Source: Squalus acanthias
Lineage: Eukaryota
Assembly (NCBI GenBank): GCA_030390025.1
Contig: CM059437.1
Span: 73,160,001 to 73,224,000, forward strand
Direction of reading: 5' to 3'
DNA: 64,000 nt
Both the position numbers and the translations under genes were made by a program. The notes beneath the pieces were generated by a model, which saw nothing but the letters and a program-made list of their open reading frames with translations, searched no databases and was not told the DNA's origin. Of this stretch, positions 1 through 64,000 are shown in pieces; the first letter of the stretch is position 1; the number at the start of each line of letters is the position of its first letter.

Positions 1-915
1 GTGTAGCATTTTTCTTGGATGACCTCTAGCTCTTTTCCCTCATGGCTTCTATTTAAGTTTGTCTGACACCGGGATTCCTAAGCATTTTCAGAAATCCCCT
101 TATCTTTCCCACAAAACTGGTGGGCAGGGGAACACACAACGTGTGGGACTTGCTAGTAGTGAGACATGACCGAGGAGCGTTGGGGCAATGATTGTCAACC
201 TACTCAAACCTGTGGTGTCAGATGCTGGGCATGCGCTCTCCATCAGTGCTGCCAGACTTGGTGATTCCCTGCAGTGCTGCTAGACCTGAGGACCCTCCCT
301 CTCTCTACTGACATGGCAACCAATGTGGCCCATCACTGGTTTGTTCCATTCCCATGATATTGCCCCAGCTTGAAGCCAGGGGGAGGGGGGTTATTTTCTA
401 CTCTCTGGGGGTTTCGAAGCACTGGGGTGCCAATCCTTGGGTTGAAAGGACTGGTGGAGGTCTTCAGTTTTGGCACCAACACTAGTTTGTTCCTGGGGTT
501 TGAGAGCAATGGGGGAACGTAATGTAAAGTTTAATCTCACTGGGGAGGAGTGCTTGAAGTTTGCCAGCAAGAGAGTATAGAGTTTGACAGTACTGCAGAG
601 GGGTAACATGAGGTTTGTGGAACCATGGGATGAGATAAATTGTTTGGCTTGCGAGGGTCTGGTGGCACTAGTGAGCAAGAGATCCAGAGTCTCTCATAAT
701 GGGAAAGGTCCTACAGTCTGGCAATACTGGGGGTTCCAAGTGTCTAGGGACACTCGAGGGGCTGGTCCGGAGGTGAGTCAGTTACTCAATGGGAGAGGGG
801 GTCACAGATCTGGCAATATTAGAGGGAGTGGCAGAAATGGGAAGAGAGGTAATTTTTAAAAATTCTACTTGGGTGGAGCAGTCTCCCTAAAAGCCTCAAG
901 TCTAATTATTGTTGA

Positions 916-1014
916 AATAAAAACAGAAAATGCTGGAAATACTCAGCAGGTCAGGCATCATCTGTGGAGAGAGAAACAGTTAATGTTTCAGGTTGATGAC
1001 CTTTCATCAGAACT
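916..1014 (-). mobile_element. Solo Penelope-like terminal fragment with target-site duplication
   Basis: Closely similar to 54840-54939; flanked by the direct repeat ctaattattgttga at 902-915 and 1013-1026. Confidence 0.85.
978..1014 (-). ncRNA. Minimal type I hammerhead ribozyme motif (Penelope-associated)
   Basis: Minus strand AGTT-CTGATGA-A-AGGT catca ACCT-GAAA-C-ATT-AACT: both core boxes, stem II and stem I present; stem III imperfect. Confidence 0.7.
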
Positions 1015-1914
1015 AATTATTGTTGAGCTCAGGTCAGTTAGTGTTTAATTGTTGTTTGGTCAGAGAACTTTGTAAATTGGAAAGTGCTAGTCAGTTCAGG
1101 CTGTATTATACCATGTAATGCACTATGTATCATTCTGCTACTAAGGTGGAGTTCTATTTAAGGTGTCCTGACCATTTAAGACCACTGTGTCTAATTGCTA
1201 TAAGTACACAGGTTGAAGTCATTCAGTTGTTTGGTGAGTGAAATTTGTTGGTTGGAATTTGTTTTGCTAGTTTCAGACTGCAGCTCAGAAATCCCGGCAT
1301 TTTAAGATTGCATTGTATCTGTACCAAAGTCTGATGTCTGTTCATACCAGACATACCATTTAAAATGTATTAATAGATTAAGATAGACTTAGAATGGCAT
1401 AGCATTTTACAGCACAGAAACAGGCCATTCGGCCAACGGATCTATGCCGCTGTTTATGCTCTCTACAAGTCAAAAAAGTAAGCACTCCCGCTCCTTTGAG
1501 CCGAGAGAATAAATTTTCCTTTTGAGAATAAATACATAATAGCAAACCTCTTGTGGCCTTATTCACAAAAAGTCAGGTATTCTGCTCTTTTATAAGGGCA
1601 GGAGTGTTATACCATGTAATGCAGAATGCAATATTTAGTTGAGATGGAATTTTGTTTCTTCAAGGCAACAAGTAAACAAAGATACAGGTCATTCAGGATT
1701 TAATTGTTTGGCCAGGGAAGTTTGCAGCTGGAATGTGTTCATTAGTTTCAGGGGATTAGAAATGCATATCCGAAGCACCCAGCATTTTAATATTGTTTTG
1801 CATCTGTAGTAAATTGTGACATATCGAATGTGACATCTGCATATGTATTGGTTTTTAATATATTACTAGTGAATCTCCTGTGCCACTGCAGAATGGCTTT
1901 TTAAAAATAAGGAC

Positions 1915-2542
1915 AGGTGCATACATCAGGAAGGATATACGGCCTTTGAGTGGGTGCAGCGCTGCTTCACCAGAATGATACCGGGGTTTAATGGGTTAAA
2001 TTATGAGGACAGGTTACAAAGACTAGGCTTGTATTCTCATGAGTATAGAAGATCAAAGGGTGATCTAATTGAGCTGTTTATGATGAAATGATGTGATAGG
2101 GTAGATAGTTTATTTCCTCTGGTGGGAGAGTCCAATGTTGATGTGCAAGTTCTTGCATAATTTTAAAATTAGAGCTGGACCTTTCTGGGGTGAAGTCGGG
2201 AAGCATTTCTTCAAGTATCTGGAGTTAGATCGCAGATCAGCCATGATCTCGTTGAATGGTGGAACAGGCTCAAGGGGCTGAATGGCCTACTTCTGTTCCT
2301 ATGTTCACACAAAGGGTCGAAGAAGTCTGGAACTCTTTTTCCTCCGCGCCCCCGCCCCAAAATGCTGTTGAGGCTAGGTCAATTAAAAATTTCAAAACTG
2401 AGACTGATAGATTTTTGTTAGGCAAGGGTATTAAGGGATATGGAATCAAGGCAGGTAAATAGAGTTAAGATACAGATCAGTCATGATTTAATTGAATGGC
2501 GGAACTGGCTTGAGGGCCTGAATGGCCTACTTCTGTTCCTAT
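1915..2542 (+). mobile_element. CR1-type LINE 3' fragment with a second CR1 tail (about 2215-2302) nested inside
   Basis: Decayed RFTRMIPG...YEDRL...FTQRV...WNS coding remnants; the tail gaatggcctacttctgttcctat occurs twice (about 2280 and 2520). Confidence 0.8.
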
Positions 2543-3424
2543 ACCATGTCGCTCACTATTATTCTGCTAAAGTGCAACTGTGTCCCAAGGCATAACTGCT
2601 GTTTATTCATGAAATTAATCTTTGGATCAATTACAGGTCTGACTGGCTTTCTGTCTCCAAGTATTTGAGATTCCAAAATCTAATACTTAAGTAAACACAA
2701 ACTCAGGTTAATCATAGTTTACAGGCATTCTGGCTCGTCTGTCAGATGACTGCCTTTGTTTTTTATCAAATGTAAACAGGAATTTCTGTGCAACACTCAA
2801 GTATAATGGACAGGAAAAGTGCACTTTCTGCACAGTTCTTATTCTATAGATCTATACAATAGATAATAGTTGTTTGGGCTGACTAAGTGGAAGTACCCAA
2901 TTCAGTGCAAACATAACCAGATTTAAAATGTAATAGCGTAACTGGCAGAATACGTGTTATCACTTCAATATTGCTGATCTATTAGACTGGCACGAGCTAA
3001 ATTATGCTCCACTGTGTCTGGACGACGTTGGTTATTCTGCTGGTTATTAGTAATAGAACTCAGTTTATTTTTAAGCGGCTCAAATGTAATGTGTTGGGTT
3101 GCTTTGTAGCAGCTTAGTGGAGAAGAATCTTTATGTAAGCGCGTGTAAACAACAAACTTCTAAAGGGCTTTTTTTTTTACACTTTTACTAGTTTTGGGGC
3201 TGAATTCAATGCATGAAGGAAGCTGAAGTCGAAATGCAATTTGCATGATTTTGGAAGTTAGCAATAGAGAGAAGGGCAGGTGTGTTTATCCAGCCTTGTG
3301 TTGCACAGTTGGCTCGTCTGATCCTGTGATTAGATATGGTTTAGTTTTAATTCACACTTTATTTAGATAAAACAAAAATGTTAATTCTTTACTTATAATA
3401 CAGCTTTGTGTTGTCTTTCTGTAG

Positions 3425-3549
3425 GTTGGTGGTACAAAAGCAGGAGTAGTGCGCTTCCTGGGAGAGACTGACTTTGCCAAAGGGGAATGGTGTGGAGTGG
3501 AACTGGATGAACCCCTCGGAAAGAATGATGGAGCTGTGGCTGGAACCAG
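3425..3549 (+). CDS. CLIP1: CLIP1 exon, second CAP-Gly domain (125 nt, phase 0-2)
   Basis: ctgtag|GTTGGT...ACCAG|gtttgt; [42 protein letters not shown] with the GKNDG motif. Confidence 0.98.
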
Positions 3550-4766
3550 GTTTGTTTGGGATGATGTGCACTGTTTACAGTAGAGCCCTTTGAAAACATG
3601 CCATTTATAAAACATTTCATTATTTTCAGAACCTGGCAGATTAGCATTTGATGAACTAGAAAGCCTCAAGTTCAGTTACAATAAACAACTCGAATTGAAA
3701 TAGTTACTTTCTTGATTTGAAAGAATAATTCATAACCTAGAGGATATGTTGCATGGTGTGCTTTTATCAGGCTGGGGTCTTCACCTGAAATTAACTTTAC
3801 AACTAAAATATCTTTCTAAGGGAAAAAAATTATGATTGGCTCAAATTAATTCTCTTCAATTAACAATCAAATATCTAATTGACTGTGTATGAATCAAAAA
3901 AAGCAAAAAATTACCAATGATGATTAAGTAACCAGCAGAAAAACACGCAATTAAAAAGCCAAGTTTTCCTTTTTTTTCCTTTTTCATGCAGTTTGAACTA
4001 TTGAATAAAACTTTTGAGGTAATAGTGTTGTTTGGGACAAGGTTATTTTTTTGTTATCAAAAGGAGCTGATGTTTGTGCCAGGCCCAGAGAGGGGATATT
4101 TGAATTGTTTAATGTTGATTATGGATATTGCAGCTGGATCAGTCAGTCAGTTAGACCCGAAACACCACCTGTTCAGGTGCTGTTTACCGTGGGGGAAAAA
4201 CCTCATTTCATTGGGCAGTGTTAATGAATGATAGCTCAGCAAGATGAACAGGACCACATGGGAAGGAAGGAGGAGAAAATATATTTTATAATCTAAATAA
4301 CCACAAGAAATCAAAGGTGCAAGTAACTGGCAATAAGAGCTTTTGGGGAGGAAAGGACAAAATTATGTAGATTTTAAGTTTTGTCACGTGATATTATTAC
4401 AGGCTGTGAGACCTGTATCTTTCAGCATCTGTAAGACATCTCATTTTTACCTTGAGTCAGTCATTTGATACATTGCGGTAAATTTGCTGCATTACCGTGA
4501 TGGGCCAACCGCCATCGCATTTACATTACTCAGTTATTCACTCTGACCTCTCAGATGGGTTTCCACTAAATGAATTGAATATGCCTTAAAATACAAAGAA
4601 ATCAGCAACTCCCAACATAGAGTTCTTTATCTGTGCACAGACTAAATCATGATACCATTGTGCTTCATAATTTTTCAAACAATATTTTCTGGTGCATTGG
4701 CAAAGAAATGGAGTTCTTTTTTAAATTGATCTGAGATTCATTCTGTGTACAGATGATGAACTTTAT

Positions 4767-5570
4767 AGAAAGACTTGCATTTATGTAGTGCCTTTCACGA
4801 CCTCAGGATGTCCCAAAGCACTTCACAGCCAATGAACTTTTGAAGTGTAGTCACTGTTGTAATGTAGGGAAATATGGCAACGGTGTACTGTGTCTGCAGT
4901 GTGTACCATCTACAAGATGCACTGCAGCAACTTGCCAAGGCTTCTTCAGCAGCACCTCCCAAGCCCGTGACCTCTTCCACCTAGAAGGACAAGGGCAGCA
5001 GGCGCATGGGAACACCACCACCTCCAAGTTCCCCTCCAAGTCTCACACCATCCTGACTTGGAAGTATATCGCCATTCCTTCATCATCGCTGGGTCAAAAT
5101 CCTGGAACTCCCTCCCTAACAGCACTATGGGAGTACCCTCACCAAACGGACTGCAGTGGTTCAAGAAGACAGCTCACGGGCAATTAGGGATGGGCAATCA
5201 ATGCTGGCCTTGCCAGCGACGCCCACATCCCATGAACAAATAAAAAATAAAAAAATTCACACACAGCAGGATCACACAAACCGCAATGAGGTAAATGACC
5301 AGTTAAATAATTTTAGTGATACTGGTTGGGGGACAAATGTTAGCCAGGACACAAGAACAACTCCCCTGCTCTTTTATGTCTACCCAAGAGGGCAGACATA
5401 ACCTCGGTTTAATATCTCATCTGAAAGACAGCACCTCCGAAGTTCAAGCACTCCCTCAATACTGCACTGAAGTGTCAGCCATAAAGTTAGTGCTCAAGTC
5501 CTGGAGTAGGCTTGAGCCCACAAGCTTCTGACTCGGAGGCAAGAGTGCTACCACTGAGACGAAGCTGACA
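4767..5570 (-). mobile_element. DeuSINE (SacSINE1-like), interrupted by a LINE insertion
   Basis: Minus strand tRNA-like head (ctcagtggtagcactcttgcctccgagtcagaag), Deu-domain-like ggaggtgctgtctttcagatgagatattaaaccgagg, L2-like tail ataaatgcaagtctttct. Confidence 0.8.
4882..5255 (+). mobile_element. LINE 3' end (CR1/L2-group family, same as 63113-64000) nested in the DeuSINE
   Basis: SFIIAGSKSWNSLPNST remnant, A-rich tail at 5238-5255, high similarity to 17536-18342 and 63113-64000. Confidence 0.85.
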
Positions 5571-5650
5571 ACTTAAGTGAAATATTGATTTTGATCGGTA
5601 AGGCACATTCAATTGAGTTACTGAACACAGATTTGAGAGGCCAGAGTGAA

Positions 5651-6167
5651 TAGAAACATAGAACATAGAAAAATAGTTGCAGGAGTCGGCCATTCGGCTC
5701 TCGAGCCTGCTCCGCCATTCAATATGATCATGGCTGATCCTCTATCTCAATACCATATTCCCGCTCTCTCCCCATACCCCTTGACGCCTTTTGTGTCTAG
5801 AAATCTATCTATCTCCTTCTTAAATATATTCAGTGACTTGGCCTCCACAGCCTTCTGTGGTAGAGAATTCCACAGGTTCACCACCCTCTGAGTGAAGAAA
5901 TTTCTCCTCGTCTCAGTCCTAAATGTCCTACCCCGTATCCTGAGACTGTGACCCCTCGTTCTCGACCCCCCAGCCAGGGAAAACATCCTCCCTGCATCCA
6001 ATCTGTCTAGCCCTGTCAGAATTTTATACGTTTCAATGAGATCCCCTCTCATTCTTCTAAACTCTAGTGAATACAGGCCTAGTCGACCCAATCTCTCCTC
6101 ATACGACAGTCCTGCCATCCCAGGAATCAGTCTGGTGAACCTTCGCTGCACTCCCTCTGTGGCAAGT
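5651..6167 (-). mobile_element. CR1-type (HER1-like) LINE, 5'-truncated
   Basis: ORF 5747..6151 QRRFTRLIPGMAGLSYEERL...FFTQRVVNLWNSLP; (TTCTATGT)n tail; many CpGs retained, so relatively young. Confidence 0.92.
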
Positions 6168-6526
6168 AGTCAAGTAATGTAAATTGCACCTGGACGATGC
6201 CTTTTAAAGGGGGGAAAAAAAAGGTAGCATACAAGACTATATATGATAAGCATTAGTTTAGTTAGTGACAACTGTATTGTCAATGGTTATTACGGTGTCA
6301 CCGATGGTGCGGCCGGCTTCCTTGTCAACAGTTACTCCGTTAATTTATTACTAATCCATATTTGAGCTGTTTTCATAACATTGGTGAGTGGTTCAGGGTT
6401 GCCTTTATTATATAGGGCATTGTTGGCACTAACCCTATCTCCATTAAGTAAGTTTTAAAAAAGTGAAGTTTACTGCACTAATTTAAAAAAAAAAGTTTGA
6501 AAAGAATACTTTTTACCTTTTGTCAG

Positions 6527-6743
6527 ATATTTTCAATGCCAGACAAAGTATGGTCTGTTTGCACCAGTTCACAAGGTTAGCAGAATTGGATTTCCCTCGA
6601 CGACACCAGCTAAAGCCAAGACAACTGTACGAAAAATGGTAGCAACCCCATCAAATCTCAAGCGCAGTCCTAGTGCATCATCCATCAGCTCTTTGAGCTC
6701 TGTAGCTTCTTCTATCGGTGGTAGACCTAGTCGTTCAGGATTG
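6527..6743 (+). CDS. CLIP1: CLIP1 exon, end of CAP-Gly2 and Ser-rich region (217 nt, phase 2-0)
   Basis: tgtcag|ATATTTT...GGATTG|gtaagg; [31 protein letters not shown]...[29 protein letters not shown]. Confidence 0.97.
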
Positions 6744-6889
6744 GTAAGGAATTACATTAATCTCAACCTGTTTAATCTATCCTAGCCATTTTGTAAATGG
6801 TGTTTAATGTTAAATTTTAAGATGTATTCAGAAAAAATATTAGTTGATTTCCTGTGGTGTTGTATACGGGGAGTCAGATAAAGGGCATT

Positions 6890-8090
6890 TTTGGAAAGGG
6901 GAGAGGAGGAAGAGATTGGCAAAGAAAGTATGGGAGAGTGGAGAGGAGTGGAGAAGGTGAGGACAAGGGAGGGGGAGTGGGTGAGGTGGACGAGAAGGAA
7001 GGAGAGAATGGGGCAAGGGACTGGGGATGGGGTAAGGAGAGGGGGAGATGATTGGGTGGGAGAGTGGGGTATGAGGGCAGGGAAAGGAAGCGGAAATGGG
7101 AGACAGAGGGGAAGAGGAGTGATGGGAGGGGAAGGTGAGGAGTGGGGGAACAGAGGAAGGGAGGAATGAGAGAATGAGAGAAGGTGAGAAATGGGAAGTG
7201 AGAAGGGGAAAAGGAGAGGGACTCATGGGAGGGCAGTGAGGCGAGGAGGAAGGGAGAAAAAGTGGCTTTTGCCTCCAGAGGTTGGGAGTCTACCAATTTT
7301 CTTCAAAAGTGATGGGCTGGGGAATTACTTTTGATTCAACACGGGTTGGTGGGGGGGGCGGGGGGAAGGAGGTCATTGATTTGCAGGGGGAGGGGGAAGA
7401 AGGAGGGTGGCAAGAGAGGGGGTTGAGGTAGGGGAGGGAAGAAGAGGGGGGAATGTGAATAGGAGAATTTGACTCAGCAAGGATGGGGGAATTTCTCTGC
7501 TGCTTTTGCATCAACGGGACTGATTTTGCTTCAATTTGGGTGAGGGTTGCCAGCAGCCAGTTTTAGTTGGGGAAGGCTGGCTGCCAATTTGTGTCTCGGC
7601 GGGAGGGGGTTGGGGGGTGGGGGGGAAGAGAAGGAGGCGAGAAGGGAAAAAGAGGCAGAACGGTGCTTACCTCAGCTGGTTGGGGGGGTGGGGCAGGGTG
7701 GCACTTTTTGCTACTGGGGTGTCCAGGTCTCATTAGACTTCAGCTGGAGGATGTGTTACCACTCCCCAGCTTCAGTCTGGTGAGGGTGGGGCGGGGTGGG
7801 GGGGAACCAGGCTGACGATTTGTGCCTCAGCAGGGAGGGGTAGACAGAGGGGGAAGAGAAGGTGGGGATAAGGGGAGGGGAAGTAAGTGGGAGGTAAGCA
7901 GAAATGGCGGGGGGGAAGGGTCAAATGGATGTTTACCTCATTGTGGTGGGAGGGTTTCTTAGTGATAACTTTGCCTCAACAGGGAGAGAGGTCGGTGCTA
8001 CTTTTCCTTCAGTTGTTGGGTGGGGGGCGGGGGGCGGGGTTTAGTTGCCAGTAGCCATTTTAATGTCAGTGTGCGGGGGGATGGGGCAGC
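6890..8090 (+). repeat. Purine/G-rich low-complexity tract plus degenerate G-rich minisatellite
   Basis: 6890-7260 is overwhelmingly G/A; 7260-8090 has recurring TTTGCCTCAGC-like cores followed by G-runs. Confidence 0.8.
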
Positions 8091-9197
8091 AGGTTTGTAA
8101 TTGTGTTCTGTGATTTCTTCTCCATTCTGTGGTACATCTTACACTTAACGGGAATTCCCACTATCTTCAACTCTGTGTTTGTGAATCCTGTTAGCACTTT
8201 TAAGTTTAGCATTGTCAATATTGTTTTTGGCTACCTTGTCTGTAGCTTCAGATATATGAGACTTTGCTATATTCAGTTTGCTGTGCTATTCAGTCAGCGA
8301 GTGGCCGTGGCTGGTCACACTTGCCTTTATGGCCAGCCACTTAAATTCACTCCCTAAATTCATCTTATCATTCCTCTATCCAGTTCCAACATTCTGCTTA
8401 GATTTTTAATGTTTCCCTAGTTTTGTTGTTCTATTATTTTTGTTCATCGTGTGTTATTCCCAAGGTGGGTGATTAACTTTTCCTTTCAGTGGCCCTCTCA
8501 TGTAACATTAGGTAATGTAACTTTATGCTCGCAACGCCATCTACAAGTGCAATGCCCTTGGAATGTTGCGATTACGCACCATTTTTAATATATAATAGGC
8601 ATTCACATTGTTTGGGTGATTGAATTTATTTTCCTACTATATTTGATGTAAAATGTCAGTATAAGAAACAGTAAGAGCTCTGCTCAAATTACAGCCAAAT
8701 AATTGGTTTATCCTCTGGGTTATTAAAATAACACCGAATTCTTCCTTACTTCACCTACAATAGCACTTTTTAACTGTCTCAGTCCAGAGTGGTTACATAC
8801 TTGCTCCAGCTCAATACTCACTGAAGGTTTAAATCTCAATGAAAGTTATCTGTACTGTGTTCTTTGGTAGACGAACTGCTTGTGTATTTCTCAATGCAAC
8901 CAGCCAGTAGTTGATGTGGATAAGGACCACTGATTTTTTCTGTCTCCTTTTTCCTTGTCTGGTCAGTATGTTTTTTTTCAACCAGCCAGGTCATAGAGCA
9001 TATTTGTCAGTGAGTAGCCCACAGTTTTGCTTTACCCACTCATCCTAGCTAAGCTGTTGGAGAGAAGATCGCAATACAGGAGAGGGGAAGAGTTGAGCAA
9101 CGGGGGGGGAAATGAATTTTCCAGTCAAAAAGGAATCTGCTATAATAAACACAAATTCAACTGTCATAATGACTGAGCTGTCGAACATTTTCTCCAG

Positions 9198-9395
9198 CTA
9201 ACGGAAACATCCTCACGTTATGCAAGAAAAATTTCAGGCACCACTGCATTACAGGAGGCTTTAAAGGAAAAGCAGCAGCACATTGAGCAGCTTCTGGCTG
9301 AACGAGACCTGGAAAGAGCAGAGGTTGCTAAGGCAACTAGCCATGTGGGAGAAATTGAACAGGAGCTCACATTACTTCGAACAGGTCATGAACAG
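9198..9395 (+). CDS. CLIP1: CLIP1 exon, start of coiled coil (198 nt, phase 0-0)
   Basis: ctccag|CTAACG...GAACAG|gtaaga; [57 protein letters not shown]... Confidence 0.97.
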
Positions 9396-10849
9396 GTAAG
9401 AACTTACTGAGACAGTGAGCTTAATTGGCTTTATAAACATTTCTAGAATGTACAATAGAAAATTGGATGTTAAGATTTATAATTACTTTATGATGGACAC
9501 CACAAGAGTCAGAAACGAAAATAGATTTGATGGAGAACAATATACTATTGAGAGTCTTTTTGGATTAGAAATACTGTGTCTTTTCTAAGAGGTGATGCTC
9601 TATTTTGGCCAGTAAAAAGGCGGCTTTATAAGGACCAGCAACATTGGTGTCGGGATCAGGTATAATGGGTCTGTGTCCAAACCTATTTCCAGCTCCTACC
9701 ATTATGTAATGTTAAAGATCAGCATAATTTCCATCCTTGGAAACCAAATTAGTTATATAATGTAACTAAAAGTTTATTATAACCTAGAGATGGTATCCAA
9801 CAATAATTCACATGAGCAGGTCTTTCACAGCCAGATTAGCAGTAAGGACATTTTAGGTCTCCATAAAGCTGCATACCTACTGGAAAGAGAGAATGACTTT
9901 CAGTGAAATTTTCTTCACAACCTTTCTTGGAAGGAATGCTTTTGACTTGTAAGAAAGATATATGTCCCTTGGAAAACTTTGTTGAGAATAAATGCAGTGA
10001 AATTTTTCAGAAAATAAAATTAACATTTGACATCGGATTTTACTTTTCAGAAATAAAGATTCATCTTGGTCGATTTATTGAGGGCCATTTATCCACCTAA
10101 TTCTTTAAAATGTTATAGGTCAAGGTTGGAGTTCGTTAGAAAACTCATAACAGCCAAAAGTTGCTTTCCGGGTGATTTATTTTAAAATGTGAACATTTTG
10201 CTTCCTTACATCTTTAACTCGTCACAAGCTTGTATGTCCTGTACTTGTCTGGTTTGTTTATTTTTAAACTGAATTCTTTATAAAATCTTTTTTCCATCAT
10301 CCTTTTCACAGTTCTTCCATCCTAATTATACTATTCATCACCATGCAACCTTCTCCACCTGGTGGGGTAGCATGGTCTGTGTTGTAGACGCCTCCATAGA
10401 TTAAGAGGCGCTCTATTGTATGGTGACTAGAAGCTATCTCCTAACTTTTTCATGTTGCATTTTATGAAATATTGGATATTCACCATTGTACATATGCACT
10501 ATTCTTACATAAAGTATTTTATATGAAGAGGACAGTTAAAGATGAGGTCCTGCGTTCATTTTGGGTTTGTACTTATGAACTTGGTCATTGTACCACTGGT
10601 GTATATGTTCACTCAAAACTAACTCCAGAAGGCAGTTGTTGCATTTTGTGGCAGGAGGATCAACGCAATTACCATGACAAATATGTCACAGTAACATTAC
10701 ATAAGTGATAAAGAAATTTCTATCATGTAGTGATGATTTAAGATAAACGTTTATACAGTGCCTTTAACAAAGAATATCCCACGGCACATCACTAATGGGT
10801 ATAAGGAAAACGGATGCCAAGCCAGGAAGGGAGAGCACTCGCGGGTGCG

Positions 10850-11008
10850 TTCCTCCTCTTCCCTCGCCCGCGACCCGGCTCCCTCCCCCTCCCGCGACCC
10901 CCGACCCCGACTCCCGCCCCCCCTCCCCCTCCCGCCTCCCCCTTCCGCCACCCCCCCTCCCCCTTCCGCCACCCCCTCCCCCTTCCGCCACCCCCTCCCC
11001 CTCCCCTC
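10850..11008. repeat. C-rich CpG-containing minisatellite
   Basis: About three copies of ccccttccgccaccccc(c)t plus cccgcgaccc/cccgaccc units. Confidence 0.85.
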
Positions 11009-11160
11009 AGATCTCTACTAAGTAGGCTGTTTGTCAATTGTAATGGATATGGGATAATAATCAATAGAAATCAACGGTTGCAACAATAGGATTTATCATG
11101 CACAAATAGTCTGCACTAAGTACCACTTAGTTTCAATATTCAGTTGTTCTTGTTCCATAT

Positions 11161-11607
11161 ATAGAAACATAGAAACTAGGAGCAGGAGTAGGCCATTCGG
11201 CCCGTCGAGCCTGCTCCACCATTCAATACGATCATGGCTGATCATCCAAATCCAGTACCCTGTCCCTGCTTTCTCACACAGAATCCCCATTGAGCCTGCA
11301 CTGACACATATCCCACCCTACCCCCGTAACCCCACGTATTTAATTCCCCCTAACATATCCCATCCTATCCCTGTAAACCCACATATTTTAATCCCCCCCT
11401 AACACTAAGGGTCAATTTATCATAGCCAAATCAACCTAACCCGCACATTTTTGGACTGTGGGAGGAAACCGGAGCACCCGGAGGAAACCCACGCAGACAC
11501 GGGGAGAATGTGCAAACTCCACACAGACAGTCACCCGAGGTCAGATTCGAACCCGGGTCTCTGGCGCTGTGAGGCACCAGTGCTAACCACTATGCCACCG
11601 TGTTGCC
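11161..11607 (-). mobile_element. HE1-like V-SINE, apparently full length
   Basis: Pol III A box (TGGCATAGTGG) and B box (GGTTCGAATC) on minus; V domain gtggagtttgcacattctccccgtgtctgcgtgggtttcctccgggtgctccggtttcctcccacagtccaaa; CR1-type tail. Confidence 0.92.
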
Positions 11608-11812
11608 ATCTTTATTAAATAACCCAGTAAATAGCAATGGTGTAAAATCTGTGTTTTTTAATGTTACTTGACATTACATTCATAAAAGTACATGATGCAA
11701 AGCATGTGGTTTTAATATGTTGTGTGCCAGTTTAGTGATGGGAAATGTAGGAGCCACTTAATGAACTTCTTGCAGTTTCCCACAATGTTAAAATTTCAGT
11801 CTTTTCATGCAG

Positions 11813-11916
11813 TATGTATTGGAGATGGAGGCAAAGATGGACCAGTTACGAGCGCTGGTTGAGGCTGCCGATAGAGAGAAGGTGGAGCTTCTGAACCAGT
11901 TAGAGGAGGAAAAAAG
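11813..11916 (+). CDS. CLIP1: CLIP1 exon (104 nt, phase 0-2)
   Basis: atgcag|TATGTA...AAAAG|gtaccc; [35 protein letters not shown]. Confidence 0.96.
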
Positions 11917-12278
11917 GTACCCGTTACTAACATGGATTTTGAAGTATTATCATTGTGACTTTCTTTTGTAAATGTACATTATAAAAATATACTGCAGCTT
12001 GTGGAAAAACTATTCTATATGGAGTCACCATCGTTACTGCAGATCAAACAAAGCTTTATTTGATATGAACCAACTCAGAAAGCTCAGTTATCCTTGAAAC
12101 TGCAGACACAATTTTACAGCAGCAATTTTCTAATATGCTTGTCTTCTGAGCATGGGTTCCTTCCTATCTTCCTAATATTGAACATTCAATACCTCCAGGA
12201 TATGATATTCTTTCCCCCCAAGAGAGTGTTGGTTGGCTCTTTCAGCAATTACTTCTTTGTCTTTGTCTTTATCAATAG

Positions 12279-12339
12279 GAAAGTGGAAGACCTTCAGTTC
12301 CGTGTAGAGGAAGAGTCCATTACCAAAGGTGATTTAGAG
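12279..12339 (+). CDS. CLIP1: CLIP1 exon (61 nt, phase 2-0)
   Basis: caatag|GAAAGTG...TTAGAG|gtaaac; KVEDLQFRVEEESITKGDLE. Confidence 0.96.
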
Positions 12340-13074
12340 GTAAACAACCTACTGATTTGCAGATATCCTGAACGAAAGACCATAACACTGTGGTTCAGAA
12401 GCTGATGGGAATACCTATCACGTGTATAAAAAAAAAACCTGTTAGCTGATGGTGCTTAAATAACCAGAGAACAGTGACACTGAACAATTTTACCAACACC
12501 TGTTGGTAGAAAAGGGATGAGAGGTTGTGAACAGTTTACACTAGTAGCTGATAATTGCTGATTAACAGAGAATTGGGGCTTAAATATCTCAACTTTTCAA
12601 ATTAATTGCCATTGGGTTATTCGGCATGGCGCTTGTGGCTAAGTGGCTGCAGTGGTGGCAGAAAATTGTTGATTAATTAACAGTTTATAACCTTATGCCC
12701 TCATCAAAAAGTGCCATTTTACGTGATTAACTTTTTGGTGAAACAAGTGTTCCATTGAGGACAAGGGTTTATTCTGTGTGTGTTTAACAAGTTCTATTGC
12801 TGCTTTATAATAATTTCTTTACATTCAACTTGGATATTCCAATATTTGGGAATCCCATAAATATGTGAACTATACTTATAAAACTGGCAGCCTTTGGTCC
12901 TTTGAATCAGAATTAATTTACTTTAACAAAATTCTTTTAGGGTTTCCTTGGTGTGTTTACAGACTTGCTTTCCAATCTTACTAGTGCTGGTTTATGGCAG
13001 AATATATAGAGTTCTTAATTTTCTTTTAAATCTCTGGAAATGTTCAGTTTAAAAAAAAAAAAAAATAAAAAAAT

Positions 13075-13520
13075 TAAATCAAAGACAGGAGGAAGGAAAT
13101 AGGTATAGCTTTGGGAAATATTTTTGGGATCATTATAAACACTGCAAGAAGAGTTGAGTGTAGCAAATGATATTCAAAAAGGGATTGAGATATGAACTGT
13201 AGACCAATTAGTTTGACATCTGTAGTAAGGAAAATGCTTGAGCATATATAGGAGCCATCATTTAAAAGCACAGAATCGATCAGGAATCGGCTGCAAAGAT
13301 TTGGAAGCAGTCAGTCTTACCTCCTTAATCTGCTTGAATTCTTTGAGATAACCGCTAACTGATAAGAGCTATCCACTGTATCTGGAGTACTTGGATTTTG
13401 AGGCATTTCATAAAGTTTCTTGCTCTCAGAATGGGTAGAGTCTATAATAAGGTAGATTGTTTATGGTGTGTGGAAGGAGAAGGCTTGGTGGGTCAAATGG
13501 CCTTTACTCATTTCCATTTT
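13075..13520 (+). mobile_element. Highly decayed CR1 LINE fragment
   Basis: aactgtagaccaattagtttgacatctgtagtaaggaaaatgcttga (NxRPISLTSVVxKMLE RT remnant); tail ggtcaaatggccttt. Confidence 0.6.
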
Positions 13521-15999
13521 TATATCTGATTTAAAATAAAATGAAAGTTCAGTGTTACAAAAAGAGCTGTCCAAAGTTTGAACCATCATTTTGCTAGTTG
13601 TATATGCATTTTAAACTATTTTTCAATTTAATTTAAAACAACATAATTAGTAGTTGGGTATAAAAACAGATCAGAGAAAACACTACGTTACACATCAGAC
13701 ACTTGAGCTGACAGAACTGGATAGAATCAATGCAAGGATTTTTACTTCTGTACTCGCCAACCTGTGATCTTCTGTCCATTCATTTTCTTGCCTTGATAGG
13801 TTTGTCAATTTTTGAATGGAAATCAGGAATGATATTTTAAACTGAGAATTTGAGGGAGAATTAATAAGAACTGAAAATGAAAATCCTTAAGCTTATGTTA
13901 GTACGTATTATCTTGCAGTGCCTAATCTTTCACTAATTATTTAAACTTGAAAAGGGACATAATTGTAAGATAAAGCTGGGAATTATTTGGTATCAGTTCC
14001 CACTTTGCTGAAAATGTAATACTGTTAGCTGTGGAACCCAAATTAATGTTGCCAAGCACGTACATTTAAGGACAGGTATCTAAACCATCTTAAATCTTTC
14101 CTGTACAGATTTTACACTTGTAATATTTTGTGTAACTGCATGGACAGTACTGCATAATTTTGGGAGTTGGAAGTCACATTTGTACAGAAATAATAATAAT
14201 GCTTAGATTTAGCAGCAAAATATAACGTTATTTCAGTTGTCCCATCTGTTCTGAAATGACACTTAAACTGCTGAAAAATCTTTGAATTATATCATTTCCA
14301 TGCTCCCAATAAACTTTAAATATTTTTGGACTTGAAATATTGTTGAAATAAGAAACACTTGTATATTTCTAAAGCCTTTTGGTATGTGATTTATGCCATA
14401 TCCCTTATGAGATCTTCCTTGTTTATCAACAGATTAAAAAAAAACTAGCATTCAATGTGATTAATAAAAATTATGTAAATGTTATATTTTTATGCATTCT
14501 AAATTGACCTTCTAAAATATAACAAACATAATCCGCATGGTTATACTGAGTCCCACATTGCAGTGAATTTTCTAGTAGTTTTTGCCAACGTAATTGTTTT
14601 TAAAAAGGAATAAGTATTTGCTGGTATCTGTCCTCAATAATTCTGATGTCTGTGGCCTTTGCAGTAAAGGAAAAGTCTCATACTTTCTTTTCTAATGTAT
14701 TTAGCAGATATTTTTGGTACATAGTGTTTGAATGGCTGTACCTGATATATATTTTTAAAAAACTCTTAACAGAAGCCTTTGCTTCCCAATACTACAAAAT
14801 TTCTCTTGATTTACTGAGATGTTATTATGTCACTTGCCTTAGAAAAGGCAAGGGTAGCTGAAGGATTGTGAGCTATAATTTTAGATTTAAGGCAAAAAAG
14901 TCAGCTGTAAAATACATAATGAGTAGAGGGAAGCAAAGAGGAGTGAAACATGTAATAGAACATAAGAATAGGATAGAATTTAAATACTTCTATGAAGTCT
15001 GCCTTTAACCACCTTCTTTCCAGACTTAAAGGTCAAGCTTATCTAATTTTCTGTCATAACTCACCCTTCTTAAAGCTCTGTAATGAGATAACTAACTTTC
15101 AAAAACTGTATCGTTTTGTTTTTATTGTAATGTTTAAAAAATCAACTTCAGCAAAATAGGAACAGAACATCATGTTACAAGATTATAGCATGGATAAATC
15201 TCAAAAATACAGTTCAGTCCACATTTATTTTCATCGATATGGAATTAGAGTATTTTAAAATCAAAATCAGATGTAAAAATCTTAATTGTAAGGGAGGACT
15301 TGAATATCAGTTTTGAATAACCTATAAATGGAAGTTGTGATTTATACTTCCTGACACACACACTGTTTAGATTCAACAGGAATTCTATTCATTGAAAAGG
15401 ACCCAATTAGTAGGAATATAACATTTAAAACCATTACAAAAAATATAAATTTTGTGTGGAAATATTTTATTGTGTGATGTGCTTAAATATTTTTGTAGAA
15501 TTGAAAAAAAATCTGCGGAACATTTTCTGATTAGTTCTAATAAATTTCATGTGCAAATGAAATAAATTACGTGGAATTTAGTATGAGAGACAGAAATGGG
15601 CAAAATGAGGACTGTAGAAACAAGTTTAAGAAACCTTTTGGACCAAAGCCTGCCAGTTTTATCAGGAAACTTTGGATGTCTTCGAAAGCAGTGTTGATTA
15701 AATGTAGAGCATTGTGATATATGAAGCTTGAATGGTTCTGTATTGATGTGTGGAAACATGAAGGTTGTTTCGGAGCATCAATGTAGAAAGTGATATTGTT
15801 GCCTAAAAATACTGGCCAAAACTAAACTAAGAGAAGTTACAGTTGACAAGTTGTGGGAGAGCACAATTAATGGGTTGCCAATCTATATATAGGGACTCGG
15901 GCAAACCAATGGCTTGATCATTTCAAATTCCAATACAGCACAGTAACTGATTCTTACATTACTACGTTGTATATCATTTGGAAAGGTGTATTTTGTCTC

Positions 16000-16325
16000 C
16001 CCCAATGGCTCCGTGAATTTATCCAGCACGTAGCTGAGCCATACCAACCAGGAGGGCTCCTGGTTCAATCCATGAACTGTAGAGTTGGCTGATCTCAGCT
16101 GGAGTGCAGAGGTGCTACAATTGGCCTTTTGGAAGGGGAGAATTGGCCATTACCCACTCCTGATCTCTGTCCAGTAACCCCTGCTGAAAGTAGGCAAGTG
16201 TGGATGTTGGGTGAAGACCGATGGGATGGTGCTTGGCTGAGACTCACTGTCAAAATTCATGCATGAATAATGGAAACCAAGTGAGGTACTGGAGTTTGCT
16301 CCTGGACCCATACTCCATTAAGGAT
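16000..16325 (+). mobile_element. Old unclassified tRNA-derived SINE-like family, copy 1
   Basis: B-box-like cctggttcaatcc; shares ctcctgatc..tatccagtgacccctgctgga and catgaagaatgg-like blocks with copies near 25540, 26030, 32030 and 42850. Confidence 0.55.
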
Positions 16326-17535
16326 CGAATTATTCCAGGAAAGGAGGAAATAAAATTGGCAAGAAAAGTAACTAAATGAATTAATTAAAAAAAAATACAT
16401 TGAAATGTGGATTGAAACAAAATGGATTGGATGGCATAATAAGTGATTTCTTACCATATTAGTTTTAGCACCAGAGTGCCACATCTTTATCTGGCAGGAT
16501 TGTAGGGACTTTTGTACAGTATTGTGCTGAATTTATAATTTACTTTTTAAGCTATAAAGTTGAAATAGATGATTGCTGTCATCTGAAAGAACTTTAGATT
16601 AATAGAGAGAATGGTATATGGTGTAGAACATGTGAAGACATCCAATGTTTAAAATAGTTTCTAATCAGAGCAATCCAAAACACTACTTTGAAACAAATAC
16701 CAGAACTAACTGCAGTGACTGTTTTCTCAGCATTGACTTACTGATATGCATGTTGCTTTCACAGCTGCACAGAATGAAATGCAATATTTGTAATGATGAG
16801 TGATTATGCTGTAAACCCCTAGTCAATTATAGGCTTATTATTACCAGTTTTGCTGTCATTGTTATGACTGCCCACATGTTACATTGTTTAAAAACTACAT
16901 AACTACCCTAGCATCACTTCATGAGGGCTTTCCTTACTTATTTTAAAAAGACACCTAGATATTTACTTAAGTTTTGTAGGCAACAAAGGAAAATTATACA
17001 TTGATGGGCTATTTCTCCTTCAGTTTGAGTTTTATACAAACACTTGGGTTTTGATTCATCTATTCATGGGGAAACTTTAAAACTGCTCCATGCCTCTCAT
17101 AAGACCCATGTGCATGATTGGTGCTGGCTCCTCTACTCTGATCAGTGGTCAACAGTTTGTTTTCTTGGTTTCTGAGTCTGCCACTCCACTCTGTTATATA
17201 TTGGAAGTTTGGCAGGTGGGGAGAGACCGAGCAGGAGAGAAAACATTTTTCTTTTTCATCAGGACTGACTTGTCTGCATGCATCATGAGCCTCAGTTCTG
17301 TAGCTACTCACTGGATTTTTTCCCCCCAAGTTGACAAGTATGGTTGGAGAGAAGTCATCCTAGCTCTCGCAAAAGAAAATCACTAGATAGATTGAAAAGG
17401 GAATCCACTATCCTTTTATTTGCTCCAGCCATGAAGATGTTGCCAGCAGAGATTTTAATTCACTTTCTGTGAATTTTCATTCCACTACTTCTGGGATTTG
17501 GTATATGACATTGAGTCCAGAGGAATTTATATAAC

Positions 17536-18342
17536 TTTTTATTTGTTCCTGGGATATGGGTGTCGCTGGCAAGGCTAGCATTTATTGCCCATCCCTAATT
17601 GCCCTTGAGAAGGTGGTGATGAGCTGCCGCCTTGAACCGCTGCAGTCCGTGTGGTGAAGATACTCCCACAGTGCTGTTAGGGAGGGAGTTCCAGGATTTT
17701 GACCCAGCAACGATGAAGGAACAGCGATTATATTTCCAAGTCAGGATGGTGTGGAACTTGGAGTGGAACTTGGAGGTGGTGGTGTTTCCATGCGCCTGCT
17801 GCCCTTGTCCTTCTAGGTGGTAGAGGTCACGGGTTTGGAAGGTGCTGCCGAAGAAGCCTTGGCGAGTTGCTGCAGTGCATCTTGTAGATGGTGTACACTG
17901 CATCCACGGTGCGCCGGTGGTGCAGGGAGTGAATGTTTAAGGTGTCTCCTTAATCAAGCGGGCTGTTTTGTCCTGGATGGTGTCAAGCTTCTTGAGTGTT
18001 GTTGGAGCTGCACTCATCCAGGCAAGTGGAGAGTATTTCATCACACTCCTGACTTATGCCTTGCAAATGGTGGAAAGGCTTTGGGGAGTCAGGAGGTGAG
18101 ACATTCGCCGCAGAATGCCAAGCCTCTGACCTGCTCTAGCTGCCACAGTATTTATGTGGTTGGTCCAGTTAAGTTTCTGGTCAATGGTGCCCCCCAGGAT
18201 GTTGATGGTGGGAGATTCGGCGATGGTAATACTGTTGAATGTCATGGGGCAGTCGTTAAACTCTCGCTTGTTGGAGATAGTCATTGCCTGGCACTTGTGT
18301 GGCGTGAATGTTACTTGCCACTTATCAGCCCAAGCCTGAATG
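17536..18342 (-). mobile_element. CR1/L2-group LINE 3' fragment
   Basis: ORFs 18054..18284 and 17595..17903 match the 292-aa ORF at 63111..63989, with frameshifts. Confidence 0.9.
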
Positions 18343-18759
18343 TCTTTGATTTTCTTTATCTTGTATCCCTGATTTGCAGCAGTGTATAGGAATTATTGCA
18401 AGAGACCAGCTTGGAAGTACCTTTTGATGGCTGAACCAAATAGTTTCTCCTTTTATGCCAAAAGGGTTTTGTGTTCATCAGTGTTGATGGCCTGCTTTGT
18501 TTATTTAGCAAGGCTGCCAGGTTCTTCTTCAGTGCTGCTGTTCATGTGGTGCCTTGTGCTTTCATGGAGTACTAAGACTCATTGTTCTTGCTGACCCCAG
18601 CTTTTCCAGCTGGTGACCTTTCTTATAATTTGGGTTTAATTCAGTTACTTTTTTCCTGTGCCCAATGCAAAAGTTTGTTTACGTAGGCAAACCTTCATTC
18701 TTTGAACTGAAATGTGACTTTTTGCCTGAGGTAATCTGGGACATCGGACCACAGTGTAA

Positions 18760-19168
18760 ACATAGGAACAGGAGTAGGCCATTCAGCCCCTCAAGCCTGT
18801 TCTGCCATTCAATCAGATCATGGCTGATCTGCGACCTAACTCCATATACCCGCCTTTGCCCCATATCCCTTAACAAAAGTGTGTGTGTGTGTCCTAATGT
18901 CACTCCTGAAAAGGCCTGGCTCTAATTTTTACACTATGCCCCCTAGTTCTACACTCCCCAACCAGCAGAAATACTTTCTTTCTATTTACCCTATCTGTTC
19001 CCCTTAATATCCTAAAAACTTCCATCACATCACCCTTAACCTTCTAAATTCCAGGGAATACAACCCTAGTTTGTGTAATCTCTCCTCGTAATTTAACCCT
19101 TGGAGTCCAGGTATCATTCTGGTAAATCTATGCTGCACATCCTTCCTAAGGTGTGATGCCCAGAACAG
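18760..19168 (-). mobile_element. CR1 LINE 3' fragment with internal deletions
   Basis: QHRFTRMIPGLQGLNYEERLHKLGLYSLEFRRLR; CR1 tail at 18760-18870. Confidence 0.85.
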
Positions 19169-21948
19169 TGAGCCCTTAAACCAATGAGATCTGCATTGGA
19201 AATAATACTGTTCCCACCGCACACCAACCGATAGTGAACACCATGCTGACGGGTGAATCAAATTTATTAAGCTGGAGCAACTACCAGCAGATTTAGCTAG
19301 ATTATAATACTTTATTTAACTTACAGTATCCATTTCAAAATAAAGGTTCTGAATCCTTTAGTTCTCTGCAGTATTTTAAACAGCTTGGAGCATGCATTCT
19401 TGATTAAAAGCTTTTAAGTGAGAAATGAAACCCATGAGGCATCTGCTAGACTTTGCCCTTACAGCGAAAAGCGAATTGAAAACAAGTCCTGTGGGTTATA
19501 TCCTTCTCTTTCCATATAAATCCAAGTTATTTTTTGCTCTTTTTAATGTTAAGATCATCAAAAGGTATCCTTAATTACTCAAAGCAGTAAATCAACAAAC
19601 ATAGGGCTCAAAGGCACAAAGACTGCCTGACTTGTTTCCTGATTCACATTTTTTTAATAGAACATTGCAACACTGTCACACTAGGTGAGAGTTTCCCCCT
19701 CCAACCAAACTTGGTGGAATGACAATACTGATAATAGATTGTCTGCAGTACTTCTAAGCAATTCACATAAACAGAGGTCAAACAACTCCCTTTAAAACAG
19801 CACTTGTATACTCACCAGGGTTGTGGATTTGTTCATCCCCCTCACTCCCCCATGCAATTCAATGTCAAATTCAGACTCCTTATTTGCATACCAAGCTACA
19901 GAGACCAATAGCTTCCCTTAAGAAATTGCTCGGAATCCATTTTGAATTTGTTAAAATTATTTAAATTATATAATGTGGAGAGTCTTATAATTTGAAATTG
20001 GACAGATCTTTGATCTGTTACAGACTTGTCAGTCAGTGTTATGGTTTGTACTAAGACCATGCCTCATTGCAAAGAATATAAATCACAGCGAGTCTCAAGG
20101 CCTTCCCTCCAGTGATTTTTGACTTGCTTGTTCTCAAAACCTATCTGATGCAGATGCTTATGGCTCTGGTTGTAATTCGCGTAGTTCCAGTGGCCAACTC
20201 TAATGTTGAGTATCTGATTCTAGTGTGTGAATAGTGCTTTGGATTCCTGTTCAAATCCAGTATGACTCTTCTGAAAAGCTTCAATATTATCCAACAAGTC
20301 AATTGTCTTTATAAAGTTCCCATGGAAGGCCATCAAGAAAACCTCACCAAACTAAAGGTTAAACCCTTTATTAGCACCTTGGAACTGACCAGGAAAAGTT
20401 GTAGCAGTTCATTTGTGTCAATATTGTGCTGCCAACAGAGTATTTAGGAGATTAAATTCTCTTGGAAAATACATTTGTTTCAGGAATTTAGCAGATTATT
20501 CTGAACTATTAAATCATCATTATGAAATACTCGTACCTCATGCAGAGTATGTGCATAAAATAAGTTGAGCAAAGAAGTAGCTGCCCAATTTTGCATAAAG
20601 GGACAATTAGTTTCCAGTATAATCTGATGGATACAGAGTTATACGCCATAGCCAATTTTGAGGCGAATAGAAATCCTGCTAAGGGAGTAAAGCATCATGG
20701 ATACAGAACAAGTTGCTTGATGTACTCTGTGAAGCAGGGTACATTTTTAGTTTTCACTTCCTTTCTTTGAGGCTGAAAGAGCCATCACATCTATTTGTCG
20801 CTTTGAAGATGTGGGCACTTGCTGTTTCTGTTACTATTGTATCATCCCCTCTCTTGTGGAATGGTACTCTAACTTATAGTCAAACCATTATTTCCTGGCT
20901 CAAATTTCAAGTGTGGGTATCAGCAGAACACTAGTTGTCCAGAAGGTCCTTGGATGGTCCAAGCAAGCCCTTCTGACTTAAAAGGTTCAGCTAGCTGCTC
21001 TAGCACTCACTTGTATCCTTTCCAAGAGCTGCCCTTGTATATGTTGTTGAAGTATCATTACCTTATTAGAAAGAATGGTTTGAAGAAAGCGATTGTATCT
21101 GCTGTTCTCGCAGCTCAGAGTGTTTTCTCATCTTTGTATTGTTGGTGTCCTTTGAACTCTGAAGTGTGTGTGAAACCTGAGCTGTTAAAAGAAAGATTTT
21201 ATAAATTGAAGTTCTTCAAGATCTTCCAGACACAACCACATGCACGATCCTCCCCCACCTCATTGCTCATTATTCAAAAAGTCTAATATGACTTCATATA
21301 GATCTCACAAGGAGGCATGTGACTAGTTAAAATTTTTCAATTATATGCATGAATGACCAACTCCAAACCCAAGTGCATTTAAGACCCTTCTTTGTGCAAC
21401 CAGAAAAAAAAGAGAAATATGCTTTGAATTATATTGTAAATTAGATCATCATGAAATTACTTGCAAATTGATTAATTGGTATAAAAAGTATCAAGGAAAA
21501 CAGTATAAAGGATTTCTTGCTTTGATCTACTATTAAGATGTTTTGCCTTTAGCTGTAATTGCAAATCATGTTTCTGTTTAGTTAAACCAATTCTGTTTCA
21601 AACACACAAAAGCAACAAAGGGGGTTTACAGTATTAAACTAAAATTTAAGTATTAACTGTTCTGATTTGAACTATGCTGATATTAAAACTGTACACTTAC
21701 TGCATGAAACTTTTGAATCTGCCTTTTTTAAACTGTATTTCCCTTTAATTGTTCCCCATTTATCCTTTCCTGTGCATACCTTTGATACCATTTTCCATTA
21801 AACATTTCTGTTTTCTTCCATCCTGTTTCTGTGTCCAATTTACCCTTTGCTTTCCTAACTGTTATAAAAGGCAGAAGGTGCTGGTGGATAAGCCTGCATG
21901 TGGCTCCCTCCTGTCGTGCTGGCATGTGATGGTGGCACTGGTGTGTTC

Positions 21949-22096
21949 NNNNNNNNNNNNNNNNNNNNNNNNNNNNNNNNNNNNNNNNNNNNNNNNNNNN
22001 NNNNNNNNNNNNNNNNNNNNNNNNNNNNNNNNNNNNNNNNNNNNNNNNNNNNNNNNNNNNNNNNNNNNNNNNNNNNNNNNNNNNNNNNNNNNNNNN
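21949..22096. other. Assembly gap (148 N)
   Basis: Run of N. Confidence 1.
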
Positions 22097-23003
22097 TCAA
22101 TGAACTCCATTCAGTTTATCAGCATGTACCCAAAACTGGTTATTAGTCGCTAAGATTAACTTTATTGTAGTAATGGTTGACCCCTAGGAAAAAAAGTCTA
22201 CCAATGCACTAAGGAAAATTGAATTTTTTTAGTAGCTTCAGGTTTATTTTAGAATGAGATTTTGGCATTATCTCATTCCAAAGTGTTGAATAACCAAACA
22301 ATTAATTTTTAAAGAAATCTTTGCATTTCTGGTATTTTATTAGTTTAGGCCTCCTTACTCCGTGCACCCTGCCTTGACTGAGTGGGCAAGCAGGCAGTCT
22401 GCTCGCAGACTTCTTCTAATGGTGCTGTATAACCAGTTGATGGGAGCTGTGTGAGATGCCCAGGCTAACTTGTCCTTCAGTTTTCCCCACACTGGCTCAG
22501 GAAAGCACCTCCACATAGCATCATTCTGAAGATCTAGCTGTTGTGGGCACTAGTGGTGTAAACCCACATTCTACCACTGTGTGGTGCAGTGTGTTAGTGT
22601 ACCAGTGTGCTGTGCCACTAGGTCACCTACATGGTTGATTGTGTCCAGAAAATATTAAATGTGTGTTTTTGATTAAATTAAAAATAAAATGTATTTTAAA
22701 GACAAAGGTATTTATACAGGTAAATACTTTTGGTGCAAGTATGTATCTCTTCATATGCTCCATTCTTTTAGAAGTACCAGCTTTATTTTCAGAGAAATCT
22801 TCTTTCCCCATTAGTCCTAGAGGAAATCTATTTCACCGAAGATATGATCCAGTTACAACAGTTGCGGGATCATGGAGTGCACATTCTACCTTGCATTGAC
22901 GAGCATGGTTGCTCTGTTTTTAGATCAGATTGATCTGGAGAGGCATCATTACACCCGAGGTTTTTTTTTGATGAGCTGCTTTTTTCTCCTTAGTTATTTT
23001 CTC

Positions 23004-23862
23004 ACCATTTTCATTGGTCTCCCCATGCCATGCACAAACTGCAGCAGAAAGAGCTGGGTGACCAAATTCCAATCCTTCTGCAGTTCCCACCACAAACTCC
23101 ATTCCTTAGCCACCAATTCCAACCCCATCACTGGCCATTGTCTCGGGCTGAACCAGATTGTTCGCAAGCTCGGCATCCTACTCGGCCCTGAGCTAAGTTT
23201 CTAACCCCATATCCTCTCCATTACCAAGACCACCTACTTCCACCTCCATAATATTGACCATCTCTGCCCCTGCCTCAACCTATCTGCTGCTGAAACCCTC
23301 ATCCATACTTTTGGTATCACCAGACTCAATGTTCTCCTGGCCGGCCTTCCATCCGCCACAAACTTAAGCTCATCCAAAACTCTGCCCGTATCCTAACTCA
23401 CACCAAGTCCCATTTACCCATCACCCCTGTGCTCATTGATCTACATTTGCTCCCAGTCCACCAATGCCTCGAATATGGAATTTTCAACCTTGTGGTCAGA
23501 TCCCTCCGTGACCTCACCGCTCCCTATCTCTGTAACCTCCTTCAGCCCTACAATACTTAGAGAACTCCGCGTTCCTCCAACTCTGGCCACTTGTGCATTG
23601 CCCACTTCCTTCACCCCAGCATTGGTGGCAATGCCTTCAGCCATCTAGGCCCTAAGCTCTGGCATTCTCTCTCTGAATCTCTACGCCTCCCTCTCCTTCT
23701 TTAAGACACTCCTTAAAACCTACCTCTTTGACCAAGCTTTTGGTCACCTGTCTTAATGTCTCCTCCTTTGGCTCTGTCAATTTTTGTCTAATTGCACTCC
23801 TATGAAGTGCCTTGGGATGTTTTACTACGTTAAAGACGCTACATAAATGCAAGTTGTTGTTG
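23004..23862 (+). mobile_element. L2-type LINE 3' fragment
   Basis: Decayed ORF2 C-terminus similar to 51033-51622; tail gctacataaatgcaagttgttgttg. Confidence 0.85.
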
Positions 23863-25539
23863 CTTTGAACTGGCCATTAGGAGTAACCAACTGATGATTG
23901 TTCCTTCTGTTTACATTTCTTTGCTCACATGGAAATACCTGGTCTTTGCTTTATGTTATTGCACAGCAACATGGCCGAGGGCAGGAACCCACAAGCTGCA
24001 ATGAACCACTCTGTTTTGCCACTTAAATAGATGTCATCATGGGTCCGTAGAAGAGCTTTCCAATATTAATTTCTCTGAAAGTAAAGAAAAAGCATGAAAT
24101 GTACATACACCTACAGTTAGTCATACTTTTTCAAAGAAAATCTAGGAAATGGCTGTGCAGTTAGTCTTCTGTATACTGTGGTTGACAATCAATCCATTTC
24201 TCAAATTCCTGTTTGGCATCATCAGTGCACCATGTAGCCAAAGTTTTAAGAAATATTTATGCAAAGATCAATAAGAATGTTTAATTGCTTTAAAAATCTA
24301 TGCAATGCTTGGCATTTTGAGCTCATGCTTGATAATGACAATGTGGACTTGTTCACAGTGCAGTAGTGCAATACACTAACATTGTAAATGCGATTTCATA
24401 AATATTTTGGCGTTACATGACAAATAGAAAATAAACTGAAGTGTTTTACTTGTCTTTGAAGTGGCATTCACTGTTAATAGTGAGTTTGCATAATTAATAT
24501 TTAAAAATAGTTAACTCCAGTTTCTCTTTAATCTCTAATTTTAATTTTATTAAAGCTGCATAGTTGCCATGGATTCTGTTCAAGATGGAAACTCCCGATT
24601 GCAATTCAATATATCAAACATTTCATACAAAATGTGACTGATTCTGCCACTTTCTTTTAAATAGTTGTAGATATGGAGTTTAAAGAGAGTGATCTTCAAA
24701 TGCAGGGCTCTTTTGAACATTATAGCATTTAAACTCTTCAGCATTCACCATTGACCAATTAGTGAGGTTTCAGGAAATAGTAATGGGATTATTAGGGACT
24801 TCAGGCTCCAAGCTGCGAAGAGATCCTAAATAAACTTATCTTCACGAGAGAAAAGAGGCTAGAGTGGACATGTCATCCAAATTTTTGAAATGCTGAAAGG
24901 AATGAATAATGTAAATGCAAGCAGATTATTTTAATTTAAACTGTGAATGTAGACTAGAAGAGTATAAAAATAACAAGCCCAAATAAATCTTGAAATTAAA
25001 AGGATTTTCCCCCCAACTGTGTTACATATATTTGAAATAGACTTTCATACAAAGCAGTTAATGTTGTGTCAATTTTAAAAGTTGGTGAGCACCTGATTTG
25101 GAGCCAGCTTGAGGATTATAATAAAGATTATTGTGGAGTTTAGCTTGAATTACCTTTGGTGGGAGGAGACGAAGGGAAAATGTACAGTATTAAGAGAAAT
25201 GGGTTCGGTGGAGCACTTGATAGAGCAGATTGTACCTGGTGTGTGCAAGGAACAGTTTGAATCTACCAAGTAGCTTTTCTTTTTCCGTATTTCCTTATGT
25301 TTGTAACTAAATTGAAAAGATTGTGGTTGACTCGGTCTGTCATTGTCATGAATACAGACACATATCAATTTGTTTATATAGTATTCAGGAGTTTCTATTT
25401 TCTACATGAAACCCTGATGATCCACCTTTAATTACTATGAACCTTTGGTCATAGTGGAAATTTTATTAGATGTAATTTTACACCACAAGCAACGGCAAGG
25501 ACATAATGTATCAACATTTACTTTTATTTTCCCCATCTC

Positions 25540-26420
25540 GTCTGAAAGCACTGATTGTCACTGGGGCGCAGTTCCACTTTGTCCAAGTGACCATTCGTCA
25601 TCCACGCTCCTGGATAGTATCACCAAACTATTATACCATGGAAGGCATCACAGCCAAGCCTGATTCTTTCCTCACTGAATGTCCATATATTTCAGCTTTC
25701 CAGCAGGATTAACTGGACAATGATCAGAGCAGGAACTTCGGCTGATTTTTTTGGTTTTGTTTCATTAGCCAATTTTTGCCTACTCATCGCTGCTGCTAAG
25801 ATCAACTAATTCAGCAAAGACTGGAACAAATTTCTTTTTTTTATTAGTCGTACATGTTTACAAGAAAAGTTCTTGTCATGTGCTGCAGCAAACAATTCAG
25901 CTATTATATTTCTTTGGACTCTTTATCATACGTACATGGCTTTTGTTTACTATTTGAGGCATGGTTTTTCATGTAACTTGCTCTGTATACAAATGTGAAG
26001 AAATTAAATACACTGTTTTTCTTCTCTAACCCCCCCCTCCTCACCCCCCTTCCTGGGGATGGTGATGCATGCCAGGGTACAAGTCCATGGGCAGTGGCAG
26101 CCCTTTGGTACCCCTGCCTGGGTGGCCATTATTCATATGTGTGTCTAGATAGTGAGTGTCTGCAGCCTATTCAAGGGTAAAGGGTGTCACAGTCAAACCC
26201 AGTCCTGTTAGCACGCCACACTTTCTGGCAGGTTTCACTGCACAGTGATCAAGAGTGGGGGCCCAGGCTGATCTTTCACTCTGTAATCAAGGCATACCAT
26301 GTCGAATTGATGTGCCTTCACCACTACCCCAGCTGATACTATCTAGTATCACGGACAAGGAATTAAGTCCGGGACTTTGGTCCGTATAGCTGAGCATCAT
26401 ACTACATGATTCCTTTCCCA
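25540..26420 (-). mobile_element. Two adjacent decayed copies of the old SINE-like family
   Basis: 25540-25825 and 26030-26420 both carry ccattc(t)tca(t)..., tccagcagg..cactggacagtgatcag(g)ag blocks, the reverse complement of 16000-16325. Confidence 0.5.
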
Positions 26421-26718
26421 CACAGCTGCTGGAGGAACTACACAATTATTGACGTATATTCTACATCAAAACTGAAAGAGCTATACTGATTATAGCTAAT
26501 TAAATGTGCAGTTGGTCTATTTGAACCTTTAACTTGTTAGCAAGGCCATTGAACGATAGTATTGCAATAATTTGCTTAGTGATATTAGTTATGGGAATAA
26601 AATGGTCTCAACTATTATAAAATTAAATGTATTCATTGTAAAGAAATATGAAAATGTATGTCAGTATATTTCACTTAGTTATATTTGTGTTTCCTTGGGG
26701 GTGGGAAATGCACTATAG

Positions 26719-27663
26719 GTGGCCACAGTATCTGAGAAGTCTCGGATTATGGATCTAGAAAGGGATCTTGTGTCACGCACGAAGGAGGTCTCGGAGCTTC
26801 GACATAGACTCATGAGCACTGAAGGTTCAGGTGGTATGGACAGTGCCTCACCTCTATTGGAAGAAATCAACTGTATGCGAGATAAGCTTGCAGCAATGAG
26901 CAAAGAACATCAAAATGAACTTAATACATTGAAAGAAAAACTTGAAACCTCAGAAAAAGCCCACCAAAAGGTACTTCAACAACTGCAAGCTGCCAGTGAA
27001 AAAATATCCAAGGAGAATGAGACTCTTAAATCCAAATTGGATCAAGCCAATATTGAAAACTTGGAGGTTATTAGTCTATGGAAATGTAAGCTGGAGTCTG
27101 CAATTGAATCTCATCAGCAAGCCATGGAAGAACTCAAGTTATCTTTCAGTAAAGGAGCAGGTCCCCAAACTACAGAGCTTCTTGAGCTGAAGAGTACCTT
27201 TGAAAAACTTAAAGCTGAGCATCAAATGGAACTTGAGAATATCAAAATTAAGCAAGATTTCGAAAAGTCAGCCTACGTAAAAGAGACTGAAGATCTAAAA
27301 TCTCGGCTATTAGCAGTCACTGCGGAGAAGGAGAAAGATATAGAAATTCTGAAGTCTCAACTGGAATCTGCTACAAATCAACACCTGGTAGAGATGGAAG
27401 AGACCTTGACAAAGCTACAGGACACTAAACTGAAGGTAAAGGAACTGCAAGTGTTGCAGGCTAAGAGCAATGAACAGGCACAAATTGTAGAGGCCCTAAC
27501 AGCTAAAGTGACAGCAGCTGAACAGAAGGTGATGGGATATGAATTGCTGCAAGAAGTTGAGGCACAAGGTAAAGAGGAAATCAAAAGACTTGAAGAGAAG
27601 CTTGTGGCCATTGAGTCACAAATGAAAATCAGTGAAACTTTAAAACTTTCTGAAGGTAGCAAG
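26719..27663 (+). CDS. CLIP1: CLIP1 large coiled-coil exon (945 nt, phase 0-0)
   Basis: ctatag|GTGGCC...AGCAAG|gtttgt; VATVSEKSRIMDLERDL...HQQAMEELKLSFSKG...QHLVEMEETLTKLQ...SEGSK; matches ORF 26719..27738 minus the intronic run-on. Confidence 0.97.
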
Positions 27664-29967
27664 GTTTGTATCTATTTTCCATCATTTTATTTTACTACCA
27701 TTTTTATCCCCTTTTCAAGTTTTGATTTAGTTTATTAAATGATTTTTTTAAATTGAAAAGCATCCATAAAAAGAACTATCAGGGTAATAGAAATCTGTAG
27801 TAAGTTTTTTTGGTTAAATTTTTAGAATTAATTTTGTGAAATTTGAAAGACGTTTCCTTACAAATAAAAACTATAAATGTACATTACCTTTAAAAGTAAA
27901 GGCATAATACAAATGCTGACCTTTTGTTTAGTTTGATTCATGAGCTTTTAATTCAAAATCACGTTAAAAAGCCTTGCAGATTTTGCAACACAAATCTATG
28001 ATTTTAAGAGTCCAGATATTTTTTCTTTTCTGTGAGTGAATATGATGCTCATTTAGTCTGTGGGAACAGACGTTTTTGACAATTTAGTCTCTGACTTCAG
28101 TTGGGCATAAAATTGCAAGAGGTCATATTTGTCCCATTTTTATTATAAGGCTGTTAAATTGAGGAATTTCTGTGGGGGGGGGGGAGAGAAATAAAAGTGA
28201 ATTCTCAAATCTTTTCAAGAACAAAATAATATCCACATGTTTCTACAGTCCCTGGTTATCATGTGTAACATGTAGAGTTGGCATTGAAATTGGGAGTCAG
28301 AATCATTTCTCGTGCATTATTGTATGTGGTGTGCATAGCAGAGGCGTATTTGTCCAGAATAAGGATAGTGTAGGAATAGTATGGCACAGTTGTTATTCAC
28401 AAAAAATACTCTTATGTAGGCTGTGCCCTCTACCTTTTTTTAATTAAGGAATATTATGTTAAACATTGAAATTGTCATGCAATATTCCAATATGGGGAAT
28501 ATGTGTCTCTGCTAAGCAAGTGTCTGTGTACTTGCAGACAGTTCTAGGTGTGTTACCAGTGTTAAAATTTAAACAAAACATTGAAACCCGCCTATGTTCA
28601 TGTGCCTGTAACAACTTGCCATCTCAATAAGTTTAGAAACTGCATTACCTCTTTCCTACATAAGTGACTGCTTATTTAGATAGCTGAGAGTTTTGCATGT
28701 ATCGATATGGTAAATGTAAACAATTCCAAAATTCTCTACAATTACATTACTGCAATATGGACACTTACAAATGCATAGCCACTATTACACATTTTTGAAG
28801 ATTTACTTCCTTTAGTTAGAGCAATTTTTGAATATCTGTAAGATTGAATTTGAACTGTGATTCAAAAACATAATCTAAATGAGATAGAGTTCCCATAAAC
28901 TACTTCCCTGTTAAATATGCATCCAGTTACATATCGACACATCATTGTGAAAGATACTAAATGAATATTGAATCCATAGTTTTATACAAACTATGCTAAA
29001 AATATTGTACATTTCAGTGTCTATTTTGTAATTCTTATTGGGGGAAAAAAAACGAAACTACTGCATCATGTCCATATTGGTTCAATAGCAGAACTGCTAG
29101 TTACTTGTCTAACTTATTTTCCATGGAGTAACACCATCCAATTCTTCATTCAGTAGAATATAGATATAGAAATATTTCAGTTTGTCTTAATTTTGCTAAG
29201 AGGAGCTCTAAATTGGGAGGAGTAAGCTGCTGATTTTGGTTGTATTCAATAATGGGGTAAAATATAATGGATCCACTTGTGCTATGTGTTAGACTCTGAC
29301 TCTCTCTTCATTGCCAAATTGTTGCATGGCATGTGTTTGCCTGTAATGTATTGATTTATCCACATTTCCATTTTGTTGATTTTGATTAAAATTAAAATAC
29401 AAATTTCTGCTTGTTACATCTATATTAGTTTTTGCTGCTAAATCAAAGCTGCATTATTCAAGATGAACGTTGTGTTTGACCTTTAGTAAGAAACCAGTTA
29501 TTTTATGGGAAGAGTATTTAAATACAGCAAGCTTCAGAGAAAACGGTCTTGAACATTTATTTAGCATTTCTTACTTTCTTTATGTTGACCAGCTTACATC
29601 ATTCATGAATTGTGTAGAATCTAACCAACCTACCTGAGTTGTTACTGATGTTGCAGAGCCTGAGAAACTGAAATTTACAATAAATGATAAATCATTTGGA
29701 ACAGTTTAGTATATTCATAGGTAAACCATATATAAACGTGTGTATGTTTTTATTCTGGTCTTATACATTTGGTCTGTCTTTCTGTCTTGTTCGAACAACT
29801 CAAATTGGACTTAGTACTAAAACTTCAGTGAATTATTTTGGATATTGCAGCTTTAAATTTGTATTTTATCACTTTTCAGTTTATTCCTGATTTTCTGTTG
29901 TTTCAGCACATTCATCCCTTTTACTTCTATTTTTATTTTTGCAATGAATTTGCATGCTTGTTATTAG

Positions 29968-30084
29968 GTTACTGATTTGGCCAAACAGCTTGAGGAACGA
30001 GATCAGTCAGTTGCTAATCTGGAGCAAAGCTTGGCTGTAGTGAGCCAGGATAAGCAAACTTTGGAGCAGCAACTGCATTCCATG
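29968..30084 (+). CDS. CLIP1: CLIP1 exon (117 nt, phase 0-0, candidate cassette)
   Basis: tattag|GTTACT...TCCATG|gtaagt; VTDLAKQLEERDQSVANLEQSLAVVSQDKQTLEQQLHSM. Confidence 0.92.
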
Positions 30085-30816
30085 GTAAGTGGCTCATTGC
30101 ACTTCATCTTCTGTATCAAAAAATCAGTTTGAAGCAAGAATGAGACACTACATAAGGTAGGTGTCAGTTTTTCTGTCAACCTTCTCAAATGTGGATATTT
30201 GTCAGCGGAGCAATTACAACTGTTAGTTTCTTGTCAAATAATTGAGAACAATCAATCCTTGTTAGTTGCTAGTTATGGTCATGCTTATTGAGGACGCACA
30301 GAGAATCGCCATCATCTACAAGATAATGCCTGTAGTTTAATAATTATTGTTTTGCATCCTTGTTTACCAGTATTTGAGAATACGGTAAATTTCTTGAGAG
30401 TAAAATTTGACCCTGATTTTTTAAAATCCTACGTCTGCTTCAAGAATTTGGTCTGTTTCTGTCCCATGTTGTAAATGAAAAGTAGTAACAATATTTCAGT
30501 TTGAGCAGTAACTTATTAGCGAAAGTATGTTGTCAAGATGGATGAAAATAAGACTTCCTGGATCTGTAACTTAAGGTATTTTGTGTTGCCTAGAAAGGAA
30601 TAAATAGAAATAAAGGTTATCAAAACTTATTTTGTGATTATAACAACATGCTTATTTTAAGTATTACTGTATGAAATAACTTTTACACCGCAGTAATTTC
30701 TGTTTTTTAAAATCCATCTTATAATCTTGAGCAATGATGAAGTACCATTAATTTATTGGCCTGGGATAAAATGACTTTTGAAACTTTTTTTTAATATGTG
30801 GTTTGCTCACTTTCAG

Positions 30817-30874
30817 AAAGAAAAGCTTGACAACACATCAGAGACACAGCAGAAACTGCAGCAGACTATACTAG
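30817..30874 (+). CDS. CLIP1: CLIP1 exon (58 nt, phase 0-1)
   Basis: tttcag|AAAGAA...CTAG|gtaaat; KEKLDNTSETQQKLQQTIL; phases fit both neighbours. Confidence 0.9.
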
Positions 30875-30914
30875 GTAAATTAAACTTGTTTAAAGGAGAA
30901 AATTGTGAAGGGCT

Positions 30915-32020
30915 TCCTTGATTGAATTTGTTAAGGTACTGCATAAGAGATTTATGGCAAAGATAATGGTGCGTGGAATTAAAGGGAATGTGGCCACGTG
31001 GATAAAGAGATGGTTGGAGGGCAGAAAGCGAACAGTCGGGTTAAATGGAAGTTTCTCAGACTGGAAAGATGCAGTGAGTGGTATTCCACTGGGGTCTGTG
31101 TTGAGGCTGCTCTACTATATACATAATATTTGGACTTGGGAGTTAAGGGAACACTGTCAAAATTTGCTGATGACACCAGATTGGGAGGTATGGCATATTG
31201 AGATGAAGATCGTGAAAGACTGCAGGTCGACGTATGGTAGCAGGATGGGCAGGTAGGTGATAAATGCAGTTCAAGGTAGAAAATGTGAAATTCATTTTGG
31301 AAGAAAGAATGGGGTATGGAAATGTACCAAAAATTGTAAGATTTTAATGGGTGAGTAGAGGGACCTTGGTATGCAGTTATGTAGGCAAATAAGGGATGGC
31401 AACATGAGAAGATAAGGCCACTAAAGTGAAAATGGAATCATTGAGTTGTATGTAGAGCTATAGAATACAAAAACGAGGAGGTAATGTTGAACTTTCCAAG
31501 ATCTTAGTTCGGCTGGTGTTGGAATATTGTTTGCAGTTTTGGACACCCTGTTATAGGAAAGCTATAAAAGCAATAGAAAAGGCGCAGCGTAGATTCACTA
31601 GGATGTTACCAGGGACGAGCAGTTACAGATATTAAGAGAGACTTAAGAAATTAGGGCTTTTTCACAGAGCTGAGAAGGTTACTTAATAAAGGTTTTCACA
31701 ATTATGAAGGGCTGTGATGTTGTTTCTATGGTCAGAGAGAGAGTAACAGGAGGGCACACACAAAGAATTAAAGGGGCTATTAGAAAAAAGTTATTTACAC
31801 AAGAGGGCGGTGAGAATGTGGAATTCTGTGCCACAAATCATTGTTGAAGTAGAGTCTATAAATTCTTTTTAAAAGGAAATTAGCTAGTGGCTTGAAAAGG
31901 AGGAATATTTAAAAGGTATGGCGAGCGAGCAGGAAAATGGGATTCGACTGCGTAGCTTTTGTGGAGAAAAACAATGAGACAAACTTGATGGGTCATATTG
32001 CCTGTTTCTGTGATGCTTTG
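30915..32020 (+). mobile_element. Decayed CR1 LINE (RT and C-terminus)
   Basis: GIKGNVATWIKRWLEGRKRTV...SGIPLGSVL; aaatttgctgatgacacc (KFADDT); multiple frameshifts. Confidence 0.85.
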
Positions 32021-32420
32021 CTATGGAGCAGAAAATAGACAGGATACCAGTTGCTGATCACTATCCAGTGACTGCATGCTGGAATGTGTGGGCATTTGGA
32101 TCAGGTTTGCCTGAGAGTCTGGGATGTGACCCTTCTAATTGGCTAGCCTGCTGACCCTCGTTGTGGAGGCTCACACCTGAAGGTGGTCAGTTGAGTGAGT
32201 TCCCAGGGCCCAAGGAACCGTCCTCCAGCGTGAGTAACGATCATGGCAGGTGGAAATCTGGTGTAGTTAATTTGTACAGATATCGTTGGATGCTTTTGAA
32301 AGGGTAATAGTTATTCCTCAACCTTTTGGGCAAAACTAATATTGAAAAATGTTTGAAAATGTTATCCCATGTTCTTATGCATATTAAAATATTTTAATAA
32401 TGTTCCATTTTCATACTTAG

Positions 32421-32504
32421 AAACACTTTCAGAACTCAATGTGAAAGAGGAGGGAAACATTTCACTTTCGTCTGAGTTAGAGGAGCTAAAATCTCAGCTT
32501 TCTG
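32421..32504 (+). CDS. CLIP1: CLIP1 exon (84 nt, phase 1-1)
   Basis: acttag|AAACAC...TTCTG|gtgagt; ETLSELNVKEEGNISLSSELEELKSQLS. Confidence 0.92.
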
Positions 32505-32744
32505 GTGAGTAATTTGTGAAGTACTTACCTAATGTGTCTAAATGATTGAACAGCCTAATTTAGTGTAGGATTAATCACTCAATCTGACTTGTCAGTTGAA
32601 GCTGAGATTTCAAAGTGAAGCCTCTGAACAGTCCACCGTGCTATGGGTGGTACTGTTGGGTGACCTGACATTGGTCCCATCTTAATGTTATTTGTCTCCC
32701 TTCATCTTTGTTTTCTTTGACAAATAGGACTGGCAAGTCTCTGA

Positions 32745-33160
32745 GCGCTTTACAGGGCAGAAGGCAAAAATAAATTCTGAGGAGGAGCGAGAGGGGAAAT
32801 GGAAAGATTCAGAGAGGAGGCATGTTTAGGATGTTTTTGAAAACCGAGTAGGAGACGGTAAGGTGGAGGGAGGTCCAGAGGGTAGGAGCATAGTGACTTA
32901 CAGTGGCCACCAGGGATTAAGACCGTGTCAGAAGAGCCAGACGGTGTATGTGGGTTGTATAGCTGGAAGAGGTCACTGAGATAGGGCGGGATAAAGCATT
33001 GAAGGATTTTAAAGCAAGCAGGAGAATTTATCAATCCACAAGGGCATAGGGAGCCAGAGGAGCTTAGCAAGGACTAGTGTGATAGTAATATGGAACTTAG
33101 TGTGGGTTGTGGCATTCTGAGTGAGCTGTTGCTTGTGGAGGCAGTGAGGCTGCCAAGGAG
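32745..33160 (-). mobile_element. Decayed L2 fragment
   Basis: FKILQCFIPPYLSDLFQLYNP remnant, similar to the other L2 copies. Confidence 0.55.
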
Positions 33161-33711
33161 AAGCAGAAGTTGAGCCTTTCCTGTGAGACTTTGTCAAAAG
33201 CTTTCTAAAAGTCAAAATAAACGGTACTGTATAGAGTTCTATTATCTATTTGATCTGTAACGTCCTCAAAGAAGTACAGGAGTTTTTTAGGCAGGATCTC
33301 CTTCTAAGTCATGATTGCTGTTACAAAATCCTCAGTTGAGTTGAATTAAATTAAAGGGACAGACTTTCAAATTGAATAAATTAATAAAATTAAATCACTG
33401 CATAAATATTCATTCAACCTCCTACACAAAGAATTTGCACTATACCAAAACTGCTCAAATGTTTAATCATGGTGTAAAATAGGCATTTACACATGGCTAG
33501 TAAGTGCTAACCTGTGTGTTTGGTCCCAGTATGAATAAGTGTAACATTTGTGAAAATCTGCCCTTTTAATTTCCAGAAATATTTGTACGCTTGTGATCCT
33601 TTCTTCTCGAGATATTTTGATTCTTGAAAGATTTTTATCGCTTTTTGTACGACATATTTTACACATGTTGCTGTTGACATTTTTCTGTGTGTTGGATTCT
33701 GCTTTCATCAG

Positions 33712-33868
33712 CTGTAGAGAGAAAAATGAAAGTTGAAGAGGAAAAGGCTGAACAACTAGCTGAGGATAAATCCAAACTTGAGAATACCATCTCCGAGATG
33801 ATGAAGTCTTCGGGGGACAACTCTGCTCAGCTCACAAAAATGAATGAAGAGCTGAAAGACAAAGAAAG
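33712..33868 (+). CDS. CLIP1: CLIP1 exon (157 nt, phase 1-2)
   Basis: catcag|CTGTAG...GAAAG|gtacct; ...KSKLENTISEMMKSSGDNSAQLTKMNEELKDKER. An in-frame alternative AG lies 6 nt downstream. Confidence 0.94.
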
Positions 33869-34310
33869 GTACCTTGCTGAAATTTGATTGTGATTACTAT
33901 GAATGTGTATTGATGTTGAGCAAATGATTTATTCTTGACTTGCCAAGTCTGTAAAACTGATTTCTAATGTCCCTTAAGAGTTGTTTGTAAAAATGTTTAG
34001 AAGCTAGTTCATATCAGTAAAACTTTATTAATTTATATTTTAGTGTCTAGAAGAGAAAACAGTACAATGGAATCACGTTGCATGTAGGTTGCAATGGACA
34101 AAAATTTCATAACCAGACTTGTACATAACAAGACTGACAATGTGAGGGACAAAATTGGGACTTGAGAACAATTTTGCTGATGTTAGGGTTGCATTTTTTG
34201 TATTGTTTCATTATTTTTATGTTTTTTGTCTTTTGTTAGACATTTCTTTTGCTACTCTATATAGCTGTTTGGCGATTAATCAAATAAAAGCGTTGCTTTT
34301 TTGTCTTTAG

Positions 34311-34476
34311 GAAGCAGGATGAACTACAAGCTCTGTATCGTCAATCCAATGAAAAGATTGCCTGTTTGCAGGAAAATTTGGAGCAAGTCGCACGTAAAAC
34401 AGAACAGACCCAGCAGGAGGAGCTACAGAAACACCAGAATGAGCTTAAAGCAATACTGAAGAAAATGACAGACCTG
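34311..34476 (+). CDS. CLIP1: CLIP1 exon (166 nt, phase 2-0)
   Basis: ctttag|GAAGCAG...GACCTG|gtacga; KQDELQALYRQSNEKIACLQENLEQVARKTEQTQQEELQKHQNELKAILKKMTDL. Confidence 0.93.
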
Positions 34477-35127
34477 GTACGAACAACTATTCAGATGTTC
34501 TTTTTAGTACCGGCTTTGAATAAACTTGAATGTTTCCCAAAAAATTATAACCTTCTGAACAGGAAAGTACTGTCTGTGCAGCATTTTAAATGTCTACTCT
34601 TAAAAATACAATTTAACTAACTTTATTACATTAAAAATTTTGTTCACAGAACCTTATCAACTACTATTTCATGCAGTTATTGTATAATTATGTTTAAAAT
34701 TTATACAGTTCAGATTTATCAAGTGTAAATACTTTATGAATTAGTGATTAATTTGAATGTGGGATCTTTTGTGCTGGTTAATATTCCACCTCAAATATAC
34801 AGTATTATCAATATCAGAAATTATTTCAGATGTAAATAATCAGACAAATGTATGAAAGAAACAACATACTGGCAAACGGCTACCTGATTTTAAAGTCTTA
34901 CACTTTCTTAACATTATCAGAAATGGCATCTTCATTTCCTTTTGTACTGCACTTACTTGCTCTGCAAGTTCACTTTTTTTTAAGATCCATTCTCTTACAT
35001 ATATATTTAGAAAAGTTATATACACAGTTTTAGGTGTCTCAGAGAAGCTTATGCTGCGGTGTTTTGCTACATTTTTGTGAGGATGGAAGTTGCAAGGGCT
35101 GTTCTAATTGTTTGTTGATTCCCACAG

Positions 35128-35343
35128 CAAAGGCAGGTGGAGATGCACGGCGCACACAATAAGGAGCTGCAAAGCAGTCATGAGAAAGTCCTTTCCGAAA
35201 TAAATGCTAACAATGGTACTCTAGTGAAAGAGCTCAAGCAGGACCTACAGGAAACCAAGCAAACACTAAAGAGCTCTCAGGAGAAGAATAAAGAAAGGGA
35301 AAAACTGGTGGAAGAACTGAAGAAGCAAGTGGAACAGGTCCAG
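35128..35343 (+). CDS. CLIP1: CLIP1 exon (216 nt, phase 0-0)
   Basis: ccacag|CAAAGG...GTCCAG|gtattc; QRQVEMHGAHNKELQSSHEK...LVEELKKQVEQVQ. Confidence 0.92.
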
Positions 35344-35610
35344 GTATTCTTGCAACTATTAAATTTGGGTGGTTTGTACACAATATTGCATTTTTGAAGT
35401 CTGTATGTTTTGCAATGAAATGGCGTCTAACCATTTACTTTGCAATGCGGAGAGCCCAGAGGTTGTTGGAGAACTCCTATATGATGTAATTTATTGTCTA
35501 CTTGTCTGCATCCAAGATGTTCCTGGGCTCTTTATTTTAAAAAGAAAATCAGTTTTAGTTTAAATTTTGTGGTTTATTTTCTGATTTGAGACCATGCCTA
35601 TAGAATGATC

Positions 35611-36437
35611 CATAAGAACATAAGAAATAGGAGCAGGAGTAGGCCGTTTGGCCCCTCGAGTCTGCTCCGCCATTTAATGAGATCATGGCTGATCTGATTT
35701 TGGGCTCAGCTCCACTTCCTTGCCCGCTCCCCATAACCCTTCACTTCCTTATTGTTCAAAAATCTGTCTATCTCCACCTTAAATGTATTTAATGACCCAG
35801 CCTCCACAGCTCTCTCGGGCAGAGAATTCCACAGATTTACAACCCTCAGAAGAAATTCCTTCTCATCTTTGTTTTAAATGGGAGACCCCTTATTCTGAAA
35901 CTATGCCCCCTGGTTCTAGATTCCCCCATGAGGGGAAACATCTTCTCTGCATCTACCTTGCCGATCCCCCTCAGATCATCTCATTCTTCTAAACTCCAAT
36001 GAGTATAGGCGCAACCTTTCTTCATAAGTCAACCCCTTCATCTCAGGAATCAACCTCGTGAACCTTCTCTGAACTGCCTCCAATGCAAGTATATCCCTCC
36101 TTAAATAAGGAAACCAAAACTGTACGCAGTACTCCCGGTGTGGTCTCACCAATACCCTGTACAGTTGTAGCAAGACTTCCCTGCTTTTATATTCCAACCC
36201 CCTTGCAATAAAGGCCAACATTCCATTTGCCTTCCTGATTACTTGCTGTACCTGCATGCTAACTTTTTGTGTTTCATGCACAAGGACCCCCAGGCCCCTC
36301 TGTACTGCAGCATTTTGTAATCTCTCTCTCTCTTTAAAAAATAATTTGCTTTTTTATTTTTCTTACCAAAGTGGATAACCTCACACTTTCCCACATTATA
36401 CTCCATCTGCTAAATGTTTGCCCACTCACTTAGCCTG
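35611..36437 (-). mobile_element. CR1-type LINE, 5'-truncated
   Basis: ORF 35976..36281 QVQQVIRKANGMLAFIARGLEYKSREVLLQLYRVLVRPH...; (TTCTTATG)n tail. Confidence 0.92.
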
Positions 36438-37455
36438 TGCTTTCATGATATATATTTACTTGCTGTATCTTAGACAAAAATGGTTCTGTTTGGGTAGTAA
36501 ATGGTAAATATACACGGAATTAATCCTGTATTGCACATTTGGCTTTTTGAGGCAACTTCTATTGCACATTCTACACTTATGATTAAATGGCTTGTGAATC
36601 AGCAGCAAATTACTAATATGCAGTAGGCAACCTTGTATCCTACACGAGTTAATAGTTGATAATAGAACTACTTGCTCATGCACTACTATAGCAGTGTCTG
36701 GAGTTCAATAATTCTCTTAAAAGAACTGATTTTTAACTACATTCTCAGTACTTAAATGCTATATTCAGTGAATAAATGCTCACACCATTTGAGACTCGTG
36801 GACAAGATGAATTCTTAGGGTTAGAATAAATGTAGCAAAGCACAGCTAATAAAGGCTGGTGGCAAATATCTGTGATCTGCTCAGTCTTGCCTCTCCCAAA
36901 TATGCATATTATCTAACATGAATTTGATTTGTTAGGAAATATAGTACATGTTTTATTTATCTTTCATGACAGGAATAGTAGATGCTACATAAGAATAGCT
37001 TTTTTTGCTGTTACTTTGTTTAATATGCTAATTTATGCAAATTTTTATTTTAGAGAAACTTGCATTTGTAGCAGCAATAGTAAGACAATTCTTATTAGTT
37101 GGCTGTTCATCTGCACCCTGTAGATTTATTTCTTGCTCTCGTTTTCCATTCATCATGTTTTATAATAATCCTTTGTTTGCTGTGCTCTTGCAGAATATTA
37201 GAAACACTTGTCATTTGGTACAAGAAAATCTTCGGGTTCCTCAGCTGATTTATCAGGAACAAATTCACGTTCCTTTTTTTGCAGAGCTGCCACTCTCCAT
37301 CATGGCTTTTGACATTATAACAATTTGAAGAGGCACAAATTTAGATAGGCCTGTAACGTTATAAATGCTTGCTTTGGAACACCTGTGTTCAAGAAGTAAA
37401 TTCAAATTATAGACTGATGCACTAGGTCATCATACCATATAGACTCATAGTCATT

Positions 37456-38804
37456 TGGTCATATTTTGCTGTGAGCGTCGAACGAATGACGACTTACACT
37501 TGCCCATAGATTTTTTTTTATGGGGTTTTGCACAGCAAGTTACTGTCAGCTAATCATCCAAACGGCACGGTGCCCTCTACAGAGCATCTGAGACCTGTGT
37601 GAACAGGGCAAGCAACAATGGGGGAGAAATTGGGTACCTTTGCGCCTCCCGTTATCGCCTCCGAAGGGTGATAACAGGGCACTTGCCACCCGGGCCCAGC
37701 AACAATATCGGCTCCCGCGAAATTGGGCGGGAGATTTGCGGCGGCGGTATGGCGTTGCGCCCCGATCTCCTTTGCCCGGAGACCATGACGTCATCGCCCC
37801 GGACACGAACTTCGGTTTCGCCCCCTGCAGCATCGCCGGGCGACAAGACCGGCAGCTGCAGGAGGCGTTCATCGGGAGGCTGGGCACTTCGGGGGTGATA
37901 AAGGCGAGGTGGCTGAGGTAGGGAAAAAAATAATCAAATGCTCGTTTTCTCTTTTTTTTTCCTTTTTTTCCCCCCCAGCGCTCGATCGGCCTGGCACTCT
38001 GCTGCAGTGCATCGGGCTGATCGGGCCGGATTGCGGCTGCCGTTGGGGACCAGGTAAGTCGCTTTCCCTTGCAGAGCCTGCAGCGATGGTCCTTCCCTTT
38101 AAGGGAGGGAAGGAGCCTTCCAACGTGGCAGCGCTGCACGGCCCATTGTGCAGCGCTGCACACCTACCGCCTGTTGCGCTCCAGGAAGTTTTTCAACTTT
38201 TAAAAGTTAGCGCCCAAACAGTGCTAAAATAAGTTTCTCCCCCTATGTATCTGCTTAACCAATCAGATTGAAGAATTGTTAATGAGTAGTGTCTGAACCA
38301 GGAAGTGTCAATTAGAATAGTGAATTTATTGTCAAATCAGATACAGAAAGCGAAATAAAGAGAGGGAAAGAAAGATTGGATTAAAAGGGAGAGATAAAAG
38401 ACAAACATTTAAAAAAAATAATTATTATTTCAATTTAAAAAAAAACTCCAACAATAATTAAAATCTGAAGGAATGAGACCCCACACTTGTTAAATTTCAT
38501 TTTTAGTACCAGAGAAGTTATTTGGCAGCAATTAAACTTATCACGCTGTTAAAAAGGCTACTTAGACTGGAATGAGTTGACTTAACTTTTTGTGGCGAGT
38601 TTAGTCTGTATCTATAATGTGTACAGGAACTTCACGCTGTTCAATACATTTGAATGGGGAGCCGGATGGCGAGATGCCGTTTTCGCGCAGCTTACGCGGA
38701 TTAACTGAGCATGTGCGCTCGCTGGAAGTTGCTGTCCAATCTGCATGTAAATGCCGGTGAACGCTGTTAGTCTCACCGTTATTTTCACAGCAAAATCCGG
38801 TCCA
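37456..38804. mobile_element. Outer non-autonomous DNA transposon (MITE-like)
   Basis: Imperfect TIRs: tggtcatattttgctgtga vs the reverse complement of tcacagcaaaatccggtcca. Confidence 0.6.
37620..38243. mobile_element. Inner CpG-rich MITE nested in the outer element
   Basis: TIRs gggggagaaa ... tttctccccc; abrupt GC/CpG-rich block in AT-rich intron; no credible ORF. Confidence 0.75.
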
Positions 38805-38832
38805 TTGGGCTTTATTTTCCTTTTCTGTATCA

Positions 38833-39195
38833 CCAACAACTTGCATTTATATAACATCTTTAAGCTGGAAAAACTTCACAAGGTGCTTCACAGAAGCATA
38901 ATCAGATAAAAATTGACATTGAGCCAATGAAGGAGATATTAGTCGAGATGACAAAAAGCTTGGTCAAAGAGTTGGGCTTCAAGAGGGTCTTAAAGGAGGA
39001 GAGGGAAGGTGGTGAAGCGGAGAGGTTTAGGAGGGAATTCCAGAGCTTGGGATCTAGACAGCTGAAGACATGGCTGCCAACAGTGGGTTGGAGGGAGTAC
39101 GGGAAGCACTAGAGGCCAGAGTTGGAGGAACACAGAGTTCTTAAGGTGTTGTTGGGCTGGAGGGGCGAGGCCATGAGGGATTTGAATATAAAGAT
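38833..39195 (-). mobile_element. L2 3' end
   Basis: caacaacttgcatttatata tail; aaaagcttggtcaaagag...gaggtttaggagggaattccagagct. Confidence 0.85.
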
Positions 39196-39931
39196 GAGGA
39201 AAAAGTGCTTCTGACCTGGCTTGTAAGTATGTTGTGAGGCAATGCTCCTTTTGATTTCTACTCCCTTTCTCCTGATTAAAAACTCCTTTTAAAGAGCAAT
39301 CAATCTTTGATTCAAGCAAGACTCCTTATCTATGGTGTAGTCAGTGCAGTGTCATGCTTAACACACTTCCCATCTTCCCTTCCATCTTTTTAAATAAGAA
39401 CACATTCTACACAGGCCAACATTTACAAATGGAGCTGTGATGTGTTAGAAATTGTGGGGTATTATACAACCTTTCCTAATAGATTGTACTCTGAGCATCT
39501 CAAAGGGCAGCAGAATTACTGTAAAATCTGAGATTGATCATTTGGTGTACCACATCTCAATTTTTTTATGCCAAGTAGAAAAACATTGCTGACACTGCAA
39601 AATAATTTGTGGCGTGAAGTGCTTTGAGACGTTTCGGAGAGAAGTGACAAGATGTTATATAAATGCTGTTCCCCTAGATTTTACAGTTCATAAAGAATGA
39701 TTGTTACACCAAACTTTATGGTAGATTTTTTAGTTTTACTGGAGCACTGTGATCTAGGTCAGCGCACTTTCATTCCTCCATAAATCTGCTGAGAAATCCA
39801 AGGACAGTTGTGTTTTTTTATTTTGTGCTTGAGCAGCACACTTTACCTTTTGTATTGTCTTTAATCCATGCTGTTTTCATTTGCCTGCTTGACTGTTTTT
39901 GTTTTCCTTTCTCCCCACTTAAATTCTGAAG

Positions 39932-42217
39932 TCTTTAACCAATGAGCTAGCATCAGCCAAATCTCAATATGAGCAAATAGCAGAGGATATAAGAGCTCTA
40001 AAGGGGGATAAAGAACAGATGATCCAGCAAGGAGATGCACTAAAATCCGAGAGAGAGTCCATATTCTCTGAACTTTCAGAGCTGAAGTTACAGTATATTT
40101 CCCTGCAGAAAGAGCAGCAAGTGTTAGAATCAAAGAATGAGGCACTCCAGTTGGAAAAGACAGCATTTTTAAAAGAAAGGCAAGATTTTGACTGTAATCA
40201 GCAACAACTTGGTCTGGAAAAGGATGCTTTAGCCACTGAGAAAGACCAGTTTCTCATGGAAATCAAACGGTTGCAGCAGCTACTTGATACGTTGACAAAA
40301 GAAAACGACGTCCTCCAAGTCTCACAATCCAATCTAAGTAAACTACTTGGAGAAGTTCAGATAAACAGCAAAGTAACAGAATGTGAACGAGCACAGCTGC
40401 TTCAAGAAAAGGAAGAGTTGTTGTCGGCCCACAGGAAAGTGATTACAGAAAGAGAGGAACTTACAAAAGAAAAAGACAAGATTACCGAAAATTTCCACAA
40501 GTCATGTGAAGAGACAGCAATTGCTCTTGAGAAGCTGATGAAAGAAAGAGACAGTCTGATGGTGGAAAAAGACTCTATTTTATTGAAATACTCAAAGCTT
40601 GAAGCTCAGGATGAACATTTAGCAAAGGAGAAAATTCTGCTGAAATCGGCAAGTGATGAGCTTGCATCTGAAAACGAAACTCTTGAGAAAGAGAAGGGAG
40701 ATCTTGGTTCACGTTTGCAGAAGACCATCTTTGAAAAGCAAACCATCATTATTGAAAGGGATCAACTACAGAATAATCATGATTTTTTGAAGGAAGAACT
40801 AGAAAAATATATGAAGGAAAATGCAGAACTTCAGGCCTCAAAATCCAGCCAGTCAAAACTCTTGGATGAGATTACGAATAGCAGGGAGGTAACAGACTCT
40901 GAACATGCCCAGCTGCTCCAAGAGAAGGAAGAGCTAACTACGTCTCAGAGAAAACTAACTGTAGAAAGGGATGAACTTGCTAAGGAAAAAATGGAGTTGA
41001 CTGCAAAGCTGCAGAAATCAATTGAGGAGGCAGCCATCATTGAGAAGAAGCTGAGTGAAGAAAAAGATGCTCTACAAACAGAGAAAGGCTCACTTTGGCT
41101 GAGGCAGTCACAGCTCGAAACCCATTGTGAATCTTTACAAAAGGACAAGGAGACCTTGGAATCAAAAAGCAATGTGCAGTTGTCAGAAAATGAATCTCTC
41201 TTAGACGAGATAGTCAAATTTAAATCAAAGCAACAGCAGGTAGTCTCTGAAAATACAGCCATAGCTGCAGAACGGGATCAGCTCCTTGGCAACGTTGAGT
41301 TCTTAAAGAAACAACTTGATAAATTGACCAAAGAAAATGGAGAGCTCCAGGTCTCAAAATCAAGTTTGTCTACACTTTTGGATGAGATTCAGAACAGCAA
41401 AAAGATTGTGGATTCAGAGAGACTTTGCTTGTTGCAGGAGAAGCAGAGACTGGCAGCTGAACTTCAGGAACAGTGCTCCGAAAAAGAAAATCTTATTACA
41501 CAGAGGGTGGAATTAGAGGAAAAATATAATAAATTGAGTGAACAGGTGAGAGTATTTGAAAACCAACTAATACAAGAAAGGGATGCAGCAAAAATGGGAA
41601 AAGAGACTCTCATTATGGCTCATTCAAAACTTGAAAGTCATTTCCAGCTATTGCAGAAAGAAATGGGTGTTCTTAAAGCTAAAAATGATGAACTACTTTC
41701 AGAAAAAAACTTGCTAGTAAAAGAGAAAGAGGTCATTGATGCTGAACAAAAGAAGTCTGCTAGTGAGAAAGAAGACCTAGCAGCTGAGACAAATTGGCTG
41801 ATGTCCAGTGTTGAAGAGCTGAAGAAGGAGCTTGATATATTAACCAAAGAAAAAGTAGAGCTCCAGGCTTCACAATCAAAACGTTCGAGACTCTTGGATG
41901 AACTTCGCAGTCGCCAGGAGGTGTCCGACTTGGATCGGGTAAAGCTATGGGAAGAGAAAGATAATTTACTGGCAACAGTACAGAAACTACATGCAGAAAA
42001 AGAAGAGCTTGTTAGAGGGAAGGACGGGCTAGCTGAATCCCTCTGCAGGTTACGTGAAGAGGCTGCTCTTTCTGCTCAAGACAAGGGAGAAACTGTAGCA
42101 AAGCTCCAGCAACTGGTATGTGAGAAGGAGCTTTTGCTGAAACATGAAGAGGACCTTGCTTCCAAATTAAAAGATCTTCAGGTTCATCAGAATATTACTT
42201 TATCAGAGAAGATTGAG
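39932..42217 (+). CDS. CLIP1: CLIP1 giant alternative coiled-coil exon (2286 nt, 762 aa, phase 0-0)
   Basis: Long pyrimidine tract then ctgaag|TCTTTAACC (SLTNELASAK), in frame with ORF 40019..42325; E/K/L-rich heptads with no Pro; best donor ATTGAG|gtacca at 42217, weaker in-frame CAG|gttcat at 42181. Confidence 0.85.
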
Positions 42218-42849
42218 GTACCAAATATAAGTGTTCAGATAAATCCAGAAAGTTATGGGCACTTTTGTTTACTAATGAGTGCACTAACCGGTTTGGTTTT
42301 GAACTTTTTTGATCAGCAGTATTAACAGTGTTTGTCAACTATGCTTTCGATTACATTAATTCTGGGAAATGATTTTTGTGGCTTGTCACTCCAATAAATG
42401 GTGTGGGCATTTTGCACGGGTAATTGTATTCATTATAAAAGTCCTGTTTCTCATTTTTCCTGAATTAATTTGCATTATATGCAGTTAGCATTCTTTGTTT
42501 CGAGGGTGTGGATAAAATGAAGGTTTAAGTTTGATGGATATGCTTTAAAACAGAAAAGGTTTAGATTTTTCTGTTCATTTTAGTCCTGTTCAAGTTTACC
42601 AAAAGGACTATTTTACATGTTCTCAAATTTAACAGATTGGTTATCCTCAACAAATCCTTTTCTTGGTTATTTAAAAAAAAAATTCATCCTGATTTTCTTG
42701 TCACAATTTTGTGTTTTAAACAGAATGCAATTATTTCTAAAATCTTAAAACTTCACACTTATCCACAGTGAAACTGCCAACAGCTAATTTCAACAAAGGC
42801 AAAACCGATTTGAAGCAATTAGGCAGAAATGTACAAGTGCAAACTATTG

Positions 42850-43390
42850 AGTGAGTGAATGCATTGTACTCAACCATACAGACCAGGAAGCTCCCAGGTT
42901 TGATCATGATCTGTGCTGAGTTCGCTGATTGTAGTTGGTTTGCTACTACAACTGTTCTAAGTGGCTCTGGAATAGGGAAGAAAAGAAAGGCTTACATTTA
43001 TGGAGTGCCAAAGAAATGTCTCAATATGTTTCACTCACAAAGAACTACTGTACTTCGAAGTAGTGAATTGTTATTTCTTTACTTCTCTGTGAAACACCTT
43101 GAAACGTTATTCTATATTTAAGATGTTTTATAATTGCAAGTTGTTGTAATAGGAGTAGTTATAGAAGGGGGGATATTCACCAGGGTTTCCACTCCTGTTC
43201 ACTATTCAGTGACACCTGGTGGACAGTGGATGCACATGAGAGATGCGAGGTCAGGATCACTATCAGCTGTGATTTCTTCCCCATGCCTATGGTTGAATAG
43301 ATGTGGACACTCACCATCTCAGCTCACACATGAAGAATGAGCACTTGATAAAACACCAGAGGGGTGCCAGTGCCCATGGAAGCATACTAT
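42850..43390 (+). mobile_element. Old SINE-like family copy with an inserted DeuSINE/L2-tail-like fragment
   Basis: ccatacagaccaggaagctcccaggtttgatc and downstream blocks align by eye with 16000-16325. Confidence 0.5.
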
Positions 43391-44060
43391 GCTCTAAAGA
43401 AAACTGGTGGGCAAGGGATGTGAGATTGTACATTTAAGCTAGTCCTTTGAAATTTAATAGTGAAATCTACTAATAAAAATTCCAAATTGTGCTTTGTATT
43501 TAAAACAAGCTAAATGAATACCGAGAATTGGCAACAAAGTAATATGTGGCATACAATGTTTTAATTATCCTCCAAAACATAATTTAGTGTCGAATTCTTA
43601 AAAATAATTTTCTCTTTGTAATTCACAAGGTGAGTTGGCTTGTTGGCAGTTTCTAATGTCTGTGAATTTTAGCTTTGGTTTTCCCCACATTAATTATTTA
43701 AATTTAAAAAAATCAGTGGCATGTTTGGCATGAAACTGGATCTGACACATTGGAAATGTATGATTTTGCTGCATAAACTTTCTGCAGAATTTTAAAGAGT
43801 ATTTAATGGTAATGGTGACTAACATTCGACATGATTCAGCACAGAAAAACAGTATGGTTAAAATTTCTAAAAAAAACTAGCATAATGAATTTCTACCATC
43901 TATTTTTCAAAAGTCAGGATTACATTATATGCAAGACATCAATTAACTTAATCTGTCCACATGCAAGAAGTGTGTAAAGTAACTTTCAGAATTTTCCCGT
44001 AACCTGTTTCAGTGAAACTTTAAACATTTATTTCACACTAGGACATTTTTGTATTTTTAG

Positions 44061-44198
44061 GCTTCAAAAAAAGCTGAAGAGGCTGGAAAGACATTAGAGC
44101 AGGTTATGAAGGAGAAAAATATACTGGACCAACAGAAGACTGAAACTTTAGTAGAATTGAAAGAGTCCAGGCTGAACAACCAGAAGCTTCAAAATGAG
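44061..44198 (+). CDS. CLIP1: CLIP1 exon (138 nt, phase 0-0)
   Basis: ttttag|GCTTCA...AATGAG|gtaaga; ASKKAEEAGKTLEQVMKEKNILDQQKTETLVELKESRLNNQKLQNE. Confidence 0.94.
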
Positions 44199-44521
44199 GT
44201 AAGAACTGACCCATTGCTTTGTTGTATGTGGGCTCCAGAATATTAGACAGAACATAGTATATAAAGCATTGCTCGAATGAGACATAAGCCAAGGATTGCA
44301 AACAGCTGATGTTAAATTGCAACCAAGGGTGGCTTAAAAATAGAGTGGACCTGTCTTCTCTAATTATTGTTTCTTTTAGTTAAATTAAGTGTCGTCTTAA
44401 TATTCTCATGTCATGTCTTTAATTAATGTAATAAAAATGGTGTGCATTTCCTGCTGTCTGTCACATTGAACTTCGGCATCACATTTTCTTTAAGATACTT
44501 GCTAGACAATTTAATGCTGAT

Positions 44522-45662
44522 CAACAATAACAACTTGCATTTATATAGCGCCTTTAACGTAATAAAATATCCCAAGGTGCTTCACAGGAGCGTAATAAGA
44601 TAAAGATTGACACTGAGCCAAAGAGGGAGACATTAGGACAGGCGACCAAAAACTTGGTCAAAGAGGTAGGTTTTAAGGAGCGTTTTAAAGGAGGAGAGAG
44701 GGGTGAAGAGGTTTAGGGAGGGAATTCCAGAGCTTAGGGCCTAGACAGAGGAAGACATGGTCACAAATGGTCAGGCAAAGGAAATGGGGGAGGCACAAGA
44801 GGCCAGAGTTGGAGGAACGTAGAGGTCTCAGTGTTGTAGAGCTGGAGGAAGTTACAGAAATAGAGAGGAGCGAGGCCGTGGAGGGATTTGAACATGAGGA
44901 TGAGAATTTTATATTCGAGGAGTTGATGGACTGGAAACCTATGTAGGTCGGCGAGCACAGGTGTGGTGGGTAACTGGGATTTGGTGCGAGGTCGAATACG
45001 GGCAGCAGAGTTTTGGATGAGCTCAAGTTTATGGAGGTTGGAAGATGGGAGGCAAGCCAGGAGAACATTGCAAGAGTCGAGGCTGGAGGTAACAAAAGCA
45101 TGGATGAGGGTTTCAGCAGCAGATGGGCTAAGGCAGGGACGGAGACGAGCGATATTAGGGAGGTGGAAGTAGGCAGTCTTTGGTGATGGAGCGGATATAG
45201 GGTTGGAAGCTCAGCTCAAGGTCAAATAGGGTTTTAAAGAAGGAGAGAGCAGCGAAGAGGTTTAGGGAGGGAATTCCAGAGCTTAGGGCCGAGACAGAGG
45301 AAGACATGGTCACAAATGGTCGGGCAAAGGAAATGCCGGAGGCACAAGAGGCCATGTTGGAGGAATGTAGAGGTCTCCGAAGTTGCGATCAGTCTGGTTC
45401 AGCCTGATGCAGTGGCCAGGGAGGGGATGGAATTGGTGGCTAGGGAACAGGGGCGGTTTGTGGCGGGGGCCGAAGACAGTGGCTTTTGTCTTCCCAATGT
45501 TGGAGGAAATTCTGGCTCATCCAGCATTGAATGTCAGACATGCAGTCTGACAACACCGAGGCAGTGGAGGGGTCAAAAGAGGTGGTGGTGAGGTCGAGCT
45601 GGGTGTCATCAGCGTACATGTAGAACCTGATGTATTTTTGGATGATGTCACCGAGAGGCACC
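44522..45662 (-). mobile_element. L2 LINE, 5'-truncated, with internal duplication
   Basis: FYMYADDTQL RT motif (ORF 45440..45688); L2 tail at 44522-44560. Confidence 0.92.
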
Positions 45663-45926
45663 ACAACCTGCACTGTCCACTTTGCCACTGTGTTCTCCCT
45701 CTTTCTCCCACCCTCCTCCCCAACAATTGCTACTCCCAGGTTTTCTTGTCTCTTTTCCCACTCTTCACCTGAATCCCCTCCGTGGCTCCCTGAATCTGTC
45801 CCACTATATGTAACCTTGTTTGGTCATTTCAGCTTTTACCATGGCAGCAACAGGGCTCAGTAGTGGCTGCAGCGGGGCTTGGGTGTCAAGCAGGAGTGAC
45901 ACCGGAAGCCTTGGTAGGGTGGGCAG

Positions 45927-46073
45927 CAATGTTCCCTGTAAGCTGCGCAGCGCTCCGGGGAACCCACACAGCCGGTTTGCCAACTTTTCAATACAAAAAC
46001 AGCATATGTGCGTTATTTTGACTGGCCCCTTAAAGGGGCCGCGCAGGGCCAATCGAAATTAGAGGGAACATTT
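45927..46073. mobile_element. 147-bp hAT-type MITE
   Basis: TIRs caatgttccctgtaa / ttagagggaacattt; perfect 8-bp TSD gtgggcag at 45919-45926 and 46074-46081. Confidence 0.9.
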
Positions 46074-49000
46074 GTGGGCAGCCAGTTGACAAGGATATGG
46101 TGCTGCTTCTACCTGCCTGGAAGTAACCATACGCTCATCAACAAAAGTTTAAAGTGGATATACGTTATGTATCCATGTATACCCTCCACCACAACCCTGG
46201 ATATTATACTCCGTTTAGGATCTGTTAGCAAAAGTGGAATGGTGCATTCGTGATGATTGCTTTCAGTTAAGAGCAAATTTTATTGGATAAGTCAACTTTA
46301 AAATAAACATACTGTGTTTAACTCGGGTAAGACAATTTGTTTTGTTGGCAAGTTACTTACTGAGCAATTAACAAGTTATTTCATTGCTCACTTTGGGCTG
46401 CTTCAGGCTTGTGAATACCAGTCTGAAAATGTCCAACCTCCCCATATTCTTGACCAAAACACATTTTTGGGTTCACTTTCCTTATTGGCTAAAAATCCAG
46501 CCCATTGAGTCAGTTTGTTAGTTATCAGGTAACTAGGGAGCAAATCTTGTTCTGCTGGGACAAAGAGTTGAGCATGAATAGCATGTGGAAGTATCCAAAG
46601 GCAGGTAAATATTGGCCCAGATTTTCAGCATTGGTGATCGGCGACATACGCCGTTGCCATCTAGCACGCTGATTTCACCATTGATAACATCTTCCATATT
46701 TTCCTGCATTTCTAATCCGAATACACCACAGCGAGCATGGTGGCAAATCAGAAGCCATGTGGCCAATGTTTGCCACAGTTCTTTCAGTGACGATACTAAA
46801 TCTTACAACTTGATCCCTTCTCAAATTTGATTTGTTTTTTAAAAGATTCATTTCTGGGTCCTAGCAACCATCTGATCTTCTTTCTGGTTTTTATGTAAAA
46901 CTGACCAAATCGAAGTCCTCACTTCTCCAATCAGACCTCCAAAGTCTATTCATGTTAATATAACACTGTATGCAAATTTGATGAAGCAATAAACTGAAAA
47001 TGCCATTTTAAAAAGACGATGTAACTGTCAAAAGTTGCTGTCAATCGAATTGTATTGCATGGTTGTCCTTCATAAATTTCAGCTTGGAGTTCTCGCGGTA
47101 CAAATGCCCCAGGAAATTTTGGCGTGGCATAAGTAATACAATAATTTTCTGGGAAATCTGTATTAGGTTTAGCTTCTAATTAACTTCAGTTGAACATATT
47201 ACTTTATTAGTCAAAAGTCCATGCAAATTTAATTAGAAACTACATTAATAGACGGTTAACAAGAGTCTATGAAACCTATTCTAGTACAAGCTGTAATTAA
47301 GCAGTTGACTGCATACTCACGCTTGGAACACTCGGCTGGGTTTGGATGCTGTCTCCTGTTTTCCCGAAGTGACAGGTAGCAAGTGCTTTTTCCCCTCTTT
47401 ATAGTAATCTCATTGCCCATATATGGTCACATTTGTGACTGTTACAATTTACTTAAGTCATTGAGTTTTAGCATGTGACCCATAGGTCATTGAGTTTAAC
47501 TTTGTTGGGCATCCGATAACCCATAGGCCATTGAACAGATTGCTGAACACGCAGAACCAAAGGGGCCTCATCCTTATCAGAACCTGTTCCATTGTCTAAA
47601 TTGATCATCCTTTTAGACAGTGGTCAACTATCTTTCATTACACGTCAGCCAAAATACCTTCCTATGCAGCTGGTAAACTTCTGCTTTCTGTATGGTTTGC
47701 TCAAGATGTTTTCTCGGCCTTGGTTTCAGATAAAAAACTACCAAAGCAAATATATATTCTGGAACAATCTGCGATAGAATGGTCCATGAATATCTAGACC
47801 ATTATCTTCTTAAAAAATGTTAAAGTAAAATAAAGGTTAAAATGAGTTGTGCGCTTTAGAACTGGTGTTAAACGATACTTTAAAAAGTGAAATGAGAGAA
47901 AAATAGCTAGATTTGCATTTTTGATAGTAAAATGTTTTTATGTTAATTATGTGATTATGTTTCTGGAAACAATCCAGATGTTTACTGCTTGTTTATGTTA
48001 TGTAACCTGGTTTGCTGGAAATTTCAGATTTAAAAGTCACTGCTTGATAATCCTGTAAATTGTGCATCATTCCTGGATACAGATCAGTAATGTAATTTAC
48101 TTCAGTTGTTGTGTTGCTGTAGTTCATGGCTTCTGACCTGATTAAAGCTGACAGCACTGTCAGGCAATTTTCTGGTGTTTAAAGATGAAGTATGTGTTAC
48201 CAGGGATAAATATTCCAATTTGCAGAATGCAGCACAAGAAAGGCGGATTTGTTTTGTTAGAAGTACTTGCATTTTATTTATGACTGGATTTATTCTTCCT
48301 GTCTTGCCCAAATCCCAGAGAGGCTAACTCTATGTAAGGTACATGGATAAGAGATTTGGTGGCAGAGACAGGTCATTTCATAAATCTTTCAAACAATATC
48401 CTCTTTTTGCAATGTTTTCAGGAACTCCTGTTATTTTAATGAGTTCTTAGAAATAAAGGTGAGAATCTGTGAGGCCATAGAGCTTTAGATGATGTCACTT
48501 ATGCATAAAAGCTGATTTGTTGGGAGTGCTATAGCTAAAGATTCAGCAGCCTGTAGTAGTAGGACAGCTAGTTGGAGGCTGTACATCAGAATCGTCGTGT
48601 TATGCAACTGAGCACTGGTGCATATGACAGATGATGGCACTGAGCATTCAGGTGCATTATCTCACGCGTATAATTGGATCATACCTTCAGAATTTTTCAA
48701 GGAAGAAAATATCTTAATATTAACAGTAATGGATATCAGAGCTTTACAGGATAATTATTCCCCTTATTACTTCTCTGTGCAGCTTAAGGTATGATTTTTA
48801 AGGAACAGGTGATGTTCAGTTTTCTTTATAAATAGCCTAGTGAGCAGTAATGGTATATTCTGGTAATCAGTAATGTGTGTTGTACAATGAATGATTTTAC
48901 AGCAATTAAGATAAATTGTGTAGACTTCTGTGTTTCTCAGAAGCTTTTTATTGAGTTTCTTACATTTGAGGGATTCACTATCTTTACTCAGGTAGGCAGC

Positions 49001-49382
49001 AGTTATAATTTTATTCAAAGATGGGGAAACATCTGGAAAGCTGCAGTGTTTGGTTTTGGTACTAAATCACAAAGCAGTAATGGAACTTGCCTTTTAAAGG
49101 GAGGCTTTAATTTTTTTTATATAAGGGATGGTGGTAAGGACAGTTCTGTTTTTCTTTACTGATAGACAAGCTTTTGCAGTGCTTGAGGCACAGCAGGATG
49201 GATTCTCTTTTCATAATAGCCATTTTCTTTCTGCTAATGTGTTGGAGCAAAAGCTGCCTTTGATATTAGAATGCAATCAGAGATGTCAGTTATTTGTTTT
49301 TTTATTTTCTATACCGTTCTGGAAGATTCTAAAAATATTTTATTTGACTGCAGAAACAAAAGACATTTTTTTCCTTTGTCAG

Positions 49383-49489
49383 CTGGAAGCTCTTAAGGAA
49401 CAAAACACTAAATGCCAAGAAGATTTGGGCCATTCGAAACAGCAGCTCAGCTCTGAGAATAAGAGAATAGGAAGCCTTTGCAAAGAAAT
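49383..49489 (+). CDS. CLIP1: CLIP1 exon (107 nt, phase 0-2)
   Basis: tgtcag|CTGGAA...GAAAT|gtgagt; LEALKEQNTKCQEDLGHSKQQLSSENKRIGSLCKEI. Confidence 0.94.
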
Positions 49490-50372
49490 GTGAGTAACTG
49501 CACTTAATGTTCAAAATAATTGTGGTATTGTTGTATAGATAGATTCTTTATATAACAGTGTTGTCATCTTTTAACTCTAAAGCACAAATGACTTAATTTC
49601 ACCAATCTTCATTAACTTCTCTATTTTCACACAACACAATAGTGGAGAACTGAAGAATTTATTTTGTGCTAAACGCCAGTCCATGGAAGGCTTCTTGTAA
49701 CCTTAATGATATTAAAATACAGCATTTTTTTTGATCGCCACCAGGAGGGGTACACTCTGTGTTCGCATTTTTCCCTCTGCGGGGAGATGCTTGGCATCTG
49801 AACGGCACCTCCCTTTGCAGGATGGTTAAAATTGGGAACTCATACAAGACATAATCTTATAAGCAGCATTGTCAAAATTGCAATGCCAGTCAGTCTGTAG
49901 CTCAAGGGTTAACTTATTTTACCCTCTCTCCTCCACCAATTTTCTTTGTTCCTCCTCTCCTGAAGGCATTAATTTCTTGCTGGGGCACAGTACCTCGCTT
50001 GGCCATTCAACTGGAAGATTTTTTTAATGCTATGTACACATATTGTATAGTTCAAGTTATGATATTCACCTCACCAAATATAATCTTCATTATCAGAAGT
50101 TCAGATCTCTGGAAGGAATGCTTTCATTGAATTTATGCACTACCTAAATCTTCAGCATTCCATTTTGAATACCAAAAAAAATAGTGAGTGACCTCAAATA
50201 AAGTGTGATTAATTCCATCATATTTTGCAAGATTGACTCCTAATCCTTCTCGTGTGTATATAATCCTTATTTAACCGGGGAATTTCACTAGTTTCAGAAA
50301 GGGTGGGATATGTGTCGGTGCAGGCTCGATGGGCTGAAATGGCCTCTATCTGCACTGTGGGGATTCTGTGAA

Positions 50373-50730
50373 ACAGCAACAACTTGCATTTATATAGCAC
50401 CTTCAACAGTGCAAAAATGTCCCAAGGCGTTGCTTAAGAGCGTTATCAATAAAAAAAAAAAATGTTGACATCGAACCACAGAAGGAGATATCAGGACAGA
50501 TGACCAAAAGCTTGGTCAAAGAGTTAGGTTTCAAGGAGGAACTTAAGGGAGGAGAGAGAGGTAGCGAGGCGGAGAGATTTTGGGAGGGAATTCCAAAGCT
50601 TAGTGTCAGGTCAGCTGAAATCACAGCCGCCAATGGTGGAGTGATTAAAATCGGGGATGTGCATGGTGCCAGAATTGGAGGAGTGTAGATATCTCAAAGG
50701 CTTGTCGGGCTGGAGGAGGTTGCAGAGATA
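50373..50730 (-). mobile_element. L2 3' end, abutting a short + strand CR1-type tail (about 50295-50372)
   Basis: cagcaacaacttgcatttatatagcacc tail; accaaaagcttggtcaaagag. Confidence 0.85.
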
Positions 50731-50794
50731 AAAAAGAAAATTCTGCTTTTATTACATTCTTTAAAGACTAAATAGAAAAGTACATTGTGGGAAA

Positions 50795-51755
50795 GGAGTC
50801 GTGCAGTGGGTGGTCTTTCACCTCTGGGATCAGTGTTCAAATGTAACCAAGAATGATGAGATGGAAGTTCTCTCTGCCTACAAGGTCCTATGTGAAATGA
50901 GTTTGGACATTCACAGTCCTGTTCCTAGTGGGTTGGGCCTAAAATTGTCAATTTGTTGCTACGGCAACGTCACATAGACATGTCTAATGATAGTTGATGT
51001 GAGAAGTGTAAAAAGTGCAAACTTATGTATTCGAGACTAAGACCGCCTATTTCCACCTCCGTAACATCGCCCGACTCCACCCCTGCCTCAGCTTATCTGC
51101 TGCTGAAACCCTCATCTATGCCTTTGTTACCTCTAGACTTGACTATTCCAACGCACTGCTGGCCGGCCTGCCTCGTTCTACCCTCCGTAAACTTGAGCTC
51201 ATCCAAAACTCTGCTGCCCGTGTCCTGACTCGCACCAAGTCCCGTTCACCCATCAGCCCTCTGCTCGTTGACCTACATTTGCTTGCGGTTAAGCAATGCC
51301 TAGATTTTAAAATTCTCATCCTTGTTTTCAAATCCCTTCATGGCCTCGCCCCTTTCTATCTCTATAATCTCCTCCCGCCCTACAACCCTCCGAGATATCT
51401 GCGCTCCTCCAATTCTGGCCTCTTGAACATCCCCCATTTTAATCGCTCCACCATTGGCAGCCGTGCCTTCAGTTGCCTCGGCCCTATCCTCTGGAATTCC
51501 CTCCCTAAACCCCTCTCTTTCTCCTATCTGTCCTAATATCTCCTTATGTAGCTCGGTGTCAAATTTTGCTTGATAGCGCGCCTTGGGACGCTAAAGGCGT
51601 TATATAAATACATTTTGTTGTCGTAGAGCAGTTGTGGTTGAAGCACATTGTTAGGGTGGAGTGGAAGGAGCTTTGCTCTTGCAGCGGCCTGTGTTATATC
51701 TCATCTGGGATTGCTTGATGCTGACATTAAGTGCCAGAAATGGAAAGTGTTCCGT
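50795..51755 (+). mobile_element. LF-SINE-like element split by an L2 insertion
   Basis: Blocks ctttcacctct..gttcaaat, cctatgtgaaatgagtt, cagtcctgttcctagtgg and ggttgaagcacattg occur in the order I recall for the LF-SINE consensus. Confidence 0.65.
51033..51622 (+). mobile_element. L2 LINE 3' fragment
   Basis: ORF 51015..51536 KTAYFHLRNIARL...AFVTSRLDYSNALLAGLP...QNSAARVLT; tail aaaggcgttatataaata. Confidence 0.92.
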
Positions 51756-54700
51756 TCCCAACTGCAAACATCTTTCAATTAACCAAACACACAAAATTGA
51801 ACTGCATTTTCAGCATAGTTTTACAGTATTGTCAAGTCTCTGCAATAACCAAAAAAATTGATAGTATTGATGGAACTTCTTGGTTGAAAAAGAATGCTTC
51901 TAGTTTAGGAGTAAATACATTACTTTCGGAAAAATTAAATCTGTTTTTGCTTTTGACAGTTATGCTAATACTGTCAAAGATGTTTTTGGCAAATAGTGCT
52001 TATGTTAGTATATTCATATTTTAGAAATATTTAAAGAAATGTAACTCGAGGGGTAAATACTTTGAATGTTAAGTATTTGCTCCCATGTATTCCTGTTTGT
52101 CGTCTCAATATTCTAAGGCAAAACCCAGTTCTCTGTTGCAGGCTCTCTGTGGAGCCCTGTTCATAACTTGTACACTGGTGAGAAAGGAAAGTGGAGGGAC
52201 GGGAGGAGACTTGAGTTTATTTTAAAAGGACAGCTCACTATTGGTCTGAAATCAAGCACCAATGCTAGAAAATGGACAAACTCCAGGGGGATCCCCTTAT
52301 TTATACAACTGCAGCAAACTCTTTTGTCTTTCTCGCAAGCACAGCGATTTCTTTCTGGGATCTGCGAAAGAACCTTTAAGATTTTTTTCCTTGAATTTTT
52401 GAAGAATAGAAAAATTGCATGGGATTCATCTAGAGGTGAGGCAGTAGAACATTTAAGTAAAATATGACAATCCAACTCTTTATTTCATTGTTGCAGTAAT
52501 TTGTATCCAGTATCACCCCACTTTACTTTATAAATGCTTGTTTAGAAATAATTAGAGGATGCAACTAATTTATCCTGAATGTGAGAAAAATCCTCATTGC
52601 CCATTATCTTGATGAACAACACTGCTGGATAATGATGGTCTAGCATGTTGGTGTATGCCTTGTACTTTGCTTGGTCCCTATTATGTACCCTATTATGTAA
52701 CCTATCATTGCCACAAGTAAGTTTTACATAGTGTAGTATTTAATTTACTGAAAGAAACATTTTATTTGGGTAGTGATTTTAACCCATTGGAAAGCAGATG
52801 ATCTTTGTGATACATTGACAAGGAGAAGTTATGATGTGCAGAAAATACTGTGCAGATGTCTTAACTTCAGTGTGGTAATAGTATTTTGCCACAGCTGAAG
52901 ACATTGAATTAGTCAATAGAGGATATTCTTATGATGTATGCTGCCTCTGTTAAAGCCACACTGGTGAAGGCAGTTACTGCTACAACTGGGGTTTAATTCA
53001 AAGTCTTCCTGGTAGACATTGTGACGCCACAGTGAATAATTCTGTTGCCCTTTGATTGATGTCTATCCAGATGTGCAAAGATAAATGAAAATAAAATGTC
53101 AACATTGCTATTTTAAGCAAAATATCTTAATGGCAGAGCACAGTGACGCCACATGGTATAGTATAGAAGGGTGGGATGTTCATTCGTGACTGATTTTTTT
53201 TTTGTGCTCCACACGTTTTCATTTAATCACTTGTGCTATAATAGGGAGACCAGGTGCTACTCTAGTGGGAGGGGGAAAAGGAAAGCAAATGGGAGCGTCA
53301 TCCCAGACCACATTCACATCCAAAAGGTTGGCTATAGAGTGACCCTCAGCAGGGCTTTGGTGTAATCACTTTCCTGCTCTTTTAATGACAAAATAATGCA
53401 GTGCAACACACGGAGACTAAAAGAGGTAAAGGGAAAATAATGCATAAAGTATAATTAGAAAATGCCCTGCGTAATTCATGAATGAAGTCAATATCAACAG
53501 TGAAATATGAAGTGGTATTACACAATCCCTCCATATCTCATTCTTCATTTCTCATGAATTATGAAACCAAGTTGTTGTACTGAATTATTTTTTTCAAACT
53601 ATGATAGATACTGTGGTGTTTTTAGATCACAGACTGGTTTTGTAAATTCAAATTGAGTACTGAACATATACCATTATTTTATAATCATTTGCTAAATACT
53701 TTAGCACTATATAAGCTGAAATTTCATCAGAATTGGATATCAATTACTGTAGCTGACGCTTTTTAATTCTTCCCCCACGCGGCAGAAGCGGGGTGATTCA
53801 TGGTATGGTACTGTCCATCCGCCGTCTGTGGACAATTTCTGCTCATCAGAATAAGTTTAAAATACTTCACCAGATTTTAAACACGCTTCATCAGGTTTTA
53901 AGTACACTTCATGGGTGATAACTTCGCATCAAACACTGAGTTTCTTTCAACAATGGGCATGCTGGCACCTATATGTGCATGTGCGCGCACGTTTGTGTCC
54001 ATGAACACTGATGTAGCACCTCCGTTTTTACAATACAAAGCTTCATAAGTAGCCTTAATCATCAGACACAAAGTCTCTTCACAAATGGGCATGCCGGGAG
54101 ATGTGTGTGCATGTGTGTGTTCATACATCTATAAATTGTGTGACCTACTACTGACTCAGTATATTGGAGATGTTTCATTAGATTTTAACTAAGTTTGTTA
54201 ACTTATTATCAGGCATTGAGTTGCTTTCACAAATGTGCATGCTGGTTTTGTTCTTGTTTTGTAATCCTCCTGTGCTATTTAAAGTATCAAGCAGTGCTAG
54301 TGACCTGGGTAGTGTGCTTAAGGCAAGTTTATATATTCCCCAGTGAGTTTATTAATGCCTATTAATTGAAATTAAATGAAAGTTGTATTATTTTGATGTG
54401 TAAAAACATTTTTTGAAAATATATGTTCAACTACAGTTCTTCAATAATTAGTAATTTGAATGTTATTCCCGACATAGCTTAAAAGATGTGAAAAATATTG
54501 TCAATCTATTACAAATGCTAAATATTTGTAATCATTAAATTTCAAGCTTCGTTTTATCCTGTTCTGTACAAAATCTAATGACATTACTGCGTGTAGTATG
54601 TTACTGCAGTGTCGTCTGGTTTTAAATGTTCATGTCATTAAACTACATATTTCACTGTTTTTAAAAAAAAAAAAAACCTCCAGATTTACAATTTAGTTTT

Positions 54701-54805
54701 CTGATTCAGGTGAAATTTAGTTGTTAATGGCTTTACCAGCAGTTACAGCTGATGACTGGAATTGTTTCAGCTGATTTTTGTTGGTTAGGCTTTATTCTCT
54801 CAGAC

Positions 54806-56865
54806 AATAGCAAAATACTGCGGATGCTGGAAATCTGAAAGAATAACAGAAAATGCTGGAAACACTCAGCAGGCCAGGCAGCATCCGTGGAGAGAGAAAC
54901 AGAGTTAATGTTTCAGGTCTGTGACCCTTCGTCAGAACTGGTAAAAGTTAGGGATGTAACAGGTTTTAAGCAGGTGCAGAGGCAGGGAAAGGGGGGCAGA
55001 GGGGAGGAAGGAACTAAAGGGACGGTCTGTGCTAGGATTGAAGGCAGGAGAGATTAAATGTTACAAATGGGGATGGCAGAATTATCAACAGCTGCTGCCT
55101 AAAAAAATGGGGGGACTATAGTCTGAAATTGTTGAACTCAATGTTGAGTCCAGAAGGCTGTAAAGTGCCTAATAGTAAGATGAGGTGCTGTTCCTCGAGC
55201 TTACGTTGAGCTTCATTGGAACAGTGCAAGAGGCCAAGGACAGAGGTCAGAGTGGGAGTGGAGCGGAGAATTAAAGTGACAAGTGACTGGAAGCTCGGGG
55301 TCACCCTTACGGACTGAACGGAGGTGTTCCGCAAAGCGGTCATCCAATCTGCGTTTGATCTCCCCAATGTAGAGGAGACCGCATCGTGAGCAGCGAATAC
55401 CGTGTACTAAATTGCAAGAAGTACAAGTAAATCGCTGTTTCACCTAGAAGGGGTGTTTGGGGGCCCTGGACAGTGGGAAGGGAGGATGTAGAAGGGCAGG
55501 TGTTGCATCTCCTGAGCTTGCACGGGAAGGTGCCGTGGGGAGGGGAGGGGCTGTTGGGAAGGATTGAGGAGTGGACCAGGGTGTTGCGGAGGGAGTGGTC
55601 CCTTCGGAATGTTGAAAGGGGAGGGGAAGATGCGTTTAGTGGTGGGATCACGTTGGAGGTGGCGGAAATGGCGGAGGATGATCCGTTGAATGTGGATGCT
55701 GGTGGGGTGAAAGGTGAGAACAAGGGGAAGCCTATCGTGGTTCTGGGAGGGAGGGGAAGTGGTGAGAGCAGAAGTGCGGGAAATGGAACTGACACGGTCA
55801 AGGGCCATGCCAACCACGGTAGAGGGGAATCCTCGGTTGAGGAAAAAGGAAGATATGTCGGAAGCACTGGTATGGAAGGTGGCATCGTCAGAACAGATGC
55901 GACAGAGACACTGGGAGAATGGAATAGAATCCTTACAGGAAGCGGGGCGGGAGGAAGTGTAGTCCAGGTAGCTGTGGGGTATCAGTGGGCTTGTAGTGGA
56001 TATTTGTCGATAGCCGATTGCCAGAAATGGAGACGGGGAAGTCAAGGAAGGGAAGAGAAGAGTCGGAGATGGACCATGTGAAGGTGAGGGAAGGGTGGAA
56101 ATTGGAAGCAAAGTGAATGAAATTTTCTAGTTCAGGGCGAGAGCAGGAAATGGCACCAATACAGTCATCGATGTACCGGAAAAAGAGGTGAGGGAGAGGA
56201 CCTGAATAGGACTGGAACAAAGAATGCTCCACATATCCCACGAAAAGGCAAGCATAGCTAGGGCCCATGCGGGTTCCCATAGCAACACCTTTAATTTGGA
56301 GGAAGTGAGTGGAGTCAAAGGAGAAGTTGTTCACTGAGAACAAGTTCAGCCAGACGGAGGAGGGTGGTGGTGGATGGGGACAGGTTGGGCCTCTGTTCAA
56401 GGAAGAAGCAGAGCGCCCTCAGGCCGTCCTGGTGGGGGATGGAGGTGTAGAGGGATTGGACTTCCATAGTGAAAAGGAGATGGTTGGGGCCAGGAAACTG
56501 GAAACTGTTAAAGTGGTGGAGGGCATCGGAAGAGTTGCGGATGTAGGTGGGAAGAGACTGGACAAGGGGAGAAAAAATAGAGTCGAGATAGGAAGAAATC
56601 AGTTCCGTGGGGCAAGAACAGGCTGAAACGATGGGTCTACCAGGGCAGCCCTGTTTGTGGATCTTGAGAAGGAGGTAGAAGCGGGCTGTGCGGGATTTGG
56701 GGACTATGAGGTTGACAACCATGGAGGGAAGATCTCCAGAGGAGATGAGGTCAGTGACAGTCTTGGAAATGATTGCTTGATGTTTGGTGGTGGGGTCATA
56801 GTCCGGGGGGAGGTAGGAGGAGGTGTCAGAGAGTTGGCGTTCAGCCTCCGCACGGTAGAGGTCGG
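54806..56865 (-). mobile_element. Penelope-like retroelement, 5'-truncated and frameshifted (RT + GIY-YIG)
   Basis: KIHKQGCPGRPIVS, QIKGVAMGTRMGPSYA, FFRYIDDCIG (RT); NLVHGIRCSRCGLLYIGEIKRRLDDRFAEH (GIY-YIG); TSD ttattctc(t/a)cagac at 54792-54805 and 56866-56879. Confidence 0.93.
54903..54939 (-). ncRNA. Minimal type I hammerhead ribozyme motif in the Penelope terminal repeat
   Basis: Minus strand AGTT-CTGACGA-AGGGTC aca GACCT-GAAA-C-ATT-AACT. Confidence 0.75.
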
Positions 56866-57179
56866 TTATTCTCACAGACCCTGTTGCCTACATTAAATAG
56901 CAGCAATTTTTTTCTAAAACTATAGTATAGGTTTCTTCCCATGTTTATAATAAAGTCACTTTCTGTTGAATGAAATAAGATGTTGGTGTATTGCTGATAT
57001 TTAACCAGATTTGTTACTTTAAAGCTGTGAACGAATTAAATGTGTTTGAGAAACAAAGTTGTATTAGTACATGTATATTCTCTCTAAATGACTGCAGTAA
57101 GCACGGGGGTCTAGTGTTTAATTTATCTATTGCCACCAGTACACTCTCTTGTCGCCTTACAGTCATTCAAACTTAAATA

Positions 57180-57572
57180 TCAACAAAAACTTACATTTAT
57201 AGAATGCCTTTAATGTAGAAAAGTGCTTCACAGAGGCGTAATCCGAAATAAATGAACCAAAGAAGGAGATGTTAGAAGGGGTGACCAAAAGCTTGGTCGT
57301 GTGTGTGATACACAAGAGGTCAGAATCGGAGGAACAGAAGTTCAGGGGATAGAGAGGGGTGAGAACATGAAGGGATTTAAACACGAGAAGGAAAATTTTA
57401 AATTAAAGGCTCAGTAGGGTATGGGAGCTAATGTAAATCAGCAACGAGATGGTTGAGTGGGATAGGATACAGGCAACAGAGTTTTGGATGAGCTGAATCT
57501 AGAGGGTGTGAGGCCATCCATTGGAATAGTTGAGTCTGGAGATGACAAAGGCATTAATGAGGATTTCAGCAT
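57180..57572 (-). mobile_element. Decayed L2 3' fragment
   Basis: caacaaaaacttacatttatag tail; accaaaagcttggtc; gagttttggatgagctga. Confidence 0.75.
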
Positions 57573-59067
57573 TTGGTTAAACTTAGGCTATCCTTTTATA
57601 AATTTCCCAAAATTGGAATGAATGGAACTGAATGTTTTCCAGAATACTCTTATAACTGCCAAACCTTGATCTGCATATAATGGTATCACTGTTTAGAAAT
57701 AAATATTTAGGTGCTTTAAAACTAATTTTGCTGCTCGTGCATTAATTATGGTATTTAGATGTGACCTTAAGCAAAATTTTCTTTTGAGATACTGATTCTT
57801 TTTTAGTGATTGCCACGGCTGTAATCACGGGGCGCTACATTGACTTTCTAATCTAGGTGGCCAACAGAGAAAAAGGTTTGTGTAAGCCATATACCTGAAA
57901 CATATTGTACTTTCCCATTCCAGCTATAGGAAAGCTATGTGGGAACATTTTCTTAACATGCACTACATCTGATACAAAGCTCGTTTTTAACATGTTTCTT
58001 TTTCCAAGAAATGCCTAATATCCACATCTTTTGGGACGGGGTAGTTATTTGCTAACTATCTTTTGCAATTTATTGACTTGATTTGATAGATTTTTGCATA
58101 TTTTTTGAGGAAGATTTCTTCATGTACTATCTAATAGGCATTTTGTTTTTTCTTCCTATTTTGAAATACAAGCCTTTAAAAATGCGTCACAAATTTAAAA
58201 ACTAGTGAGTATAAACATCAAGGTGCCTTTTATTTTTGTTTTGCAATTTGAAAAATGATTGATCTGCAGCTGCAGTAAAATTGCATGATGCCTTTAATTT
58301 ATGATCACATTTTACACGTCTTAACATGAGCTACTTATTGACCTAGTTATACACTGATCACCAGTAGGATTTGTTTGACTACTGCAGATACACCTTGGTA
58401 GTTATTGAGGCAAAAATCATTATTTCCCCAGAATAGATGTGCTGTGTACCAGAGATATGCTTAGTAAGATATTTTGAACCTATTTACTTGAACATAATGC
58501 AGGGTAAATTCTTCTTCTCTGGCAGTGACGATTATCACAAATTGAGCGCTTTACTGATGATGTTATAAGTGGCATTGCTATAGTTCCCTTTATATGTTAT
58601 ATATGTGTGTGTGGCACTGCTATAGCTGCCTCTCTATCTATATATCACACACACAAGTGAGTCCCTGAAATAATTGGTCAGCGAGAACATTGTGACTGAA
58701 AACTTTCATTTATCATGGATCCCAGATCATTTGGCATTTTAACTATCTCATTACATTTAGAGATATAAACAATTATTAATCTCATTTATTTGTTGAGTGC
58801 TGTGACTGGTCTGTGAGAACAATGTGACTGAAAAATCTCATCTATGATAACTGTTGTATATTGGTCCCTGATAACCAGGTGACTATTTGGTAGCCGCTAC
58901 TCATCAGTCCCTGATCATTTGGCATTTAAACTACCTCTTTACTTTTAAGCATATACAGTGCTATTGTTGATGTCACTTTTTTAAGCAAATGCGATTGATC
59001 CTTTGGCCAAAGTACTTCGTGAATAATAGCACAGGAAACCAGCTTACTACAAAGGAAGCAAAAAGTT

Positions 59068-59420
59068 TTTTTTATTCTCGGGATGTGGGCGATGCTGGCA
59101 ATGTTGCATTTATTGCCCATTCCTAGTTGACCTGAGAAGGTGGTAGGCCTTCTCCTTGACGTGCTGCACTTTGTGGTGATAGAACTCTCAGAATAATGTT
59201 GATGGGGCAACTCTACTATGGTGGTACCATTTAATGTCAAGAGGAGAGGGCTGGAGTTCCTCTAGTTCAAGGTAGTCATTACCCAGCACTTATGTGGCTT
59301 GCTACTTGTCAGCCCAATCCTTGATGTTATCCAGGTCCTGCAGTAGGCTGGCATGGGCTGCTTCATTGTCGGGATTGTTGTGAATGGAGATAAACACTGT
59401 GGAATCATCAGCTTTCATGA
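59068..59420 (-). mobile_element. Decayed, internally deleted copy of the 63113-type LINE
   Basis: gcatttattgcccattcctagttg; ccatttaatgtcaag; tcagcccaatccttgatg. Confidence 0.7.
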
Positions 59421-59834
59421 ATACATCCAACCAGAGTTGGAAACCCTTCTACCTCCCTCCCGTCATTTAAACTCCTTCTCCAAACCCACCTCTGTGACTA
59501 AGCTTTTGGTCACCTCCCCTAATATCTTCTCATTTGGCTTAGCATTTTTTTTTCTCTCACCTCCTGAAGTGCTTCAGAACATTTCTCTACATTTACGACA
59601 TGATAGTGCAAGTTGATTTTACATGAATTCAAGTTTCACAGTAATGATTTGACACTTTTTTTTCCATTTTATTAAATCCTGAAACCTAATGATTCATACC
59701 ATTCCAGTACATCCTTTTTATCCCTTGCATTCATATTTTTTCCCATGTAAAAATGTATTGTCCTTTCATGAGGTTCTTCCTACCCTGTGCCAATGCCACA
59801 CACAATTCCCCAGCAACCTCCCAGTCTACTTTTG

Positions 59835-59997
59835 CTAGATACAAAAGGCATCTCTAGACACAAAAGGCATCAAGGGGTATGGGGAGAGAAGGGGAATATG
59901 GTATTGAGAGAGAGGATCAGCCATGATATTGAATGGCGGAGCAGGCTCGAATGGCCTACTCCTACTCCTATTTTTCTATGTTTTCTATGTTTCTATG
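59835..59997 (+). mobile_element. CR1 3' tail
   Basis: aaaaggcatcaaggggtatggggaga...gaatggcctactcct...(tttctatg)n. Confidence 0.85.
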
Positions 59998-60419
59998 CTC
60001 AGGTGCATGCTAGCAATCTGGGCAGACTGGCCTACTAGATATTTTTTTCTCTCCTTCTGTGGCACATCACCTCCACTTGATGCCTCCTCCTGACAGCCCA
60101 CACAATCTGGAGCTCCCCATATGGAGAATTATGAGGATAAACTTGCATTCCACCACAAGGTTTAATCAAACACCAGTCCCCAGATTATTGCATCCTAAGC
60201 AGTATCATCTTCCCACTGAAAAATACTAAATTGAAGAAACCAAAAAAGCAAACAGGATTTCAGTTTTATAATTAAACTGTTATTTTTTCAGTTCTTTCAA
60301 AACTAATAAAGTCTTTTGGGTTTCTTGTTAAAAATTACAACCTTTTTAATCAATTAAAAAAATTAACTGGATAATTTGTTTCAATTCAGCAGATGTAGAA
60401 TTTCATTTACTATTCATTG

Positions 60420-61215
60420 TTCTGATTTCCACCCATCCCTCACCTTCACATGGTCCATTCTATCTCCTCCCTGCCCTTTATGGACTTTCCTTTCTCAATT
60501 TCTGCCAGTGAGCTTTCCACATACACCTATTAACTCCTACAACTACCTTGATTATGCTTCTTTCCATCCCACCCATTAAAAGAACGACATCCTTTTCTCC
60601 GTTTCTCCCAGCTCTGTTGTATTTGCTTTGATGACTCTACTTTCCACACTAAAGCATCCAAAATATCATCTTTTTTCCTCCGCTGAGATTTAGGTTGGAG
60701 ACTCTTAGTCAGAGAACATTGCTGGCACAGGTTTGAGACCATGTGTGAACCTGCTTTCTTCTCTCCTTGCAATTAGTGAATCTGCCTGCGCTTTGTGTTT
60801 TAATTTCAGATCTGCTGCATATGCAGCTTGTTTTTTCTCTTTGTTTTTCCTTATTTTTTTCAGGTTTTGTTTGTGTGGAGCTCTTTTGTGTCTTTTTTAC
60901 CCCCCTGGTATTTGCGTGTTCCTTTGTCCTTTTTATATCTCTGCATCATCTCACTGATCCTTTATATCATCGAAGATTTCTATTGAGCACATTGCAGGCC
61001 ATTTAATCCATTAACTCCCTCACTGTGATTGGTGTATCTGCTGATTCTCTTCCCCTCCCCTGCCCCTATTTTCTCTTTTCTACCCTTATTGAAATGTTTG
61101 ATTTTTATCTTCAGTTCTGATAAAAGGGCACATACCTGAAACATCAGAACCTGTTTTTTTTTTTTACAGATACTGACAGACCTCCTGCATATTTTTATTT
61201 CTAATTTCAGATTTG
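60420..61215 (+). mobile_element. Older decayed Penelope-like copy with degenerate hammerhead at about 61113-61150
   Basis: DFHPSLTFTWS and YLDYASFHP remnants match the 54806-56865 element; agttCTGATAAaagggcacatacctGAAAcatc. Confidence 0.7.
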
Positions 61216-62180
61216 AGTTTTTCCTTTTAATGATGCTGTATCTTGTTCACTATCCCTCAGCATGAGAAATTTGACACTCCCCCTGCTGTTTTTTTTCTGT
61301 ACTGTTTTTTTTCAGCCTGTACCATTAACCATTGCTGAATATTTCCAGGTTTTCTGCCAGTGCTGTTCTCAGCTACCTGGTAGGTGGCCTGAGTTGACTA
61401 GTCCTCTCACTTTTCCATTTCCCCCTCCTCTCCACCCATCCTCTGCAAGAAACCATTTCTTCACTCCTCCCACCTCTTCAGGCAGCCCTGTCTGAGGCCA
61501 GGAACGTACCATGTGAGGAACTTTTTCAGAGCACATTATCCCTTACCATTCTGTGTCCTAGTGATTCAGTATATGAATCTACTTGTACCACTGGGAGAAA
61601 ATTGTATTTTTAAATGGTTTAGGTCACTAGCTAGCTCATTTTAAAATAGAGATTTTGTACATTAGGTCATTAAAATGGAAAGCAACTGTGAGCCAAATTA
61701 TTCAAGCAATTCTGCTTTTCAAAAATATTCTCTATTGTAATGTAGATGTGGGGCATAATAAATATGCACGTTTTACATGTAGTGAACACAGTCAGTGAAA
61801 TTGATGCCAGTAAGCTTTGTAGCTAATATACTCGGCTTTAGCTGCAGCTGTGTAATAGATGGATCTGTTTGTTAGCAGCAATGAATGTGTGAAAGCTTAC
61901 AAAATAATTCTAAAAATATTTCTGCTCCTGTTATTGTTTAAGAACTCGTGATAGCTCCCTGGGCACACAAGTTTTGCAGCTCTGAAGCCCCTGGTTTATT
62001 TTTGAAGTGCGAGGTTTATATCTGTAGCCATAAAAGATTATTTTGCACGTTTCACATCAGATTAGCATACGTGACCTAGAAACATTTTAAAGATATGATG
62101 CTGATCCTCTCCCACTGCTTCTTCACTTGACTCTCATCAGTGGTTACTATAGTAACCATGCACTCACTTTGCCTTTGCAG

Positions 62181-62301
62181 AGAGGAGCTGAAGCTGGCAG
62201 CAGCCCAGAAGTCCCAGCAGCTGGCAGCACTACATGAGGAAAACGGCAAACTTGCAAGCGAGCTGGGCAGAAGCAAGGACGAAGTCACCAGCCATCAGAA
62301 G
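62181..62301 (+). CDS. CLIP1: CLIP1 exon (121 nt, phase 2-0)
   Basis: ttgcag|AGAGGAG...CAGAAG|gtatgt; [40 protein letters not shown]. Confidence 0.97.
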
Positions 62302-63112
62302 GTATGTGCTGAGGAAAGGTGCTTGGATTTTCAGCACCACAACAATTCAGTGCTGGTGCTTTTAGCATTTCAAAATGTGTAACACCAGTACTTGTTTGTT
62401 TCATAATTGGAATAATCTAACATGTATTTTTTTTAAACTTTGATTGATTTATTTATCCAGTATTCTATCTTGTTCAGTATATTTTTCGACCACAAACCAC
62501 ATTTAATATATAATCAAGGGCAACATTTTTGCTAATTATATATCGGGTCAGTTTAGATACGTAGATGGCTGATCTAGTCAAAAATCTTTAGCATTTTTTT
62601 TCTTTTGGTCACCTAAAGCTTTGGAATTAGGTTATCCATAACCACAATCCTAGCACAGCACGTTACCCCTAGCAACAAACATGCAAAAGGCTCTATTTAC
62701 ATAATTGAATTCAGTTTTTGTTTTGGTGTCTATTAGGAATCTGTTTACTAACTAACTTCCTGTGTTAGTAGTATCTCCATTAACGACTTAAATCTGCTTG
62801 TCATTTTCCTAAATTTTTCCCCCTAAATTAGCAGGCAGAATTTTCTCTGCTGGATACCTGGTACATCTTGCTTGCATCTACTTACGGAAGTATGATTGGC
62901 TGTATGTAGGCACCTGGCAGCAATAACCTGCAGTCAACACTGACTTCCATTTTCAGAATTCAGCAAAAAAAGTTCCACATGGTGAAAATAACACTTTTTT
63001 CAATGATTTGTGAAACTTAATTTTTGGTATAAACTAATGGAATAAAGTAATTTGTGTTTGCACACTATAGAAAATAGGTATTTAGGCAAAAAAATAAGAG
63101 TTACAGCTCCTC

Positions 63113-64000
63113 AACTTTTTTTATATTCGTTTATGGGATCAGGGCATCGCTGGCAATGCCAGCATTTATTGCCCATCCCTAGTTGCCCTTGAGCCACCTT
63201 CTTGAATCGCTGCAGTCCATGTGGTGATGGTACTCCCACAGTGCTGTTCGGGAGGGAGTTCCAGGATTTTGACCCAGCGACGATGAAGGATGGGCGATAT
63301 ACTTCTAAGTCAGGATGGTGTGTGACTTGGAGGGGAACTTGGAGGTGGTGGTGTTCCCATGCGCCTGCTGCCCTTGTCCTTCTAGGTGGAAGAGGTTGCG
63401 GGTTTGGGAGGTGCTGCCGAAGAAGCCTTGGCGAGTTGCTGCAGTGCATCTTGTAGATGGTACACACTGCAACCATGGTACGCCGGTGGTGGAGGGAGTG
63501 AATGTTTAAAGTGGTGGATGGGGTGCCAATCAAGCGGGCTGCTTTGTCCTGGATGATGTCGAGCTTCTTGAGTGTTGTTGGAGCTACACTCATCCAGGCA
63601 AGTGGAGAATATTCCATCACACTCTTAATTTGTGCCTTGTAGATAGTGGAAAGGCTTTGGGGAGTCAGGAGGTGAGACACTCGCCACAGAATACCTAGCC
63701 TCTGACCTGCTCTTGTTGCCACAGTATTTATGTGGCTGGTCCAGTTAAGTTTCTGGTTAATGGTGACCCCCAGGATGTTGATAGTGGGGGATTCGGCGAT
63801 GGTAATGCCATTGAATGTCAAGGGGAGGTGTTTAGACTCTCGCTTGTTGGAGATAGTCATTGCCTGGCACTTCTGTGGCGCGAATGTTACCTGCCACTTA
63901 TCAGCCCAAGCCTGAACGTCGTCCAGGTCTTGTTGCTTGCAGGCATGGACTGCTTCATTATCTGTTGAGTTGCGAATGGCACTGAACACTGTGCAGTCAT
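63113..64000 (-). mobile_element. CR1/L2-group LINE ORF2 C-terminal part, continuing past the window end
   Basis: 292-aa open frame QQDLDDVQAWADKWQVTFAPQKCQ...IYKAQIKSVMEYSPLAW...SWNSLPNS; A-rich tail. Confidence 0.92.

Follow-up and report, generated by a model that had tools for sequence, protein, structure and literature searches.

The window, a stretch of 64,000 nucleotides from Squalus acanthias, carries the second CAP-Gly exon of CLIP1 followed by the rod exons of this gene, in the order seen in orthologous proteins. Among the rod exons is a giant cassette exon of 2,286 nt (39932..42217, + strand), identified by its frame, splice contigs, and orthologues. It is flanked upstream by a constitutive exon (35128..35343, +), which aligns to the residues preceding the insert in orthologues and has GT..AG joints in contigs of eight of eight runs, and downstream by another (44061..44198, +; end approximate) placed by contig joints and orthologue alignment. 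A sequence-only reading had described the giant exon as a 762-residue CLIP1 exon of phase 0-0. Translation verified this: 39932-42217 is an open frame of 762 codons without a stop, a pyrimidine-rich AG precedes it, GT follows it, and both phases are 0. The encoded segment has no proline and a net charge of -40. At the nucleotide level, the exon is 38.0% A, an adenosine bias above 33%, with purine-rich k-mers (top 5-mers, AGAAA, AAAGA, and GAAAA). A Pfam scan of the giant exon and one constitutive rod exon, with a family set lacking PF27241.1, returned 0 families.

Several other features of the locus were recorded. Another large rod exon, constitutive and about 315 codons long (26719-27663), is gap-free to snake and four mammals and as A-rich as the giant exon (37.7% A), yet it is not known as a cassette. 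The frame of the giant exon continues for 35 codons into the next intron (42218-42325) before a stop, and no use of this read-through was seen in contigs. In the intron preceding the giant exon, 35564-36586 and 37269-39314 are dense in high-copy repeats, with a summed contig depth of up to about 50,000. Intronic open frames of 125 to 295 codons at 5750-6169 (-), 35979-36353 (-), 51012-51533 (+), 55936-56887 (-), and 63114-63998 (-) are presumably LINE reverse-transcriptase pieces, which they resemble.

Splicing of the giant exon

Splicing was evaluated using assembled contigs from 8 of 22 listed runs, which were presumed to be RNA and selected for containing the exon. In the first set of four runs, both inclusion joints (35343>39932 and 42217>44061; GT..AG) were present in three, the fourth holding the exon only as low-depth pieces, and the skip joint 35343>44061 was present in all four. 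The second set also contained the skip joint in four of four runs. Inclusion joints were not among the joints listed for this set, each run of which had exon contigs ending at a splice site; in two runs a single contig spanned the whole exon and reached 28 and 30 letters past its ends, and two had an overhang at one end. The shorter side of the inclusion joints measures 28 to 30 letters, below the 31-letter bridging bar, and the skipping side measures 140 letters in run X8. In every run, contig depth, a poor measure, was lower for inclusion than for skipping (e.g., 16 versus 83 and 85 versus 476), and the contigs give no inclusion rate by tissue, the sample tissues being coded. All three joints are nevertheless present in public contigs, in agreement with the earlier claim that the exon is skippable: the giant exon is both included and skipped in presumed mRNA. 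At least nine variants from related runs fall in the exon (five silent, four missense, and no stops among those listed), which is too few for dN/dS.

The exon itself has already been published, a point that the sequence-only reading missed. In human and mouse, Ilik et al. (2024; PMC10901741) reported a 2,268-nt protein-coding giant cassette exon of CLIP1 that is expressed in spermiogenesis; in cells of both species, SAFB proteins bind this exon and repress it. In squirrel, an exon of 756 residues (2,268 nt) occupies the same position and aligns gap-free to the window exon, and in 13 of 15 proteins the insert is anchored by its flanking exons to one and the same site of the rod. The window exon is the orthologue of the human and mouse spermatid giant cassette. 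Like it, it is frame preserving, protein coding, and about 2.3 kb long (2,286 versus 2,268 nt), lies at the same position of the same gene, is A-rich (top k-mers in the published work, AAA, AGA, and GAA), and can be skipped. The accessible text of that paper treats the exon as a splicing target and mentions neither a 172-residue repeat and how old it is nor any conserved patch. Large exons of NIN, MAP4, ANK2/ANK3, and MPRIP, listed there beside CLIP1, are similarly long, A-rich, in frame, and tissue switched (for the ninein exon, see PMC6429586); no sequence kinship between these exons and that of CLIP1 emerged from the profile search described below.

Repeat units and the predicted rod

A KE motif recurs in the giant exon, with its glutamate codons at 40301, 40817, 41333, and 41849. 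The claimed spacing of 516 nt with no net indel was confirmed, and four units align without gaps, the core motif being largely present in each of them. Comparison of the protein with itself gave 172, 344, and 516 residues as the top lags (35.8, 32.1, and 28.5% identity; lag mean, 9.4%), which are the diagonals that had been expected, and the top nucleotide lags were 516, 1,032, and 1,548 nt (51, 48, and 46%). Adjacent units share 40.7% identity versus 19.6 ± 1.4% (maximum, 25%) in 5,000 heptad-preserving shuffles, corresponding to a z of 14.9. Unit alignment and hydrophobic phase place unit 1 at residues 27-198 (40010..40525, +), unit 2 at residues 199-370 (40526..41041, +; also by the dimer model described below), unit 3 at residues 371-542 (41042..41557, +), and unit 4 at residues 543-714 (41558..42073, +). 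Residues 27-714 therefore make up 4.0 units. The 26-residue N-terminal flank (39932..40009, +), which lies outside the repeat and is fairly well conserved across species, shares 1 of its 26 residues with the end of unit 1. The 48-residue C-terminal flank (42074..42217, +), out of unit register and six codons shorter in mammals, is identical to the unit starts at 3 to 6 of 48 positions. Because neither flank matches the unit, the count is four rather than the claimed 4.4 or so, a figure that merely reflects 762/172.

Within the unit, none of 17 heptad lags stood out (best lag, 77; z, 2.0). A search of the same genome with unit 2 found only the four units among the 150 of 1,565 candidates that were scored, and a search of solved structures with the unit profile gave three weak matches to unrelated zippers (E values of 0.0007 to 0.009). 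No published description of the repeat build of the CLIP1 giant exon was found in the openly accessible literature, and the assembly from four units, their age, the stutters, and the one conserved patch appear to be unpublished.

In the heptad pattern of the exon, Leu occupies 66% of d positions and Glu 47% of g positions, with mostly Lys, Leu, Arg, and Asn at a. Each 172-residue unit contains 49 hydrophobic periods of 3.51, that is, 24 heptads plus 4 residues. This is equivalent to the one stutter or hendecad per unit (23 x 7 + 11) proposed earlier, and the stutter falls at the unit junction. Between units 2 and 3, it lies at about residues 367-375 (41030..41056, +), where the hydrophobic phase shifts, as it does once per unit, and where the dimer model has a 3-4-4-3 contact step at residues 366-377.

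This dimer model, built from two copies of residues 199-400 (202 of 762 residues), is continuous, parallel, and in register. It scored 0.48 versus 0.17 for the best of three controls, with at least 98% contact agreement among runs and a pLDDT of at least 87. Among microbial structures, 21 of 30 solved pairs and none of 23 single chains attained the score mark; the eukaryotic figures were 17 of 29 and 0 of 30. A pass may stem from coiled coils memorized by the model. A single-chain AlphaFold model had low-confidence breaks at residues 210-257 and 417-479 and a pTM of 0.21, making it uninformative on topology; the dimer model is continuous across 210-257, the first of these breaks. Coiled-coil modeling, named as a check by the sequence-only reading, thus predicts that the giant exon forms a continuous parallel two-stranded coiled coil.

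With a coiled-coil rise of 0.1485 nm per residue, 762 residues compute to approximately 113 nm, close to the 110 nm of additional rod estimated before. Skipping of the exon yields the standard CLIP-170 protein, composed of a CAP-Gly head, a coiled-coil rod, and a zinc-knuckle tail, whereas inclusion adds about 760 residues to a rod of about 1,025 (squirrel values), extending its computed length from 152 to 264 nm. Other rods with long-range repeats are those of myosin and paramyosin, which have a 28-residue repeat with skip residues, and CENP-F, which has tandem repeats. The giant exon resembles them as a long coiled coil with a regular register break. Unlike myosin and paramyosin, it has no 28-residue or long charge periodicity.

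Age of the units and their spacing

A profile search of 1.84 billion representatives returned 156 matches at an E value of 0.001 or less, 29 of them at 1e-10. Of these, the strong ones are CLIP1 exons and the weak ones coiled coils of a generic, short-period type. Among P0044-P0099 (56 proteins inspected), none outside CLIP1 showed a 172-residue period; the periods of P0065, a CAP-Gly protein with an E value of 7e-12, are different. For none of the profile matches inspected could a jawless fish or an invertebrate be named as the source. In a separate search, 31 of 32 matches were named CLIP1 or clip1a, from bichir, teleosts, frogs, snake, bird, and mammals; the exon is conserved across jawed vertebrates, which the earlier reading had proposed to check. 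The Pfam family PF27241.1 is annotated on almost all full-length matches P0002-P0033 and on P0043, a protein that matches 27% of the exon, and it is absent from exon-only matches.

Some orthologues depart from the four-unit build. The frog proteins P0020, P0023, and P0046 contain a 158-residue internal duplication and thereby a fifth unit, which clusters with frog unit 2 (94/78) and lacks the patch. In the teleost or teleost-like proteins P0027-P0033 and P0054, units 3 and 4 have decayed, while the length of 744 to 804 residues and the unit 2 patch are kept. Annotated models of Peromyscus (P0024-P0026) stop within unit 3, and that of Saguinus (P0003) runs two residues past the splice site of the exon and then stops. 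These short models are either annotation or assembly artifacts or early-ending isoforms.

The four units of the window share 37 to 43% identity with one another, compared with 19 to 27% among the snake units and 21 to 25% among those of squirrel. Each matches its like-numbered counterpart best in both snake (four of four) and squirrel (four of four, narrowly for unit 4). In a tree of 37 units, which has an open base, units of like position grouped together (unit 3 starred), and a single clade of the four window units was rejected (p-AU, 0.003), which also rejects a recent homogenization of all four. As the units group by position and a clade of their own is rejected, four units existed before this lineage split from the tetrapods. 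Units 2 and 3, at least, are present in ray-finned fishes as well, and the units predate the bony-vertebrate radiation. The closeness of the window units is probably explained by slow change without recent duplication.

The spacing of the units has been retained to a large extent. After the CAP-Gly diagonal, 172 was the best diagonal in 14 of 17 species (exceptions being pika, swallow, and one frog), and spacing is 172-172-172 in snake, rabbit, squirrel, and most mammal-like matches. Together with the core motif kept in all four window units, this regularity would suit a ruler or periodic scaffold, in which a 25-nm unit matches the microtubule or another lattice or staggers neighboring CLIP-170 rods. 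However, spacings of 158, 162, 166 (pika), 169, and 171 also occur among orthologues. Free variation of unit length, which the sequence-only reading had said would speak against a ruler, was therefore half borne out, because unit length is strongly kept but not absolutely, as the frog duplication and the pika spacing illustrate. The exon comprises 762 residues in the window and snake and 756, 752, 750, 744, 882, 920, 912, 804, and four times 744 in the remaining proteins (13 of 15 could be anchored; two pipefish models without the upstream exon were dropped). Rabbit lost 4 residues, pika 6, and swallow 7, 3, 7, and 1; many indels are of 3, 4, or 7 residues, sizes that are absorbed by a coiled coil. 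Bichir and snailfish have an extra C-terminal part.

The constitutive 315-residue rod exon served as a control. It was gap-free in 5 of 11 orthologues and the giant exon in 8 of 19, at cross-species identities of 41 to 55% versus 25 to 35%. As the constitutive exon is just as gap-free, a low number of indels is a trait of the whole CLIP1 rod, which weakens the ruler. So does the geometry. Tubulin dimers are 8.2 nm long. With this value or the 8 nm given in PMC13373224, three dimers span 24 to 24.6 nm, compared with 25.5 nm per unit, and the mismatch grows to about half a dimer after three units; the proposed correspondence of one unit to three dimers is not supported. The exon is also acidic, it has no 56-residue sub-period (z, 0.66), and a 57-residue charge harmonic is not in the top 10. 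The whole-multiple length, repeated binding sites, and fixed length or copy number of a lattice ruler are not features of the giant exon. Given lengths of 744 to 920 residues, the frog duplication, the pika deletion, the equally gap-free constitutive exon, and a single conserved site, the length-tuned ruler is not supported, and we regard any ruler or scaffold role as very unlikely.

We infer instead that an ancestral fourfold duplication left the 172-residue period as a fossil; the period may have persisted because a dimeric coiled coil, here as elsewhere in the CLIP1 rod, has little room for indels. Still, 172 as the best diagonal in 14 of 17 species and a gap-free alignment of this genome, snake, and squirrel at 34 to 35% identity are more than a loose spacer needs. 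Register constraint alone may not account for the kept spacing in three distant lineages.

The unit 2 patch and the proposed role of the exon

Conservation within the exon is concentrated in a patch of unit 2, residues 301-342 (40832..40957, +). Mean pairwise identity among 12 orthologues was 0.54 for the patch versus 0.30 for the whole exon, and the equivalent positions of units 1, 3, and 4 had values of 0.22, 0.31, and 0.25. This is the single strong conservation peak (0.49 to 0.58 in three windows of the alignment; background, 0.22 to 0.37; N-terminal flank, 0.46), calculated after exclusion of the duplicated segment of one frog protein. The outer b and c positions of the patch reach 0.5 versus 0.2 elsewhere, and Arg and Thr are found at its core positions. 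The patch has persisted in teleosts, frogs, and mammals as well as in this genome. Units 1, 3, and 4 lost it in bony vertebrates, another point against a ruler, whereas this genome keeps much of the motif in all four units. Conservation at the surface of a rod that otherwise drifts most readily suggests a site for binding or regulation, and we consider these 42 partly surface-facing residues a candidate isoform-specific binding site. The patch could instead be a folding trigger or a phosphorylation site.

A role as a dynein activating adaptor was rejected. Such adaptors carry a CC1 box (AAxxG) and, downstream of it, a Spindly motif situated after a break in the coil (10.1101/2022.03.17.482250). 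No AAxxG box is kept upstream across species and no coil break was modeled before the motif; the patch does contain a five-letter Spindly-like match, which is no more than expected by chance, shuffled exons giving 1.5 to 3.0 such matches each.

If the patch alone were the job of the exon, recruiting an isoform-specific partner or regulator, the length of the insert would be incidental. The patch being the sole strong peak, its retention in teleosts, frogs, and mammals, and the absence of a clear repeat signal from units 3 and 4 of teleosts all point in this direction, but 13 of 13 anchored orthologues keep 744 to 920 residues, teleosts with decayed repeats included. Since a 42-residue site needs no such length, we find this explanation unlikely. 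The polar residues of the patch core bear on a further possibility. CLIP-170 is a rod of about 95 to 135 nm that folds head to tail and is inhibited when folded (PMC2172020); a longer rod with a polar core might alter this folding, so that the giant form stays open on stable microtubules, with the core Arg and Thr as a possible weak spot. In the dimer model, however, the coil runs unbroken through the patch, and a mainly regulatory role of this kind appears highly improbable.

With moderate confidence, we favor a splice-switched spacer of four units that lengthens the rod by about 110 nm and carries one candidate docking site in unit 2. In this mechanism, splicing would give the parallel two-stranded rod either of two lengths, about 1,025 or about 1,780 residues (squirrel values), the longer one through an in-frame insert of four tandem 172-residue units that would act as a spacer separating the microtubule-binding head from the zinc-knuckle tail. 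The reach from microtubule plus ends to tail partners, e.g., dynactin and LIS1, would be extended, head-to-tail autoinhibition may shift with rod length, and the added docking site would lie about 45 nm into the insert. A stronger form of the spacer makes the giant protein a 260-nm tether with a period kept by a real partner, the patch being the survivor of four docking sites (all still seen in this genome) through which giant rods bind a spermatid partner or, within the perinuclear ring of the manchette, pack at 25-nm offsets. CLIP170 does mark this ring (PMC13373224), and "clip1" had no match in three supplements of a manchette proteomics paper (PMC12326331); we think this form quite unlikely.

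The fourfold repeat is a real feature of a known exon and reveals no new system. The mammalian giant exon has so far been known only as a splicing event, and both the exon and its skipping are far older than mammals. As the window units are closest to one another, this genome is a good guide to the ancestral unit. The unit map, the stutters, and the patch provide clean cut points for separating the roles of length, spacing, and a single site in manchette function and sperm-head shaping.
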